64,000 bases of DNA. It comes from an uncultured Acidimicrobiales bacterium (GTDB lineage: Bacteria; Actinomycetota; Acidimicrobiia; Acidimicrobiales; DATKAS01). Under the pieces are notes generated by a model. That model was given only the letters and a program-made list of their open reading frames with translations. It was not told the origin of the DNA and made no database searches. Positions 1-64,000 of this stretch are shown here, one piece after another. Location: positions 135,581 through 199,580 of the forward strand of contig CAVUAV010000012.1 of assembly GCA_963739555.1 (NCBI GenBank), in the 5' to 3' direction. A program made the position numbers and the translations under genes. Numbering within the stretch: the first letter of the stretch is position 1; each line of letters begins with the position of its first letter.

Positions 1-1
1 G

Positions 2-559
2 CCGCACGGAGTGCGCGCGCTCGAGTCGCGCCCGTACCTGCTCTGCCTCGGCCGCGTCGACCACAGCAAGGGCACGCATCTGCTCGCGTCGTTCTTCGCT
101 CGCTACAAGGAGCGCAACTCCGGGCCGCTCGCGCTTGCCGTCGTCGGGCCGGTGCAACGTCCCGTGCCCGTGCATCCCGACATCGTCGAGGTCGGCGAGG
201 TCGACGACGCGACGAAGTGGGCTCTGCTGCGCGGTGCGACGCTGCTCGTCTCGCCGTCCGCCTTCGAGTCGTTCTCGCTCGTGCTCTTCGAGTCGTGGGA
301 AGCGGGCGTGCCCGTGCTCGTGAACGCGAGGTGCAGCGCGACGGTCGAGCACGTCATCCGCTCGGGCGGAGGGCTCTCGTTCGACAATTTCGCGGTGTTC
401 GAGGCCGAGCTCGACCGGCTGCTGGTCGACGATCGGCTGCGCCAGTCGCTGGCCGCCGCGGGCGCCCGCTACGCCGAGCAGTATCGATGGCCCGCAGTCA
501 TCGACCGCTACCGCGGGTTCGCCGAGCGACTCGCATCTACGCTGCCCGCCGATGTCTGA
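2..559 (+). CDS. Glycosyltransferase family 4 (GT-B fold), C-terminal part. The 5' end lies outside the window.
   Basis: The ORF is open to the window edge. 'RPYLLCLGRVDHSKGT...LVSPSAFESFSLVLFESWEAGVPVLV' is a typical GT4/GT1 C-terminal sugar-nucleotide domain. It is clearly paralogous to the C-terminus of 1210..2416. Confidence 0.8.
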   Translation, partial: PHGVRALESRPYLLCLGRVDHSKGTHLLASFFARYKERNSGPLALAVVGPVQRPVPVHPDIVEVGEVDDATKWALLRGATLLVSPSAFESFSLVLFESWEAGVPVLVNARCSATVEHVIRSGGGLSFDNFAVFEAELDRLLVDDRLRQSLAAAGARYAEQYRWPAVIDRYRGFAERLASTLPADV

Positions 560-950
560 CGTCGAGCCCGCTGACGGCGACCTCGAGCGCGATCTCGCCG
601 AGCAGTGGCAGCGCGTCCAGCAGCGAGGCAGCTACTCGGCCGCGCTCTCGGCGCCCCTCGACGCGGTCGCGGAGCGCGCCCACTTCCACATCCCCGAAGT
701 GCCTGCGTCGTCGAAGGTGCCGGGTGGCGGCACGATCCACACGGTCGTCGGCAAGACCGTGACCCGCCACCTCACCGATCTGTGCGCGCAGCTCGACGAC
801 TTCGCCCGGTCCGTCCATCGCGCGCTCGTGGCGATCGTCGACGCGCTCGACGACCCCGCCCCACCCGAGGTGCAGAGCCGCCTCGACGACGTCGCCGACC
901 AGCTCGCGTCGCTGCAGCGCGAGCTCAACGGGCTGCGCGATCCGGAGTGA
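552..950 (+). CDS. Hypothetical protein (132 aa, acidic, helical C-terminus)
   Basis: An intact ORF that overlaps the upstream GT4 stop by 8 nt. Composition is coding-like. I recognise no family. Confidence 0.5.
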   Translation: MSDVEPADGDLERDLAEQWQRVQQRGSYSAALSAPLDAVAERAHFHIPEVPASSKVPGGGTIHTVVGKTVTRHLTDLCAQLDDFARSVHRALVAIVDALDDPAPPEVQSRLDDVADQLASLQRELNGLRDPE

Positions 951-1207
951 CGCTCGTCTGGATCGGGTCGCTCGGGCCGGGCGGCGGCGCCGAGCGAGTG
1001 ATCGCTGCCTTCGACCTCGTGTGCACCTACGACGACCCTTCGGCCGAGCTCGTGATGGCCGGCCCCGTCCCTGACCCTCGCCATCTCGCGAAGCTCGTGC
1101 GGTACCGCGACGAGCTGAAGCTCTTCGGTCTGCGGTTCCACCCCGACCCGTCGCCGGCCGAGCGCGCTGCCCTCCGCGACCTCGGTCCGGCGTGGCCCGC
1201 GGACTGA
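947..1207 (+). CDS. Small hypothetical protein, possibly a glycosyltransferase-like fragment
   Basis: A GTG start forms a GTGA overlap with the upstream stop. 'VTLVWIGSLGPGGGAERVIAAFDLV...' fills the gap before the next GT4 gene. Function is not recognised. Confidence 0.35.
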   Translation: MTLVWIGSLGPGGGAERVIAAFDLVCTYDDPSAELVMAGPVPDPRHLAKLVRYRDELKLFGLRFHPDPSPAERAALRDLGPAWPAD

Positions 1208-1209
1208 CG

Positions 1210-2416
1210 ATGCGTGTCGTCTATGTCGTCCCGCGGTACGGCCCGCAGGCTGCGGGAGGCGCCGAGGGCGCGTGCCGCTCGTTCGCGACGCGCATGGCCG
1301 CGACTGGGCACGAGGTCGAGGTCGTCACGTCGTGCGCGGTCAGCTACCTCGAGTGGGACAACGCGCTTGCCCGCCGGCACCGCCAACGAGGACGGCGTCA
1401 CAGTGCATCGGCTGCCGGTCGTCGCGCCTCGCGACCTCGAGCGGTTCTCGGCGATCTCGATGCGCGCGCTCACCGGCCGTCTCGTCGCGCCGTCGCACGT
1501 GCAGCACGCCTGGCTCGCCGAGCAGGGTCCCCGCCTCGACGGCCTGGAGGACGTGCTCCGCGACCGCTCCACGTCGGTCGACGTCGCCGTCGTGCTGCCG
1601 TACCTGTACCTGCCCGCGTTCACCGCGATCACGACCCTCGCCGGACGGGCACCGATCGTGTTCCACCCGTGCGCGCACGACGAGCCCCCTCTCCGCCTCC
1701 CGGTGTACGAGCGGCTCTTTCGCCTCTCCGACGCGCTCGGCTTCTTCACCGAGGAGGAGGCCGCGCTCGTGCGCCGCCGGTTCCGCATCGACCGACCGTC
1801 AGCGGTCACGGGCATCGGCGTCGACGTCGACATCCCGCACGCGCCCCCGCCGCACATCGACGGTGTCGGCGAGCGTCCCTATCTGGTGTGCGTCGGGCGC
1901 ATCGATCCCGGCAAGGGCACGCTCGAGCTCGTCGAGTGGTTCGGTCGCTACAAGGACGCGCATCCCGGGCCGCTCGCGCTCGTGCTCGTCGGCGACCGCG
2001 CGAACGAGGTCGCGTCCCATCCCGACGTGTTCCTCACCGGCATCGTGGACGAGCCGACGAAGCAGGCGATCATCGAGCACTCGCTCGCGTTCGTGCAGCC
2101 GTCGCATTACGAGAGCTTCTCGATCGTGCTGATGGAGGCGTGGGCCGCGGGCAAGGCGGCCGCGGTGCAAGCGCTGAGCGACGTGCTTGCCGGACACGCG
2201 CGGCGCAGCGGTGGTGCGTTGCCCTATCGCAACGAGGAGGAGCTCGGCGAGGTGCTCGATCTCCTCGTGTCGCAACCCACCTTGCGACAGCGCCTCGGTG
2301 AGGCGGGCCGTGCGTACGTGCAGGCTCACTTTCGGTGGCCGGACGTGCTCGCCCGTCACGAGTCGCTGCTGGACCAGGCGGTAGTCTCTTTCCGGTCCCC
2401 CCACGCACAGAGGTAG
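1210..2416 (+). CDS. Glycosyltransferase family 4, with an apparent single frameshift near 1366-1372
   Basis: The N-terminus 'MRVVYVVPRYGPQAAGGAEGACRSFATRMAATGHEVEVVT' is in frame 1. The remainder ('LPAGTANEDGVTVHRLPV...VQPSHYESFSIVLMEAWAAGK') is in frame 2 (ORF 1214..2416). Together they give a complete GT4 protein. Confidence 0.85.
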
Positions 2417-2419
2417 TCG

Positions 2420-3409
<990 letters not shown>

Positions 3410-3417
3410 GCAGCCGT

Positions 3418-3436
3418 CCGCCTCCGAGCGAGGCGG
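3418..3436 (+). terminator. GC-rich hairpin immediately after the gmd stop. A possible factor-independent terminator without a U-tract.
   Basis: CCGCCTC(3418-3424) pairs with GAGGCGG(3430-3436) around a 5-nt loop. It begins 9 nt after the TAG at 3407-3409. No T-run follows. Confidence 0.3.
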
Positions 3437-3611
3437 TACAGCTCGAAGGCGATGATGGCGACGCACGCGGCCGTGGGGCGCCGGTGGCGAAGGCTCGGGA
3501 CGCGGGCCTCGGAGCCGGCTGACCCCCTCGCGGCACTGTGGCGTTTCGGTGCCCAGATGGGCTCTCGCACGCCACAGTTCCCTGCCGCCGGACCCTCTGC
3601 ACACCGAATCC

Positions 3612-3681
3612 GGAATTTTCCACCGCCACATCGGCAACGAATCGATATCGAATCGGTGCCGATGTGGCAGTGGAAGGAATT
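3612..3681. repeat. Large imperfect palindrome (core 3625..3668)
   Basis: GCCACATCGGCAACGAATCGAT|ATCGAATCGGTGCCGATGTGGC forms 22-nt arms with 2 mismatches and no spacer. The outer 11 nt (3626-3636 / 3657-3667) pair perfectly. The flanks AATTTTCCAC / GTGGAAGGAATT extend the symmetry with a small bulge. Confidence 0.8.
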
Positions 3682-5196
3682 CTTTGTGGTGAGGGGCGTG
3701 GGCCGGGCGCCAGCACAGCGGGCCGGGTAGGGCTCGAGCGGGAGGTCCTGGAACGCCTCGGTGAGCGACTCTTCGTCGGGCACGCCGCCTCGCTTCGTGA
3801 GCGGCCGCAGCAGCAGCCACAGCGCGAGCACTGACGTCGCCGATCCGGCGACCAGGCCCATCTCGACGCGCAGCAGCAAGTCGTTGCCGAGTGCGGTCAC
3901 GACGACGAACACGATCGACGCCGACGAGCCCACCCGATCGCCACCCGTGCGTGGCCGTGCAGGGCGATGATCGCCTGCGACATCGTGATCGCGACCATGT
4001 ACAGCGCGGCTCGACGCGGCGAGCATCGTCAGGTTGCGGCGCCCGAGGTCGTAGTCGGGACCGAACAGGATGCGCACGACGAGCGGTCCGACGAGGAACG
4101 CTCCGACGACGGCGACGACGCCGAGACCCGCGACAGCGCTGAGAAGCCGGCGCAGCCCGGACGCGGAAGTCGTGGAAGCCGCCCGGCGCCGACGAGCAAC
4201 GCCAGCTTCGGCAGCAGTGACGCCTGCACGGCTTGGAAGAGGAAGAGCGGCACGCGGGCGATCACCGTGCTCGTCGTGAACTTGCCGGCGATCGACTTCT
4301 CGTCTGGCGTCGCGAGCAACGTGACCGCGATCGGGCCGGCGTTGATCATGAACGCGGCGAGCACCGATCCGCCGAGGAGCCATCCGAGGTTCGACGTCAG
4401 ACCTCGCTCCACGGGGCTTCGGCGGCCCGGGCTCGAAGAGGTTGTGCTCCCGGCGCACCGCGATCGAGACCGCGATCAGGGGTGGGATGCCGACCGCGAG
4501 GCCGTAGAACCCGACTGCATGCACGCCGACCGACGCGAGCGCGACGCACAGAGCCATGCGGATGACGCCCTCGCCGCCCATGTAGAGGCCGTAGGCGCCG
4601 AAGCGCCCCATGCCCGAGAACGTGCCTCGCCCGAGGTGGTCCGGCGTAGTACCCGACGAGACCGAGAAGGAACCCGACGAGCAGCAGCCAGTAGCCGTCG
4701 AAGAGCTGCTCGACCATCACACGGGCTGAAGATCAGGGTGATGACGACGAGGATCGCCGCGAGCATGCCGCCGACTTGGCCGCTCGCACGATGACCGGGC
4801 CCGCCGCCATTGCCGATCGCCCGGCGATGCGCGAGGGCACGGGTGACCTCTTGCTCGACGGGGAGGAAGAAGCCCGGGCCCGGCGAGGAACGTGATGATC
4901 CACATGACCGAGAGCGGGGCGAACAGCGTCGGGGCCGAGGGCGCGGGCGGAGATGGCGAGGAAGAGCGTATGACGCGATGCCGGCGATGACGAGGCCCGT
5001 CCCGACGGTGATGGTTCCCTCGGGCAGCGGGTTGGCTCGCAATGCGGCAAGTCGGCTCGGCGGGCGGCGAGCTGAGATGGTGCGCTCCTGGTTTTCTGGG
5101 CCGGTTACTGGGCCGGCGTGAAGCATACGAGCCATGCCCGTTTCCGTCGGCATCACGCTGGCATGACGTGAGAACCCCGTCTGCGACACTGAGGCC

Positions 5197-6146
5197 GTGA
5201 CCGAGTCGTACGACGCCGTGATCGTGGTGTCGTTCGGTGGGCCAGAGGGCCCCGACGACGTCCTCCCCTTCCTCGAGAACGTGACCCGCGGGCGCAACGT
5301 CCCGCCGGAGCGACTGCAGATCGTGGCCAAGCAGTACGAGCGGTTCGGGGGAGTGAGCCCGATCAACTCGCAGAATCGAGCCCTCGTCGCTGCCCTCGAC
5401 GCCGAGCTCGTGCGGGCCGGCCGCTCGCTCCCCGTCTACTGGGGCAATCGCAACTGGCATCCGTATCTGGCCGACACCGTCCGCCAGATGCGAGACGACG
5501 GCGTCGAGCGCGCGCTCGCGTTCGTCACCTCCGGATACAGCTCGTACTCGTCGTGTCGCCAGTACCTCGAGAACATCGAAGCCGCGCGGCGAAGCCGTCG
5601 GTCCCGGCGCACCGTCCATCGACAAGCTCCGGCAGTTCTACGACCATCCGGGCTACGTCGGGCCGTTCGCTCGCAACCTCGCGGTCGCCCTCGATGCGCT
5701 CCCGGCCGATGTGCGCGCGGGCGCGCACATCGCCTTCACCGCGCACAGCATCCCGATCGCGATGGCCGACGACATGCGACTACGTCGCGCAGCTGCAGGA
5801 GACCGCACGTCTCGTCGCCGAGCGCGGGCGCGCCCGGCCACCCGCACGCGCTCGTGTACCAGAGCCGCAGCGGTGCGCCGACTCAGCCGTGGCTCGAACC
5901 CGACATCGGCGCGCACATCGAGGCCCTCGCCGCGCAGCATGTGCCCGCCGTGGTCGTCGTGCCGATCGGCTTCGTCTCCGACCACATGGAGGTCGTCTAC
6001 GACCTCGACATGGTCGCCGGCCGGGCGTGCAGCGGAAGCGGGCGTCGCGTTCGCGCCGGGCCGCGACACCGGGAACCGATCCCGAGTTCGTCTCGATGAT
6101 CCGCGAGCTGATCGAGGAGCGTCTCGACCCCTCGCTGCCGCGTTAG
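5197..6146 (+). pseudogene. hemH: Ferrochelatase (coproporphyrin-type in Actinomycetota), with about 5 frameshifts
   Basis: 'YDAVIVVSFGGPEGPDDVLPFLENVTRGRNVPPERL..' is in frame 1. 'GAPSIDKLRQFYDHPGYVGPFARNL..AHIAFTAHSIPIAMA' is in frame 2. 'TCDYVAQLQETARLVAE' is in frame 3. 'GHPHALVYQSRSGAPTQPWLEPDI..VPIGFVSDHMEVVYDLD' is in frame 1. 'AEAGVAFA' is in frame 2. 'ATPGTDPEFVSMIRELIEERL' is in frame 3. Shifts fall near 5588, 5772, 5822, 6025 and 6058. Confidence 0.85.
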
Positions 6147-6231
6147 GACAGCGCTGCGTCGCCGAGACCCAGGCGAAGGAGCTCGAGGTCCGCGTCCGAC
6201 GGCGTGTCGCTGGTCGAGCCCCCACGCTCGC

Positions 6232-7044
6232 TCACGCTCGGCGAACACCTGAGGATCTCGGAGGTCGACCGGCGGAAGCGGCGTCGCCGGGAAGGCGGAA
6301 CACGTAGAGGCACCACGCCGTCGTGAGGCCGAACCGGGCGATGTGCGGGTGAAGGCGTCGCTCGACCGCCTCGCAGCGCACGAACCCGGCGGCTTCGAAC
6401 TGCTGCGTCCACCACCGGTACGACGCGATGGTCACGTGCCCCTCGACCAAGTCGCCCCTCGCGTCGCGCTCGAGGTCGTCTTCGTCGATCGGCCCGTCGA
6501 AGTCGGGACCGAGCGCGTAGAGCTCAGCGACCCGGTGCTCGCGCACCTTGCCCTCGAGCCATCCGGGGGGCCCGCCCGAATTCGGACCGAACGACGGGAT
6601 CGTCGCGACGACCCAACCTCGGCAGACCCGCCTCAGGTTCTCGAGTGCCCGCGGCAGCAACGTCACCGGCACGTGCTCGAGCGTCTCGAGCACGGTCACG
6701 ACGTCGAACGACTCGCTCGGGAACGGCAGCCGCTTCGTCAGGTCAGCACGGCGCACGTAGGGCACGACGGCACGCGGCGCATGCGCGACCGCCCATCGAC
6801 TCGCGTCGACGCCCTCGGCATCGACATCGAGCTCGCGGAGCGCCTCGACCACGAACCCGCGCGCGCATCCGGCGTCGAGCACTCTGCTCGCGGGGAAGAA
6901 GCGCCACAGCAGATATGCAGCGACATCCGCGTTCGACGTTGCCCGCGTGTACTGCTCGTAGCCCGACAGGCCGCCACGTGACGAAGGGTCACGACCACGC
7001 CCGTAATAGCTCGCGCCGTATGCGCGCCGCCGCAGCACGATCAC
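6232..7044 (-). CDS. Class I SAM-dependent methyltransferase
   Basis: This is the C-terminal 270 codons of ORF 6232..7437. 'RVLDAGCARGFVVEALRELDVDAEGVD' is SAM-binding motif I, and 'FDVVTVLETLEHV' is motif II/III. GTG 7044 is chosen as the start because the upstream part of the ORF is Arg/His-rich and non-protein-like. Confidence 0.7.
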   Translation of the reverse strand: MIVLRRRAYGASYYGRGRDPSSRGGLSGYEQYTRATSNADVAAYLLWRFFPASRVLDAGCARGFVVEALRELDVDAEGVDASRWAVAHAPRAVVPYVRRADLTKRLPFPSESFDVVTVLETLEHVPVTLLPRALENLRRVCRGWVVATIPSFGPNSGGPPGWLEGKVREHRVAELYALGPDFDGPIDEDDLERDARGDLVEGHVTIASYRWWTQQFEAAGFVRCEAVERRLHPHIARFGLTTAWCLYVFRLPGDAASAGRPPRSSGVRRA

Positions 7045-7125
7045 AAGGCTACGAGCGCACTTCCTGCTCAACGGGGATGCACCGTCGTCGCGCACATCGC
7101 CAGTACCGTCGATGCGATCACACGC

Positions 7126-9072
7126 TTGATTCGCGCCTGCTTCGTCGCGGCGTCGTTCGCCGCTGTGCTCGCGTTGCTCACTCCGATGGCAGACGTGAGC
7201 GCACAGCCCGCGCCGCCCTCGCCAATCACCTTCCTCGTGCAAGGCAAGGGATGGGGCCACGGCCGTGGCATGGGCCAGTGGGGCGCGCTCGGCTACGCGC
7301 TCCAGGGATGGACGAGCAACCAGATCCTCGACCACTACTACGGCGGCACCACGATGGGCACGATCGACCCGAACGGCGAGCTGCGCGTGAGGCTGCTGCG
7401 TGAGGACGACGCCGACGTGATCGTGGTGTCCGAGCACAACGCGCTCACAAGCAGCGTCGTGCCCGGCGCATTCGCCGCTCTCCGCGCTCAGCCGCAGGCC
7501 GACGGCACCTACCTCGTCCAGTCGGGACCGGGATGCGCTGGCCCGTGGACGCCGCTCATCGCCGCACCCTCGGTCGACTTCCGTGGCGATCCGTCATCGA
7601 TCACGACCACCGACGTCACGTCGTTGCTCGCGGTGTGCGAGGCCGGCGGCACGATGCGCTACTACCGAGGAAGCCTCCTCGCAGTCCGCGACGCGAACGG
7701 TGCATCACGCGCGGTCAACGTCGTGCCGCTCGACACCTACGTGCGAGGCGTGGTCCCTCGCGAGGTCTCCGCGACTTGGGGCGACCTAGGCGCCGGAGCG
7801 GGCTTTCAGGCGTTGAAGGCCCAAGCGGTCGCGGCACGCTCGTACGCGTCGGCGGAGTCTCGCTACTCATACGCGAAGACGTGCGACGGATCGCCATGCC
7901 AGGTGTACAGCGGCACGGCGGTCCGCAATCCGAGCGGTGTGCTGTCGTCGCTCGAGGACCCGCGGACCGATCGTGCGGTCGCCGAGACTGCAGGACAGGT
8001 GCGGCTGGACGGCAAGGGCGGGGTTGCTCGCACTGAGTTCTCGTCGTCGACCGGCGGCTTCACCGCGGGGGGCGTGTTCCCCGCGGTGTCCGACGAGGGC
8101 GACTCGATCGCGCAGAACCCCAACGCGAACTGGGTCGCGTCGGTCAGCGGGGACGCCGTCTCGAAGGCCTACCCGCAGCTCGGCAGCCTCGTCAGCATCG
8201 GCGTGGTCGCGCGCAACGGCCTCGGGCCCTTCGGCGGGCGTGTCACGAAGATCGCACTCACCGGCACCACGTCGACGATCACGCTGAGCGGAAGCGACTT
8301 CCGCGCCGCGTTCGGCCTGAAGTCCGACCTCTTCCAGGTCGCGGACTTCGCGAAGTCACCCGCAGTCGCGGTGGCGAACGGCACGGGCGACGACTACTGG
8401 CTCGCCACAGGCGAAGGTGCGGTGTTCGCGCTGCAAGGCGCGCCCGATCGCGGCTCGATGTTCGGCACGAAGCTCAACGCGCCGGTGGTCGCGATCACGG
8501 CGACGGCCGACGGACAGGGCTACTGGCTGCTCGCGAAGGACGGGGGCGTCTTCGCGTTCAACGCGCCCTTCTACGGCTCGACCGGGAACATGAAGCTCAA
8601 CAAGCCGGTCGTCGGTCTCGCCGTGCGCCCGCAGGGCGACGGCTACTGGTTCGTCGCGGCCGACGGCGGCATCTTCAGCTTCGGTGCCGCACCGTTCTTC
8701 GGGTCGACCGGCAACCGCAAGGTGCCCGCCCCCGTGATCTCGATGGCCCCGACGCCGACGGGCGGTGGCTACTACGTGCTCGGCCTGGACGGCTCCGTCT
8801 ACCCGTTCGGCGACGCGGTCGACCTCGGTGGGGTCAAGGCGTCACCGTCACCCATTGTCGGGATGGCGGTGCGTCCGCAGGGTGACGGCTACTGGCTCGT
8901 CGCCGCGGACGGCACGGTCACGGGGTTCGGGGCCGCGGCTTCGATCGGAGGGGGAGCGCCTGCGACCCCCGCTGCCGCCGCGGTGGTTGGGATCTCCGCG
9001 ACGGCGAGCGGTGGGGGGTACCGGTTGGTGCGTGCCGACGGATCGACCGTCGACGCAGGCGACGCTTCGTAG
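7126..9072 (+). CDS. Secreted SpoIID/LytB-domain protein with a C-terminal repeat domain
   Basis: An intact 648-aa ORF. The signal peptide is 'MIRACFVAASFAAVLALLTPMADVSAQ'. 'GKGWGHGRGMGQWGALGYA', 'VVPREVSATW...ALKAQAVAARSYA' and 'CDGSPCQVYSG' are SpoIID hallmarks. The C-terminus has ~41-aa repeats. Confidence 0.85.
   Translation: MIRACFVAASFAAVLALLTPMADVSAQPAPPSPITFLVQGKGWGHGRGMGQWGALGYALQGWTSNQILDHYYGGTTMGTIDPNGELRVRLLREDDADVIVVSEHNALTSSVVPGAFAALRAQPQADGTYLVQSGPGCAGPWTPLIAAPSVDFRGDPSSITTTDVTSLLAVCEAGGTMRYYRGSLLAVRDANGASRAVNVVPLDTYVRGVVPREVSATWGDLGAGAGFQALKAQAVAARSYASAESRYSYAKTCDGSPCQVYSGTAVRNPSGVLSSLEDPRTDRAVAETAGQVRLDGKGGVARTEFSSSTGGFTAGGVFPAVSDEGDSIAQNPNANWVASVSGDAVSKAYPQLGSLVSIGVVARNGLGPFGGRVTKIALTGTTSTITLSGSDFRAAFGLKSDLFQVADFAKSPAVAVANGTGDDYWLATGEGAVFALQGAPDRGSMFGTKLNAPVVAITATADGQGYWLLAKDGGVFAFNAPFYGSTGNMKLNKPVVGLAVRPQGDGYWFVAADGGIFSFGAAPFFGSTGNRKVPAPVISMAPTPTGGGYYVLGLDGSVYPFGDAVDLGGVKASPSPIVGMAVRPQGDGYWLVAADGTVTGFGAAASIGGGAPATPAAAAVVGISATASGGGYRLVRADGSTVDAGDAS
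8359..9069 (+). repeat. Six tandem ~41-aa protein repeats (consensus PVVG-A--P-G-GYWLVA-DGGVF-FG-A-F-GS-G) inside the SpoIID-domain gene
   Basis: Repeats start at 'PAVAVANGTGDDYWLAT', 'PVVAITATADGQGYWLLAKDGGVFAF', 'PVVGLAVRPQGDGYWFVAADGGIFSF', 'PVISMAPTPTGGGYYVLGLDGSVYPF', 'PIVGMAVRPQGDGYWLVAADGTVTGF' and 'VVGISATASGGGYRLVRADGS'. Confidence 0.8.
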
Positions 9073-9085
9073 CGTCGCGCGGAGC

Positions 9086-9436
9086 TCAGGCTGCGGCGCT
9101 CTGCGTGCCGCGGTTGACGAAGTCCTTGAGCTGGTCGCGGGCGGTCTTCGCCGCGTCGCGGGCTTGCTTCATGAGCTCGGCGGCCTGCTCGGGCAGCTTG
9201 TCCTGCACGTTCTCGAGCAGCGCGCCGACGCGCTCTTCGATCTGCGTCGCCTGGGTCTCGAACTGCGCCTTGCCGTCGGCAACCTGGTTCTCGAACCAAC
9301 CGCACAGCTCGCCTCGGTTCGACTTCAGCTGCTCGTAGGCCTTCACGCCGAGACCGACCGTCGCGTAGAACGCTTCCTTGGCCGGCTTGACGACGGCGTC
9401 GAACGACGGGTTCTTCGGGGCAGTGGTGGTGTCCAT
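9086..9436 (-). CDS. Small helical protein (HbhA/apolipoprotein-like amphipathic helices). Function unknown.
   Basis: An intact 116-aa ORF with charged heptad-like composition ('QIEERVGALLENVQDKLPEQAAELMKQARDAAKTARDQLKDF'). It is convergent with the SpoIID gene. Confidence 0.55.
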   Translation of the reverse strand: MDTTTAPKNPSFDAVVKPAKEAFYATVGLGVKAYEQLKSNRGELCGWFENQVADGKAQFETQATQIEERVGALLENVQDKLPEQAAELMKQARDAAKTARDQLKDFVNRGTQSAAA

Positions 9437-9581
9437 CTCTGGGTCCTCCTCGTGCCGTTGGGGGAACGGCTTGTGCTTGCCAGACTACCGCTGTCGTTAA
9501 ACAGTTGCAAGCATTCGTGAACGATGGCACATGGGCGAGTGCCCCGGTCGGAGAGGACCCGGCCGCTAGCCTCGGGCCATT

Positions 9582-12500
9582 GTGGAGGTGCAACCGCAGG
9601 CGGCGCCGCCGGTCGTCGCGGTGGTGGTGGCGGAGCAGCCAGGGCCCTGTTTCGACGAGCTCCTGACCTCTCTCGCGGCCCAGGACTACCCGAACCTCTC
9701 GGTCCTGGTGATCGACGTCGCCACCGACGAGAACCTGGCCGCCAGGGTCGCGGCCCACCTCCCGGCCGCGTTCGTCCGCCGGCTCGAGATGAACCCCGGG
9801 TTCGGCCCGGCCGCGAACGAAGCGCTCCGGTTGGTCGAGGGCGCCGGCTTCTTCTGCTTCCTCCACGACGACGTGGCGGTCGAGCCGACGACGATCCGAG
9901 CGCTCGTCGAAGAGGCGTTCCGCTCGAACGCCGGCATCGTCGGGCCGAAGCTGGTCGAGTGGGACGACCCCCGCCGCCTCCTGGCCGTGGGAATGGGCGC
10001 CGACAAGGCCGGTGTGCTCGTCTCGCTCGTCGAGCCCGGCGAGCTCGATCAGGAGCAGCACGACGCGGTGCGCGACGTCTTCGTCGTGCCGTCGGCATGC
10101 ATGCTCGTCCGCGCGGACCTGTTCGATGCCCTCGACGGCTTCGACCCCGACATACCGAAGTACGGCCATGCACTCGACTTGTGCTGGCGTGCGCACGTCG
10201 TCGGCGCGCGGGTCATGGTCAACCCCGACACGCGCGTGCGCCACGCGGAGACCGAAGAGCAGGGCGTGCGCGACGACGACCGAGCGCGACTGCTCGCCCG
10301 TCATCGGCTGCGCACCGTGCTCACGTGTTACGGGGTTCTCAACCTGATCCGCGTCCTCCCGCAGATCGCGATCCTCACGATCGCGACGACCATCTCGTCG
10401 CTCCTCACCGGACACCCGGGGCGAGCGAAGAGCGCGCTCGGCGCGTGGTCGTGGAACTTCGCGCACTACAGCAGCATCCGGCGTCGCAGCCGCTACCTCG
10501 ACCGCATCCGTCTCGTGCCCGACAACGAGGTCCGCAACCTGCAGACCCGGGGGAGCGCGCAGGTGCGAGCCGCGATGCGGCGCCCGGCCTCCGAAGAGCG
10601 GTTCGCGGCCGCCGCAGCGGTGGGGCGCACCGTCGCGGACACGCTCGCGCCGGGGCCGCGCCGCACCGCCCTCATGGCCTGGGCCGCGGCGGCCGCGTTC
10701 CTGCTCATCGGCAGTCGCCAGCTGCTCGCACACGGCGTGCCCGCGATCGGGCAGCTCGCGCCGTTGCCGTCGTCTGCGACCGACCTCCTGCGGACATTCG
10801 GCTCGGGTTGGCGCATGGTCGGGATGGGCACGACGGCGGCGGCGCCCACCGCATTCGCGCTGATCTCACTCGGCGCGGTCCCGGCGCTCGGCCACATGGC
10901 GCTGCTGCACACGATGCTGGCCCTTCTGCCCCTCCTCATCGGTCTGATCGGCATGTGGCGGCTCACCGAACCGCTCGCGTCGGTGCGGCCGCGCATCGCT
11001 TCACTCGTCGCGTACGCCGCGATCCCGCTGCCATACAACGCGCTGAGCAACGGGCGCCTCGACGGCCTCGTGGCCTACGCCGTCATGCCGTGGGTCGTCG
11101 GCAGGTTGGCGCGCGCGAGCGGGCTGGCTCCGTTCGCCCGCTCTGCACGGGCGGGCTGGAAGGGCGAAGTGCTCGGGCTGGGCCTCGTGCTCGCGATCGC
11201 GATGGCGTTCACGCCGTTCGTCGGCGTGCTCGTGGTCGGCGTCGCGCTCTGCATCGTCGTCGCGAGCATCCTTGCCGGCGGCGTCCGCGGGTCGTTCCGA
11301 GCGCTTGGCGTCGCGGTCGCTGGTGTGCTCGTCGCGTTCGTGCTCAACGTGCCGTGGTCTCTCGGTGTGGTCCGCCCTGGCGCCGACTGGTCGGGGTTCG
11401 CGGGCATCGCCCCCGCTGGCCCGGGCACGCTCTCACTCGGGCAGATCCTGCGCTTCGAGACCGGGTCGATCGGCGCGGCACCGCTCGGCTGGGCCTTCCT
11501 CGTCGTCGGCGCGCTCGCTCTCGTGATCGGCCGGGGATGGCGGTTGGGATGGGCAGCGCGCGGCGTGGACGATCGCCGCGGTCCCCTTTGCGTTGACGTG
11601 GGTCGCGGCGCGCGGATGGATCGACGTCGGGCTGCCCTCGGCCGACGCGCTGCTCGCGCCCGCCGCCGTCGGTCTCGCTCTCGCGGCCGGCCTGGGCATC
11701 GCCGCGTTCGAGATCGACCTGCGCGGCTACCGGTTCGGATGGCGCCAGCTCGCATCGCTGATCGCCGCCGCTGCACTCGCCGTCGGCGCCGTTCCCGCGC
11801 TGATCGCCGCGTCCGGGGGTCGGTGGCGGGCACCGCACAGCGACTTCGCGGCATCGCTGAAGTTCATGGAGAAAGACCCGCAGGCCGGCGCGTTCCGCGT
11901 CCTGTGGCTCGGGCAACCGAGCGTCGTGCCACTCTCGGCGTGGCAGCTCGCGGAAGGCGTCGGCTACGGCACCTCCGACAACGGCCCGCCGGACATCACC
12001 GACCTCTGGGCTGGCACTGCTCCGACGTCGACGCAACTCATTGCCGAGAGCGTCACGCTCGCGGCGGACGGCGGCACCGATCGACTCGGCTCACTGCTCG
12101 GCCCGATGGGCATCCGCTACATCGTCGTGCCCGAACGCCTCGCTCCGAGCCTGAACAACACGCCCCTCGTCGCCGCCCCGGCGGCGCTCACGACCGCGCT
12201 CGACTCGCAGCTCGACCTTCGCCAGCTCGATGTCGACGACGCACTCCACGTGTACGAGAACACGCTGTGGACACCGGTCCGTGCGAGCTTCGCGGGTGAC
12301 GGGTCCGCACAGCCGGCCCTGCTCGATCAGAGCGGGGTGTACACGTTCGAAGGCAACCTCGGCGTCGGCGCGTTCAGGGTGGCCGAGGCGCCGAACGACG
12401 CGTGGCACCTCACGGTCGGGGGCGCGAGCGTGCCCCGCACCGGCCAGGACGACATCTCGACCTCGTACAAGGTCGACACGGCCGGGACGGCATCGTTGTC

Positions 12501-12714
12501 GTTCGACACGTCGTGGACGCGCACCGCTGCGATCGCAGGCCAAGGCGTCCTTTGGATCCTCACGGTCCTCTTGCTGCTGCGCTGGCGCACGTCGACGCCC
12601 TGGCGACGCCCGAGGCGACGTCCCGCGGTCACCGTGATGCCGGTCGACGGCAACGGCGACGGATCAGCGCACGTGTCAGCCGAGCTCGAGACCTCAGGAG
12701 CAGCGAGCGCATGA
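9582..12714 (+). CDS. Glycosyltransferase family 2 fused to a large polytopic membrane/extracytoplasmic domain. One frameshift near 11553.
   Basis: The GT2 N-terminus is 'VVAVVVAEQPGPCFDELLTSLAAQDYPNLSVLVIDVA...FLHDDVAVEP...VPSACMLVRADLFDALDGFD'. Many TM segments follow. The frame-3 ORF 9582.. becomes nonsense at 'GRGWRLGWAARG'. The protein continues as 'RAAWTIAAVPFALTWVAARGWIDVG...' in the frame of ORF 11593..12714. Confidence 0.85.
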
Positions 12715-14147
12715 CACGCCGCGTCCCGATCCTCCTCATCTTCGGCGGGCTGCTCGCGGCCGGGCTCGTCGTCGACCGCAGCCGCCCCGCGCCCGCAGAG
12801 GTCACGTTCGGCACGGCCACGGCGCCCGTGCAACCCGTCGCAAGCCCGCCGACCGCCGAGACGACGACGTGGTTCTGCCCGGGGATGCCGGCGCCGCCGG
12901 ACGGCACCATGGCCGGCTTCGTGATCATGTCGAACCCAACCGACAAGGACGTCGATGCGACGCTCACGGTGGTGCCGAGCGAAGGCAACCCCGGGAAGCG
13001 CGAGGTCACACTCGCGGCGCACACGACGACGTCGGTGAACGTCGCTGAGGTCGTCTCTGCGCCCTTCGCCGCCGCACAGGTCGATGTGCAGGGCGGCGGG
13101 GTCGTCGTCGAGCAGAGCGTCGCGAAGGGTGAGCTCCGAGACCCGAGCGCGTGTGCGACGGCGACCGCGTCGACGTGGTACGTCGCGAGCGGGGTGACCA
13201 CGCGCGATGCCAAGCTCACGTACTTCGTCTACAACCCCTATCCGGACGACGCGATCGTCGACATGGACTTCGCGACGAACGATGGCCGGTTCGCCCCGCA
13301 GCCGTTGCAGGGCCTCGTCGTGCGAGGCGGGACCGTGAAGGTCATCGACGTCACCGACCAGGTCCGCAGGCGCACCGCGGTCGCGGGCACGGTCACCGCC
13401 CGATCGGGACGAGTCGTGCTCGGCCGGCTGCAGACCTACGACGGGTCCGGCGGGCCGAACGGGTTCACCTCCGGGGTCGCGGCGCCGAGCCCGCAGAAGG
13501 TGTGGTGGTTCCCCGACGGTCGCCGCGTGCCCAACGTCTCCGAGCGCGTCGTCGTCTACAACCCCGGCCCCACCTCCGCCGAAGTCGACATCGAGGTGCG
13601 GCCGCCGAACAGCTCGAGCACCGACAACCCCGACCTCGCGACGCTGCAGTCGCTCAGCCTCTCGCCTTTCTCGGCGACCGCCTACGACGTCACGGGTGAC
13701 GCGACGGTGGCCGACGGCGTGCACAGCATCGTGGTGTCCTCGGCGAACGACACGCCGATCGTCGTCGAGCGGGTGACCAACCTCGTGGCGAAGTCCGGCA
13801 CACGGGGCGTCAGCTCGATGCTCGGCTCCCGTGTCACCGCGAAGCGTTGGTTGCTCGCCGCAGGGGGCACCTCCGACAAAGTCGTCGAAGAGATCACGAT
13901 CCTGAACGACAACGATGCCGACGCGACGGTGAAGCTCTCCACCCTCGAGCCCGACGGCACGAAGGCTCTCGGCGGCCCCCTCACGGTGCCGAGCGGAAGC
14001 TTCGTGCAGGTGAGGGTCAACGACCTCATCGACCGAACGCCGATGACGATCCTCGCCGAGAGCGACAAGCCGGTCGTCGTAGAGCGGGGCCTCGTGTTCA
14101 AGGGCGAGGTCGACACGTCGCGTCAGCTCGGCGTGCCGCTCTCGTGA
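12711..14147 (+). CDS. DUF5719-like secreted/membrane-anchored protein
   Basis: An ATG forms an ATGA overlap with the GT2 stop. The N-terminal TM segment is 'MTRRVPILLIFGGLLAAGLVV'. The rest is beta-rich with repeated 'V.V.NP....A.V' segments. Its position directly after a GT2-membrane fusion matches the conserved actinobacterial arrangement. The family name is assigned from memory. Confidence 0.7.
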   Translation: MTRRVPILLIFGGLLAAGLVVDRSRPAPAEVTFGTATAPVQPVASPPTAETTTWFCPGMPAPPDGTMAGFVIMSNPTDKDVDATLTVVPSEGNPGKREVTLAAHTTTSVNVAEVVSAPFAAAQVDVQGGGVVVEQSVAKGELRDPSACATATASTWYVASGVTTRDAKLTYFVYNPYPDDAIVDMDFATNDGRFAPQPLQGLVVRGGTVKVIDVTDQVRRRTAVAGTVTARSGRVVLGRLQTYDGSGGPNGFTSGVAAPSPQKVWWFPDGRRVPNVSERVVVYNPGPTSAEVDIEVRPPNSSSTDNPDLATLQSLSLSPFSATAYDVTGDATVADGVHSIVVSSANDTPIVVERVTNLVAKSGTRGVSSMLGSRVTAKRWLLAAGGTSDKVVEEITILNDNDADATVKLSTLEPDGTKALGGPLTVPSGSFVQVRVNDLIDRTPMTILAESDKPVVVERGLVFKGEVDTSRQLGVPLS

Positions 14148-14557
14148 CCAACGTTCTGATCGCGGTCATCCTCGGAGCTGTCGCTCTCGGCGCGGCATGG
14201 ATCATCAACCGCAAGAAGCCGCGAACGAGCGCCGTCGTCGACCATCACGTGCCCACCCAGGTCGACCGCGCCGACTTCGCGCGGTCGGAGGCGCCGGTGC
14301 TCGTCGCGGTCTTCACGTCGGCGACCTGCGCCACCTGCGCGGCCATGCTGTCGGCCGCGCGCCACGCCGCGAGTGATTCCGTCGTCGTCGAAGAAGCCGA
14401 AGCGACGGCTCGGGCCGACCTCCACGGCCGGTACGAGATCGACGCGGTCCCGATCGCGGTCGTCGTCGATCGTGACGGCGTGGTCCGAGCGTCGTTCACA
14501 GGATCGATGAGTGCCGACGACCTCGACGCCGCGATCGATCAGCTGTCGACCCGGTAG
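14144..14557 (+). CDS. Membrane-anchored thioredoxin-fold protein
   Basis: A GTG forms a GTGA overlap with the upstream stop. The N-terminal TM segment is 'VTNVLIAVILGAVALGAAWII'. 'VLVAVFTSATCATCAAM' carries a CxxC motif, and 'YEIDAVPIAVVVDRDGVV' is a thioredoxin-like cis-Pro region. Confidence 0.65.
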   Translation: MTNVLIAVILGAVALGAAWIINRKKPRTSAVVDHHVPTQVDRADFARSEAPVLVAVFTSATCATCAAMLSAARHAASDSVVVEEAEATARADLHGRYEIDAVPIAVVVDRDGVVRASFTGSMSADDLDAAIDQLSTR

Positions 14558-16021
14558 ATGTCGATGCCATCGACGCGCTCGAGCAGCGCGTAGTCGGCTC
14601 TCAGCACCTCGGCGACCGTGCCCGACGGGTTGCACCCGTCCGCGGCCTCGTACACAGCCACGTAGGTCGGCCGCCGACGAGACGTGAAGAGCGCGTCGAG
14701 CCGATCCTGCGCGCCGTGCACCTGCAGCACGTTGTCGTACCAGAGATACGGGAAGGGCGGATCGGCGCGCGCGTCCGCGTAGAAGCCCGCGCTGGCACAC
14801 AGCACGTACATCGAGTCGCCGGGCGCCCTCACCTCGCGATACCAGCGGGCGATGGCCTCGTCGCGGGTGAGCCGGGCGTCCGCGTCCAAGCGGACAGCGA
14901 CGTCGTCGCGTGAGAGCCGAGCGTCGCGGACGGCATGCACGAGCGGGACGGCAACCACGAGCGAGGCGACGCTGAGCTGCACCCACTTCCGGGGCTGCAG
15001 GGAGATCGCGGCTGCCGCGACCGTTCCCAGTGGGAAGGCCAGGATCACCCAGTAGTGACGGTGGAACTGCCCGCCGGCGGCGAACGCGACCGTGGCGAGC
15101 GCGGTCCACACGACGAGGGGGAGCGCACGAGCCGAAAGCGCCCGTCGCGACGTCGCCATCACGCAGGCGATGGTCGCGGCGATCGCCGGGACGATGATCG
15201 GCGCCGCGATCGCCCAGGTCATCCCGAACCGGTCGAAGTTCGCGTTGGTCGCGATGCTGCGCTCCGCGAGGCGGTAGCCGACGAACGCGTACCAGAAGCG
15301 GTCCCAGCTGGTGAGGGCGCCGTAGATCGCCATCGCGCCGAGCACGGTCGCGATGCCGCCGAGGATCGCTGCGAGCCCGCGAAGGCTGTCGCGTCGGAGC
15401 AGTGCCGTCGCGGCGACCACGACGACCGCGGTGAGGATGGCGTCGAAGCCACTTTGCTTGAGGGAGATCGCGATCCCGCCGATCAGCCCTGCGACGTAGA
15501 GCCGCCTCGGGGTTCATCGGCGTGATGGCCGTCAGCGCGACCGCGAGGCCCGCGGCTCCGACGGCGCCGCTGAGGAGCTCGCCGTCGGCGATGAACCCCT
15601 CGTAGTCGGGCGCGCTCGACAGCACGGCGACGAAGAGCGCGGCGAGCACCGCGGCGGTCGGGCCGAACAGCGTCTTCGCGATCGACGCGCACGCCACGAC
15701 ACCGACCACCCCCGCGACGATCGCGAGCAGGCGGATCCCCGCGGGAGTGCCGAGGCCGAGCATGTCCCACACGCGGTTCAGGACGATGAGGCCCTGCGGC
15801 CGGTCGACCCACACGTCGCGGTACAGCACGGCTCCGTGGCGCCACGCTCTCGCGATCGCGAGGTACCCACCCTCGTCGGAGGTGATCGGAGTCCAGACGA
15901 AGCGCAGCCTCAGCAGGACGGAGAGCAGCGCCGCGGCGGCGACGCCCCAACGCCAGCTCGTCGCTCGCGGCACGCTCGGTCGGTGCGTCTGCAACCTCTT
16001 GCAGGACGCTGGAAGTTGCAC
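14539..16021 (-). CDS. GT-C fold membrane glycosyltransferase (ArnT/PMT-like, GT39-like). One frameshift near 15505.
   Basis: The N-terminus (ORF 14123..16021) is 'LLRLRFVWTPITSDEGGYLAIARAWRHGAVLYRDVWVDRPQG', with the DE-type first-loop motif. It continues after 'AITPMNPE' in the frame of ORF 14539..15420 ('LYVAGLIGGIAISLKQSGF...VAATALLRRD...'). There are more than 10 TM segments. Confidence 0.75.
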
Positions 16022-16078
16022 CCGGCGGCACTGCCGAGACCGTAACCGGCGTCGGCAGGTGTGATCAGGCGGGCAGCG

Positions 16079-18038
16079 TCAGTCGGACGAGACGGTTGTC
16101 GATGCGGGCTCGGACGGGTCGGGCGTCGCGCCGTGCACCTCTTCGAGGCCCTGTTGCACGAGGCGCGACACCTCTGCGCCTTCGATCGTCTCGCGCTCGA
16201 GCAGCGCCTGGGCGACGAGATCGAGGCCCCGACGGTGCTTGGTCAGCAGCTCGCGAGCGCGGTCTTCTTGCACCCGCAAGATGCGCTCGACCTCTTCGTC
16301 GATCACGCGTGCGGTCTCATCTGAGTAGTCGCGTGTGTGCATGAGGTCGTCGCCGAGGAACACCTGTCCCTGCGAGCCCCATGCCATCGGGCCGATGCGG
16401 TCGCTCATGCCCCACTCGCGGACCATGCGGCGGGCGAGCTCGGTGTTCACGACGAGGTCGTTCTGCGCACCGGTCGAGACCATCCCGAAGACGAGGTCTT
16501 CGGACATGCGCCCGCCGAGGCGCATGCACAGCGAGTCCTCGATGTAGGCCTGGCTGTGCAGGTGGCGCTCCTCGGGCATCTGCTGGGTGACGCCGAGCGC
16601 CATGCCGGTCGGGAGGATCGTGACCTTGTGGAGGGGGTCAGCGTTCGGGAGCACGGCGGCGAGCACCGCGTGTCCGCCCTCGTGGTACGCGACCGCCTTC
16701 TTCTCCTCGAGCGAGAGCACCATCGACTCGCGACGGGCGCCCATCATCACGCGGTCACGCGCCGACTCGAAGTCGAGGCGCTCGATCACCTTCGCCCCGC
16801 GGCGCACTGCGAACAGGGCGGCCTCGTTCACGAGGTTCGCGAGATCGGCGCCGCTCATGCCGGGCGTGCCACGGGCCATGACCTCGAGGTCGACGTCGGG
16901 ACCGAGCTTCTTGTCGCGTGCGTGCACCTTCAAGATCGCGAGGCGCTCCTCGAACTCGGGGAGCGGCACGACGACCTGACGGTCGAAGCGGCCCGGGCGA
17001 AGCAGCGCTGGGATCGAGGATGTCGGGCCGGTTCGTCGCCGCCATCATCACGATGCCCTCGGTCGCCTCGAAGCCGTCCATCTCGGAGAGCATCTGGTTG
17101 AGGGTCTGCTCGCGCTCGTCGTGGCCACCGCCGAGGCCGGCGCCGCGCTTGCGTCCGATCGAGTCGATCTCGTCCACGAAGATGATCGCCCGGCCCAGCT
17201 TCCGCGCGTTCTGGAAGAGGTCGCGCACCCGCGATGCGCCGACGCCGACGAACATCTCCATGAAGTCGGACCCCGTGACCGACAGGAACGGCACGCCTGC
17301 CTCGCCCGCGACGGCCCTCGCGATCAGCGTCTTGCCCGTGCCGGGAGGCCCGACGAGCAGCACGCCCTTGGGGATGCGCGCACCGATGTCGCGGAACCGC
17401 TCGGGCATCTTCAAGAAGTCGACGACCTCTCGGATCTCCTGCTTCACGCCTTCGTAGCCGGCGACGTCGGCGAACGTGGTGCTGGGCTTGTCGGCTGAGT
17501 AGGTCTTTGCCCGCGATCGCCCGATCTGCATCACGTTGCCCATCGCGCCGCTGGCGCGGCGCTGCATCCAGACGAAGAACCCGATGATCAGGAGCACGGG
17601 CAGCAGCAACGGGATGAGGCCTGCGAGGAAGCTGCTCTGCGGCGACTTGAACGTGACGTCGACGTTCTTCTGGTTCAGCAGCGCCAGGTCGGCGTCGGGC
17701 AACGGCATCTGGCCGGTGGTGTGGAACTGCTTGCCGCTGTTGAGCGTGCCGCTGATGGCGCCGGTGTTGTTGTTGACGGTGATCGCGTCGACGTTGCCGT
17801 TCTGCACCTCGGTGCGGAACTGCGAGTACGTGATGTCCTCGCCGCCCTTCTTCGAGAGCAGCATGGGGATGAGAAGGGCGCCTGCAAGGAGCCCGAGGAA
17901 GACCCAGATCGCCCACTTCGGTATGCCCGAGCTCTTGGTCGGGCGCCCGCCAGGGCCGTTGCCAGGGCCGTCACCGGGGCGGCGATCGCCATTGCCGCGA
18001 CCATTGGTCGACGGCGGAGGCGGGGGGAGCTGGCTCAT
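16079..18038 (-). CDS. ftsH: ATP-dependent zinc metalloprotease FtsH. One frameshift near 17006-17010.
   Basis: Walker A is '[14 protein letters not shown]', Walker B is 'IIFVDEIDS', and SRH is '[10 protein letters not shown]'. The reading then continues in the frame of ORF 16079..16969 ('[18 protein letters not shown]...'). The zinc site is 'HEGGHAV'. One extra base separates 'DILDP' from 'ALLRPGRF'. Confidence 0.95.
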
Positions 18039-18156
18039 GCGACCATGCTAGGGCCGGAGCCGTCCGCAAGGACGCCGGGAGCACAGCGGGCGCACGGCGC
18101 ACGGCTCGGGAGCAGCGTCCACGGCGCATCCCGCGGAGGCAACTATCGTCGCCCCG

Positions 18157-18372
18157 ATGCGACGCCAGTGCTGCCGGCCGGCATGTGCTGAACCAGCGGT
18201 GGCGACGGTCACGTACCACTACGGCACGCAGGCGGCGTGGCTCGATCCGCTGAGCGCCGAGCGCGACCCGCACTCCTACGACATGTGCGCTCGTCACGCC
18301 GAACGGCTGCGGCCGCCGCAGGGCTGGGCCCTCGACGATCGCCGGGTGCGCGCCATCGCCGTCGCAGTCTGA
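18157..18372 (+). CDS. DUF3499 domain protein (Rv3258c-like)
   Basis: 'MRRQCCRPACAEPAVATVTYHYGTQAAWLDPLSAERDPHSYDMCARHAERLRPPQGWALDDRR' matches the conserved actinobacterial small protein found next to pmm/manA clusters. Confidence 0.8.
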   Translation: MRRQCCRPACAEPAVATVTYHYGTQAAWLDPLSAERDPHSYDMCARHAERLRPPQGWALDDRRVRAIAVAV

Positions 18373-18385
18373 ATCGCAGGCCGGC

Positions 18386-19090
18386 ATGGCCGACGAGACC
18401 GTCACCGCGCCCGGCGTCCGAGACGCCCTGATCACGTGGTTCCTCGCGTTCGTGGTCAGCAACATCGTGGGCGGCATCGTGCTGGGTGCCACGGGTCACC
18501 TCGGGCCGCACGACCCGGACCCGCCGCTGTGGCTCACCGCGTCGCTCCAGGTGCCGTTCTGGGCCGTCCTCGTCGGCGGCACCGTGTTCTTCTCCCGGCG
18601 CAAGGGCACAGGTGACCTCGCGGTGGACATGAGGTTGCGCGTCGAGCCCCGGGACGCCGTCGTCGGCATCCCGACCGGCGTGTTCACGCAGGTCGTGCTG
18701 GTGCCACTGCTCTACGTGCCGATCTTCTGGATCTTCGGCCACCGCGACCTCTCGCAGGACGCGAAGGACCTCACCAACAAGGCCAACGGCGCCGGGGTGG
18801 TGCTGCTGATCCTGCTCGTCGTGATCGGGGCACCGATCGTCGAGGAGCTGTTCTTCCGGGGCTTCCTCATGGGAGCGCTCGAGCGCACGACCGGCAAGGC
18901 GTGGGCCCTCTGGATCTCGGCTGTGCTGTTCGGAGCCGGCCACTTCGAGCCACTCCAGACCGTCGCCCTCGTGATGTTCGGGCTCGTCGCGGGGTATCTC
19001 GTGCAGCGCTACGACCGGCTCGGGCCGTCGATCTTCGCCCACATGGGGTTCAACGCCGTGACGATCGCGGTGTTGCTCGCCCAGCGGTGA
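18386..19090 (+). CDS. CPBP family intramembrane glutamic endopeptidase (CAAX protease-like)
   Basis: 'GAPIVEELFFRGFL' is the EExxxR motif, 'SAVLFGAGHF' is FxxxH, and 'FAHMGFNA' is HxxxN. The protein is polytopic. Confidence 0.85.
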   Translation: MADETVTAPGVRDALITWFLAFVVSNIVGGIVLGATGHLGPHDPDPPLWLTASLQVPFWAVLVGGTVFFSRRKGTGDLAVDMRLRVEPRDAVVGIPTGVFTQVVLVPLLYVPIFWIFGHRDLSQDAKDLTNKANGAGVVLLILLVVIGAPIVEELFFRGFLMGALERTTGKAWALWISAVLFGAGHFEPLQTVALVMFGLVAGYLVQRYDRLGPSIFAHMGFNAVTIAVLLAQR

Positions 19091-19156
19091 GAGGCAGTTG
19101 ACTCCAGCGGTGACTGCTCGCGGCCGATGGTGGGATGAAAGCATGTCAGGACACCC

Positions 19157-21722
19157 ATGACCGACGTCCTCGAGCAGACCCCTCCCGAGCCAGCGCGCGC
19201 CCCTGAAGAACCGCGCCCCGGCGCGCCCGACGCCGAGTCGCCCGGCTGGATCGACAAGCTGGCGGGGCGCCTGAGCTCGGTCTCGATCGAGGGCTGGATC
19301 ACCTTCGTGATCGTCGTGGGCTCGGTGATCTTCACCCTCGCCCAGCTGCACCCCAACTTGCTCTTCTCGAACACCACGCCCACCGGTGGCGACATGGGGG
19401 CGCACGTCTGGGGCCCGGCCTACCTGCGCGACCACATCCTCCCGCACTGGCGGCTGTCGGGATGGGCGCCCGATTGGTACGCCGGCTTCCCGATGTACCA
19501 GTTCTACATGGTCATCCCCGCGCTGGCCGTGGTGCTGGTGAACATCCTGCTGCCCTACGGGCTCGCGCTGAAGTTGGTGTCGATCTCCGGTGTGCTCTCG
19601 CTCCCGATCGCACTGTGGGCCTTCGGCAAGCTCAGCGGCCTTCGGTTCCCGCTGCCGGCGATGTTCTCGGCGATGTCGGTGATCTTCCTCTTCGACGAGA
19701 GCTTCACGATCTACGGCGGCAACATCGCATCGACGATGGCGGGGGAGTTCTCGTTCTCGATCGCGCTGTCGCTCGCGTTCGTCTACTTCGGAGTGCTCGC
19801 CCGCGGTCTGCGCACAGGCAAGCACCGCGCGCTCGCGGCCGTGCTGCTCGCGCTCTGCGTGCTCTGCCACCTGATCGTCGCGATCTTCGCGGCGACGGGC
19901 ACCGTCGTCTGGTTCCTGCTCTACCTCGACCGTCGCCGCTTCAAGTGGCTCGCGACGATGGTGCCAGTGGGCGCCTTGCTCACCGCGTTCTGGGTCGTGC
20001 CGTTCTTCCTGCGCCGCCACTACCTCACCGACATGGGGTACGAGCGGCGCACCGACTACGTGAACATGCTGTTCCCGTTCACGTGGAAGTGGGACGCCGC
20101 GCTGTTCGCGCTCGGCGCGCTCGGCTTGATCGCGTCGGTCATGAAGCGGCGCCGCACCGGCGTGTGGCTGGGACTCATGACGCTGATCTACGGCGTCTGG
20201 ATCATCGTGTGGCCGCAGAGCATGTTCTGGAACGCGCGGCTCACGCCCTTCTATTACATCTGCCGCTACCTGCTCGCCGCGATCGGCGCCGCCGAGATCG
20301 GGCTCTGGTTGGCCTCCACCTGCGCGAGCGCCTTCACCCCGCGGGCCAAGCGGTTCGTGACTGCGCTCACGCCGGTCATCGGCGCGGCGATCTGCATCGT
20401 GATCCTCGGCATGAGCCTGCGCATCCTGCCCGGCGGCCGCATCGTCCAGAAGCAGACCTCGACGGGCAGCGTGGCCGCGTACAGCTGGCTCGGGCTCACG
20501 AGCACGCACGCCGCGTTCGTCGACGACTGGGCCAAGTGGAACTACTCCGGATACGAGGGCAAGCCCGCGTACGGCGAGTACCGCGGTGTCATGCAGACGA
20601 TGCAGAACATCGGCGACACCCGCGGATGCGGCCGTGCCGAGTGGGAGTACGACGCGGAGCTCAACCAGTACGGCACGCCGATGGCGATGATGCTGCTCCC
20701 GTTCTGGACCAACGGCTGCATCGACTCGATGGAGGGCTTGTTCTTCGAGTCGTCGGCGACGACGCCGTACCACTTCCTCGCCAGCTCGGCGCTCTCGGCC
20801 GCGCCGTCACGTCCGGTGCGCAACCTGCGGTACGACCCGCTCGACGTCGAGAAGGGCACGCAGTACATGCAGCTCCTCGGCGTGAAGTACTACATGGCGT
20901 TCTCGCCCGCGGCGGTGAAGGAAGCGCGTCAGCAGAAGGACCTCACCGAGATCGCCACCTCGGGGCCGTGGGTGATCTTCCAGGTCGCCGACTCCGACAT
21001 CGTCACGCCGCTCACGAACGAGCCCGTCGTCGTGAAGGGCGCCGACAAGAACGCGAAGTCATGGCTGAACACGTCCGAGGACTTCTTCCTCGACCCGTCG
21101 AAGTGGAACGTCGAGCTCGCCGCGAGCGGCCCGAAGGACTGGGCACGGGTCGAGACCGGCCAGACCCCTCCGCAGAACTGCGGTGCCCCCGGTTGCGGTG
21201 TCGAACATCACCACGGGCGACGACCGGATCAGCTTCGACGTCGACAAGGTCGGCGTGCCCGTGCTCGTGAAGGCGTCGTACTTCCCGAACTGGCAGGTGT
21301 CCGGCGCGGAGGGGCCATGTCGGGTGGCGCCGAACCTGATGGTCGTCATCCCGACGAGCACGCACGTCTCGCTGCACTACGGCCGCACGCCGGTCGACCT
21401 CATCGCGATGTTCCTCACGTTGCTCGGCATCGCCGGCGTCGTGTGGCTCGCCCGCAGTCGGCCGCTCGTCTTCCCGGCCCCCCCGCAGCCGGAGGAGCCG
21501 CTCGACCCGACGAACGCTCGGCCGGTGGAGTGGGACACCTGGGAGGAGTGGAACGGCTCCGATGGATGGGAGCCCGACACGCCACCCGAGGAAGAGTGGA
21601 GCTACGAGCCGCAGTCGGCATCCGGGCCCGCGGAGTCTTCGTTCGGGCGAGACGCGTCCTGGGTCGACGACGAGACGGCCCCGTGGCGCGCGTCGGGCAT
21701 GCGCGATCCTCGTAACCGGTGA
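19157..21722 (+). CDS. Large conserved polytopic membrane protein with a C-terminal extracytoplasmic domain (GT-C-like, function unknown). One frameshift near 21180.
   Basis: ORF 19157.. has ~13 TM segments ('GGDMGAHVWGPAYLRDHILPHWRLSGWAPDWYAGFPMYQFYMV...'). The reading degenerates after 'GQTPPQN'. It continues in ORF 21183..21722 ('VPPVAVSNITTGDDRISFDVDKVGVPVLVKASYFPNWQVSG...'). Confidence 0.75.
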
Positions 21723-23074
21723 TGACGCCCGAGCAGCTCGACACGATCTTCAAGGCCTACGACATCCGGGGCATGGTCCCTGACCAGCTCGACGCCACGA
21801 TCGTCCGTGCGATCGGCACCGCGTTCGCTCGTTTCGCCGGCGCGCCCCGCGTGCTGATCGCGCACGACATGCGCGAGTCGGGGCCCGAGCTTGCCGCGGC
21901 GTTCTCCGACGGGGTGCGTCGCGAGGGCGTCGACGCAGTCCTCCTCGGGCTCGCGTCGACCGACATGATCTACTTCGCCGCCGGCAAGCTCGATGCCCCG
22001 GGAGCGATGCTCACCGCGTCGCACAACCCCGCGGCGTACAACGGCATCAAGCTGTGCCTCTCGGGTGCCCGGCCAGTCGGGGTCGAGAGCGGTCTCGACG
22101 AGATCAAGCACACGACGGCAGCCCTGCTGCGCGACGGCGACGCTCGGCCCGCGCGCGGCGCCGAGTCGAGCGTCGACCTGCTCGACGAGTTCGTTGCGCA
22201 CGTCCACTCGTTCATCGACGTGAGCGCGCTGCGACCGATGAAGGTCGTGGCCGACACGGCAAACGGGATGGGCGGCCTGATCGTGCCCCGGGTGTTCGAG
22301 AAGCTGCCGATCGATCTCGACGTGCTCTTCCCCGAGCTCGACGGCACCTTCCCGAACCACCCCGCCGACCCGATCCAGCCCGCGAACCAGACCGACCTGC
22401 GCAAGCGCGTCGCGGAGCTCGGCGCCGACGTCGGCTTGGCGTTCGACGGCGATGCGGACCGGGTGTTCCTCGTCGACGAGCAGGGCCGCGGGCTGTCGGG
22501 CTCGACCACGACCGCGCTGCTCGCGGTGGGCATCCTCGCCAAGCACCCTGGGTCGAAGATCATCCACAACCTCATCTGCTCGAAGGCCGTGCCCGAGGTG
22601 ATCCGTGAGCACGGCGGCGAGCCGATCCGCACGCGCGTAGGGCACTCGTTCATCAAGCAGGTCATGGTCGAGACCGGCGCCATCTTCGGAGGCGAGCACT
22701 CGGCGCACTACTACTTCCGCGACAACTACCGCGCCGACTCGGGGATCATCGCCTCCATGTTCGTGCTCGAGCAGATGTCGCTCTTGGGGAAGCCGCTCTC
22801 AGAGATCCGGGTGCCGTTCGAGCGCTACGCAGACTCCGGCGAGATCAACACCGAGGTGCCCGACGCGCACGCGACGATCGAGCGCGTCGCCGCCCACTAC
22901 CAAGGCGCCCAACAGGATCGGCTCGACGGCCTGACTGTCGACTTCGGCGACTGGTGGTTCAACCTCCGCCCGTCGAACACAGAGCCGCTGCTGCGCTTGA
23001 ACCTCGAGGCCGCGACCCGAGACGAGTGCGACACCCACGTCGCTGAAGTGTTGGCACTGATCACAGACGGCTGA
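21719..23074 (+). CDS. manB: Phosphomannomutase/phosphoglucomutase
   Basis: An intact 451-aa ORF. 'MLTASHNPAAYNGIKL' carries the active-site Ser loop, 'GLAFDGDADRVFLVD' is the Mg2+ loop, and 'GGEHSAHYYF' is the sugar-binding loop. Confidence 0.92.
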   Translation: MMTPEQLDTIFKAYDIRGMVPDQLDATIVRAIGTAFARFAGAPRVLIAHDMRESGPELAAAFSDGVRREGVDAVLLGLASTDMIYFAAGKLDAPGAMLTASHNPAAYNGIKLCLSGARPVGVESGLDEIKHTTAALLRDGDARPARGAESSVDLLDEFVAHVHSFIDVSALRPMKVVADTANGMGGLIVPRVFEKLPIDLDVLFPELDGTFPNHPADPIQPANQTDLRKRVAELGADVGLAFDGDADRVFLVDEQGRGLSGSTTTALLAVGILAKHPGSKIIHNLICSKAVPEVIREHGGEPIRTRVGHSFIKQVMVETGAIFGGEHSAHYYFRDNYRADSGIIASMFVLEQMSLLGKPLSEIRVPFERYADSGEINTEVPDAHATIERVAAHYQGAQQDRLDGLTVDFGDWWFNLRPSNTEPLLRLNLEAATRDECDTHVAEVLALITDG

Positions 23075-23087
23075 CACACTGCTGGCC

Positions 23088-23324
23088 ATGGCCCTCGATC
23101 CGCTCTTGCTCGAGATCCTCGCCTGCCCCGAAGACAAGGGCCCGCTCTACTACTTCGAGGACGAGGACTCGCTGTACAACCCGCGCCTCAAGCGCCGGTA
23201 CTCCGTGCGCGAAGACATCCCGATCATGCTCATCGACGAGGCTGAGACCGTCACCGACGCCGAGCACGATCGACTGATGGCCAAGGTTTCCTCCGAGGGT
23301 CTCCAGGCGACGTTCTCTTCGTGA
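23088..23324 (+). CDS. Trm112 family protein
   Basis: 'LLEILACPEDKGPLYY...RRYSVREDIPIMLIDEA' is a typical Trm112/DUF343 zinc-ribbon-like small protein. Confidence 0.85.
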   Translation: MALDPLLLEILACPEDKGPLYYFEDEDSLYNPRLKRRYSVREDIPIMLIDEAETVTDAEHDRLMAKVSSEGLQATFSS

Positions 23325-24352
23325 TGCTCGACTCGCTCGGGATGTGGGACGCGGCACTCGCGCTCCCAGAGCAAGTTGCCCGGGCGGCCGAGACCTTCGA
23401 GCAGGGCATCGACGGACTTCCCGAGCGCGAGCGCGTCGGCAACATCCTGGCGATCGGCATGGGAGGCAGCGGCATCGCCGGCGACGTGCTGTCGGTCGTC
23501 GCGGGCCCGTTCGTCCCGGTGCCGATCACCGTCTCGAAGGACTATGAGCTCCCCGGGTTCGTGGGGGAGCGCACGCTCGTCTTCGCGCTCTCGTTCTCGG
23601 GCAACTCCGAGGAGGTCGTGCAGGGCGTCACCGAAGCGGCCGCACTCGGCGCGCACGTCGTGATGGTCTGCGAAGGCGGCGAGCTCGCCGGGCTGGCGGC
23701 GGACTTGGGTCGACCGGTGCTGCCGATCCCACCCGGCATCCCGATGCCGCGCGCGGGTCTCGGCGCGCTCGCAGTCCCTCCCCTCCTCGCGCTCGAGCAC
23801 ATCGGGCTGTTCCCCGGCGCACGTGGGTGGGTGCAGGCCGCGATCGAGCAGCTCTCGCGGCGCCGCGACCAGCTCGCAGCCGCGGGCAACCCCGCCGACG
23901 CGCTGGCCCGCCGCATCGGACGCACGATCCCGCTCTTCTACGGCGCCGGCCCCATCGGCGGCGTGGCCGCGATGCGGTGGAAGTACGACGTCAACGAGAA
24001 CGCGAAGGCGCCCGCGTTCTACAACCGCGTGCCGGAGCTGTGCCACAACGAGGTGGCGGGATGGGGCCAGCACGGCGACGTGACGCGGCAGGTGCTCACG
24101 ATCGTCAACCTCCGCCACGACCACGAGCACCCCCACCTGGCCCGTCGGTTCGAGCTCATGAACTCGTTGGAGGACGAAGTCGTCGCAGCGATCGAAGAAG
24201 TGCGCGCCGAAGGCGAGGGGCCGCTCGCGCAGCTGTTCGACCTCATCCTCTTCGGAGACGTGATGTCGCTCGCGATGGCTGACCACGCCGGCGTCGACCC
24301 TGGCCCGATCGCAGCGCTCGACTTCATCAAGCAATCGCTCGCGCGCCCGTAG
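23321..24352 (+). CDS. SIS-domain bifunctional phosphoglucose/phosphomannose isomerase
   Basis: '[16 protein letters not shown]' and '[14 protein letters not shown]' are SIS motifs. '[24 protein letters not shown]' is the bacterial PGI/PMI C-terminal domain. It shows synteny with manB and ahcY, as in mycobacteria. Confidence 0.85.
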
Positions 24353-24363
24353 ACTCCGGCGCC

Positions 24364-25824
<1,461 letters not shown>

Positions 25825-25832
25825 GAGCGCGC

Positions 25833-26663
25833 GTGCGAGAGCTCTCCGCCAAGGTCGCCGTCGTGACGGGCGGCGCGAGTGGCATCGGCAAGGCCCTCGC
25901 GACTCGATTCCGCGATGCGGGCATGCACGTCGTGATCGCGGACGTCGAGGCGGGCGCGCTCCAGGCGACCGCGGACGAGCTCGGCGTCGTCGGGGTGCGC
26001 ACCGATGTCAGCGATGCTGCCTCGGTGCAGGCGCTCGCCGACGAGGTGCGGGAGCGGTTCGGCACCGCACATCTGCTCTGCAACAACGCCGGTGTGGGCG
26101 GCGGCGGCCTGATCGCGGACCAGACCCTCGCCGACTGGGAGTGGGTGCTCGGCGTGAACCTGTGGGGCGTGATCTACGGCCTGCACTCGTTCCTGCCGAT
26201 GCTGCTCGCGAACTCCGACGGGGGTCACGTCGTGAACACGGCCTCGGTCGCCGGCCTCCTCGCGGGCGCGGGCATCGGGCCCTACAACGCCAGCAAGTCA
26301 GCGGTCGTCGCGATCAGCGAGACGCTTCGCAAGGAGCTCGACTTGTCCGATGCAGGGGTGGGCGTGTCGGTGCTCTGCCCCGGATACGTGCGTACGAACA
26401 TCTTCGAGAGCCAGCGCAACCGGCCCGAGGCCCTCCGCAACCCCTCTCGTGCGGCCGGTGACGCCCGGGTTCGCAACGATGCGCTGAAGCGTGTGCTCGA
26501 CATCGCGATGGACCCCGCCGAGGTCGCAGGGATGGTGCACGACGCCGTGGTCGAAGATCGGTTCTGGGTGATCACCCATCCCGAGTTCCTCAAGCCGATC
26601 TCGGAGCGTGCCGATGACATCGTCGCCGGCACCAACCCTCGGCCGGGCCGATTCGGTGAGTGA
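25833..26663 (+). CDS. SDR family oxidoreductase
   Basis: The GTG start lies 9 nt after the ahcY stop. 'VAVVTGGASGIGKA' is the TGxxxGxG motif, 'NNAGV' is NNAG, and 'YNASKSAV' is YxxxK. Confidence 0.88.
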   Translation: MRELSAKVAVVTGGASGIGKALATRFRDAGMHVVIADVEAGALQATADELGVVGVRTDVSDAASVQALADEVRERFGTAHLLCNNAGVGGGGLIADQTLADWEWVLGVNLWGVIYGLHSFLPMLLANSDGGHVVNTASVAGLLAGAGIGPYNASKSAVVAISETLRKELDLSDAGVGVSVLCPGYVRTNIFESQRNRPEALRNPSRAAGDARVRNDALKRVLDIAMDPAEVAGMVHDAVVEDRFWVITHPEFLKPISERADDIVAGTNPRPGRFGE

Positions 26664-26701
26664 CACAGGATCGACACCTGCGACAAGTAGCGTCTGACCT
26701 C

Positions 26702-27280
26702 ATGCTTCGGAAGCCTCTTTCCCTCCTGTTCGCTGGTGCCATCGTGCTCACCCTCGCCGCGTGCGGCGATGACAGTGGCAGCGCGACCGCCACAACCTCA
26801 GGGAGCTCCGGCTCCCAGGCGCCCGCCGCCAGCGGCGGCGCCTCCGACACCAGCTCGGGTTCGGCCGGCACGACGGCGGCACCCAACTTCTCGGGCTCCG
26901 GCGGTGAGAAGTTCTGTTCGCAGGCGAAGGGCTTCGAGCAGACGCTCGGCGCCAGCGACTTCGGTCAGAGCAGCGATCCGGCGCAGCTGAAGGACAACTT
27001 CGCGAAGGCGCAGGACGCGCTGAAGACGCTCGAGTAGAGCGCTCCCGACGAGATCAAGGCCGACGTCAAGACCGTGTCTGACGCCTTCACCTCGCTCATC
27101 GCGGTGTTCGAGTCGGCGAACTATGACGTCACGAAGCTCGCACAGGATCCCGCGGCGCTCGCGAAGCTCGAGAGCTTCAGCGGCCAAGAGGTCCAGGACG
27201 CGAGCACCCGCATCGAGGCGTACTTCTCCGCAGGTGTGCGGCATCAGCACGACCGACACCACCGGCTGATCGCAGCCTGA
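26702..27280 (+). CDS. Lipoprotein of unknown function, interrupted by an in-frame TAG (27035-27037) and probably frameshifted near 27232
   Basis: The lipobox is 'LLFAGAIVLTLAAC'. ORF 26660..27037 and ORF 27074..27280 share one frame and read through as 'KTLE*SAPDEIKADVKTVSDAF'. A typical C-terminus 'VCGISTTDTTG*' appears in the +1 frame near the end. Confidence 0.6.
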
Positions 27281-27308
27281 CGTCACGGCGGCCTGTTAAG
27301 GGCCGCAC

Positions 27309-27946
27309 GTGCTGTTGACGGCTCGTTGCCCTGTGTGCAGACGCCCCGATCGGGGCGTCTGTGCGCGTTGTGCCGCCGATCTCGTGCCGCCGACTCGCCC
27401 GCTGCGGGTGCCGCCCGGCGTCGACGGCCTCGAAGCGGTGCTGTCGTACGAGGGGGAGCGCGCGCGATCGTCGCGGGGCTGAAGTACCGCAACGCGCGCG
27501 GCGGGCTCAGGTCGCTCTCGGCCGCGATGGCCGCTCTGGCGGTGGCATCGGCTCCTGATGTCGGTGTTGTCACCTGGGTGCCGACAAGCGCGACCCGCGC
27601 TCGCGAGCGTGGGTTCGATCAGGCGGCGTTGCTCGCCCGCGAGGTCGGGGCTCGGCTCGGCCTGCCCTGCCGCCGCCTCCTCCGTCGAGACGGCGGGCCC
27701 CCGCAGACCGGGCGCTCCTTGACCGAGCGCCAGGTGGGCCCCCTGCTCAGCGCTCTCGTGCCCATACGCGCCAGCGATGTCTTGCTCGTCGATGACGTCG
27801 TGACGACCGGCTCGACGATGTCGGCCGCGGGTCGCGCGCTGCGCGGTGCCGGCGCCGCGCGGGTGTTCGGAGTCGCGGCCGCGGCCACTCCACGTACACT
27901 CGGCCTCTCCCCGGCAGCGAGGAGCGGCCCGTGGACATCACCGTGA
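27309..27946 (+). CDS. comF: ComF family phosphoribosyltransferase-domain protein. One frameshift near 27458.
   Basis: The N-terminal Cys motif 'CPVCRRPDRGVCARCAADL' is in the frame starting at GTG 27309. The remainder is in ORF 27326..27946 ('IVAGLKYRNARG...VTWVPTSATRARERGFDQAALLA...VLLVDDVVTTGSTM'). Confidence 0.8.
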
Positions 27947-28479
27947 GCAGCCGTCACGCCGACGTATCCACCGCGCTGCGGCAGGCGGTCACCGAGAAGA
28001 TCGGTCGTCTCGACCGGTTCCTCGACGGGATGGAGCACGCGGACGTGCACTTCAGCGAGGAGCGCAACCCCCGCATCTCCGCTCGCGAGGTGTGCGAGGT
28101 GACCCTCGAGGGCCACGGCCACCACGTCCGAGCCAAGGTCGCGGCTCCTGATCAATTCGCCGCGGTCGATCTCGCCGTCGCGAAGCTCGAGCATCAGCTG
28201 TCACGGCTGAAGACGAAGCTCGTGCGCCGCAGCCATGGCACCCGTCCGGGCGTGAACGGCAAGGGACCGGTCGACTCCGACGCGTCCGACTCGCAGGGTG
28301 ACGTGAGCATCGTGAAGGTGAAGAGGTTCGCGATGAAGCCGATGCCTCCCGACGAGGCGGTGTTGCAGATGGAGATGCTCGGCCACTCGTTCTTCTTCTT
28401 CTCGAACGCTCAGACCGGCAAGGCCGCGGTTGTGTACCGCCGAAGCGACGGTGACGTCGGATTGATCGACGAGGCCTAG
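27931..28479 (+). CDS. hpf: Ribosome hibernation-promoting factor (long HPF)
   Basis: 'MDITVSSRHADVSTALRQAVTEKIGRLDRF' is the N-terminal S30AE domain. The C-terminal dimerisation domain is 'IVKVKRFAMKPMPPDEAVLQMEMLGHSFFFFSNAQTGKAAVVYRRSDGDVGLI'. Confidence 0.93.
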   Translation: MDITVSSRHADVSTALRQAVTEKIGRLDRFLDGMEHADVHFSEERNPRISAREVCEVTLEGHGHHVRAKVAAPDQFAAVDLAVAKLEHQLSRLKTKLVRRSHGTRPGVNGKGPVDSDASDSQGDVSIVKVKRFAMKPMPPDEAVLQMEMLGHSFFFFSNAQTGKAAVVYRRSDGDVGLIDEA

Positions 28480-28486
28480 GAACCCG

Positions 28487-29146
28487 TCAGGGAAGACGGC
28501 CGACCGCGAGCGGCGCGAGCGTGCGCACAGTGGTCGCATCCGCGTCAGTCGTGCCGAACGGAACGGTGACCGAGAGGTAGACGTCGCCCTTCACGACCGA
28601 GACCTGCATGCCTGCGACCGCGCCGAAGAACGCGTCGTCGCCGAGGCCGGTGATCGGCTCGACCCCTTCTGCCAGGGGCTTTGTGTCCTCGAAGAGCTTG
28701 CGGGCGGTGTAGTCGCCTCCCGACGCACCGCCGAGAGAGGCGCTCTGCGTCGTGACGACCGAGACGGCCACCGACCGCGGCGGCGACTCGGTCGTCGACC
28801 ACGTGCACGTGCGCTGGCCGAGTGGGTTCGGGAGGTTGCCCTGCGGGCCTGGTGTCGGGCCGCCGACCGGCACCTGCAACGCGCTGCTCACTTCGGCCGT
28901 GGTGAGCAACGCACACGGGTCAATGGGGTTGCCCTTCACCGGGTCGACCGCTGCGGTGCTGGACGCTCCGTCGGTCGCCGAGACGGCGGTCGTCCCTGCG
29001 GACCCGCTGGCCGCGGTCGTGCTCGCGGCGGGCGCCGTGTCGCCGGCGATGCTCGACGAGACCGTGACCGCAGCGTCGTCGCTGCACGAAGCGAAGAAGA
29101 TCGACGCTGTCCCGACCGCGCCGAGCACGAACCACCGCCGCATCAT
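28487..29146 (-). CDS. Secreted lipoprotein (DUF3558-like)
   Basis: The lipobox is '[13 protein letters not shown]', followed by a Ser/Thr/Ala-rich linker. '[15 protein letters not shown]...QRTCTW' resembles actinobacterial DUF3558 lipoproteins. Confidence 0.65.
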
Positions 29147-29180
29147 CAGAGCGACCCTATTGCCGCGTAGCCTTCAGCGG

Positions 29181-30428
29181 ATGTCACCCATGCAGGAGCT
29201 CGGCGCCCGTGCGAAGGCGGCGGCACGGGTGCTCGCAGGCATGTCGAGCGCGGCGAAGGATGCCGGCCTGCACGCGGCGGCCGACCTCCTTGTCGAGCGC
29301 GCCGACGAGCTGCTCGACGCGAACCAGGTGGATGTCGCCCGCGCGGAGGCCGCGGGCTCGTCGGCGGCGATCGTCGACCGGCTTCGGCTCACGCCCGCAC
29401 GCGTTGACGCGATGGCCGCCGGCCTCCGCAAGGTCGCGTCGTTGCCAGACCCCGTGGGGGAGGTCGCCGACGGATGGGTCCGCCCGAACGGCTTGCGGGT
29501 GCGACGAGTGCGCGTGCCGCTCGGTGTCGTGGCGATCGTGTACGAGAACAGGCCGAACGTGACGAGTGATGCGGCGGGCCTCTGCGTGAAGTCCGGCAAC
29601 GCCGCGTTCCTGCGAGGCTCCTCGGGAGCGATCTCCTCGAACATCGCGGTCGCGGCGGCGTTGCGAGACGGATTCGTGAAGGCAGGGTTGCCATCCGACA
29701 GCGTCATCCTCGTCGAGGACACCAGCTATGAGGCCGCAGTCGAGTTCATGCGACTGCGCGGCGTCATCGACTGCTTGATCCCGCGTGGAGGGCCGTCGCT
29801 CATCGCCAGCGTGCTCGAGCACGCGACCGTCCCCTACGTGATCGACGGCGACGGCAACTGCCACGTCTATGTCGACGCCACTGCGGACCTCCCGAAGGCT
29901 GCCGAGGTCGTCATCAACGCGAAGGTCCAGCGGCCGTCCGTGTGCAATGCGGCCGAGTCGTTGCTCGTGCATCGCGCGATCGCGGGGCCGTTCCTAAAGC
30001 GTGTCGCGCGAGGGCTCGACGATGTCGAGCTCGTCGGTGACGACGAGACTCGTGCGATCCTCGGCCCCGACCGTGTCGGCGTCGCGACCGATGAGGACTA
30101 CGCGACCGAGTTCCTCGCGCTGAAGCTCGCGGTGAAGGTGGTCGACTCGCTCGACGAGGCGATCGAGCACATCACGCGGTTCGGCTCGGGACACTCCGAA
30201 GCGATACTCACCGGGTCGGTCGACGCCGCGACGCGGTTCACTCGCGAGGTCGACGCTGCCGCGGTGCTGGTGAACGCGTCGACCCGGTTCGTCGATGGCG
30301 AGGAGCTCGGCTTCGGCGCCGAGATCGGCATCTCGACCCAGAAGCTGCACGCTCGCGGTCCCATGGGCCTGCGCGAGCTGACGACCTTGAAGTGGGTCAT
30401 CGAGGGCGACGGGCACGTGCGCGGCTGA
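29181..30428 (+). CDS. proA: Glutamate-5-semialdehyde dehydrogenase (gamma-glutamyl phosphate reductase)
   Basis: The reading is intact from ATG 29181. It contains '[16 protein letters not shown]', '[10 protein letters not shown]', '[16 protein letters not shown]' (catalytic Cys), '[10 protein letters not shown]' and '[34 protein letters not shown]'. Confidence 0.95.
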
Positions 30429-31657
30429 ACGCTGGCGAGCGATCACGCCCGGGTCGGGGCGGAGGACGCGGCGCCCGCCGCGTCCTCGCGACGTTGTGCT
30501 GCAGCAGCACCCGGCTGAAGAAGACGACGACGGTCCCTGCGATCACGACGCCGAGAAGTCCGACGCGCAGGCTGATCGTGTCGGCCGTGAGCCCGACGAG
30601 TGGCGGCGACGCCAGGAACCCCACCCGAAGCAGCACGCTCACGACGGTCAGCCCCACACCCGCCGGCAAGCCCGGCAGCTCGTCACCGGTGTGCATGGCC
30701 GCAGGCACGAGCGTGGCCACGCCCAGGCCTGCGAGCGCGAACCCGATCAGCGCCGACGCGGGCGACGGAAACGCCAGCGCTGACCCCATGCCCACGGCGG
30801 TCACGACTCCGCCTACGCGCACGACGGTGCGCTGGCCGAAGCGATCGACGACCCGGTCGCCGGTCAGGCGACCGACCGTCATCGCGGTCTGCAACGCGAC
30901 GAAGGCAAGACCAGCGACCGCGGCGGCCGTCCCGAGGTCGTCCCTCAGGTAGATCGCGCCCCATGACGCCCCGGCGTCTTCGACGACCGCGCCGCACGCG
31001 GCGAGCACACCGAGTGCGGCGAGCGCACGCAAGGTCGACCGAGACACCTTCGAACGGCCGCGGTGGGCGCGCTCGGTGTCGTCAGGTCCTCGGAGGAGGA
31101 AGCGGTAGCTCGCGAGCGCGACGAGGGCGAAGAGGAGCGGACGCCGCGACGAGTGCCACCTCGAGCGACACGCCGAGCGCGATCGTCGTGGCTCCCATCA
31201 GGCCGCCGAAGACCGCGCCGATGCTCCAGATCCCGTGGAACGAGTTGACGATCGAGCGTCCGTAGGCGCGCTGCACGCGCAGCCCATGCGCGTTCTGCCC
31301 GACGTCGGTGACGGCATCGATCCCGCCCGCCACGAAGAGGATCGCCGCGAGCACGCCCCAGCTCGGGGCGAGGCCGACGAGCACGAGCGCGCACGCCAGG
31401 CCGACGATCCCGAGCGTCGCGACTCTCGCCGAGCCGAACCGCTGGATGAGGGCCGCCGCGAAGACGCCCGCCACGAGCGCACCCAGGGGAAAGGCCGCGA
31501 GCGCGGACCCGAGCCCGGCGTTGCTGAGCCCGAGGTCGTTGCGGATCTCGGGATATCGCGGGATGACGTTCGCGAACAGCGCCCCGTTCGCGAAGAACAC
31601 CGCAGCGACTGCCAAGCGCGCAGCCTGGGGCTGGCGGCGGCTCGTGGACGCGGTCAT
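30397..31657 (-). CDS. MFS transporter. One frameshift near 31090-31130.
   Basis: The N-half is ORF 31082..31657 ('[24 protein letters not shown]...') and the C-half is ORF 30397..31047 ('[32 protein letters not shown]'). About 12 TM segments in total. Confidence 0.75.
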
Positions 31658-31714
31658 GCCTGATCAGAGCATGGTGATTGACCCTGCGGTCAAGCGGGCC
31701 GGTACGCTTCCCGG

Positions 31715-32603
31715 AATGTCTACCGGTGCTGACTATCGCTTCGACTCGGTCCCCGACGTGCGTCAAGGCCTTCGCGACGTGCACTACCTGGCCGACGATG
31801 GCATTGCCGGCGTCGTGTTCCTCGCCGATCGCCTGCAGAAGCCCGTCCTGATCGAGGGGCCCGCCGGCACCGGCAAGACCCAGCTCGCAAAGTCGGTCGC
31901 CGAGTTCACCGGCGCTCGCTTGATCCGCCTGCAGTGCTACGAGGGCCTCGACGAGAGCAAGGCGCTCTACGAGTGGAACTACAAGAAGCAGCTGCTCCGC
32001 ATCCAGGCCGACCGGCAGTCAGACGGATGGAACGACCTCCACGACGACATCTTCAGCGAGGAGTTCCTGCTCACGCGGCCCTTGCTCGAGGCCATCCGCG
32101 CGAGCGAGCCGGTCGTGCTGCTCGTCGACGAGGTCGACCGCGTCGAGATCGAGACCGAAGCGCTGCTGCTCGAGATCCTCTCCGACTATCAGGTCTCGAT
32201 CCCAGAGCTCGGCACGGTGAGCGCCACGCAGATCCCTCTCGTCTTCCTCACCTCGAACAACACCCGTGAGCTGTCCGAAGCGCTGAAGCGGCGCTGCCTG
32301 TACCTGCACGTCGACTACCCCGACCTCGAGCGCGAGAAAGAGATCGTGCTCACGAAGGTGCCCGACATCAGCGAGAACCTGGCCGACCAAATCGCGCGCA
32401 TCGTGCGGTCGATCCGCCAGCTCGAGCTGAAGAAGGCCCCGTCTGTCTCAGAGACCTTGGATTGGGCGCGCACCCTCGTGCTGCTCGGCATCGACTCGAT
32501 CGACGCTCAGCAAGCGAAGGAGACGTTGCACATCTTGCTGAAGTATCAGACAGACATCGCCAAGGCGGCAAAAGAGCTCTCGGTCGATGCGGGCAAGAGC
32601 TGA
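31715..32603 (+). CDS. MoxR-family AAA+ ATPase (CoxD-like)
   Basis: Walker A is 'VLIEGPAGTGKTQLAKS' and Walker B is 'VVLLVDEVDR'. 'LFLTSNNTRELSEALKRRCLYLHVDYP' and 'APSVSETLDWARTL' are typical of the CoxD/MoxR AAA_5 group. The start is ATG 31715 or an upstream ATG at 31672. Confidence 0.88.
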
Positions 32604-32610
32604 GCGGCCG

Positions 32611-33555
32611 GTGAGGCACAGCACCCGGCTGCGTCTCGGCCTTCTCGCGCTGCTCGTCGGCGTCGCGCTGTTCGTCAGCGCGTGCCTGCCGCCTCCGGGC
32701 ATCAGGCCCGACGCCAACGGCGCATGGCACCCTGACTACCTCCCGTACCAGGGCGTCGGCACCTGGGTCGACGCGTACGACTACGTCGACGGCTACCAGA
32801 CGACAGGCAAGCCGGCACCGCTGCACGTCGACGTGCTGTCGACCATGGCGGCGCAGGGCGTGAAGACGATCTACCTGCAGGCGGCGAAGGAGGATCCCCG
32901 CTCACCCGGCGACCTCATCGACCCGAACCTCCTCGCCCAATGGGTCACGACCGCGCACGGCCTCGGGATGACCGTCGTCGGCTGGTACCTGCCCACGCTG
33001 ACGAACCCCGACCGTGACCTCCAGCACCTCATGGCCATGTTCAACTTCCAGGTGAACGGCCAGACCCTCGACGGCATCGGCGTCGACATCGAGTCGCGCG
33101 TCGTCACCGACGTGAACGACCGCAACAACCGGCTCGTCAGCCTGTCGCAGCGACTTCGGGCTCAGACCGGCACTTCGGTGCTGTCCGCGATCGTCGTGCC
33201 GCCCGTGGTGATGGACATCATCAACGTGAACTTCTGGCCGGCCTTCCCGTGGGCGAGCCTCGCGCCTTACTACAACGTGTGGATGCCGATGAACTACTGG
33301 ACCGGCCGCACGCAAGCGTCGGGCTATCACGACGGATATCGCTACACCGTCGACAACATCACCCTGCTTCGCCAGCACATCAACAACCCCAGCGCGATCG
33401 TGCATCCGATCGGCGGCATCGCCGACACCGCGACTGACGACGAGATCAGGGGAATGGTGCAGGGCGCACAGGAGCAAGGCGCGATCGGTTGGTCGATGTA
33501 TGACTGGAACACGACGCGTCAGACGTCGTGGCCGGTCATCCGCGGTCAGGGCTGA
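32611..33555 (+). CDS. Secreted lipoprotein, glycoside-hydrolase-like TIM-barrel protein (family uncertain)
   Basis: The lipobox is 'LLVGVALFVSAC'. 'GVKTIYLQAA', 'VVGWYLP' and 'LDGIGVDIES' resemble the beta-strand-end motifs of GH18/GHL-type barrels (compare DxxDxDxE). 'WMPMNYW' is also present. GTG 32611 is preferred over 32587. Confidence 0.6.
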   Translation: MRHSTRLRLGLLALLVGVALFVSACLPPPGIRPDANGAWHPDYLPYQGVGTWVDAYDYVDGYQTTGKPAPLHVDVLSTMAAQGVKTIYLQAAKEDPRSPGDLIDPNLLAQWVTTAHGLGMTVVGWYLPTLTNPDRDLQHLMAMFNFQVNGQTLDGIGVDIESRVVTDVNDRNNRLVSLSQRLRAQTGTSVLSAIVVPPVVMDIINVNFWPAFPWASLAPYYNVWMPMNYWTGRTQASGYHDGYRYTVDNITLLRQHINNPSAIVHPIGGIADTATDDEIRGMVQGAQEQGAIGWSMYDWNTTRQTSWPVIRGQG

Positions 33556-33563
33556 GTCGCACA

Positions 33564-34985
33564 GTGCTCGAGCTGCTCGGCGGGTTCATCCAAGAGCTGC
33601 GGGCGGCGGGACTGCCCGTCTCGCTCACCGAGAACCTCGACGCCATGGAGGCCGTGAAGCACATCCCGATCGAGGATCGCGACGCGTTCAAGTACGCGCT
33701 CGCCGCCACGCTCGTCAAGAACAACGCGCACTGGCGCGCGTTCGAGACCGTCTTCGAGGTGTACTTCTCGTTGCGGGGCCCCGAGTTCCAGGTCGACGGC
33801 GAGGGCGACGGCGACCAGTGGGGCGAGATGCAGCCGGGCAAGCAGCAGCAGGGCGGCCCGGGCGGCGCCATGGAGCAGCTCACCCCCGAACAGCTCGCCG
33901 AGATGCTCTACCGGGCCTTGCTGAACGCGGACGAGGCGATGATGCGGGCGCTCGCCCGACAGGCGGTGAGCCGGTACGCAGGGATGGAGCCCGGGCGCCC
34001 GGTAGGAGGCACCTACTACCTGTACCGCACGCTTCGGAACCTCGATCTCGACGGCATGCTCGAGAAGCTCATGGAGTCGGCGCGCCAAGAGGTCGGCGGC
34101 GACATGACCGCCCTCGAGGAGCGCCTCGAGCGCGACGAGTTCGAGACGCGCATCGAGCAGCTCAAGAAGGAGATCGAAGCCGAGATCCGTCGCCGGCTGG
34201 TGGCCGACCGCGGTGTCGAGGCGATGGCCAAGACGCTGCGCAAGCCGTTGCCCGAGGACGTCGACTTCATGCATGCGTCGCGCGACGAGATGGCCGCGCT
34301 CCGCCGTGCGCTCTACCCCCTCACTCGCAAGCTCGCGGTGCGTCTCGCTCGCAAGCGTCGCCACGGGCGCAAGGGCCCGCTCGACTTCCGCAACACGGTC
34401 CGCCACTCGCTGTCTTACGGCGGTGTGCCGGCCGAGCCCAAGTTCCGCTACCCGCGGCCCGCGAAGCCCGAGATCATGGTCGTCGCCGACATCTCTGGTT
34501 CGGTCGCGGCGTTCGCCCGCTTCACCCTCCACCTCGTCTATGCGATCAGCGGCCAGTTCTCGAAGGTGCGTGCGTTCGTCTTCATCGACGGCATCGACGA
34601 GGTCACGAGCTACTTCGAAGGCGTCGAGGACATCACCGAAGCCGTGCATCGTGTGAACACCGAGGCCGACGTCGTGTGGGTCGACGGTCACAGCGACTAC
34701 GGCCACGCGCTCGAGGTCTTCTGGGAGAAGTGGGGTCGTGAGGTCGGACCCAAGACGACGGTGATCCTCCTCGGCGACGCGCGGAACAACTACCACGCCG
34801 CCCAGTCGTGGGTGCTCAAGGAGATGCGTCACCGCGCTCGCCACGTGTACTGGCTCAACCCTGAGCCCCGGTCTTACTGGGACACCGGCGACTCGATCAT
34901 CGGTGAGTACGGCGTCCACACCGACGGCGTCTTCGAGTGCCGCAACCTGCGGCAGCTCGAGCGGTTCGTCGAGAACCTCGCCTGA
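33564..34985 (+). CDS. VWA domain protein (CoxE-like)
   Basis: 'IMVVADISGSVAAFARFTLHLVYAI' carries the MIDAS DxSxS motif. 'TVILLGDARNNYH', 'HVYWLNPEPRSYWDTGDS' and the C-terminal 'ECRNLRQLERFV' are typical of VWA_CoxE proteins. Confidence 0.85.
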   Translation: MLELLGGFIQELRAAGLPVSLTENLDAMEAVKHIPIEDRDAFKYALAATLVKNNAHWRAFETVFEVYFSLRGPEFQVDGEGDGDQWGEMQPGKQQQGGPGGAMEQLTPEQLAEMLYRALLNADEAMMRALARQAVSRYAGMEPGRPVGGTYYLYRTLRNLDLDGMLEKLMESARQEVGGDMTALEERLERDEFETRIEQLKKEIEAEIRRRLVADRGVEAMAKTLRKPLPEDVDFMHASRDEMAALRRALYPLTRKLAVRLARKRRHGRKGPLDFRNTVRHSLSYGGVPAEPKFRYPRPAKPEIMVVADISGSVAAFARFTLHLVYAISGQFSKVRAFVFIDGIDEVTSYFEGVEDITEAVHRVNTEADVVWVDGHSDYGHALEVFWEKWGREVGPKTTVILLGDARNNYHAAQSWVLKEMRHRARHVYWLNPEPRSYWDTGDSIIGEYGVHTDGVFECRNLRQLERFVENLA

Positions 34986-34995
34986 GCATCGCCGC

Positions 34996-35643
34996 GTGAC
35001 CCGCCTCGTCCTGATCCGCCACGGCGAGTCTCAGGTGTTCGTCGACGGCCTCGTGGGCGGCCTGGCGACGTGCAATGGCCTCTCCGATCTCGGTCGCCGC
35101 CAAGCGGCCGCGCTGCGAGACCGGCTGGCCTCGACCCACGAGCTCGACCCGGTCGACGTGTTGATCGCGAGCACACTGCCGCGCGCCAGCGAGACCGCGG
35201 AGATCATCTCTCCCGCGCTCGGGAACCTGCCGGTCGTCGAGGACGAGGAGGTGTGCGAGATCCATCCTGGCGAGGCGGACGGCCTGGCCTACGACGACTA
35301 CATCGCGAAGTACGGCTGGCGCGACATGGAGGCCGATCCCGACCTCGTGCTGTCGCCGGGCGGGGAGAGCATCGCGTCGTTTCACCAACGCGTCGGCGCT
35401 GCGTTGACTCGCATCGCGGCAGCGCACCTCGATCAGACCGTCGTGATCGCGTGCCACGGCGGGGTCGTCGACGTGGGTTTGCGCACGTTGCTCCGCCTCG
35501 GCATGGTCGGCGCGTTCGACCTGTACACCCAGAACACGTCGCTGACCGAGTTCGTGCTCGTCCCGCCGACCGAACGTCGACCCGAGCGGCGGTGGCGGCT
35601 CGTTCGCTACAACGACGCCGCGCACCTCGCCGGCGTCTGCTGA
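34996..35643 (+). CDS. Histidine phosphatase family protein
   Basis: 'RLVLIRHGES' is the RHG catalytic motif. 'SSTLPRASETAE' and 'VVIACHGGVV' (second His) are also present. Confidence 0.85.
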   Translation: MTRLVLIRHGESQVFVDGLVGGLATCNGLSDLGRRQAAALRDRLASTHELDPVDVLIASTLPRASETAEIISPALGNLPVVEDEEVCEIHPGEADGLAYDDYIAKYGWRDMEADPDLVLSPGGESIASFHQRVGAALTRIAAAHLDQTVVIACHGGVVDVGLRTLLRLGMVGAFDLYTQNTSLTEFVLVPPTERRPERRWRLVRYNDAAHLAGVC

Positions 35644-35652
35644 ACCGTCAGG

Positions 35653-36529
35653 TCAGCTCAGCCCTTCGATCATCAAGTCGTAGAGGTGGAAGAGCGCGGG
35701 CCGATCGTGCTCTTCCCGCACCATCAGCGCGAGACGTCGGCTGCGCTGCACGAGGTCACGCGCGCTGCGTCCAGGCCAGGGCCGCGGCAGCAGCTCGGGG
35801 GGCAGGAACGGGTCGTTGCGGGTGCACTCGGACATGGCGACTGCCATCACGAACGCGAACGGCAGGAAGTGGTCGTCGCTGAACCGCTCCTTCCGACGTC
35901 GCATGTCCTCGAGCTGCTGCAGGCACGTGCTCGTGCTGCTCGATGAACCTCTCGTAGGCGGCCGCGACGTCGTCGAGCGGCCACAACATCCGCGCGAGCT
36001 GGCGTGGGTCACGCACGCCGCCGACCTCGAGGTCGTCGGTGGTCGCGAGCGACAGGTGCTCGTCGACGCCGAGGCGCTTCGCTTCCTGCCTCACCGCGTC
36101 GTGCCACGGATGGGGTGACACGTAGACGCCTCCCTGCAACGCCGCGCCCCCGAGGGCGACGATGCGATCACGCAGCTGATCGCGCGCGGCTCTGCGGTCT
36201 TCGGGCACCGCGAAGGCGACGAGATGCCACATGCGGTCCCAGCCCCGGCCTGCGGCGTCCTGCTGATAGGCGGTGCGCGTGCGCGCCCAGCCGGTCTCGA
36301 GCTGCGCCATGCCCGCCTCGGTCGCCTCGTAGCGAGCGCTGCGACCCTTGCCGTGCTGGATGTAGAGGCCTTCTTTCACCAGCCGCCTCAGGCACGATCG
36401 CACCTGCTCAGACGATTGCCCGCACGCCTCGGCCACCGCGTAGAGCTCTGACGCGACGATCTCACCGTCGTCGTGGCGCATGCCGGTGACGAGGACTCTG
36501 GTCGGGATCGGAACGGTCGTCCTCGCCAC
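35653..36529 (-). CDS. PaaX-family transcriptional regulator. One frameshift near 35922.
   Basis: The N-terminal winged helix is 'ASELYAVAEACGQSSEQVRSCLRRLVKEGLYIQHGKGRSARYEAT', followed by 'WHLVAFAVPEDRRAARDQLRDRIVALGGAALQGGVYVSP'. The C-terminus continues in ORF 35653..36012 ('LQQLEDMRRRKERFSDDHFLPFAF...'). Confidence 0.75.
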
Positions 36530-36560
36530 GACCGAACTGTACCCGGCCGAAGTGCTGCGC

Positions 36561-37562
36561 TCAGAGGCCTCGCCGAGCCTGCCAGCCGTACCAGAGCAGC
36601 GCCGCGAGCACGATCACGAAGAACGCGAGGACGAGCATCGACGAGTTGTTGCTGACCGTCGATGCGAGCACGACGTCGAGCTGCGTCGTGATCACTGGAC
36701 CGCAGTGCGCGACGACCTCGAGCCGGCCCGGATCGACATCGGGCACGGCGATCGGAGTCGAGAACGTGCCGTCCGACTTCGCGGTCGTCTCACCGACCTG
36801 CTTGCCGTCGATCTCGAGGGTGACGGTCGCTCCGGGGTCGCACCCCTTGCCGGTCGCGACGACGTCGCCCCCCGGCGTCACCGACGGTTTGTCGAGCACG
36901 AGGTCGCGCACCTCGGCCACCGTCGTCGTCGGGGCCGTCGTGCTCGGAGGGAGTGTCGTCGTCGTCGTGGTCGCCGCGGTCGTGGTCGTGGCGATCGTCG
37001 TGGTCGTCGTCGCCTTGGCGGTTGACGTCGTGCCCTTGGCAGTCGTCGTGGTGGGCTTCGCCGTCGTGGTCGTCGGCTTCACGGTGGTCGTGGTCGTCGG
37101 CGCAGCCGTCGTCGTGGTGGCGATCGTGGTGGTGGTCGTCGACGTCGTCGTGGTCGGTCGTGGTGGTCGCCGGCGCCAGCACGGTGAACGTGCGCACGCG
37201 CCGACCTGCGTTGCGGTCGACTGCTCGCAGGTTGACGCAGTACGACAGTGACGCCGTAGGTGCCCGGCGGCCGTTCAGGCGGCACCTGCAGCGTGCCGCT
37301 CCGCGTCGGCCCTTGCGAGTTGCCGTCGTGAGACGACCCGAGATCGCCGGCGAGGGTGACGAACCAGTCGACGCAGTTCGACCGTGCGAGCCGAACGGGA
37401 CGTCCTGCGACGCCGGTGAACGACGTGCCAGCGGGACCGGAGGTCGGGTTGATGGAAAACGGTCCCGGCTGCGGGAGGTATCGACGCCGCGAGGGCGGGG
37501 GCGGCGGACAGCGCCACGACCATCACGGCGGCGACTGCCGCGACCGCGCGCCTCATGCGCAT
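36561..37562 (-). CDS. Secreted, C-terminally membrane-anchored surface protein with Ig-like domains and a Thr-rich linker. At least 3 frameshifts.
   Basis: The signal peptide is 'MRMRRAVAAVAAVMVVALSAAPALAAS' (ORF 37275..37562). 'INPTSGPAGTSFTG' is in a shifted frame, and 'VRTFTVLAPATTTT' is in ORF 36790..37197. The intact 3' ORF 36561..37082 carries the poly-Thr run, 'LVLDKPSVTPGGDVVATGKGCDPGATVTLEIDG' and the TM tail 'MLVLAFFVIVLAALLWY'. Confidence 0.65.
36914..37170 (-). repeat. Low-complexity Thr-codon (ACN) tract encoding a ~80-aa Thr/Ala/Lys-rich linker
   Basis: The plus strand reads as runs of GTCGTC/GTGGTC. The minus frame gives 'TTTAKPTTTTAKGTTSTAKATTTTTIATTTTAATTTTTTLPPSTTAPTTT'. 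Confidence 0.8.
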
Positions 37563-37621
37563 GGGAGCAGTCTTCGACTCATGGGAAGAAGTCTTCCCTG
37601 CGCGCGTGGCAGGCTCCGGGC

Positions 37622-38236
37622 ATGCCCTCCAACGAGGTCGTTCTCGTTCGTCATGGTGAGACCGAGTGGGCCAAGGTCGGCCGTCACACCGGTCGCACCG
37701 ACATCCCCCTCACCGAAGAGGGCCGCGCGCAGGCAGAGCTCGCCGGGCGCCGCCTGGTCGGCCGCGAGTTCGCTCTCGTGCTCACGAGCCCCCTGTCGCG
37801 CGCAGCCGAGACCTGCCGGCTCGCCGGGTTCGGCGATCAGTCCGAGACCTCCGACGACCTCCTCGAGTGGGACTACGGGGACTACGAGGGCAGGCGCACC
37901 GTCGACATCAGGGTCGACCGTCCGGGATGGACGCTCTGGGCAGACGGTGTGCCCGGGGGCGAGACCGCCAGCCAGGTAGGGGCGCGCGCCGACGAGGTGA
38001 TCGCGCGCGCGTTGGCCGCACCTGGGGACGTCTTGCTCTTCGCCCATGGGCATCTCCTCAGAGTCCTCGGCGCAAGGTGGCTCGACCTTGAGCCCACGGC
38101 GGGCAGACTCTTCGCCTTGTCGCCCGCGACGCTCTCCGTGCTGGGGTTCGAGCGGGAGAACCGGGTGTTCCAACGGTGGAACGACATCTGCGACTCGGTC
38201 GCGGGTGCGCTCCCCTCGATGGGAGATGGTGAGTGA
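37622..38236 (+). CDS. Histidine phosphatase family protein (phosphoglycerate-mutase-like)
   Basis: 'VVLVRHGETEWAKVGRHTGRTDIPLTEEG', 'TSPLSRAAETC', 'EWDYGDYEG' and 'LLFAHGHLLRVL' are present. Confidence 0.88.
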   Translation: MPSNEVVLVRHGETEWAKVGRHTGRTDIPLTEEGRAQAELAGRRLVGREFALVLTSPLSRAAETCRLAGFGDQSETSDDLLEWDYGDYEGRRTVDIRVDRPGWTLWADGVPGGETASQVGARADEVIARALAAPGDVLLFAHGHLLRVLGARWLDLEPTAGRLFALSPATLSVLGFERENRVFQRWNDICDSVAGALPSMGDGE

Positions 38237-38907
38237 TGGATGTCGAGACCTTCTCGCCGAAGGAGCTGCCCGCGGCGTCCGCGGGCTGGATCGCGGCGCG
38301 GGCCGAGCCTGCGATCGGCGAGCGCGGACACTTCACGCTCGCGGTGAGTGGCGGATCGACGCCGGCCGCGATGTTCGCGGCGCTCGCACAGCTCGATCTG
38401 CCGTGGGGTCAGATCCACGTGTTCCAGGTCGACGAGCGGGTTGCGCCCGATGGCGATCCCGATCGCAACCTCGGCGACCTGAGGGCGAACCTCCTCGACC
38501 TCGTGCCCGTCGTGCCCCATCTCATGGACGTGACCGCGAGCGATCTCGTCGCGGCGAGCTTGCGCTATGCGGAGGAGATCGAGAAGGTCACTGGTGACGG
38601 TGTGCTCGACGTCGTGCACCTGGGTCTCGGCGACGACGGGCACACCGCGTCGTGGCCACCCGGCGATCCTGTCATCCACGTGCGCGACCTCGACGTCTCG
38701 ATCACGCAGCCCTACCGCGGCCGTGTGCGGATGACGCTCACCGTCCCCGCGGTGAACAGGGCGCGCGACGTGATGTTCCTCGCCGCCGGAGACGGCAAGC
38801 GCGAGATGGTGAAGCGTCTCGTCGCAGGCGATCCGAGCATCCCCGCGTCGCATGTCCGCGACGATGCGACCCTGTTGATCGACGAGCTCGCTGCCAGAGA
38901 CCTATGA
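38233..38907 (+). CDS. pgl: 6-phosphogluconolactonase
   Basis: '[15 protein letters not shown]', '[19 protein letters not shown]' and '[20 protein letters not shown]' are present. The start overlaps the upstream stop. Confidence 0.88.
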
Positions 38908-40388
38908 CCTCGTTCGGTCTCGAGACCGACGTCGTCGATCGCTCTGCGCGCGATCGTGCCGTCGAGCGATTTCGATCTGCGGGCATCGCCCTCCCGACGT
39001 TCGCGCAGCTGGCCGACCCGGGCGCAGTGCCAGCGTCCGTGATCAGCCGGCTCGCTGGCGTCGGTCCGGACGACCCCGACGCAGCGAACCTCTTCCGCGT
39101 CCACTGGTTCAACGGAACCGATCGCACCTCGCGTGCCGAGGTCCCCGGGCATCTTGTCGTGCCGTCGGCCCTCAGCGGTGTCGACGCGACGATCGTGCTC
39201 GCGTTCGGCGACCGGTTCCCGATGATCGGCGCGCACAAGGTGCAGGCTGCGTACGCCTGCCTCGCGCCGCGCGTCGTGACGGGCCAGTTCGACCCGACCG
39301 CGCATCGCGCCATCTGGCCCTCGACCGGAAACTACGCACGGGGGGGAGTCGCGATCTCCCGCATCATGGGTTGCCGAGGGGTGGCGGTGCTTCCCGAGAA
39401 CATGAGTCGTGAACGGTTCGAGTGGCTCGACGCCTGGGTGACCGATCCGGCCGACATCATCCGCACGCCCGGGTCAGAGAGCAACGTCAAGGAGATCTAC
39501 GACGCGTGCGCTGACCTCGCTCGTGACCCGGCCAACGTGGTCCTCAACCAGTTCTGCGAATTCGGCAACCACCTCGCGCACCGTCTGGCGACAGGTCGTG
39601 CGATGCAGGCGATCGCCGCCGCACATCCCGGGCTGCGCGTGCGAGCGTTCGTCTCCGCATCGGGATCGGCAGGCACACTCGCCGCCGGCGACACCCTGAA
39701 GGAGCAGCACGGCTCGCTCACCGTCGCCGTCGAAGCGCTCGAGTGCCCCACGCTGCTGCGCAACGGCTTCGGCGAGCACAACATCCAAGGCATCGGCGAC
39801 AAGCACATCCCCTACATCCACAACGTCATGGCGACCGACATCGTCACCGCGGTCTCTGATCGCTCGACCGACGCGCTCGATGTGCTGTTCAACACCGACG
39901 AAGGCCGGCTCGAGCTCGCTCGCCGCGGTGTCGCCGACGACGTGGTCGACTCGCTTCGACACCTCGGACTCTCGTCGATCTGCAACCTCGTGGCGTCCAT
40001 CAAGGTCGCGAAGCGGCTGGGGCTGGGTGAGGGCGACCTGGTGCTGTCGGTCGCGACCGACGGCGCGGCCCTCTACGGATCAGAGCGAGCGAAGACGACC
40101 GCCCGGCTGTGGCCGGACGGCTTCGACGCACGCGCCGCGGCGGCGGTGTTCGCCGAGCACCTCGCGGGCATCTCCGACGACCACCTGCTCGAGTGCGCCA
40201 CCGAGGACCGCAACCGCATCTTCAACCTCGGCTACTTCACATGGGTCGAGCAGCAGGGCGTCGCCCTTGACGACTTCGAGGCGCGGCGGTCGCAATCGTT
40301 CTGGACCGACCTGCTCGCCCTCGTGCCGCACTGGGACGCGGCGATCGACGAGTTCAACGACCGGACGGGCGTTCTCGCATCTTGGTAA
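38904..40388 (+). CDS. PLP-dependent enzyme of the Trp-synthase-beta (PALP, fold type II) superfamily, long form (494 aa). Specific function unknown.
   Basis: An ATGA overlap links it to pgl. '[16 protein letters not shown]' holds the candidate PLP lysine, and '[13 protein letters not shown]' and '[12 protein letters not shown]' (Gly-rich phosphate loop) follow. Long N- and C-terminal extensions are absent from CysK/CysM. Confidence 0.7.
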
Positions 40389-40395
40389 CAAGCCG

Positions 40396-41601
40396 GTGGT
40401 GATCTCGTGCGCGGGCTGTGGCTGGCCCGCATCGCCTCGCTCCGACACCCCGTTTCACTGTCCGCGTGCCCGGCCCGGTGACGACGTCGACCACGTGCTC
40501 GTACGGCGCCTCTCGACCGGAGCGTCATGGCCCGCGAGCGGTGAGCGCAATCCCTTCCTGCGATACCGCACCCTGCTCTCCGCGCACGACCGGGCGGCTG
40601 ACGACGCTCAGCTCGTCGACGTCATCGAGCGGCTCGATGACGCAGTCGCGGGCGTCGTCGGCCGCGGCTTCCTGATCACTTCGTTCGAGCGCAACGACGA
40701 TCTCGGCGCGTGGGTGAAGGACGAGACGGCAACACCGGGCGGCTCGCACAAGGGTCGCCACCTCATGGGCCTCGCGATCTGGCTCGAGGTCGTCGGAATC
40801 GATCGGTCGCGTGAGCTTGTCGTCGCGAGCTGCGGCAACGCCGCGCTCTCAGCCGCGGTCATCGCACGCGCGTCGAACCGTCCGCTGCGCGTGTTCGTGC
40901 CCACCTGGGCAGACGACTCGGTGGTCGCGCGCCTGCGCGAGCTCGACGCACAGATCGAGGTCTGCCCTCGCGGCGACGACGACCCGCCGGGCGACCCCTG
41001 CGTGCTCCGGTTGCGCGCGGCCGTGGCCGAGGGCGCGATCCCGTTCACGTGCCAGGGTCCCGACAACGGCCTGACGATCGACGGGGGCGCACGGTCGGCT
41101 ACGAGATCGCCGAGGCGCAAGTCGCGTTGGACCACCTCGTCGTGCAGGTCGGAGGAGGCGCGCTCGCGTCGAGCGTCGCGCAGGGGCTCGCCGACGCGGT
41201 CGCGCTCGGCGCCATCGCCGCGATGCCGTCGATCCACGTGGTGCAAGCCGAGGTGCACGCACCGATGGTGCGGGCGTGGCAGCACCGGCGTCTCGATGCT
41301 CGACACCACCGACACGACGTGATGTGGCCGTGGGAGCCGCCCGGAACCAGCGTCGCGACCGGCATCCTCGACGACGAGGCCTACGACTGGGCTGCGGTCC
41401 TCGACGCGCTCGAGCGCACTGGTGGTACCGCGATCACCGTCACCGAGGACGAGCTGCGCGACGCCAACGAGCGGGCTCGAGCGGTGACCGGCATCGATGC
41501 CAGCGCTACGGGGACGGCGGGGCTCGCCGGGCTCGAGGCCTTGCGGCGCGTGGGCGCCATCAGCCACGAACGACACCGCAGCCGTACTGTTCACCGGATG
41601 A
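40396..41601 (+). CDS. Threonine-synthase-like PLP-dependent enzyme with an N-terminal Cys cluster. Two frameshifts (near 41085 and 41565).
   Basis: 'ISCAGCGW...FHCPRA' and 'ETATPGGSHKGRHLMG' (PLP Lys) are in frame 1. 'GRTVGYEIAEAQVALDHLVVQVGGGALASS' is in frame 3 (ORF 41049..). The C-terminus '[10 protein letters not shown]' is back in frame 1, with a TGA forming an ATGA overlap with the next gene. Confidence 0.7.
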
Positions 41602-42442
41602 CGGAACCGCAGATCCTGTTCGAGGGCTTGTCGTTCGGCGAAGGGCCGCGCTGGCACGAGGGACGCCTGTGGGTGTCCGACTTCCACACCCACCGCGTGC
41701 TCGCGATCGACGACGCCGGCGCGGCCGAGACGATCGTCGAGGTGCCCAATCGGCCATCGGGCCTCGGGTGGCTTCCCGACGGCCGGCTGCTCGTGGTGTC
41801 GATGACCGACCGCAAGCTGATGCGGCTCGATCCGAGCGGTCTCGTGGTGCACGCCGATCTCGGCGGCATCGCGACGGGAGACTGCAACGACATGGTCGTC
41901 GACCAGCACGGCCGCGCCTACGTGGGCAACTTCGGCTACGACTTCGCGGGTGGCGCAGCACTGCAGCTCGCCACGCTCGCGCTCGTGAGCCCCGACGGCG
42001 AAGTGACCTCCGCAGCCGAAGAGCTCGCGTTCCCGAACGGCACTGTCATCACGCCTGACGAGACGACTTTGATCCTCGGCGAGACGTTCGGTCGTCGGCT
42101 CACCGCGTTCGACGTCGCTGCCGACGGCACGCTCTCGAACCGCCGAGTGTGGGCCGAGCTCGGCGACGTGACGCCCGATGGCATCTGCCTCGACGAGGCC
42201 GGGGGCATCTGGGTCGCGGATCCAACGAACTCGCAGTGCGTCCGCGTCGTCGAAGGGGGAGAGGTCACCGATCGCATCCCCACCTCACAGGGTTGCTTTG
42301 CCTGCATGCTCGGCGGCGCCGATGGACGCACGTTGCATCTGATCACCGGTCAGCTCACGGGCGATGTCGAGCGTCTCGTTGGGGAGCGACCCGGCCGAGT
42401 CGAGACGGTGCGCGTCGACGTCCGGGCGCGGGTCGACCGTGA
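41598..42442 (+). CDS. SMP-30/gluconolactonase/LRE family protein. Probable 1-nt deletion near 42422.
   Basis: '[27 protein letters not shown]', '[17 protein letters not shown]', '[27 protein letters not shown]' and '[15 protein letters not shown]' are present. Restoring one C in 'gtccggg' gives the typical ending 'VDVPGAGRP*' with TGA at 42440-42442. Confidence 0.8.
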
Positions 42443-42459
42443 CCACCTACGCTGCCCCG

Positions 42460-43197
42460 ATGGACAACGACGTCAAGCTCGGCATCGACATCGGCGGCAC
42501 GGGCATCAAGGGTGCCCCCGTGAGCTGTGAGACAGGCGAGCTCACCGCGGACCGGTTCCGGCTGCTCACTCCCAAGCCGGCGACGCCGACGGCTGTCGCA
42601 GGCATCGTCGCGGAGGTCGTCAAGCACTTCGACTACAAGGGCAGCGTCGGCTGCACGTTCCCTGCGGTCGTGAAGCACGGGGTCATCGAGACCGCGTCGA
42701 ACGTCGACAAGTCCTGGATCGGCACCAATGCCCGTTCGATCTTCGAGGACGCGACAGGGTGCACGTTCACCGTCACGAATGACGCCGACTGCGCGGGTGT
42801 CGCCGAGATGAGGTTCGGCGCCGGCGCGGGCCGGCAAGGCGTCGTGATCATCGTGACCCTCGGCACCGGCATCGGCACCGCGGTGTTCCACAACGGCGTG
42901 CTACTGCCCAACACCGAGCTCGGTCACATGGAAGTCCGCGGCAAAGATGCCGAGCGCCGCGCGGCCGACAGCGTCCGCGAGGCCAAGCACCTCGACTGGA
43001 AGCAGTTCGCGAAGCGCGTCGACGAGTACCTCGATCATCTCGAGGCCGTGCTGTGGCCTGACCTCATCATCATCGGAGGTGGCGTGAGCAAGAAGGGAGA
43101 GAAGTTCATCCCGCTGCTCACTCCACGTTGTGAGGTCGTCGCCGCCAAGCTCCTCAACGAGGCGGGCATCGTCGGCGGGGCGCTCACCGCCGGATAG
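42460..43197 (+). CDS. ppgK: Polyphosphate/ATP glucokinase (ROK family)
   Basis: '[15 protein letters not shown]', '[18 protein letters not shown]', '[25 protein letters not shown]' and '[15 protein letters not shown]' are present. Confidence 0.9.
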
Positions 43198-43211
43198 TCG
43201 GCGGCTGAGAG

Positions 43212-45158
43212 TCAGCGCCTGAGCGCGCGCCGAGCTCGTAGCAGCTCGGCCACCGACCACGCCTGGAACGGGCATCCCGTCGCGCCGTGGGGCGCGTCGC
43301 CGTCGGCGGTCTCGGAGACCGAGCCGAGGCCCCACTCGCCGAGGTGGGCGACGAGCCCGTCGATCGATGGGGAGGCGTCGCCAGTGGCGATCGCGGCATC
43401 GACGAATGGGCCGATCAGCCACGGCCAGACCGTTCCCTCGTGGTACGCGTGGTCGCGCTCAGCGGGGCCGCCGCGATGCTGCCCGACGTACGCGGGGTCG
43501 GTGGGAGACAGCGAGCGGAGGCCGAGCGACGTGACGAGCTCGGTGCGGCACCGGCGCACGACGGCTTCGGCGACCTCGTTCTCGGCCGTGACCGTCGAGT
43601 TGAACGGCGCGTACGGCAGCGAGATCGCGAGCAGCTGGTTCGGGCGGATGGCGCCGTCGTCGGGGCCTGTCGTGCCGACGACGTCGAGCAGGTGGTCACC
43701 GCGGGCGAAGCGCTTGACGAACGACCCACGGGCGAACTCGTAGAGCGACTGCCAACGGCCCGTGTGGCGACCGAGGCGATGGTTCAGGTCGGTGATCGTT
43801 CCCAACGCGTTGATCCAGAGCGCGTTGATCTCGACCGCCTTGCCGGCGCGTTGCGTGACGGGTTGTCCGTCGACGCGCGCGTCCATCCACGTCAGCGCCC
43901 ATCCCGGCGCGCCCTGCTGGAGCAGGCCATCGCTCGGGTCGACCTTGATGCCGAACCGCGTGCCGTGGGAGTGGGCGTCGATGATCCCGTCGAGCGAGCC
44001 GTTCAGCTTCGCGAGGATGTCGAGGTCGCCGGTGGTCGCGACGTGCCGCCCGACCGCGTGGATGAACCAGAGCGTGCCGTCAGCGGTGTTGTACTCGAGG
44101 CCACCCGCATCGGCCGTGTTCGCGAGCATGCCTTCCGACAGCGTCGCCGCCGACCGCAGCAGCAGGTCGCGCCCTTCTTCGTGGCGGCCCGTCGCGAGGA
44201 ACAGCCCCTCGTACGAGGTCATCGTGTCGCGCGACCACTCGCCGAACCATGGGTAGCCGGCGACGACGGACGGACCGGTTGCCGTCGAGACGATGAACTG
44301 ATCCGCGGCGCGGGCGAGGATCGCGTCGACGTCGTCGCTCACGCGCGCGGTCGCCTCGATGCGGCCGGCGCACGCTCGCGCACTCGCGACGATCTCCGAG
44401 GCACCCGGCGGCGCCTGGTTGAGGTCGCCCGCCCAGGCGACCACGTCGGCGGAGTCTCCGGGCGAGAGGGTCGTCACGAACGTCCCCGTCGCCCACAGGT
44501 CCTCGGTGTCGGCGAGGCCGCGCTCGGCTTCGGCTCGCGCGCGCACATCCCGGTACCACGATCCACCGGGCGCCCACTCGGGGCCGCGCACTCGATAGGC
44601 GTGTTCGAACACGAAGCCATCCGACGTCGTCTCGACTGTGGGATCGGCTCCGGCACGGCGGTCGCTGTGTCCGTCGCGCCACGTGCACAGCGGCGTGATC
44701 TCGATGCGCACGGGCGATGACGCCCGCACGAGTCGATGCCGCACCGCGACCGCGGGTCGACCGTGCATCATCGCGATCTCGCGCTCGAGCACGACGTCGC
44801 CGATCACCCAACGCCAGCGCGGCACGCCATCAGTGAGCGAGAACGACTCGATGTCGCGGTAGCCGACCGGGTCGACCACGCCACCGGCCCATTCGTCGGT
44901 GGCGAGGCGGATGTGCCGGTCGCCGACGACGAGCGTCGCGTCGAGCGCGGCGAGCCCGAGCATGCGGCGACTCACGCCTGCATCGCCGGTGCCGTTCGCG
45001 GCGCTGCCGGCGACCATCAGCAGCCCGTGGTAGCGGCGCGTGCGGAGGCCCGCAACCGTGCCCATCGCGTAGCCGCCGAGTCCGTCGGTGACCAACCACT
45101 CGCGGCTCGTCGCCTCGTCGAGGGAGCCACAGACCTGTCGGCCGAACTCGATGATCAT
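43212..45158 (-). CDS. Glycogen-debranching-enzyme-type protein (GDE N-terminal domain plus amylo-alpha-1,6-glucosidase (alpha/alpha)6 domain)
   Basis: The start is taken at 'MIIEFGRQV' (ATG 45158). 'EWLVTDGLGGYAMGTVAGLRTRRYHGLL', 'GYPWFGEWSRDTM', 'LEYNTADGTLWF', 'ALTWMDARVDG' and 'YHEGTVWPWLIGPF' are present. Confidence 0.88.
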   Translation of the reverse strand: MIIEFGRQVCGSLDEATSREWLVTDGLGGYAMGTVAGLRTRRYHGLLMVAGSAANGTGDAGVSRRMLGLAALDATLVVGDRHIRLATDEWAGGVVDPVGYRDIESFSLTDGVPRWRWVIGDVVLEREIAMMHGRPAVAVRHRLVRASSPVRIEITPLCTWRDGHSDRRAGADPTVETTSDGFVFEHAYRVRGPEWAPGGSWYRDVRARAEAERGLADTEDLWATGTFVTTLSPGDSADVVAWAGDLNQAPPGASEIVASARACAGRIEATARVSDDVDAILARAADQFIVSTATGPSVVAGYPWFGEWSRDTMTSYEGLFLATGRHEEGRDLLLRSAATLSEGMLANTADAGGLEYNTADGTLWFIHAVGRHVATTGDLDILAKLNGSLDGIIDAHSHGTRFGIKVDPSDGLLQQGAPGWALTWMDARVDGQPVTQRAGKAVEINALWINALGTITDLNHRLGRHTGRWQSLYEFARGSFVKRFARGDHLLDVVGTTGPDDGAIRPNQLLAISLPYAPFNSTVTAENEVAEAVVRRCRTELVTSLGLRSLSPTDPAYVGQHRGGPAERDHAYHEGTVWPWLIGPFVDAAIATGDASPSIDGLVAHLGEWGLGSVSETADGDAPHGATGCPFQAWSVAELLRARRALRR

Positions 45159-45229
45159 CGGGCGACCTCCTCGTGCCATCATCGCCCGCCGGGGCGCCGA
45201 AGGGAAAGCGCCGTCGAGGAAGCAGAGCC

Positions 45230-47857
45230 ATGGCATCGGACGGTTCGACGGGCGGCGCCGAGCGGCTCCGCCTGCAAGAGGCCGAGCACGGCCTCGTGCC
45301 CTGGAAGCGCTGGGGTCCGTACCTCGCGGAGCGGGCGTGGGGCACGGTGAGGGAGGACTACAGCCCATATGGCACTGCCTGGGAGTTCTTCCCTCACGAC
45401 CACGCTCGGTCCCGCGCCTACCGCTGGAACGAGGACGGCCTGGCCGGCTGGTGCGACGACCGTCAGACGCTCTGCCTCGCGCTCGCGTTCTGGAACGGGC
45501 GAGATCCGATCTTGAAGGAGCGCATCTTCGGGCTCACGGGGAACGAGGGGAACCACTCCGAGGACGCGAAGGAGTACTGGTGGTTCGTCGACTCGACGCC
45601 GACACACTCGTACCTGCGCTGGCGGTACCACTACCCGCAAGCAGAGTTCCCGTACGGCGACCTCGTCGCGGAGAACGGACGACGCACCAAGCTCGACCCG
45701 GAGTATGAGCTGATCGACACCGGGGTGTTCGCCGACGACCGCTACTGGGCGATCGAGGCCGAGTTCGCGAAGGCCACGACTGACGACGTGTACGTGAAGG
45801 TGACGCTCACGAACGCCGGGCCCGACACCGCGACGATCGACGTGCTGCCCACCCTGTGGTTCCGCAACACCTGGGCGTGGGGGATCGACCCGCGCAAGCC
45901 GTCGATCTCTGTCGAGGCCGGATACGTCATTGCCGAGCACCACGAGCTGGGTCGGTACGTCCTCGAGCTCGAAGGCGATCCGGACCTTCTGTTCTGCGAC
46001 AACGAGACGAATGCGCAGCGACTGTTCGGCATCCCGTCGCCGCCATTCCCGAAAGATGGCGTCAACGACCACATCATCCACGGCACCGCGACCGTCAACC
46101 CCGACCGAGTCGGCACGAAGATGGCTGCTCGCTATCGGGTCACAGTCGAAGCGGGCGCCAGCGCGGAAGTGCGCTTCCAGCTCGGGCCCGCGTCGAACCG
46201 CGAAGAGGACACGTTCGACGAGATCATGACCGCTCGGCGCGCCGAGGCCGACGCGTTCTACGCGCGCATCACGCCGGCGGGAGCGACCGAGGACGAAGCG
46301 CGGGTGCTCCGGCAAGCCTTCGCGGGGATGCTCTGGTCGAAGCAGTTCTACCACTTCGACGTCGAGCGCTGGCTCGACGGAGACCCGTCGATGCCGCAGC
46401 CACCACGCGAACGGCTCAACGGGCGCAACAAGGATTGGCGCCACCTCGACAGCCTCGACGTGCTCTCGATGCCCGACACTTGGGAGTACCCGTGGTTCGC
46501 GTCGTGGGACCTCGCGTTCCACTGCGTCGCGCTCGCGCGTGTCGATGCCGACTTCGCCAAGCGACAGCTGCTCCTCCTTCTGCGTGAGTGGTACCAGCAC
46601 CCGAACGGCGAGCTGCCCGCGTATGAGTGGGCGTTCAGTGACGCCAATCCGCCGGTTCACGCCTGGGCCGCGTTCCAGGTGTTCCGCATCGACGGGCAGC
46701 GCGACTTCGGCTTCCTGAAGCGGGTGTTCCACAAGCTGCTCATCAACTTCACCTGGTGGGTCAACAAGCAGGACGAAGCCGGCAACAACGTCTTCGAGGG
46801 CGGGTTCCTCGGTCTCGACAACGTCGGTCCCATCGACCGATCGGCCGCGATGGCGCCGGGTCAGATCCTCGAGCAGAGCGACGGCTCGGCGTGGATGGCG
46901 CGCTACTGCCTCGATCTGCTCGAGATCGCCGTCACACTCGCGATGCACGACCGCGCCTACGAGGACGTCGCGACGAAGTTCTTCGAGCACTTCACCTACA
47001 TCGCGACCGCGATGAACGACCAGGGGCTCTGGGACGAGAAGGACGGCTTCTACTACGACGTGCTGCGCGCCCCGGACGGCACCTCGTTGCCCCTCAAGTG
47101 CCGCTCGATGGTGGGCCTGATCCCGATCACTGCGGCGATGGTCCTGGAGGACGAGGTTCGCTCGAGGCTTCCCGACTTCGCGTTCCGGATGTCGTGGTTC
47201 GAGCGCAACAAGCCCGAGTACGCGGAGGTCGTGGCCCACACCCAGGTCGCAGGGAGCGAGTCGCGCCGTCTGCTGTCGATCGTCGGGCCGACCCGGCTCC
47301 GGCGAGTCCTCGAAGCCATGCTCGACGAGCACGAGTTCTTGTCGCCGCACGGCGTCCGTAGCCTCAGCCGCTTCCACCTCGAGCACCCTCTCGAGGTGAC
47401 CATCGGCGGAGTCGGGGCCCAGGTCGACTACGAGCCTGCCGAGTCGCAATCGGGGTCGTTCGGCGGAAACTCGAACTGGCGCGGGCCGGTCTGGCTGCCG
47501 GTGAACTACATGCTGGTCGACTGCCTGCGCCGCTATCAGCGGTATTTGGGTGACGACTTCACGATCGAGCTGCCCACCGGCTCGGGCAACGAGGTCACCC
47601 TCGGCGCGGTCGCGGACGAGCTGACAGATCGGCTCGTCTCACTGTTCCTGCTCGACGCGAGTGGTCGCCGTCCGTGCTTCGGCGACGTCGAGAAGATGCA
47701 GACCGACCCCTCGTGGCGCGACCACTTGCTGTTCCACGAGTACTTCCACGGCGACAACGGCAAGGGCCTCGGCGCGTCGCATCAAACGGGATGGACGGGC
47801 CTCGTCGCCAACATGATCCTTCGACGGGCCGGGTCAGCGAGTAATTTCTCCTGGTGA
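45230..47857 (+). CDS. GH63-like (MGH1-like) glycoside hydrolase / glucosidase
   Basis: 'WKRWGPYLAERAWGTVREDYS', 'WNEDGLAGWCD', 'ILKERIFGLTGNEGNHSEDAKEYWW', 'WEYPWFASWDLAFH', 'EGGFLGLDN' and 'FHEYFHGDNGKGLGASHQTGWTG' are present. ATG 45230 is preferred over 45173. Confidence 0.85.
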   Translation: MASDGSTGGAERLRLQEAEHGLVPWKRWGPYLAERAWGTVREDYSPYGTAWEFFPHDHARSRAYRWNEDGLAGWCDDRQTLCLALAFWNGRDPILKERIFGLTGNEGNHSEDAKEYWWFVDSTPTHSYLRWRYHYPQAEFPYGDLVAENGRRTKLDPEYELIDTGVFADDRYWAIEAEFAKATTDDVYVKVTLTNAGPDTATIDVLPTLWFRNTWAWGIDPRKPSISVEAGYVIAEHHELGRYVLELEGDPDLLFCDNETNAQRLFGIPSPPFPKDGVNDHIIHGTATVNPDRVGTKMAARYRVTVEAGASAEVRFQLGPASNREEDTFDEIMTARRAEADAFYARITPAGATEDEARVLRQAFAGMLWSKQFYHFDVERWLDGDPSMPQPPRERLNGRNKDWRHLDSLDVLSMPDTWEYPWFASWDLAFHCVALARVDADFAKRQLLLLLREWYQHPNGELPAYEWAFSDANPPVHAWAAFQVFRIDGQRDFGFLKRVFHKLLINFTWWVNKQDEAGNNVFEGGFLGLDNVGPIDRSAAMAPGQILEQSDGSAWMARYCLDLLEIAVTLAMHDRAYEDVATKFFEHFTYIATAMNDQGLWDEKDGFYYDVLRAPDGTSLPLKCRSMVGLIPITAAMVLEDEVRSRLPDFAFRMSWFERNKPEYAEVVAHTQVAGSESRRLLSIVGPTRLRRVLEAMLDEHEFLSPHGVRSLSRFHLEHPLEVTIGGVGAQVDYEPAESQSGSFGGNSNWRGPVWLPVNYMLVDCLRRYQRYLGDDFTIELPTGSGNEVTLGAVADELTDRLVSLFLLDASGRRPCFGDVEKMQTDPSWRDHLLFHEYFHGDNGKGLGASHQTGWTGLVANMILRRAGSASNFSW

Positions 47858-48264
47858 GCTATCCCCGCAAGTGGCTGACGGGCTCGATCGCCGGTGGCGT
47901 CGCGCTCGGCCTCGTGGTCGGCTTCTCGGTGAAGGCGACCAGCGGGGGTGACGACAACAAGACAAACGTCGACACCGGCACGACCGTTGTGGCGCCCGAG
48001 ACATCGGCCGCGAACGGCGACACCACGGTGACCGTGCCTGCCTCTGGCGCCGACACGTCCGCGACGACGGCGACGACGGCGCCGCCGGTCGCGTCCACGA
48101 CCCCCGTGCCTGCGCAGCTTCCGGTTCAGACCACTGCGGCCGCGCCGCCCCCCACGCGGCGGCGACCCCGTCCGACGACCACAGTGCCGCCTCCGCCGCC
48201 TCCGCCTCCGAAGCCCTCGACCACGCCGTTCGTGACGCCGCCGCCGATCCAGATCGGCTCGTGA
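47854..48264 (+). CDS. Membrane-anchored Thr/Pro-rich protein of unknown function
   Basis: A GTGA overlap links it to the GH63 stop. The TM segment is 'LTGSIAGGVALGLVVGF'. A low-complexity T/A/P tail follows, including 'PPPPPPPPKP'. Confidence 0.5.
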   Translation: MSYPRKWLTGSIAGGVALGLVVGFSVKATSGGDDNKTNVDTGTTVVAPETSAANGDTTVTVPASGADTSATTATTAPPVASTTPVPAQLPVQTTAAAPPPTRRRPRPTTTVPPPPPPPPKPSTTPFVTPPPIQIGS

Positions 48265-48314
48265 CGTCTGCGACTTCGTCGCCGTCGTCCGCTTCGCTTC
48301 CGCCGCTCCGCTCG

Positions 48315-49664
48315 CTAGCGCCTGAGCATCTCCGCGATTCGGTACGCGAGATCGAGTGACTGGCGAGCGTTCGAGGCGCGGGTCGCACATCGTCTCGTAG
48401 CGGTCGTCGAGCTGGTGATCGAGGATCTCCTCGGCGCCGCCCAGGCACTCGGTGACGTCGTCCCCGGTCAGCTCGACGTGCACGCCGCCGGGCCACGTGC
48501 CCTCCGCCGCATGCGCCCGGAAGAACGCGCTGATCTCCGCGAGCACGTCGTCGAAATGACGGGTCTTGCGGCCCGAGGAGCTCGTGAACGTGTTGCCGTG
48601 CATCGGGTCGCACGTCCACACGACCGGATGCTCGGCGTCGGTGACCGCGCGCAGCAACGGCCGGAGCTGCTCTTCGGCGTTCGCCGCGCCCATCCGCGTG
48701 CGATCAGGGTGAGACGCCCGGGCACGCGGTCGGGGTTGAGGCGGTCGCAGAGCGCGAGCACTTCGCCCGGTGTCGCGCTCGGCCCGACCTTGCAGCCGAT
48801 CGGGTTGCCGACGCCGCGAAGGAACTCGACGTGCGCGCCATCGAGCCGCCGAGTGCGCTCGCCGATCCAGAGCATGTGCGCCGAGCAGTCGTACCACTCG
48901 CCCGTGAGCGAGTCGGTGCGAGTCAAGGCCTCCTCGTAGCCGAGGATCAGCGCCTCGTGGCTCGTGTAGAAGTCGACCTCGTGGAGCTGGGGGCTGCGGG
49001 CGAGGTCGATGCCACACGCGGCCATGAAGCGCAGCGCGCGTTCGATCTCTGACGCGATCGATTGGTACCGCTGCCCTTCACGGCTCGACGCGACGAACTC
49101 CTGGTTCCACGCGGCGACCCGAGAGAGGTCGGCAAACCCGCCCTTGGTGAACGCGCGCACGAGGTTCAGCGTCGACGCCGACTGGTGGTACGCCTGCACG
49201 AGCCGCTCGGCGTCGGGGGTGCGTGCGGCGGCCGTGGGCGCGATGTCGTTGACCATGTGCCCGCGGAACGACGGCAGGTCGACGTCGTCGATGCGCTCGG
49301 TGGCCGCCGACCTCGGCTTGGCGAACTGGCCCGCGATGCGGCCCACCTTCACGACCGGGACCCCCGAGGAATAGGTCAGGACGACCGCCATCTGGAGGAC
49401 GACGCGCAGCTTCTCGCGGATGCTCACCGCCGAGAAGTCGTCGAACGACTCCGCGCAGTCACCGGCTTGGAGCAGGAAGGCCCGACCGGCGGCGACCTCG
49501 GCGAGAGCCTCGGTCAGCCCCCGGGCTTCGCCCGCGAACACGAGCGGAGGAAACCCGTGGATCTGCTTCAGCGCTCGGTCGAGCGCCCCCTCGTCGGGCC
49601 AGTCGGGCTGTTGATCGGCCGGGAGCCCGCGCCAGGACGACGGCGACCAGCGCTCAGAGTGCAC
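48315..49664 (-). CDS. aroG: Class II 3-deoxy-7-phosphoheptulonate (DAHP) synthase. Two frameshifts (near 48705 and 48352).
   Basis: '[14 protein letters not shown]', '[11 protein letters not shown]', '[12 protein letters not shown]' and 'MLWIGERTR' are in ORF 48468..49808. '[39 protein letters not shown]' is in a second frame. The C-terminus '[17 protein letters not shown]' is in a third. The start is GTG 49664, or upstream to 49808. Confidence 0.88.
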
Positions 49665-49829
49665 GGAGCAAGCGTGGCCGTTCAGGGCGGTGCCGCGCAA
49701 CGCAGTATCGGAGAGGTTGTGGCGGCGCCATGCGGATGGCGACGACGACAGGGCGCGAGATGGCCCGCCGTCCGACGCGTGGGGGGTCTGCGCTCGGAGG
49801 CGGGCCATGACGCCAGCCTGACGGGGGAA

Positions 49830-50657
49830 TCAGGCGGCGAGGATGCGAGCAGCGTCGTCACGAAGACCCGTGACTGCCCGCTTGACGAGGCGGCGGGCGG
49901 CTTCGGCGGTGACGCCGAGCTCTTCGCCGACCTCGCGATAGCTGCACTTCTTGCCATCGACGAGCCCGAAGCGCCGCTCGACCGCGTAGCGGGCGCGGGT
50001 GTCGAGGGTGCCGAGCAGCTCGTCGAGCATGGCTCCCTCGGCCTCGGCGATCACGGCCTGCTCGGGGCCGATCGTGTCGCTCGGGACGAGGTCGCCCAGA
50101 GTGCTGTCGCCGTCGTCGCCGATCGAACGGTCGAGCGACACCGGCGTCGACAGGCGGTGGAGGCGGGCGTTCTCGTCGTCGAGCTCGTCGCCGTCGCCGG
50201 ACACCTGCCGGAGCGCGGCCCGGAGGCTCGCCGAACGGTCACCGGGCAGACGGACGAGGCTGGCCTTCTGGTCGAGGGCCCGACCGATCGCCTGGCGGAT
50301 CCAGAACGTCGCATAGGTGGAGAACTTGAAGCCCCGGCGCCAGTCGAACTTGTCGACCGCGTGCTCGAGGCCCAAGTTGCCCTCTTGCACGAGGTCGAGC
50401 AGATCCATGCCCGGAGGAAGGGGGTAGCGGCGGGCGATGCTCACGACCAGACGGAGGTTCGCCCGAATGAACCGATCCTTCGCGGCGTGGGCGACCCGTA
50501 CGAGCTCCTCGAGCTCGGGGTCGTTGTCGCCGGCGTCGATTCGCTCTTGTGCGGCGCGACCGGCCTCGATCGCGCGGGAAAGCTCCCGCTCCTCTTCTGC
50601 GTTGAGGAGAGAGACTTGACCAATCTCATTGAGGTACAGACCAACAGCGTCACTCAT
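49830..50657 (-). CDS. RNA polymerase sigma-70 family factor (group 2-like, SigB-type)
   Basis: Region 1.2 is 'YLNEIGQVSLLNAEEERELS'. Region 2 is 'ANLRLVVSIARRY...DLVQEGNLGLEHAVDKFDWRRGFKFSTYATFWIRQAI'. Region 4.2 is 'SYREVGEELGVTAEAARRLVKRA'. Confidence 0.9.
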   Translation of the reverse strand: MSDAVGLYLNEIGQVSLLNAEEERELSRAIEAGRAAQERIDAGDNDPELEELVRVAHAAKDRFIRANLRLVVSIARRYPLPPGMDLLDLVQEGNLGLEHAVDKFDWRRGFKFSTYATFWIRQAIGRALDQKASLVRLPGDRSASLRAALRQVSGDGDELDDENARLHRLSTPVSLDRSIGDDGDSTLGDLVPSDTIGPEQAVIAEAEGAMLDELLGTLDTRARYAVERRFGLVDGKKCSYREVGEELGVTAEAARRLVKRAVTGLRDDAARILAA

Positions 50658-50806
50658 GGCGGAATCTGCAACGTGAATTACCCGCTTGTCATTCCCTTTC
50701 CACTACGCGCGAGGCGTGTCACATGCCACACGCCCCACTTTCACCGTCATCGGCCACCCGGCGCTGGACATTTACCCCGTTGGAGGGGCCGATAGCCTTC
50801 GCCTCC

Positions 50807-51397
50807 GTGCGACTGGGCGTGTTCGGTGGGACCTTCGATCCGCCTCACGTCGGCCACTTGGTGACCGCGGTCAACGTCCGCCACGCCCTCGCGCTCGACC
50901 GGCTCCTCCTCGTCGTCGCGAATGTGCCCTGGCAGAAGGTCGGTGAACGGACCGTCAGCCCGGCCGAGGACCGGCTCGCGATGGTCGAGGCGGCCGCCCG
51001 AGGGGTCGCCGGGCTCGAGGTGAGCCGGCTCGAGATCGAGCGGGGAGGGCCGTCGTACACCGCTGACACCCTCGGGGAGCTTCGCCGAGCCCACCCGGGA
51101 GCCGAGCTCTTCCTGATCGTGGGCAGCGACGCCGCCGGCGGGCTGACCACTTGGGAGCGCGTCGACGAGGTGCGCGAGCAGTGCACCGTCGTCGTGGTCG
51201 ACCGCCCCGGCGCCGAGGGTGAGCAGCCACCACCCGGGTGGCGGTGGGAACGTGTAGAGGTGCCACGCCTCGACGTGTCCAGCACTGACCTCAGGGCACG
51301 CGTCGCCGACGGCCGGCCGCTCGACTTCCTCCTGCCACCTGACGTCATCGCGTGCATCCGCACGCGGGGGCTCTACGCGACTGTGATGCAGTCGTGA
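50807..51397 (+). CDS. nadD: Nicotinate-nucleotide adenylyltransferase
   Basis: 'LGVFGGTFDPPHVGHL' is the (H/T)xGH motif, and 'GPSYTADTL', 'FLIVGSDA' and 'VSSTDLRARV' are also present. GTG 50807 is preferred. The ORF formally opens at 50723. Confidence 0.88.
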   Translation: MRLGVFGGTFDPPHVGHLVTAVNVRHALALDRLLLVVANVPWQKVGERTVSPAEDRLAMVEAAARGVAGLEVSRLEIERGGPSYTADTLGELRRAHPGAELFLIVGSDAAGGLTTWERVDEVREQCTVVVVDRPGAEGEQPPPGWRWERVEVPRLDVSSTDLRARVADGRPLDFLLPPDVIACIRTRGLYATVMQS

Positions 51398-52839
51398 TCG
51401 ACGATCCCGAGGCCGCGACGACGACGGTTGCCGATGTCACCGTCGTCCCCGACGAGACCGAAGCCGTCGACAAGACCGAGCCGAGCGCGCGCGACACGAT
51501 CCGCAACACGTCGCCGGGGATGCCTCCTGTCGCGCCCCCGCCAGTCGCGATCGAGACGCCCTCGTCGCCTCCGCCGCGCGGCCCGGGGCGCAAGCTGCAT
51601 CGCGTCCACACGCGACCGTGGCGCACCGCGGCGATCTGGATGGTGATGCTGCTGATCGCGGTTGCGATCCCCGTGTTGGGGGGCGTCGCCGCGAAGACCA
51701 TCGTCGACAGCCGCGAGGGTCGTCTCGTGAAGAGAGAAGGGCGCGCGGCGGACATCGTGCTTCCGCCGACGCCTGCGCAGCTGCTCGTGAGCCTCGATGC
51801 GACGGGCGCGCCTCAGTCGATCGCTGTCGCGTCGCTCAGCCCCGGCGGGCGCGGCGGCTCCCTCGTCCTCCTGCCGACGCTTCTGCGTGTGAACGTGCCC
51901 GGAGTCGGTGACGCCCCGCTCGGCAGTGCGTTCGCCACGGGCGGCGCGCCGTTGCTGCGTCAGACCGTCGAGAGCCTGCTCGACGTGCGGCTCGAACAGG
52001 TCTCGGTGCTCGACCCGTCGACGTGGCCGAACGTGGTCACAGGCAACGTGACGGTGTCGTTCGACGACCCGGTCGGCACACCTGGTCCTGACGGGCGGCT
52101 CGACGTGCTCTTCCCCGCGGGGCCGGCAACGTTGACCGCGGCTGACTTGACGACCGCGTTCGGCGCGCACGCCGCCGACGAGACCGAGGCCGCACGCCTG
52201 GTGCGCTACCAGAGCCTGTGGGACGGAGTCATCACCTCGATCCAGGCGACGACCCCCCCTCCGCCGGCCACCACCACCACCGTCGCGAGCGGTGACGCAC
52301 AGGTCGCGCCGCCGCCCTTGCCGGTCGAGCAGTTCATGGCCTCGCTGGCCGCCGGTGCGTACCAGGTGCAGGTGCTGCCCGTGAACGCCCTGCCAGGCGA
52401 GCCCGAGGCGTATGCGCCCGACGAGGGGCCGATGCGCCTGCTCGTCGCCGAGGCGATGCCCGGCGCGGTCTCTCCGCCGACGAACAGTGCCCGCATCCGC
52501 CTCGTGAACACGACCGGCGACCCCGCTGCGATGCTCACCGCGGCCGACCTGGTCCTGGTGCTCCAAGCGAACCTCGTGATCGCGAGCGACGACAGCCTGG
52601 TGTCGAGCACTCAAGTGCTCTACGCGACGCCCGGGTTCAAGGGAGCGGCCGAATTCGTCGCGAAGTCGCTCGGTGTGGGAACCGTCGCCCAGGACGCTAC
52701 GGTCGTCGACGGCATCGACCTCACGGTGGTGCTGGGCAAGGACTTCGAGGCGCAAGTTGCCAAGCACGAGGCCGCGGCGCCCGTGACATCGACGCTCGTG
52801 ACGTCGACGACGACTCAGGAGACGAGCACCACTGGCTGA
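51394..52839 (+). CDS. Membrane-anchored protein with a C-terminal LytR_C domain
   Basis: A GTGA overlap links it to nadD. The TM segment is 'AAIWMVMLLIAVAIPVLGGVAA'. The C-terminus is 'IRLVNTTGDPAAMLTAADLVL...TQVLYATPGFKGAAEFVAKSLGVG...IDLTVVLGKDF'. It sits in the usual nadD to rsfS position. Confidence 0.75.
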   Translation: MIDDPEAATTTVADVTVVPDETEAVDKTEPSARDTIRNTSPGMPPVAPPPVAIETPSSPPPRGPGRKLHRVHTRPWRTAAIWMVMLLIAVAIPVLGGVAAKTIVDSREGRLVKREGRAADIVLPPTPAQLLVSLDATGAPQSIAVASLSPGGRGGSLVLLPTLLRVNVPGVGDAPLGSAFATGGAPLLRQTVESLLDVRLEQVSVLDPSTWPNVVTGNVTVSFDDPVGTPGPDGRLDVLFPAGPATLTAADLTTAFGAHAADETEAARLVRYQSLWDGVITSIQATTPPPPATTTTVASGDAQVAPPPLPVEQFMASLAAGAYQVQVLPVNALPGEPEAYAPDEGPMRLLVAEAMPGAVSPPTNSARIRLVNTTGDPAAMLTAADLVLVLQANLVIASDDSLVSSTQVLYATPGFKGAAEFVAKSLGVGTVAQDATVVDGIDLTVVLGKDFEAQVAKHEAAAPVTSTLVTSTTTQETSTTG

Positions 52840-52843
52840 GAAG

Positions 52844-53215
52844 GTGACCGAGAGCACCGTCGAGGAATGGGCCAAGCGCGCGGCCCGTGCCGCGGTGGAC
52901 AAGAAGGCCGACGATCCGGTGGTGCTCTTCGTGGGTGGAGTTCTCGCGATCACCGACTACTTCGTGATCGTCAGCGGTGCGAACAGCCGGCAGGTGCGCA
53001 CGATCGCGGACGCGGTCGAGGAGGAGCTCGGGCGCGAGGGCGGCCCAAAGCCTCTGCGCGTCGAGGGCCTCAACGACCTCACGTGGGTGCTCATCGACTA
53101 CGGCGACCTCGTCGTGCACGTCTTCCTCGACGAGACGCGTCACTACTACGAGCTCGAGCGCTTGTGGAGTGACGTGCCGCGCGTCGCCTGGGCCGAGCCC
53201 GTCGCGACGCGCTGA
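52844..53215 (+). CDS. rsfS: Ribosome silencing factor RsfS
   Basis: 'AVDKKADDPVVLFVGGVLAITDYFVIVSGANSRQVRTIADAVEE' and 'WVLIDYGDLVVHVFLDETRHYYELERLW' are present. Confidence 0.93.
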   Translation: MTESTVEEWAKRAARAAVDKKADDPVVLFVGGVLAITDYFVIVSGANSRQVRTIADAVEEELGREGGPKPLRVEGLNDLTWVLIDYGDLVVHVFLDETRHYYELERLWSDVPRVAWAEPVATR

Positions 53216-53693
53216 TCACTCGCCGGCTGCGGCCTTTGCTTTGGCCTTCTCGCGGGCGAGCCGACTGCGTTCGAGCAGCGCGGCAGGCACCTTCTTCGCC
53301 GCTTCTGACATCGCGTCGTCCGCGGCGGCTCCGGCACCGGCCGCTGCGGGGGCGGCGGCTGCGGGCTCGTCGGCCGCGACTTCGTCGAACGACGGGCGGG
53401 ACCATCCCGGGCTGCCAGTAGGTGTAGAGCCCCTCGATGACCTCTTTGAGGCCGTGGGGCTCGAAGCCCTTCTTGACGTCGACGGTGATCATGTTCATGT
53501 AGACGTGCACACCGTCGACCTTGCCGGTGTCCAGCAGCCGGCGTGCGAGCTCGTCAGTCGGACGGTGCCCGGTGATCCCGGCGAGCGAAGCGAAGTGCTC
53601 GTGCCCCATGCCGGTGAAGCTGCGATTCGTCTCGAACCGGACGATGCCGGGCTTGCTCGAGGGCTTCTCGGTGACGGCGATCGGCTGACCCAC
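53216..53693 (-). CDS. Nfu/NifU N-terminal-domain-like protein with an Ala/Lys-rich tail. One frameshift near 53397.
   Basis: 'IAVTEKPSSKPGIVRFETNRSFTGMG...PTDELARRLLDTGKVDGVHVYMNMITVDVKKGFEPHGLKEVIEGLY' is in ORF 53091..54488. The tail 'PSFDEVAADEPAAAAP...AALLERSRLAREKAKAKAAAGE*' is in a shifted frame and ends at TGA 53216-53218. The start is GTG 53693 or ATG 53763. Confidence 0.6.
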
Positions 53694-53726
53694 GGCGGTG
53701 AGGGTAGTGGCGTCAGACTGCGGCCC

Positions 53727-54317
53727 GTGGATGCAGCGAAGGCAGACCTCCATCACTACCTCCAGGTCGGGCGGGAGGCGCTCGTCTGGAAGCTCGAAGG
53801 CCTGTCCGAGTACGACATCCGTCGGCCGATGACTCCCACGGGCACGAACTTGTTGGGACTCGTCAAGCACGCGGCAGGGGTTGAGCTCGGCTACTTCGGC
53901 GAGGTGTTTGGACGGCCCATTGACGAACCGTGGCCGTGGTTCGACGAAGGCGCCGATCCCAACGCCGACATGTGGGCGACTCCGGAGGAGTCGCGAGACG
54001 ACATCGTCGCCCTGTACCGGCGGACGTGGACCCATGCTGACGCCACCATCGACGCGCTGCCGCTCGACGCGCTCGGCTCGGTCGCCTGGTGGCCGGAGGA
54101 GAGGCGCGAAGTCACGCTGCACCTGATCCTGGTGCACGTCATCGCCGACATCGACCGCCACGCGGGGCACGCCGACATCATCCGCGAGCTGATCGACGGC
54201 GCGGTCGGCCTGAGGGCCGACAGCAGCAACCTTCCGCCGGCCGAGCAGGAGTGGTGGGCCAGCTATCGCGACCAGCTCGAGCATGCCGCGGAGGAGGCAC
54301 ACCGTCTGTGGAGCTAA
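53727..54317 (+). CDS. DinB/DUF664 family protein (mycothiol-transferase-like)
   Basis: 'LVWKLEGLSEYDIRRPMTPTGTNLLGLVKHAAGVELGYFGEVFG' and 'HLILVHVIADIDRHAGHADIIRELIDG' (His triad region) are present. The only in-frame start is GTG 53727. Confidence 0.8.
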   Translation: MDAAKADLHHYLQVGREALVWKLEGLSEYDIRRPMTPTGTNLLGLVKHAAGVELGYFGEVFGRPIDEPWPWFDEGADPNADMWATPEESRDDIVALYRRTWTHADATIDALPLDALGSVAWWPEERREVTLHLILVHVIADIDRHAGHADIIRELIDGAVGLRADSSNLPPAEQEWWASYRDQLEHAAEEAHRLWS

Positions 54318-54688
54318 CGGTGTCTTCGACACCGGGAACTGCGTGCAGGCGGTGCGGTATGGGGTGCCGGTGCCGAAGTATTTCGTCCACCGGCGATGTC
54401 GGGCGCAAAGTCGTCTCGGTGCGGTCCCTTGGGGGCGAGCTCGACAGTGACTCGATCGCCAGGCCGGACGCCACAGCCCCGCCGCCACGCGGCCCGAGCA
54501 GACTGCCGTGGCCGTCGTGTAACGGCTCGACGACGGCGCGCGCTGCTCAACAGCAAGGTCGCAGGTCGCTCGCGAGCGCCACGGCCGGAGTTACCCCTTG
54601 TCTCCGAACAACGGGTGACGAGTCCATCACGCGAGACCGGCGGTGAGGGCCAAACGTCCGGCTGCTCGTAGCACGAGCCCGGCCAGTC

Positions 54689-55681
54689 TCAGCGTGGCGA
54701 GCGGATGCCTCCCCGCAGTCCGTCGTCGACGCTGGTGAACCGGTGAGCGGCGAGCCACAGGCGCAGCAGATGGCGGCGCTGGGCGGGGTCGTCCTCGTCT
54801 TCGTAGGCCTCGCGTGAGTGCAGGATCTTGCCGTTGTTGAGCAGCTGCACGTCGCCAGGCGCGAAGTCCATCTCGAGGTGAAACGTCCGGTCATTGGCGA
54901 TCGACTCGAGCAGCTCCATCGCCTCACACTGCTCGCCCGTGAGGCGAGGCACGTCCGGATGGCGTTGCGCGTCCCGGATGTACCAGCCGATATAGAAGAC
55001 TCGCGGTGTGCCGTTGAGGTCGCTGATCGGCGCCAGCTCGAACCACGGCTGTCCGCCCGCAGCATCGTCGCCTTGGCGGTCCCAGTACATCGGGCGGTAG
55101 AGGACGTCGACGAGGTCTGGGCGTCGGCGCAGCATCTCGTTGTAGACGGCGCCAGAGCTGACGATCCTGCTCTCCCCGCCCGACTTGGCGCTGTGCAGGC
55201 ACAGCAGGCCGATGATGTCGGCGCCATCCGTGTGGAAGTCCTGCCGCTCGCGGGTTCGATAGAGCCGCACCTGCGGTCCGCTTTCGGGGAGCCGCTCATC
55301 GCGGATGTGCGTGAGCAGCTCGCCGGCTGCGTTCTGGGTAACCGGTTGCCCGAGGTGCAACCCCAGGCCGACGTAGGCGAGCTCGATTTCGTCGTCGGCC
55401 AATAGGTCGATCGGGAACCGACGGAGCAGCACGAAGCCACGGCCGTCACTGAGCATCCTCGACCACTCGGTGATCGCGTCTTCCATCGTCGACAGCGAGA
55501 ACTCGGCGAGCGCCAACGTGCTCGGCGCGATCCCGGCCGAACGGGCGGCCCGAGCTGCCGTCGCGATTTCGTCACGTTGCTCGTTCGTCAGCGCGATCGA
55601 CCAATCCGTCGGCGAGAGATCGCTCGAGCGCCACACCGCTGGTGGCACCTGCCGTTTACGGGCGGGGAGATCGGTTGTCAC
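54689..55681 (-). CDS. TauD/TfdA-family Fe(II)/2-oxoglutarate-dependent dioxygenase
   Basis: An intact 330-aa ORF. 'QDFHTDGADIIGLLCL' carries the HxD of the facial triad. 'GDVQLLNNGKILHSREAY' carries the distal His, and 'RHLLRLWL' carries the 2OG-binding Arg. Confidence 0.85.
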   Translation of the reverse strand: MTTDLPARKRQVPPAVWRSSDLSPTDWSIALTNEQRDEIATAARAARSAGIAPSTLALAEFSLSTMEDAITEWSRMLSDGRGFVLLRRFPIDLLADDEIELAYVGLGLHLGQPVTQNAAGELLTHIRDERLPESGPQVRLYRTRERQDFHTDGADIIGLLCLHSAKSGGESRIVSSGAVYNEMLRRRPDLVDVLYRPMYWDRQGDDAAGGQPWFELAPISDLNGTPRVFYIGWYIRDAQRHPDVPRLTGEQCEAMELLESIANDRTFHLEMDFAPGDVQLLNNGKILHSREAYEDEDDPAQRRHLLRLWLAAHRFTSVDDGLRGGIRSPR

Positions 55682-55731
55682 GAGCCGTCAACAGCAGCCG
55701 CTGCTGTGAGGACGAGTTGGACACGAGACAT
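55678..55731 (-). pseudogene. 17-codon remnant of an ArsI/CadI-family gene 5' end (MSRVQLVLTAAAAVDGS*). Its stop overlaps the TauD GTG start.
   Basis: The first 7 codons, the GGAGG RBS and ~15 nt upstream resemble the start of the intact arsI/cadI at 57204. The TGA (55678-55680) overlaps GTG (55679-55681) of the dioxygenase. Confidence 0.6.
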
Positions 55732-55752
55732 GGGATGCCTCCGGAGCGATTG
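55708..55752. repeat. Copy A of the arsI/cadI 5' region (partner 57181..57223)
   Basis: Copy A is GAGGACGAGTTGGACACGAGACATGGGATGCCTCCGGAGCGATTG. Copy B is GAGAGCGAGTTGGACACGGGACACGGGAACCTCCGATAGATTG. By-eye identity is roughly 80 percent, with one 2-nt indel. Confidence 0.75.
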
Positions 55753-55986
55753 CACGTCACATTAAGGTCCACTCGCCGCAGGTCTTCCTTCTGACTACTC
55801 GCGGTTCGAATCGGTACCCAACGCCTCGAATTGTCGTGATCGGCGGGGGGGGAGGTCGCTGTCGCGGCCGTTCGTCGCGACTGGGTTCCTCGGGGCCTTG
55901 CACGACCCATTCGACGTTCGCCGGTCGAGACTGACCTGTTTCGCCAAGAGCGGCGCGGTTGAATCTCAGAAGCAGGCGATACGGCG

Positions 55987-56649
55987 TCAGGCGACAGGCA
56001 CGTCGAGGCTGGCCAGCAGAGCCCGCACCCGTTGTTCGATCTCGTCGCGGATCGGGCGCACCGTGTCGATGTCTTGTCCCGCGGGGTCGTCGAGGTCCCA
56101 GTCCTCGTAGCGCTTGCCGGGGAAGAGGGGGCAGGCGTCGCCGCAGCCCATGGTGATGACCACGTCGGCGGCGCGGACGATCTCATCGGTCCAGGGCTTG
56201 GGAAACTCCTGCGCGATGTCGATGCCGACCTCGGCCATGGCCATGACCGCGGACGGGTTGACTTCCTTGCCGGGCTCGGACCCGCCCGACCAGGCGACCG
56301 CTCGCCCCCCGGCGAGATGGTTGAACCAGCCGAGGGCCATCTGCGAGCGGCCGGCGTTATGCACGCAGAGGAACAGCACGGTTGGCAGACCGTCGCGCGT
56401 GAGGCCTTCGATCTTGGCCAGTGCCTTGAGTCGTTGCCGGGCGAAGCGTTCGGCCATGAGCGGAAGGAACGTGACGATCGTGGCGTTGGTGGCGAACTGC
56501 TCGTAGCTGGTGGCGAGGAACTGCTCGATGGTCTCGATGGAGAACACCCCGTCGAAGTCGCGCTGCAGGTTGACCGCTGCCGAGCGGAGCGAGCGTTGCT
56601 GTTCGATGGTCAGGTCCTGAAGGGAGGGCATGCTGGGTCTCCTTTTCAA
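55987..56649 (-). CDS. arsC: Arsenate reductase (LMW-PTPase type) with an N-terminal ~90-aa helical extension
   Basis: 'VLFLCVHNAGRSQMA' is the CX5R P-loop, and 'VITMGCGDACP' and 'DWDLDDPAG' are also present. Confidence 0.88.
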   Translation of the reverse strand: MKRRPSMPSLQDLTIEQQRSLRSAAVNLQRDFDGVFSIETIEQFLATSYEQFATNATIVTFLPLMAERFARQRLKALAKIEGLTRDGLPTVLFLCVHNAGRSQMALGWFNHLAGGRAVAWSGGSEPGKEVNPSAVMAMAEVGIDIAQEFPKPWTDEIVRAADVVITMGCGDACPLFPGKRYEDWDLDDPAGQDIDTVRPIRDEIEQRVRALLASLDVPVA

Positions 56650-56754
56650 GGTGGCTACGGCGCGTGATCTTGAGCCGCGTCACCGTCGCGGTCTATTTCG
56701 ACGGCCCGTCGACAGGGCATGGTCGATATCGACGCATGGCAAACGCCCACCAGG

Positions 56755-57204
56755 TCAGCAGCAGCGGGCTTCGGCTTCGGGGACTGACGCGCAGCACAGC
56801 GAGTCGCCCTGGTCGTCGACATGTGTCGAGGACACGCCGAAGCTGTCGCTGTCCTCGATAACTGTGTAGATCTCCCACGCGCCGTCGGGCCCGTCGACCC
56901 AGACCTTGTCCTGCTTGGCGAAGCAACAGGTGCCGTTCTCCTCGATCGGCGTCAGCCCTTCACTAGTGAGCCGGGCCTGCGCGGCGGCGACGTCGTCGGT
57001 GGAGAACACCTCGACGCCGAGGTGGTTCAGCCGACTGTCCGCGCTCGTGTTCTCGAACAGGACCAACTTGAGCGGCGGATCGGCGATGGCGAAGTTGGCG
57101 TAGCCGGGCTTGCGCTTGTGGGGTTCTGCCGCGAACAGCTTGGAGTAGAAGGCGACGGCGGCGTCGATGTCGGGGACGTTGAGAGCGAGTTGGACACGGG
57201 ACAC
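56755..57204 (-). CDS. ArsI/CadI family heavy-metal/organoarsenical resistance metalloenzyme (VOC/glyoxalase fold)
   Basis: 'MSRVQLALNVPDIDAAVAFYSKLFAAEPHKRKPGYANFAIADPPLKLVLFEN...LNHLGVEV...NGTCCFAKQDKVWV' includes the vicinal Cys pair. The Cys-rich C-terminal tail is 'LCCASVPEAEARCC'. Confidence 0.88.
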   Translation of the reverse strand: MSRVQLALNVPDIDAAVAFYSKLFAAEPHKRKPGYANFAIADPPLKLVLFENTSADSRLNHLGVEVFSTDDVAAAQARLTSEGLTPIEENGTCCFAKQDKVWVDGPDGAWEIYTVIEDSDSFGVSSTHVDDQGDSLCCASVPEAEARCC

Positions 57205-57272
57205 GGGAACCTCCGATAGATTGACCGTTGTCTATACCTTAGCAACAGATCGACGCGTGTCAATACGTTACT
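57205..57272. promoter_or_regulatory. Divergent arsI/arsR promoter-operator region
   Basis: A 68-bp stretch, visibly AT-richer, lies between divergent starts. It has a GGAGG RBS for arsI and short inverted repeats: ATAGA(57216-57220)/TCTAT(57231-57235) and TTGAC(57221-57225)/GTCAA(57259-57263). No operator consensus could be verified. Confidence 0.4.
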
Positions 57273-57623
57273 GTGAGGATGACGATGACTGCCAGCAGGA
57301 CCCGGATCGCAGTGACCGACGTCGAGTGCTGCTCGGTGCTCGAGGCGCCGATCGACCCCCGTCAAGCGGGTGAGCTCGCGCACGCGTTCGCGGCGCTCGC
57401 GGATCCGGTGCGGCTGCGACTGTTCAGCCTCATCGCCGCCGCCGGCAGTGCATGCTCGTGTGACTTGATCGAGCCGATCGGCAAGAGCCAGCCCACCGTC
57501 AGCCACCACACCAAGGTGCTGGCCGACGCCGGGCTGATCACCGGGGAGAAGTCCGGCCGGTGGGTGAACTGGTCGGTTGTCCCGGAGCGGGTGGCTCAGG
57601 TCCGCGCCGCGCTCGCGCCGTAG
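57273..57623 (+). CDS. arsR: ArsR/SmtB family metalloregulator
   Basis: 'ALADPVRLRLFSLIAAAGSACSCDLIEPIGKSQPTVSHHTKVLADAGLI' is the HTH with a CxC metal site, and the N-terminal Cys pair is 'VECCS'. Alternative ATG starts lie at 57279 and 57285. Confidence 0.88.
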   Translation: MRMTMTASRTRIAVTDVECCSVLEAPIDPRQAGELAHAFAALADPVRLRLFSLIAAAGSACSCDLIEPIGKSQPTVSHHTKVLADAGLITGEKSGRWVNWSVVPERVAQVRAALAP

Positions 57624-58074
57624 CAGCCGACGGCGGCGGCAGGTGATGGTTGGTGGGCGCATTGAGTTCGAAGCGCGTCTATATGCCGGAGAAGTACGCG
57701 GTCGAGGGCCCGAGAGGACGTCGATCCGGCGGAGCTGGTGAGCCTCATCCTTCCGTACGTTGACGCGTCCAGATGCTTCCCCGCACGGCGAGGGTGATGC
57801 GTGGCGAGACGGTGCTCGTGCCCGGCGCGGCCGGCCCGTAGCGGAGACCGCGGCCCTCGAGCTCGGAGCCGTTTGGAGCGTCAGGCGTGGGTGCAGCCGA
57901 CTCGATCGGCGCAGTGGGGTCGTCGTTCTGCCCCGCATCATGGTGTCCACGTGTCCGGCGACAAGAAGAGTCGAAGGTCTCTGGCCCGCGCGTGTGGCTC
58001 GGTGCAGATTCAGGGCATGCCGCCCGCAGGCCGCGGTCGTCTGCCGCGCGGGGCGGACCGAAGGGAGGACAACT

Positions 58075-58488
58075 ATGCACTTCCCAAGGAGAGACCTGCT
58101 TGCGACGGGCTTGGTCGCGGTCGCGGGCTTCATCTATGTGCTCTGGACCTTGGACGTTGTGAGTAACGTCCGCGTTGCGGGGATTGTGATGCTGGTGTGT
58201 GGGTTTGCGGCGTCCGCGAGCGCGGTCGTCCCCGGCTTCGATGACCTGCTGCGCGGCAACAAGGCCTACCTCGTGCTCACCTCGCTCATCGGCTTGCTCG
58301 CCCTCGTCGGCGGCGCAGCGGTTCTCTTCGCCGCGAGCGAAACAGCACTCACCGTAGTCATGGCTGCGATGGTCGTCCTGTGGGCAGTCACGACTGCCCA
58401 TCATCTGTTGCTCGCCGCGCCCTCACACGCGCGAGAGACGCCTCATACGCCGAGGCCCGGATCGCAGCCCACCACACTCAGCCACTGA
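58075..58488 (+). CDS. Small integral membrane protein (about 4 TM), function unknown
   Basis: ATG 58075 lies in the frame of ORF 57760..58488. Hydrophobic runs are 'LLATGLVAVAGFIYVLW', 'VAGIVMLVCGFAASASAV', 'LVLTSLIGLLALVGGAAVLF' and 'LTVVMAAMVVLWAVTTA'. Confidence 0.5.
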   Translation: MHFPRRDLLATGLVAVAGFIYVLWTLDVVSNVRVAGIVMLVCGFAASASAVVPGFDDLLRGNKAYLVLTSLIGLLALVGGAAVLFAASETALTVVMAAMVVLWAVTTAHHLLLAAPSHARETPHTPRPGSQPTTLSH

Positions 58489-58565
58489 CAGCGAGGGCTG
58501 GCGTTACTCGCCATCGGGGACCTTTGACCCTTCCGGGAGCGAGGCTGGGGCGGGATCCTCGGCTC

Positions 58566-58817
58566 ATGAAGAAGTTGCTGATTGCCGTGGCGGTGCTCAC
58601 CGGCATCGCCTTCCTCGCCAAGCGGTTCGCTCCGGATCTCTCCAAGATTGACTGGGAGAAGAAGTTCGACGCGATGCCCGACAACGCGCCGCCCAAGTGG
58701 ATGTTCACGAACATCGGCGCGATCCGCGACAACACGGAACGCATCATCGAGCTGCTGGAGGGCAGAGCCGAACGAGTTGGAGTCGAGCCGGAAGTGGTCG
58801 AAGGAACAACGCGATGA
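58566..58817 (+). CDS. Small N-terminally anchored protein (83 aa), function unknown
   Basis: 'MKKLLIAVAVLTGIAFLAKRF' is a TM or signal segment, followed by a charged helical tail. The stop forms an ATGA overlap with the next gene. Confidence 0.5.
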   Translation: MKKLLIAVAVLTGIAFLAKRFAPDLSKIDWEKKFDAMPDNAPPKWMFTNIGAIRDNTERIIELLEGRAERVGVEPEVVEGTTR

Positions 58818-59591
58818 AGGTGCTCACGGTGTTCGCGCACAACGACCGGCGCTCGTTCTGTGGCGGCGTCCTCGAAAGCTTCTCGGCCGGCCTCGCCGAC
58901 GCCGGCCACACCAACGAGGTCCTCGACCTCTACGCGATCAAGTTCGATCCCGTGTTCCGGGACCAGGACGTCGCCAGCTACACCAGCGGTAACATGCCGA
59001 CCGACATCCTCGAACTCATGGATCTCGAACAACGCGTGCTGCGGTCGTGCCGCGGGCCGCTCCAACGGTTCTTGGCCGCTCGAGCGATGCGCGGAAAATC
59101 GCAGTCTGAGATCGCCACGATGATCCGGAACCACATGCCCAAGGACGTCCTCGCTCAGCAGAAGAAGGTCGCGGACGCGGACGCTCTCGCGTTCATTGCC
59201 CCGATCCATTTCTGTAGCTTCCCGTCGATCCTCAAGGGCTGGATCGACCGCGTCTTCACCCTCGACTTCGCGTTCGGCCTCACCTCCGAAGGCTGGCGCG
59301 GCGACATCAACGGACGGATACCCCTCCTGCAACACCAACGCGCGCTCGATCATGACCTCGACGATCTTCAACGAGCACGCCTATGACGATGGCATTCGCG
59401 ACGCCATCGCCAAGGTCATCGACGACTGGGGCTTCCGCTACCCCGGCATCCAAGACGTCGAACACGTCTACTTCTACGCCGCCACCGCGGCCCCGCCCGA
59501 GACCATCAAGGCCTACCTCGATCAGGCCTACGAACTCGGCAAGAGCTTCGGCGTGCCACGAGCAGCGCGGGCATCGCTCGCCACCAACTAG
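58814..59591 (+). CDS. Flavodoxin-fold NAD(P)H-dependent oxidoreductase (quinone-reductase-like). One frameshift near 59345.
   Basis: 'MKVLTVFAHNDRRSFCGGVLESF', 'LDLYAIKFDPVF' and 'ADALAFIAPIHFCSFPSILKGWIDRVF' are in ORF 58697..59386. The protein continues as 'IMTSTIFNEHAYDDGIRDAI...VEHVYFYAA' in ORF 59196..59591. Confidence 0.75.
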
Positions 59592-60059
59592 GCCCACCGT
59601 GCCGTGAGACCGCCACCCGATCGTCCGGCAACGCCTCGTGAGCAGAGGCCGAACGTGCAACCGCTGCGCAGCAACGATTTCGTCCGCGACCGCGGTCGCT
59701 AGTTCGTTGCTGTGGTGCTGACAGCGGGCCGTTGAGACCAGGGGTCGTGACGCGCGCGCATCGGCAGCAGGTCTACCCGGCCCGGGGGCTGTGGTGAGGA
59801 CCCTCGAGCTTCGCGATGTCGGCAAGCACCGCGTGAAGTTGGCGCGAGACCGCGGCAACGGCGTAGGGCGGCGCGTCCTCGACATGTCGCGGCGAGCGCG
59901 GCGAGCTGATCGAGTTCCGGATCCGTTCCGGTGGCTGCGGCTGCGATGCCGCGGCGACCACCGATTGACGGTGTGACAGGACCTTGGCCTCTGCCTGCGA
60001 TCGAACGACCGCTCTACGGTCATGTCGACGCACTTCCGATGCCCAGTCAGGAGGTGTCG

Positions 60060-60827
60060 ATGACCGAGACATCTGATGGGAGAACGGCGGAGCACACTGC
60101 GGTACGCGAGCAAGTGCGGGAGCGTTACGCCGCTGCCGCCCAAGCGGTCGACGCGGGTACTGGCGCGTGCTGCGATTCCGGTCCGCTGCCAGTCGCGTTC
60201 GGCCCCGGCTTGTACGGCGACGCCGAGCGGGACGAGTTGCCGCCGGCGGCGGTGGCTGCCAGCCTCGGGTGCGGCAATCCGTTGGTGGTCGCGGAGCTGG
60301 CCGAGGGTGAGACGGTTCTTGATCTCGGGTCCGGCGGCGGGATCGACGTGATCCTCTCGGCTCGGCGGGTTGGTGGGAGCGGCAAGGCCTACGGCCTGGA
60401 CATGACTGATGAGATGCTCGACCTCGCGCACCGCAACGCGGCCGAGGCGGCTGTCGACAACGTCGAGTTCCTCAAGGGCGACATGGAAGCAGTTCCGCTA
60501 CCCGACGCCAGCGTTGACGTCGTGATCTCCAACTGCGTGATCAATCTGTCGGTCGACAAGCCCGCTGTGTTCGCGGAGATGTTCCGCGTTCTGCGCCCGG
60601 GCGGTCGCGTCGGGGTGAGTGATGTCGTGGCCGAGGATCGGCTCAGCGCGCCCGAGCGCGCCGAGCGAGGCGATCATGCGGGCTGCATCGCCGGCGCGCT
60701 GTCGGTGTCGGAGTACCAAGCGGGGCTCATCGCCGTGGGCTTCGGCGACGTGTCCGTCAAGTTCACCCACGAGGTCGCCGATGGCTTGCACGGCGCCATC
60801 GTCCGGGCGACGAAACCGGTCGAGTAG
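60060..60827 (+). CDS. arsM: Arsenite S-adenosylmethionine methyltransferase
   Basis: 'VREQVRERYAAAA...ACCDSG' is the N-terminal Cys pair. 'ASLGCGNPLVVAEL..GETVLDLGSGGGIDV' is the SAM motif. 'VDVVISNCVINLS' and 'HAGCIAGA' (conserved Cys) are also present. Confidence 0.9.
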   Translation: MTETSDGRTAEHTAVREQVRERYAAAAQAVDAGTGACCDSGPLPVAFGPGLYGDAERDELPPAAVAASLGCGNPLVVAELAEGETVLDLGSGGGIDVILSARRVGGSGKAYGLDMTDEMLDLAHRNAAEAAVDNVEFLKGDMEAVPLPDASVDVVISNCVINLSVDKPAVFAEMFRVLRPGGRVGVSDVVAEDRLSAPERAERGDHAGCIAGALSVSEYQAGLIAVGFGDVSVKFTHEVADGLHGAIVRATKPVE

Positions 60828-60831
60828 AGGG

Positions 60832-62612
60832 TCAGGCCGACTCGCGTGGCCGAGCGGTGCGGCTGAGTTGCCTTCGGCGAGCACCGGGTCGAACGGTGCG
60901 ACCCACACCTTGCGGGCGAGCTCGGTGCCGACGCGTCGGAGCTGGGGCACTTCCAGGCGAGCCCGGGCTCGCAGGACGGGATCGGTGGTGCCGCTGCCGG
61001 CGAGGACGGCGTTGAGGACCCAGCCGAACGGCTCGATCCCTGCGCGGCGCAGATCGGCTTGGAGTTCCGCGGCTTCGGCTACGGGAGTCGTTTCGGCGAG
61101 CGCGACCAGTACGACCCGACAGAAGCTCGCGTCTTGCAGGCGCATCAGCGGGGTGGTGATGCGTCCGGGTGCGGTGGTGGCGTCGTGCATCACTTGGCGG
61201 TGGAACGCCCCGGTGACGTCGAGCAAGAGCAGTGTGTGCCCGGTCGGCGCGGTGTCGATGACGACGTGTTGGGTGCGGCCGAGGCCGAGGAGACGGCTGA
61301 ACGCGCGGAACACGGCCACCTCGGTTGTGCACGGCGAGTGCACCTCCTCGAACGTCAAGGCGCGCTCGTCGGGAGTCGAGGCGCGGGGCTGCTCGGCGGC
61401 GTAGCGCTCGGTCTCGGCCTGCGGATCGATGCGGCTGACCGCGACGCTCTCGGGCAGTTCGACCCCACCGGGTGCGGGCAAGCGTCCGGCGGGATCGGTG
61501 GTCGCCAGGTGGACCGGTAGCCCACGACGGGCGAGCCCGGCGGCGATGCGTACGGCGATGCTCGTCTTGCCGACGCCACCCTTGCCGGTCACGAGCGTGA
61601 CGCCCGGCCCGGCGCCGGCGATGTCATCGATCAAACCTTCGACGTCATCGAAGGTCGGAGCCGGAAGTTGTGTGCCGTCGGTGTCAACGTGCGCGGCGAG
61701 TTCGCCACGGGCCAGGCTGCGCAGCGCGTCGACCCCCACCAGATCGACACCGACGAGGGGTACGAGCGATGCAGGCCGCCCGGCCAGCGTCACGGGGAGG
61801 TGAGCGAGCGAGTGCTCCTGGCAGCGGGCGTAGGACTCGGCGATCGCGTCACCGTCGCGCGGGTCGGTGAGCACTCCGTTGATCACAAGGCGCTGGTTCG
61901 TGAGGCCGAGGACCGCGAGCTCCGATCCGGCGCGATCGGCCTCGGCGAGGGCGGTGCGGTCAGGACGGGCGACGAGCACCAGCGTTGTCGCATCTCGGTC
62001 GGCGAGCACGGCGACGGCCCGCTCGTAGGTGGGGCGTTGACCCTGAAGACCGGCGAGCGGGCCGAGGCACGTGCTCTCCTCCGGGTTGACGGCGAGATAG
62101 CGCGACCACGCGGCCGGCAACGCCAGCAGGCGCAGGGTGTGACCGGTGGGAGCGGTGTCGAACACCACATGGTCGTACTGCCCGGTCGCCGCAGGATCGG
62201 CCAGTAGCCGCGTAAACGCGTCGAACGCGGCGACCTCGACGGTGCACGCACCGGCGAGCTGTTCCCCCAACGCCACCAACTCCGACGGCGCGAGCGTGCC
62301 GCGATGGGGGGCGATGACGCGCTCCCGGTACTGGTCGGCGGCGGTCTGCGGATCGAGGTCCATCAGATCCAGGCCCGCCACGCCCGGAGCCGGAGCGGGT
62401 TCCTCCCCGGTCACGGTCCGGAACACGTCCGCGAGGTTCGACGCCGGGTCGGTGCTGACCAGCAGCACCCGCCGGCCCGCGTCCGCGAGCGCGACTGCGA
62501 CACCGCTGGCGACTGTCGTCTTGCCGACGCCTCCTTTGCCGGTGAACAGCACGAACCGGGTCTTCCAGCTGGCCCAGTCGAGCGGGCCGAGGCGGGGGAC
62601 CGAGTCGTTCAT
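60832..62612 (-). CDS. arsA: Arsenite-transporting ATPase ArsA (two-domain). The 3' end is uncertain, with a possible frameshift near 60870.
   Basis: There are two P-loops ('FTGKGGVGKTTVAS', 'VTGKGGVGKTSIAV') and two signature sequences ('DTAPTGHTLRLL', 'DTAPTGHTLLLL'). The formal ORF runs on to 60498, antisense through arsM. A shifted frame gives a TGA at 60832-60834, 4 nt from the arsM stop. Confidence 0.85.
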
Positions 62613-62658
62613 CGTCCCGCCGTCCGGGCCCGAGGCGCGTACATCAGTGGCGCAGTGC

Positions 62659-62901
62659 TCAGGAAGCCCTCGTATGGTCCTGCGCGCGGCCGACGACAGC
62701 ATCGTGTGCGGCGGCGCACGTCTCGCAGTAGATCAATCGAGCGGGCGGCTCGACGTTCACGCGCAGGTCGAGCAGCTCGACACGGGTCAGATGATGCGGA
62801 AACACGACGGCATGGTCGAGGCACAGGCCGGCGCCGCAGTCGACGCAAGTGGCGACCGCGAGATGTCGGTTACCGTTGAAGGCGCAGTCATAGCAGTTCA
62901 T
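62659..62901 (-). CDS. DUF2180-like Cys-rich small protein (80 aa)
   Basis: 'MNCYDCAFNGNRHLAVATCVDCGAGLCLDHAV...IYCETCAAAH' contains three CxxC pairs plus one extra Cys. The ATG forms an ATGA overlap with the ACR3 stop. Confidence 0.7.
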   Translation of the reverse strand: MNCYDCAFNGNRHLAVATCVDCGAGLCLDHAVVFPHHLTRVELLDLRVNVEPPARLIYCETCAAAHDAVVGRAQDHTRAS

Positions 62902-63944
62902 GTCGATTCCTCCAGCGGGGCGAAACGGTGACGGGCCCACAGCGCGACATAGACGAGCCCGACTAGCACGGGGACCTCGATGAGCGGGCCTACGACACCG
63001 GCGAGCGCCTGCCCGGAAGTCACACCGAAGACGCTGATGGCCACCGCGATGCCGAGCTCGAAGTTGTTGCCGGCGGCCGTGAACGCGACGCTCGCCGAGC
63101 GCGGATAGCCGAACCGAAGCCGCATCGACAAGACGAACGCGCCCGTCCACATGATCCCGAAGTACGCGACGAGCGGCACTGCAATGCGGGCGACGTCGAA
63201 GGGGCTGTGTGTGATCTTGCTGCCCTGTAGCGCGAAGAGGATGACCACAGTGAACAGCAGACCCCACAACGCGACGGGCCCGATGCGAGGCAGGAACTGC
63301 TCCTCGTACCAGACGCGACCACGCCGGGCCTCGCCCCAACGGCGCGTGAGATAACCAGCCACCAACGGGACACCCAAGAAGATCAGCACCGCCCGCCCGA
63401 TCTGCCACATCGATACATCGATCGTGGCCTGATCGAGGCCGAGCCAACCGGGAAGGACCTTGAGGTAGAAGTAGCCGAGCAGGCTGTAGGCCACGATCTG
63501 AAACAGCGAGTTGAGCGCCACGAGCACCACAGCGGCCTCGCGGTCGCCGTCAGCAAGGTCGTTCCAGATGAGAACCATCGCGATGCAACGCGCGAGACCG
63601 ATGATGATCAACCCGGTGCGGTACTCGGGAAGATCGGGCAGGAACACCCACGCCAAGGTGAACATCAGCGCCGGACCGACGACCCAGTTGAGGAGGAGAG
63701 ACGTGCCAAGTAGACGCCGGTCGGCCGTGACATGGCCGAGGTCGCCGTAGCGGACCTTGGCCAGCACCGGATACATCATCAACAACAAACCAAGGGCGAT
63801 CGGCAGCGACACGGTGTCGACCTTGATGTGGTCCAGCGTGTCGTTCAGGCCCGGGAAGGCACGACCCAGACCGATGCCGAGCAGCATCGCGACGCCGATC
63901 CACACCGGCAAGAACCGGTCCAGCAACGAGAGTCGCCGAAGCAC
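62898..63944 (-). CDS. acr3: ACR3 family arsenite efflux transporter. The N-terminus may extend beyond the window.
   Basis: 'LSLLDRFLPVWIGVAM', 'LLMMYPVLAKVRY', 'IGLARCIAMVLIWNDLA' (conserved Cys) and 'FTAAGNNFELGIAVAI' are present. The frame stays open upstream of GTG 63944 to position 64000. Confidence 0.9.
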   Translation of the reverse strand: MLRRLSLLDRFLPVWIGVAMLLGIGLGRAFPGLNDTLDHIKVDTVSLPIALGLLLMMYPVLAKVRYGDLGHVTADRRLLGTSLLLNWVVGPALMFTLAWVFLPDLPEYRTGLIIIGLARCIAMVLIWNDLADGDREAAVVLVALNSLFQIVAYSLLGYFYLKVLPGWLGLDQATIDVSMWQIGRAVLIFLGVPLVAGYLTRRWGEARRGRVWYEEQFLPRIGPVALWGLLFTVVILFALQGSKITHSPFDVARIAVPLVAYFGIMWTGAFVLSMRLRFGYPRSASVAFTAAGNNFELGIAVAISVFGVTSGQALAGVVGPLIEVPVLVGLVYVALWARHRFAPLEEST

Positions 63945-64000
63945 CGCGGCGTCCTGGCCACGTTCTGCGGAAGTCGTCGTCGGACTCGGAGCCTTGACGG

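What the first reader, a model, noticed from the sequence alone, without database searches (positions are those of the whole stretch)
54689..55752. TauD/TfdA-family dioxygenase sits behind a second copy of the arsI/cadI ribosome-binding site and first codons
**Seen in sequence**
- Directly upstream of the dioxygenase GTG (55681) there is a 17-codon ORF, MSRVQLVLTAAAAVDGS*.
- Its first seven codons, its GGAGG RBS and about 15 nt of leader resemble the 5' end of the intact ArsI/CadI gene at 57204 (MSRVQLALNV...).
- The two DNA segments, 55708-55752 and 57181-57223, align at roughly 80 percent identity by eye.
- The mini-ORF stop overlaps the dioxygenase start (GTGA). This is the geometry of translational coupling.
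- The dioxygenase is the last gene of the minus-strand series arsI, arsC, dioxygenase, which is divergent from arsR.

**Inference**
- Either a second arsI/cadI paralog was truncated by recombination, or the dioxygenase was recruited under an arsenic-responsive leader.
- As far as I know, TauD-family enzymes are not among the named ars functions. ArsI itself is an Fe(II) dioxygenase that cleaves C-As bonds.
- An arsenic-regulated 2OG dioxygenase acting on organoarsenicals, or on an arsenic-stress metabolite, would therefore be new.
Basis: partly seen in the sequence, partly recalled or inferred. Interest (0 to 1): 0.7.

Follow-up and report, generated by a model that had tools for sequence, protein, structure and literature searches.

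The report
arsI remnant before ars-linked dioxygenase
The 17-codon ORF is what is left of a deleted arsI gene that normally sits directly in front of this TauD-family dioxygenase, and the dioxygenase belongs to an uncharacterised clade found inside arsenic-resistance operons in about three quarters of the related species examined, so it is a candidate new arsenic gene.

Summary
The mini-ORF (55731-55678, minus strand) and its leader match the 5' end of arsI far beyond chance.

It is a gene remnant, not a recruited regulatory leader:
- It keeps about 32 nt of arsI 5'UTR with GGAGG, then 8 codons.
- Out of frame, it also keeps the arsI end (Cys-Cys-stop) and a 6-nt spacer before the dioxygenase GTG.
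- The arsI promoter and ArsR operator are missing.
- Its best match is the arsI of the closest arsI-dioxygenase locus elsewhere, not the window's own arsI.

In 80 species-level loci the dioxygenase follows arsI in 34, arsC in 10 and arsR in 8. It has ars genes close by in 7 more. TauD::ArsC fusion proteins exist.

In 28 of 32 arsI-dioxygenase junctions the gap is -4 to +7 nt. The dioxygenase has a Shine-Dalgarno-like motif in only 3 of 32, against 30 of 32 for arsI. Translational coupling is therefore the family norm, and the remnant probably preserves it.

The enzyme keeps the HxD...H iron motif. Its nearest solved relatives are the hydroxylases TtnM and FrbJ. No curated family and no paper in the held library links it to arsenic.

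Its substrate is unknown. My working hypothesis is oxidative C-As cleavage of pentavalent organoarsenicals, feeding ArsI and ACR3.

The parts
57273..57623 (+). arsR. ArsR/SmtB repressor transcribed divergently from arsI. It carries an ECC motif and a CSCDL motif.
   Evidence: PF01022 and NF033788 hits. The cysteine motifs were read from the translation. That they bind As(III) is prior knowledge, not tested here.
57220..57264 (-). Promoter and putative ArsR operator of the intact arsI. It is an imperfect palindrome, ATTGACACGCGTCGAT...ATAGACAACGGTCAAT, and its left arm contains a TTGACA -35.
   Evidence: Read from the sequence. The same architecture lies upstream of arsI in most of about 40 related loci. 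ArsR binding is inferred.
56755..57204 (-). Intact arsI (ArsI/CadI C-As lyase family), 149 aa, with the vicinal Cys pair (GTCCF) and a Cys-Cys C-terminus.
   Evidence: NF041414 scores 187.5 bits against a cutoff of 116. E 2e-40 to the 5C4P/5D4F group of solved glyoxalase-superfamily structures; I recall these as Thermomonospora curvata ArsI, which the depositors' names do not state.
55987..56631 (-). arsC. Low-molecular-weight phosphatase-type arsenate reductase with an N-terminal three-helix domain.
   Evidence: PF01451 plus PF21234. Arsenate reductase models match below their cutoffs.
55764..55986 (-). Spacer between arsC and the arsI remnant. Its origin is unknown.
   Evidence: blastn and tblastx against 86 loci match only L001/L007. 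No terminator-like or promoter-like site lies in it. No Rfam match. Its arsC-proximal part diverges more than the rest between the window and L001, 21 differences in 128 columns.
55732..55763 (-). Remnant of the arsI 5'UTR, with GGAGG at 55742-55738. The promoter and operator are absent.
   Evidence: blastn gives 86% identity over 57 nt (55763-55707) to the arsI leader and first codons of L002/L008, E 6e-11.
55678..55731 (-). 17-codon mini-ORF. It consists of arsI codons 1-8 (55731-55708), the deletion junction (about 55707-55702), then read-through in a shifted frame to the TGA that overlaps the dioxygenase GTG.
   Evidence: An orphan MSRVQL start occurs only in the window and in L001/L007 among 86 loci.
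55682..55701 (-). Remnant of the arsI 3' end, in the +2 frame of the mini-ORF. It reads ...Gly-Cys-Cys-stop (TGC TGT TGA, 55696-55688) followed by the 6-nt spacer CGGCTC (55687-55682).
   Evidence: Three-frame translation. The 12-mer GGCTGCTGYTGA occurs once in the window, 0.01 expected. 24 of the 34 listed arsI-dioxygenase junctions in relatives end in CC-stop. In 28 of 32 scored junctions the dioxygenase start lies -4 to +7 nt from the arsI stop.
54689..55681 (-). TauD/TfdA-family Fe(II)/2-oxoglutarate dioxygenase, 330 aa. It has the H150-x-D152...H288 motif and an Arg-rich segment, RLYRTRERQDFHTD. No Shine-Dalgarno motif precedes its GTG.
   Evidence: PF02668 scores 115 bits against a cutoff of 27. 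Invariant columns are listed. Solved relatives are TtnM and FrbJ. Against L001 there are 15 synonymous and 10 non-synonymous codon differences.

Best explanation
**What is shown**
- In the relatives of this dioxygenase the common layout is an arsR gene divergent from an operon reading arsI, TauD-like dioxygenase, and often acr3.
- In those operons the arsI stop lies within a few bases of the dioxygenase start, and the dioxygenase has no ribosome-binding site of its own.
- The 17-codon ORF in the window is the remnant of such an arsI. It keeps the 5'UTR with GGAGG, the first 8 codons, the last Cys-Cys-stop codons and the 6-nt spacer.
- The deletion shifted the frame. The short ORF therefore reads past the old stop and ends on the TGA that overlaps the dioxygenase GTG.
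- The remnant has no arsI promoter and no ArsR operator.
- An intact arsI-arsC pair with a different evolutionary history now lies upstream, under arsR.

**What is inferred**
- The deletion removed roughly 410 nt of the ancestral arsI.
- Ribosomes that load at the remnant's GGAGG and ATG terminate at the dioxygenase start and re-initiate there. The remnant would thus keep the translational coupling on which this dioxygenase family depends.
- Transcription comes from the ArsR-controlled arsI promoter by read-through across arsC.

**What is hypothesis**
- The enzyme is a hydroxylase of an uncharacterised, ars-embedded clade.
- I propose that it hydroxylates a carbon bound to arsenic in a pentavalent organoarsenical such as methylarsonate or dimethylarsinate.
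- The hydroxyalkyl adduct would collapse to an aldehyde plus a trivalent arsenical. ArsI would then cleave MAs(III), and ACR3 or an aquaglyceroporin would export As(III).
For: **The ORF is an arsI remnant**
- The similarity to arsI scores 43, against 16.8 +/- 2.3 in shuffles.
- The match to the arsI leader and first codons of L002/L008 is stronger: score 71, 86% over 57 nt, E 6e-11. L008 carries the closest dioxygenase outside the window's own lineage (77% identity).
- A Cys-Cys-stop plus 6-nt spacer lies in the +2 frame directly before the GTG. This is the junction form seen in relatives.
- An orphan MSRVQL start is found only in the window and its 97%-identical relative.
- The operator and promoter are absent from the remnant.
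- In a neighbour-joining tree the window and L007 nest inside the arsI-dioxygenase clade, sister to L008.

**The two arsI copies have different histories**
- The intact arsI is 75-83% identical to the ArsI of loci whose dioxygenase is only 60-64% identical to the window's.
- L008's ArsI is only 50% identical to the intact arsI.

**Translational coupling**
- The gap is -4 to +7 nt in 28 of 32 junctions.
- A Shine-Dalgarno-like motif precedes 3 of 32 dioxygenase starts against 30 of 32 arsI starts.
- The window's dioxygenase has none, while the mini-ORF has GGAGG.

**Linkage to ars genes**
- 59 of 78 loci with usable upstream sequence have ars genes adjacent or within 5 kb: 34 arsI, 10 arsC, 8 arsR, 2 arsM, 5 nearby.
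- At least 10 species have acr3 directly downstream on the same strand.
- Other layouts read arsI, MIP channel, (disulfide reductase), arsC, dioxygenase.
- TauD::ArsC fusions occur on contigs from two sources.
- One ArsN2-like::TauD fusion was found.

**The enzyme looks intact**
- PF02668 scores 115 bits, and H150, D152 and H288 are invariant.
- It differs from L001 by 15 synonymous and 10 non-synonymous codons, a ratio similar to arsI and arsC.
- The nearest solved relatives are hydroxylases, one of which acts on a phosphonate.
Against: **Expression**
- No expression data exist.
- The 305-nt gap after arsC could hold a terminator or a promoter that the simple scans miss in G+C-rich DNA.

**No evidence of selection on the remnant**
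- The remnant differs from L001 at 4 of 96 positions.
- That equals the third-codon-position rate of 4.6% in the neighbouring genes, so its conservation shows nothing beyond neutral expectation.

**3' remnant**
- It is short (about 14 nt). Pairwise alignment scores of 17-22 are not significant by themselves. The case rests on its exact position and on the rarity of the motif.

**Substrate hypothesis**
- It has no direct support.
- The closest solved relative, TtnM, acts on a polyketide rather than an oxyanion substrate.
- 19 of 78 loci show no ars gene, including the close relatives L009 and L010 at 70-73% identity.
- Some operons pair the dioxygenase with arsM. A demethylase there would run a futile cycle.
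- Converting mildly toxic pentavalent species into toxic trivalent ones is not an obvious benefit.
Confidence: 0.7

Rival explanations
1. The dioxygenase was placed behind a copied arsenic-responsive leader (promoter, operator and ribosome-binding site of arsI) to bring it under ArsR control. The shared first codons are a side effect of that copy.
For: The leader, GGAGG and first codons do resemble arsI.
Against: - The copied stretch starts after the promoter and operator. Only a degenerate end of the right half-site remains.
- The arsI stop region is also present, out of frame.
- Relatives already carry arsI directly upstream of the dioxygenase.
- The remnant matches that partner arsI better than the window's own arsI.
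Confidence: 0.04
2. The dioxygenase is arsenic-regulated but does not act on an arsenical. It would handle a stress-related metabolite instead, for example by releasing sulfite from a sulfonate to support thiol (mycothiol) synthesis, or by modifying another small molecule during arsenic stress.
For: - TauD-family enzymes classically act in sulfur scavenging (prior knowledge).
- A mycothiol S-transferase gene lies convergent to the dioxygenase.
- Disulfide reductases occur in some of these operons.
- The enzyme has no cysteine pair for binding trivalent arsenic; only C161 is invariant, and it is shared with TtnM and FrbJ.
Against: - The protein is not close to taurine or alkylsulfate dioxygenases. 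No such NCBIfam or PDB match appears, and the nearest relatives are TtnM and FrbJ.
- Its tight, coupled position between arsI and acr3, and its fusion to ArsC, fit a step in arsenical processing better.
Confidence: 0.2
3. The dioxygenase inactivates an arsenic-containing antibiotic such as arsinothricin, or a related arsonate or arsinate natural product, by hydroxylation. It would be a resistance enzyme comparable in purpose to ArsN.
For: - One fusion joins an ArsN2-like acetyltransferase to the dioxygenase.
- One of the two nearest solved relatives, FrbJ, hydroxylates a phosphonate antibiotic. The entry title says 'phosphonate hydroxylase'; the substrate is from my own knowledge.
Against: - The ArsN2-like match is below the curated cutoff (92 bits against 125).
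- The fusion is seen on a single 1.8-kb contig.
- Nothing else points to this substrate.
Confidence: 0.08
4. After losing its arsI partner, the window's dioxygenase is silent and on its way to decay. The mini-ORF would be debris without a function.
For: - The remnant diverges at the neutral rate.
- The gap to arsC is long (305 nt), and the native promoter is gone.
- In the sister genome an IS21-type element lies directly downstream.
Against: - The ORF is intact and every invariant residue is retained.
- Substitutions against L001 are biased towards synonymous changes, 15 synonymous against 10 non-synonymous codons, a ratio like that of arsI and arsC.
- GGAGG, the ATG, the open frame and the stop overlap are kept in both genomes.
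Confidence: 0.1

Closest known systems
ArsI C-As lyase operons (arsR-arsI, as described for Bacillus sp. MD1 and Thermomonospora curvata)
   Same: - The window has an intact arsI with the vicinal Cys pair, under a divergent arsR.
- The remnant derives from a second arsI.
- Both ArsI and the new enzyme are Fe(II)-dependent oxygenases encoded in ars operons.
   Different: - ArsI has a glyoxalase (VOC) fold, needs no 2-oxoglutarate and acts on trivalent organoarsenicals.
- The dioxygenase has a TauD-type fold that uses 2-oxoglutarate and has no cysteine pair.
- The 2018 survey of ars genes does not mention such an enzyme.
TtnM (PDB 7N7V, tautomycetin pathway hydroxylase) and FrbJ (PDB 5EQN, phosphonate hydroxylase)
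   Same: - They are the closest solved relatives: phmmer E 8.5e-42 and 1.9e-37, Foldseek E about 1e-21, TM-score 0.68-0.84.
- They share the HxD...H motif and the R-x-Y-x-T segment before it.
   Different: - Identity in the structural alignment is only 24-29%.
- Both are secondary-metabolite tailoring enzymes, not resistance-operon genes.
- The RTRERQD and GWYIRD motifs are specific to the ars-linked clade.
TauD, AtsK, TmpA and PhnY-type dioxygenases, which hydroxylate a carbon next to a sulfonate, sulfate or phosphonate group
   Same: - Same Pfam family.
- Weak C-terminal matches to TmpA, BBOX and TMLD.
- They supply the chemical analogy behind the proposed mechanism (prior knowledge).
   Different: - Scores are far below the family cutoffs (34.7 bits against 400 for TmpA).
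- No arsenical substrate is known for any of them.
Translationally coupled gene pairs with overlapping or abutting stop and start codons (ATGA and TGATG type)
   Same: - The stop-to-start gap is -4 to +7 nt.
- The downstream gene lacks a Shine-Dalgarno motif.
   Different: In the window the upstream partner has been reduced to a 17-codon remnant.

Membership tests
TauD/TfdA family (Pfam PF02668), Fe(II)/2-oxoglutarate dioxygenases | Profile match above the curated threshold | tested here: met
   115 bits against a cutoff of 27, covering residues 60-309.
TauD/TfdA family (Pfam PF02668), Fe(II)/2-oxoglutarate dioxygenases | 2-His-1-carboxylate iron motif (HxD...H) | tested here: met
   H150, D152 and H288 are invariant in 15 homologs. 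They align with FHxD and LH in TtnM and FrbJ.
TauD/TfdA family (Pfam PF02668), Fe(II)/2-oxoglutarate dioxygenases | Jelly-roll fold matching solved family members | tested here: met
   AF2 model with pLDDT 76.9 and pTM 0.79. Foldseek E 7e-22 to 5EQN and 1e-21 to 7N7V. The lid region 116-146 is modelled poorly.
TauD/TfdA family (Pfam PF02668), Fe(II)/2-oxoglutarate dioxygenases | 2-oxoglutarate- and O2-dependent catalysis | not testable with these tools
   Needs an enzyme assay.
Named TauD-family equivalogs (TmpA, gamma-butyrobetaine dioxygenase, trimethyllysine dioxygenase) | Score above the NCBIfam equivalog cutoff | tested here: not met
   34.7, 30.4 and 28.7 bits against cutoffs of 400, 415 and 268. 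Only the C-terminal part matches.
ArsI/CadI family (NF041414), tested for the mini-ORF | Full-length VOC domain with metal ligands and the Cys pair | tested here: not met
   Only 8 N-terminal codons and, out of frame, the last few codons remain. The intact gene at 56755-57204 does meet the test, with 187.5 bits against a cutoff of 116.
ars operon component | Conserved co-location and co-orientation with established ars genes across species | tested here: met
   59 of 78 species-level loci. Fusion to ArsC.
ars operon component | Arsenic-inducible expression under ArsR, and a resistance or transformation phenotype | not testable with these tools
   Needs transcript measurements and genetics.
Translationally coupled gene pair | Stop and start codons overlapping or within a few nt, with no independent Shine-Dalgarno motif for the downstream gene | tested here: met
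   The window has a GTGA overlap and no Shine-Dalgarno-like motif in the 18 nt before the GTG. The same pattern holds across the family. Actual re-initiation was not tested.

The most novel reading that the evidence does not exclude
The ars-embedded TauD-family clade is the missing oxygen-dependent enzyme that breaks C-As bonds in pentavalent organoarsenicals, for example DMAs(V) to MAs(III) plus formaldehyde, or MAs(V) to As(III) plus formaldehyde. It would work in tandem with its translationally coupled partner ArsI and with ACR3. That would give aerobic Actinomycetota a complete demethylation and export pathway that needs no separate reductase for organoarsenicals.
Probability: 0.22. Interest if true: 0.85.

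Novelty: new variant of a known kind. Interest (0 to 1): 0.62.

Why it matters
**Open question in arsenic cycling.** ArsI is the only characterised C-As bond-cleaving enzyme, and it acts on trivalent substrates. A 2023 paper states that the mechanism of DMAs demethylation 'remains unclear' (PMC10579292).

**A candidate that can be tested.**
- A second oxygenase is conserved, translationally coupled to arsI, often followed by acr3 and sometimes fused to ArsC.
- Cultured carriers are available for experiments: Aquihabitans daechungensis DSM 27986 and several Nocardia, including N. seriolae NBRC 15557.
- If the enzyme acts on arsenicals, it adds a step to the arsenic cycle in soils and fresh waters, where Acidimicrobiia are common.

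**The remnant as an example.** It shows how a gene that relies on its upstream neighbour for translation can survive that neighbour's deletion, provided the neighbour's start and stop signals remain.

Tried and rejected
- **Literature.** Nine searches and four papers read. No paper in the held library links a TauD/TfdA enzyme to ars operons. Searches for 7N7V and FrbJ found nothing usable. Subscription-only literature was not covered.
- **A wrong recollection.** I first recalled 7N7V as a phosphonate-pathway enzyme. The Foldseek table shows it is TtnM from the tautomycetin pathway. I therefore weakened the argument that the relatives act on phosphonates.
- **Selection on the remnant.** The remnant looked better conserved than the distal spacer (Fisher p = 0.005). 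However, its divergence equals the third-codon-position rate, so there is no evidence of constraint.
- **Origin of the arsC-to-remnant spacer.** blastn and tblastx against all loci found nothing outside the sister genome. I found no arsR remnant there.
- **Promoter, terminator and Rfam scans of 54400-57400.** None was informative.
- **Neighbours in loci without ars genes (L009, L062).** A phosphotransferase, a WS/DGAT and an aminotransferase; none gives a functional hint.
- **Other multidomain relatives.** Fusions to an ECF sigma factor, DUF952 and a signal peptidase belong to more distant family members and look unrelated or like gene-call artefacts.
- **Leader-peptide or attenuator reading of the mini-ORF.** Rejected, because it is confined to one lineage and is explained by arsI decay.
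Full report
**1.

On the minus strand, ATG 55731 opens a 17-codon ORF, MSRVQLVLTAAAAVDGS*. Its TGA (55680-55678) overlaps the GTG at 55681 of a 330-aa ORF, 54689-55681.

A local alignment pairs 55752-55707 with 57223-57180, the leader and first codons of the ArsI/CadI gene. It has 37 identities in 46 columns and scores 43. A thousand shuffles gave 16.8 +/- 2.3, maximum 30. No other place in the window scores above 26.

Family searches confirm the surrounding genes:
- arsR, 57273-57623, plus strand
- arsI, 56755-57204, minus strand; NF041414, 187.5 bits against a cutoff of 116
- arsC, 55987-56631, minus strand; low-molecular-weight phosphatase type
- the TauD-family protein; PF02668, 115 bits
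- further along, a quinone reductase-like gene, arsM, arsA and acr3

The intact ArsI matches the 5C4P/5D4F group of solved glyoxalase-superfamily structures at E 2e-40 and starts with the same MSRVQLAL. I recall those entries as Thermomonospora curvata ArsI; the depositors' molecule names do not say so.

**2. What the mini-ORF is**

Homologs of the dioxygenase are abundant, with more than 6000 hits, mostly from Acidimicrobiia and other Actinomycetota genomes assembled from metagenomes. Their neighbourhoods explain the mini-ORF.
- In L002/L008 (dioxygenase 77% identical) the layout is arsR divergent from arsI, then the dioxygenase, with 6 nt between the arsI stop and the dioxygenase ATG.
- In L005 the layout is arsR divergent from arsI, then a dioxygenase::ArsC fusion, then acr3.

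The window's remnant matches the arsI leader and first codons of L002/L008 better than it matches the window's own arsI. The scores are 71 against 43, with 86% identity over 57 nt (55763-55707) and E 6e-11.

The 3' end of the lost gene is also present. In the +2 frame of the mini-ORF the sequence reads ...Ser-Ser-Gly-Cys-Cys-stop (TGC TGT TGA at 55696-55688). The spacer CGGCTC and the GTG follow.

In relatives, 24 of the 34 listed arsI-dioxygenase junctions end in Cys-Cys-stop, and the dioxygenase start follows within a few bases. L015, for example, reads TGCTGCTGA-GCGCGGG-GTGACCACCGAT, against the window's TGCTGTTGA-CGGCTC-GTGACAACCGAT.

The 12-mer GGCTGCTGYTGA occurs once in the window, with 0.01 expected.

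The ORF is therefore an arsI from which the interior, roughly 410 nt, was deleted with a change of frame. The junction lies at about 55707-55702.

An orphan MSRVQL-type start occurs only in the window and in L001/L007 among 86 loci. L001/L007 is a 97%-identical genome with the same layout. The event is therefore lineage-specific and not an assembly artefact.

**3. It is not a recruited regulatory leader**

Upstream of arsI, most of about 40 loci share one design. A palindrome of the form ATTGACAnnnnTCGAT ... ATCGAnnnnGTCAAT has its left arm over a TTGACA -35 and its right arm near the start of the leader.

The window's intact arsI has this design at 57264-57220. The remnant begins only at the last bases of the right arm, reading CTTAAT where L008 has GTCAAT. 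It has no -35, no -10 and no left arm.

The 223-nt spacer between arsC and the remnant matches nothing except the sister genome. It shows no terminator-like or promoter-like site and no Rfam family.

Transcription of the dioxygenase from the ArsR-controlled arsI promoter by read-through is thus an inference.

**4. Two arsI genes with different histories**

The intact ArsI is 75-83% identical to the ArsI of L027, L032, L033, L037, L039 and L049, whose dioxygenases are only 60-64% identical to the window's. L008, with the closest dioxygenase, has an ArsI only 50% identical to the intact one.

In a neighbour-joining tree of the dioxygenases, the window and L007 nest inside a large clade with arsI directly upstream, and they are sister to L008.

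The ancestral state for this dioxygenase is therefore arsI followed by the dioxygenase. The present arsI-arsC pair came from elsewhere. I could not reconstruct the exact rearrangement.

**5. Coupling is the family norm**

In 32 arsI-dioxygenase junctions the gap between the arsI stop and the nearest in-frame dioxygenase start is -4 to +7 nt in 28 cases. Four of those have the same 4-nt overlap as the window.

A Shine-Dalgarno-like tetramer or longer motif precedes 3 of 32 dioxygenase starts, against 30 of 32 arsI starts. In the window the dioxygenase has no such motif, the mini-ORF has GGAGG, and arsI has GGAGGT.

The dioxygenase thus appears to depend on ribosomes delivered by arsI. A deletion that kept arsI's ribosome-binding site, its start codon and a stop next to the dioxygenase start would keep the dioxygenase translated.

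This is an inference. The remnant differs from L001 at 4 of 96 positions, which equals the third-codon-position rate of 4.6%. The two genomes are therefore too close to show selection. Both genomes do keep GGAGG, the ATG, the open frame and the stop overlap.

**6. The dioxygenase clade is embedded in ars operons**

A scan of one genome per GTDB species returned 80 loci. I located ArsI, ArsR, ArsC, ArsM, ArsA and ACR3 in them by tblastn.

| Gene context of the dioxygenase | Loci |
|---|---|
| arsI directly upstream | 34 |
| arsC directly upstream | 10 |
| arsR directly upstream | 8 |
| arsM adjacent | 2 |
| ars genes within 5 kb | 5 |
| no ars gene found | 19 |
| too little upstream sequence | 2 |

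- At least ten species have acr3 directly downstream on the same strand.
- In loci with arsC upstream, the operon reads arsI, MIP channel, sometimes a disulfide reductase, arsC, then the dioxygenase.
- Loci without ars genes form several separate subclades, for example a Rhodococcus group and L009/L010. This pattern suggests repeated loss of linkage.
- TauD::ArsC fusions (P0113, P0114) occur on contigs from two data sources.
- One ArsN2-like::TauD fusion sits on a single short contig, and its ArsN2 score is below the cutoff.

**7. What the enzyme is**

- H150, D152 and H288 and many arginines are invariant. So is the clade motif RLYRTRERQDFHTD.
- The only invariant cysteine, C161, is shared with TtnM and FrbJ, so it is not an arsenic-binding feature.
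- The AF2 model has moderate confidence (pLDDT 76.9), with a poorly modelled lid at residues 116-146.
- The closest solved structures are FrbJ ('phosphonate hydroxylase', 5EQN) and TtnM (tautomycetin hydroxylase, 7N7V), at 24-29% identity.
- NCBIfam offers only weak sub-threshold matches to TmpA, BBOX and TMLD.
- Database names are generic: 'TauD/TfdA family dioxygenase' or 'hypothetical protein'.
- Against L001 the gene shows 15 synonymous and 10 non-synonymous codon differences, a ratio like those of arsI (9 and 5) and arsC (7 and 8). It is therefore not decaying.

**8. Proposed mechanism (hypothesis)**

TauD and AtsK hydroxylate the carbon next to a sulfur oxyanion, and the product then falls apart. 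This is established chemistry, cited from my own knowledge.

By analogy, hydroxylation of a carbon bound to pentavalent arsenic would give a hydroxyalkyl arsenical. That product should release an aldehyde and a trivalent arsenical. DMAs(V) would yield MAs(III), which is the ArsI substrate. MAs(V) would yield As(III), which is the ACR3 substrate.

This fits several observations:
- the gene order arsI, dioxygenase, acr3
- the coupling to arsI
- the absence of a cysteine pair in the dioxygenase
- the aerobic hosts

It would also address a stated gap, since DMAs demethylation 'remains unclear' (PMC10579292).

Points against it:
- The closest relative acts on a polyketide.
- Some operons pair the enzyme with arsM.
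- A quarter of the loci lack ars genes.
- Nothing here tests the substrate.

I put this specific mechanism at roughly 0.2-0.3. The arsI-remnant reading and the ars linkage are near 0.9.

**9. Novelty**

The remnant by itself is ordinary gene decay, though it has a neat functional rationale.

I did not find the conserved ars-embedded TauD-family clade in the 2018 survey of ars genes, in a 2025 review, in curated family libraries or in the full-text searches. Papers in subscription journals were not searched.

I rate it a new variant of a known kind: an ars operon with an added 2-oxoglutarate dioxygenase.

Noticed in passing
L005 8001-9371 (also L006; proteins P0113, P0114): A single 456-aa protein fuses the TauD-family dioxygenase to a low-molecular-weight phosphatase-type ArsC. 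It sits between arsI and acr3, and the acr3 start overlaps its stop.
   Followed up: partly
L087 239-1627 (protein P0122): A 462-aa protein has an ArsN2-like acetyltransferase N-terminus (92 bits, below the cutoff of 125) fused to the dioxygenase. It is seen on only one 1.8-kb contig and could be a gene-call artefact.
   Followed up: partly
window 57220-57264, and upstream of arsI in about 40 loci (for example L005 7415-7475): A conserved long palindrome, ATTGACAnnnnTCGAT...ATCGAnnnnGTCAAT, overlaps the -35 of the arsI promoter. It is presumably the ArsR operator of this actinobacterial arsR-arsI family.
   Followed up: partly
L001 9095-11397: In the 97%-identical sister genome an IS21-type element (a Mu-transposase-like gene plus an IstB-like gene called together with a methyltransferase) lies directly downstream of the dioxygenase. 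In the window the dioxygenase is followed instead, in convergent orientation, by a mycothiol S-transferase (DinB-fold) gene ending at 54317.
   Followed up: no
window 60498-60890 against 59931-60827: The arsA ORF (734 aa) runs about 130 codons past the end of its ArsA family match. It overlaps the 3' part of the convergent arsM by about 330 nt. This could be a real tail, a frameshift or a sequencing error.
   Followed up: no
window about 62659-62900 (minus strand): A small Cys-rich ORF with a DUF2180-like zinc-ribbon motif (E 2.8e-7) lies between acr3 and arsA, at a position where arsD might be expected.
   Followed up: no
window 55860-55986 against L001 7665-7790: The arsC-proximal part of the spacer differs from the sister genome at 21 of 128 columns, with several indels. 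That is about 3.5 times the third-codon-position rate of the flanking genes (4.6%).
   Followed up: partly
L059 3970-6196; L047 5735-6974: In loci where arsC precedes the dioxygenase, the operon carries an aquaglyceroporin (MIP). In L059 it also carries a pyridine-nucleotide disulfide oxidoreductase. These replace acr3.
   Followed up: partly
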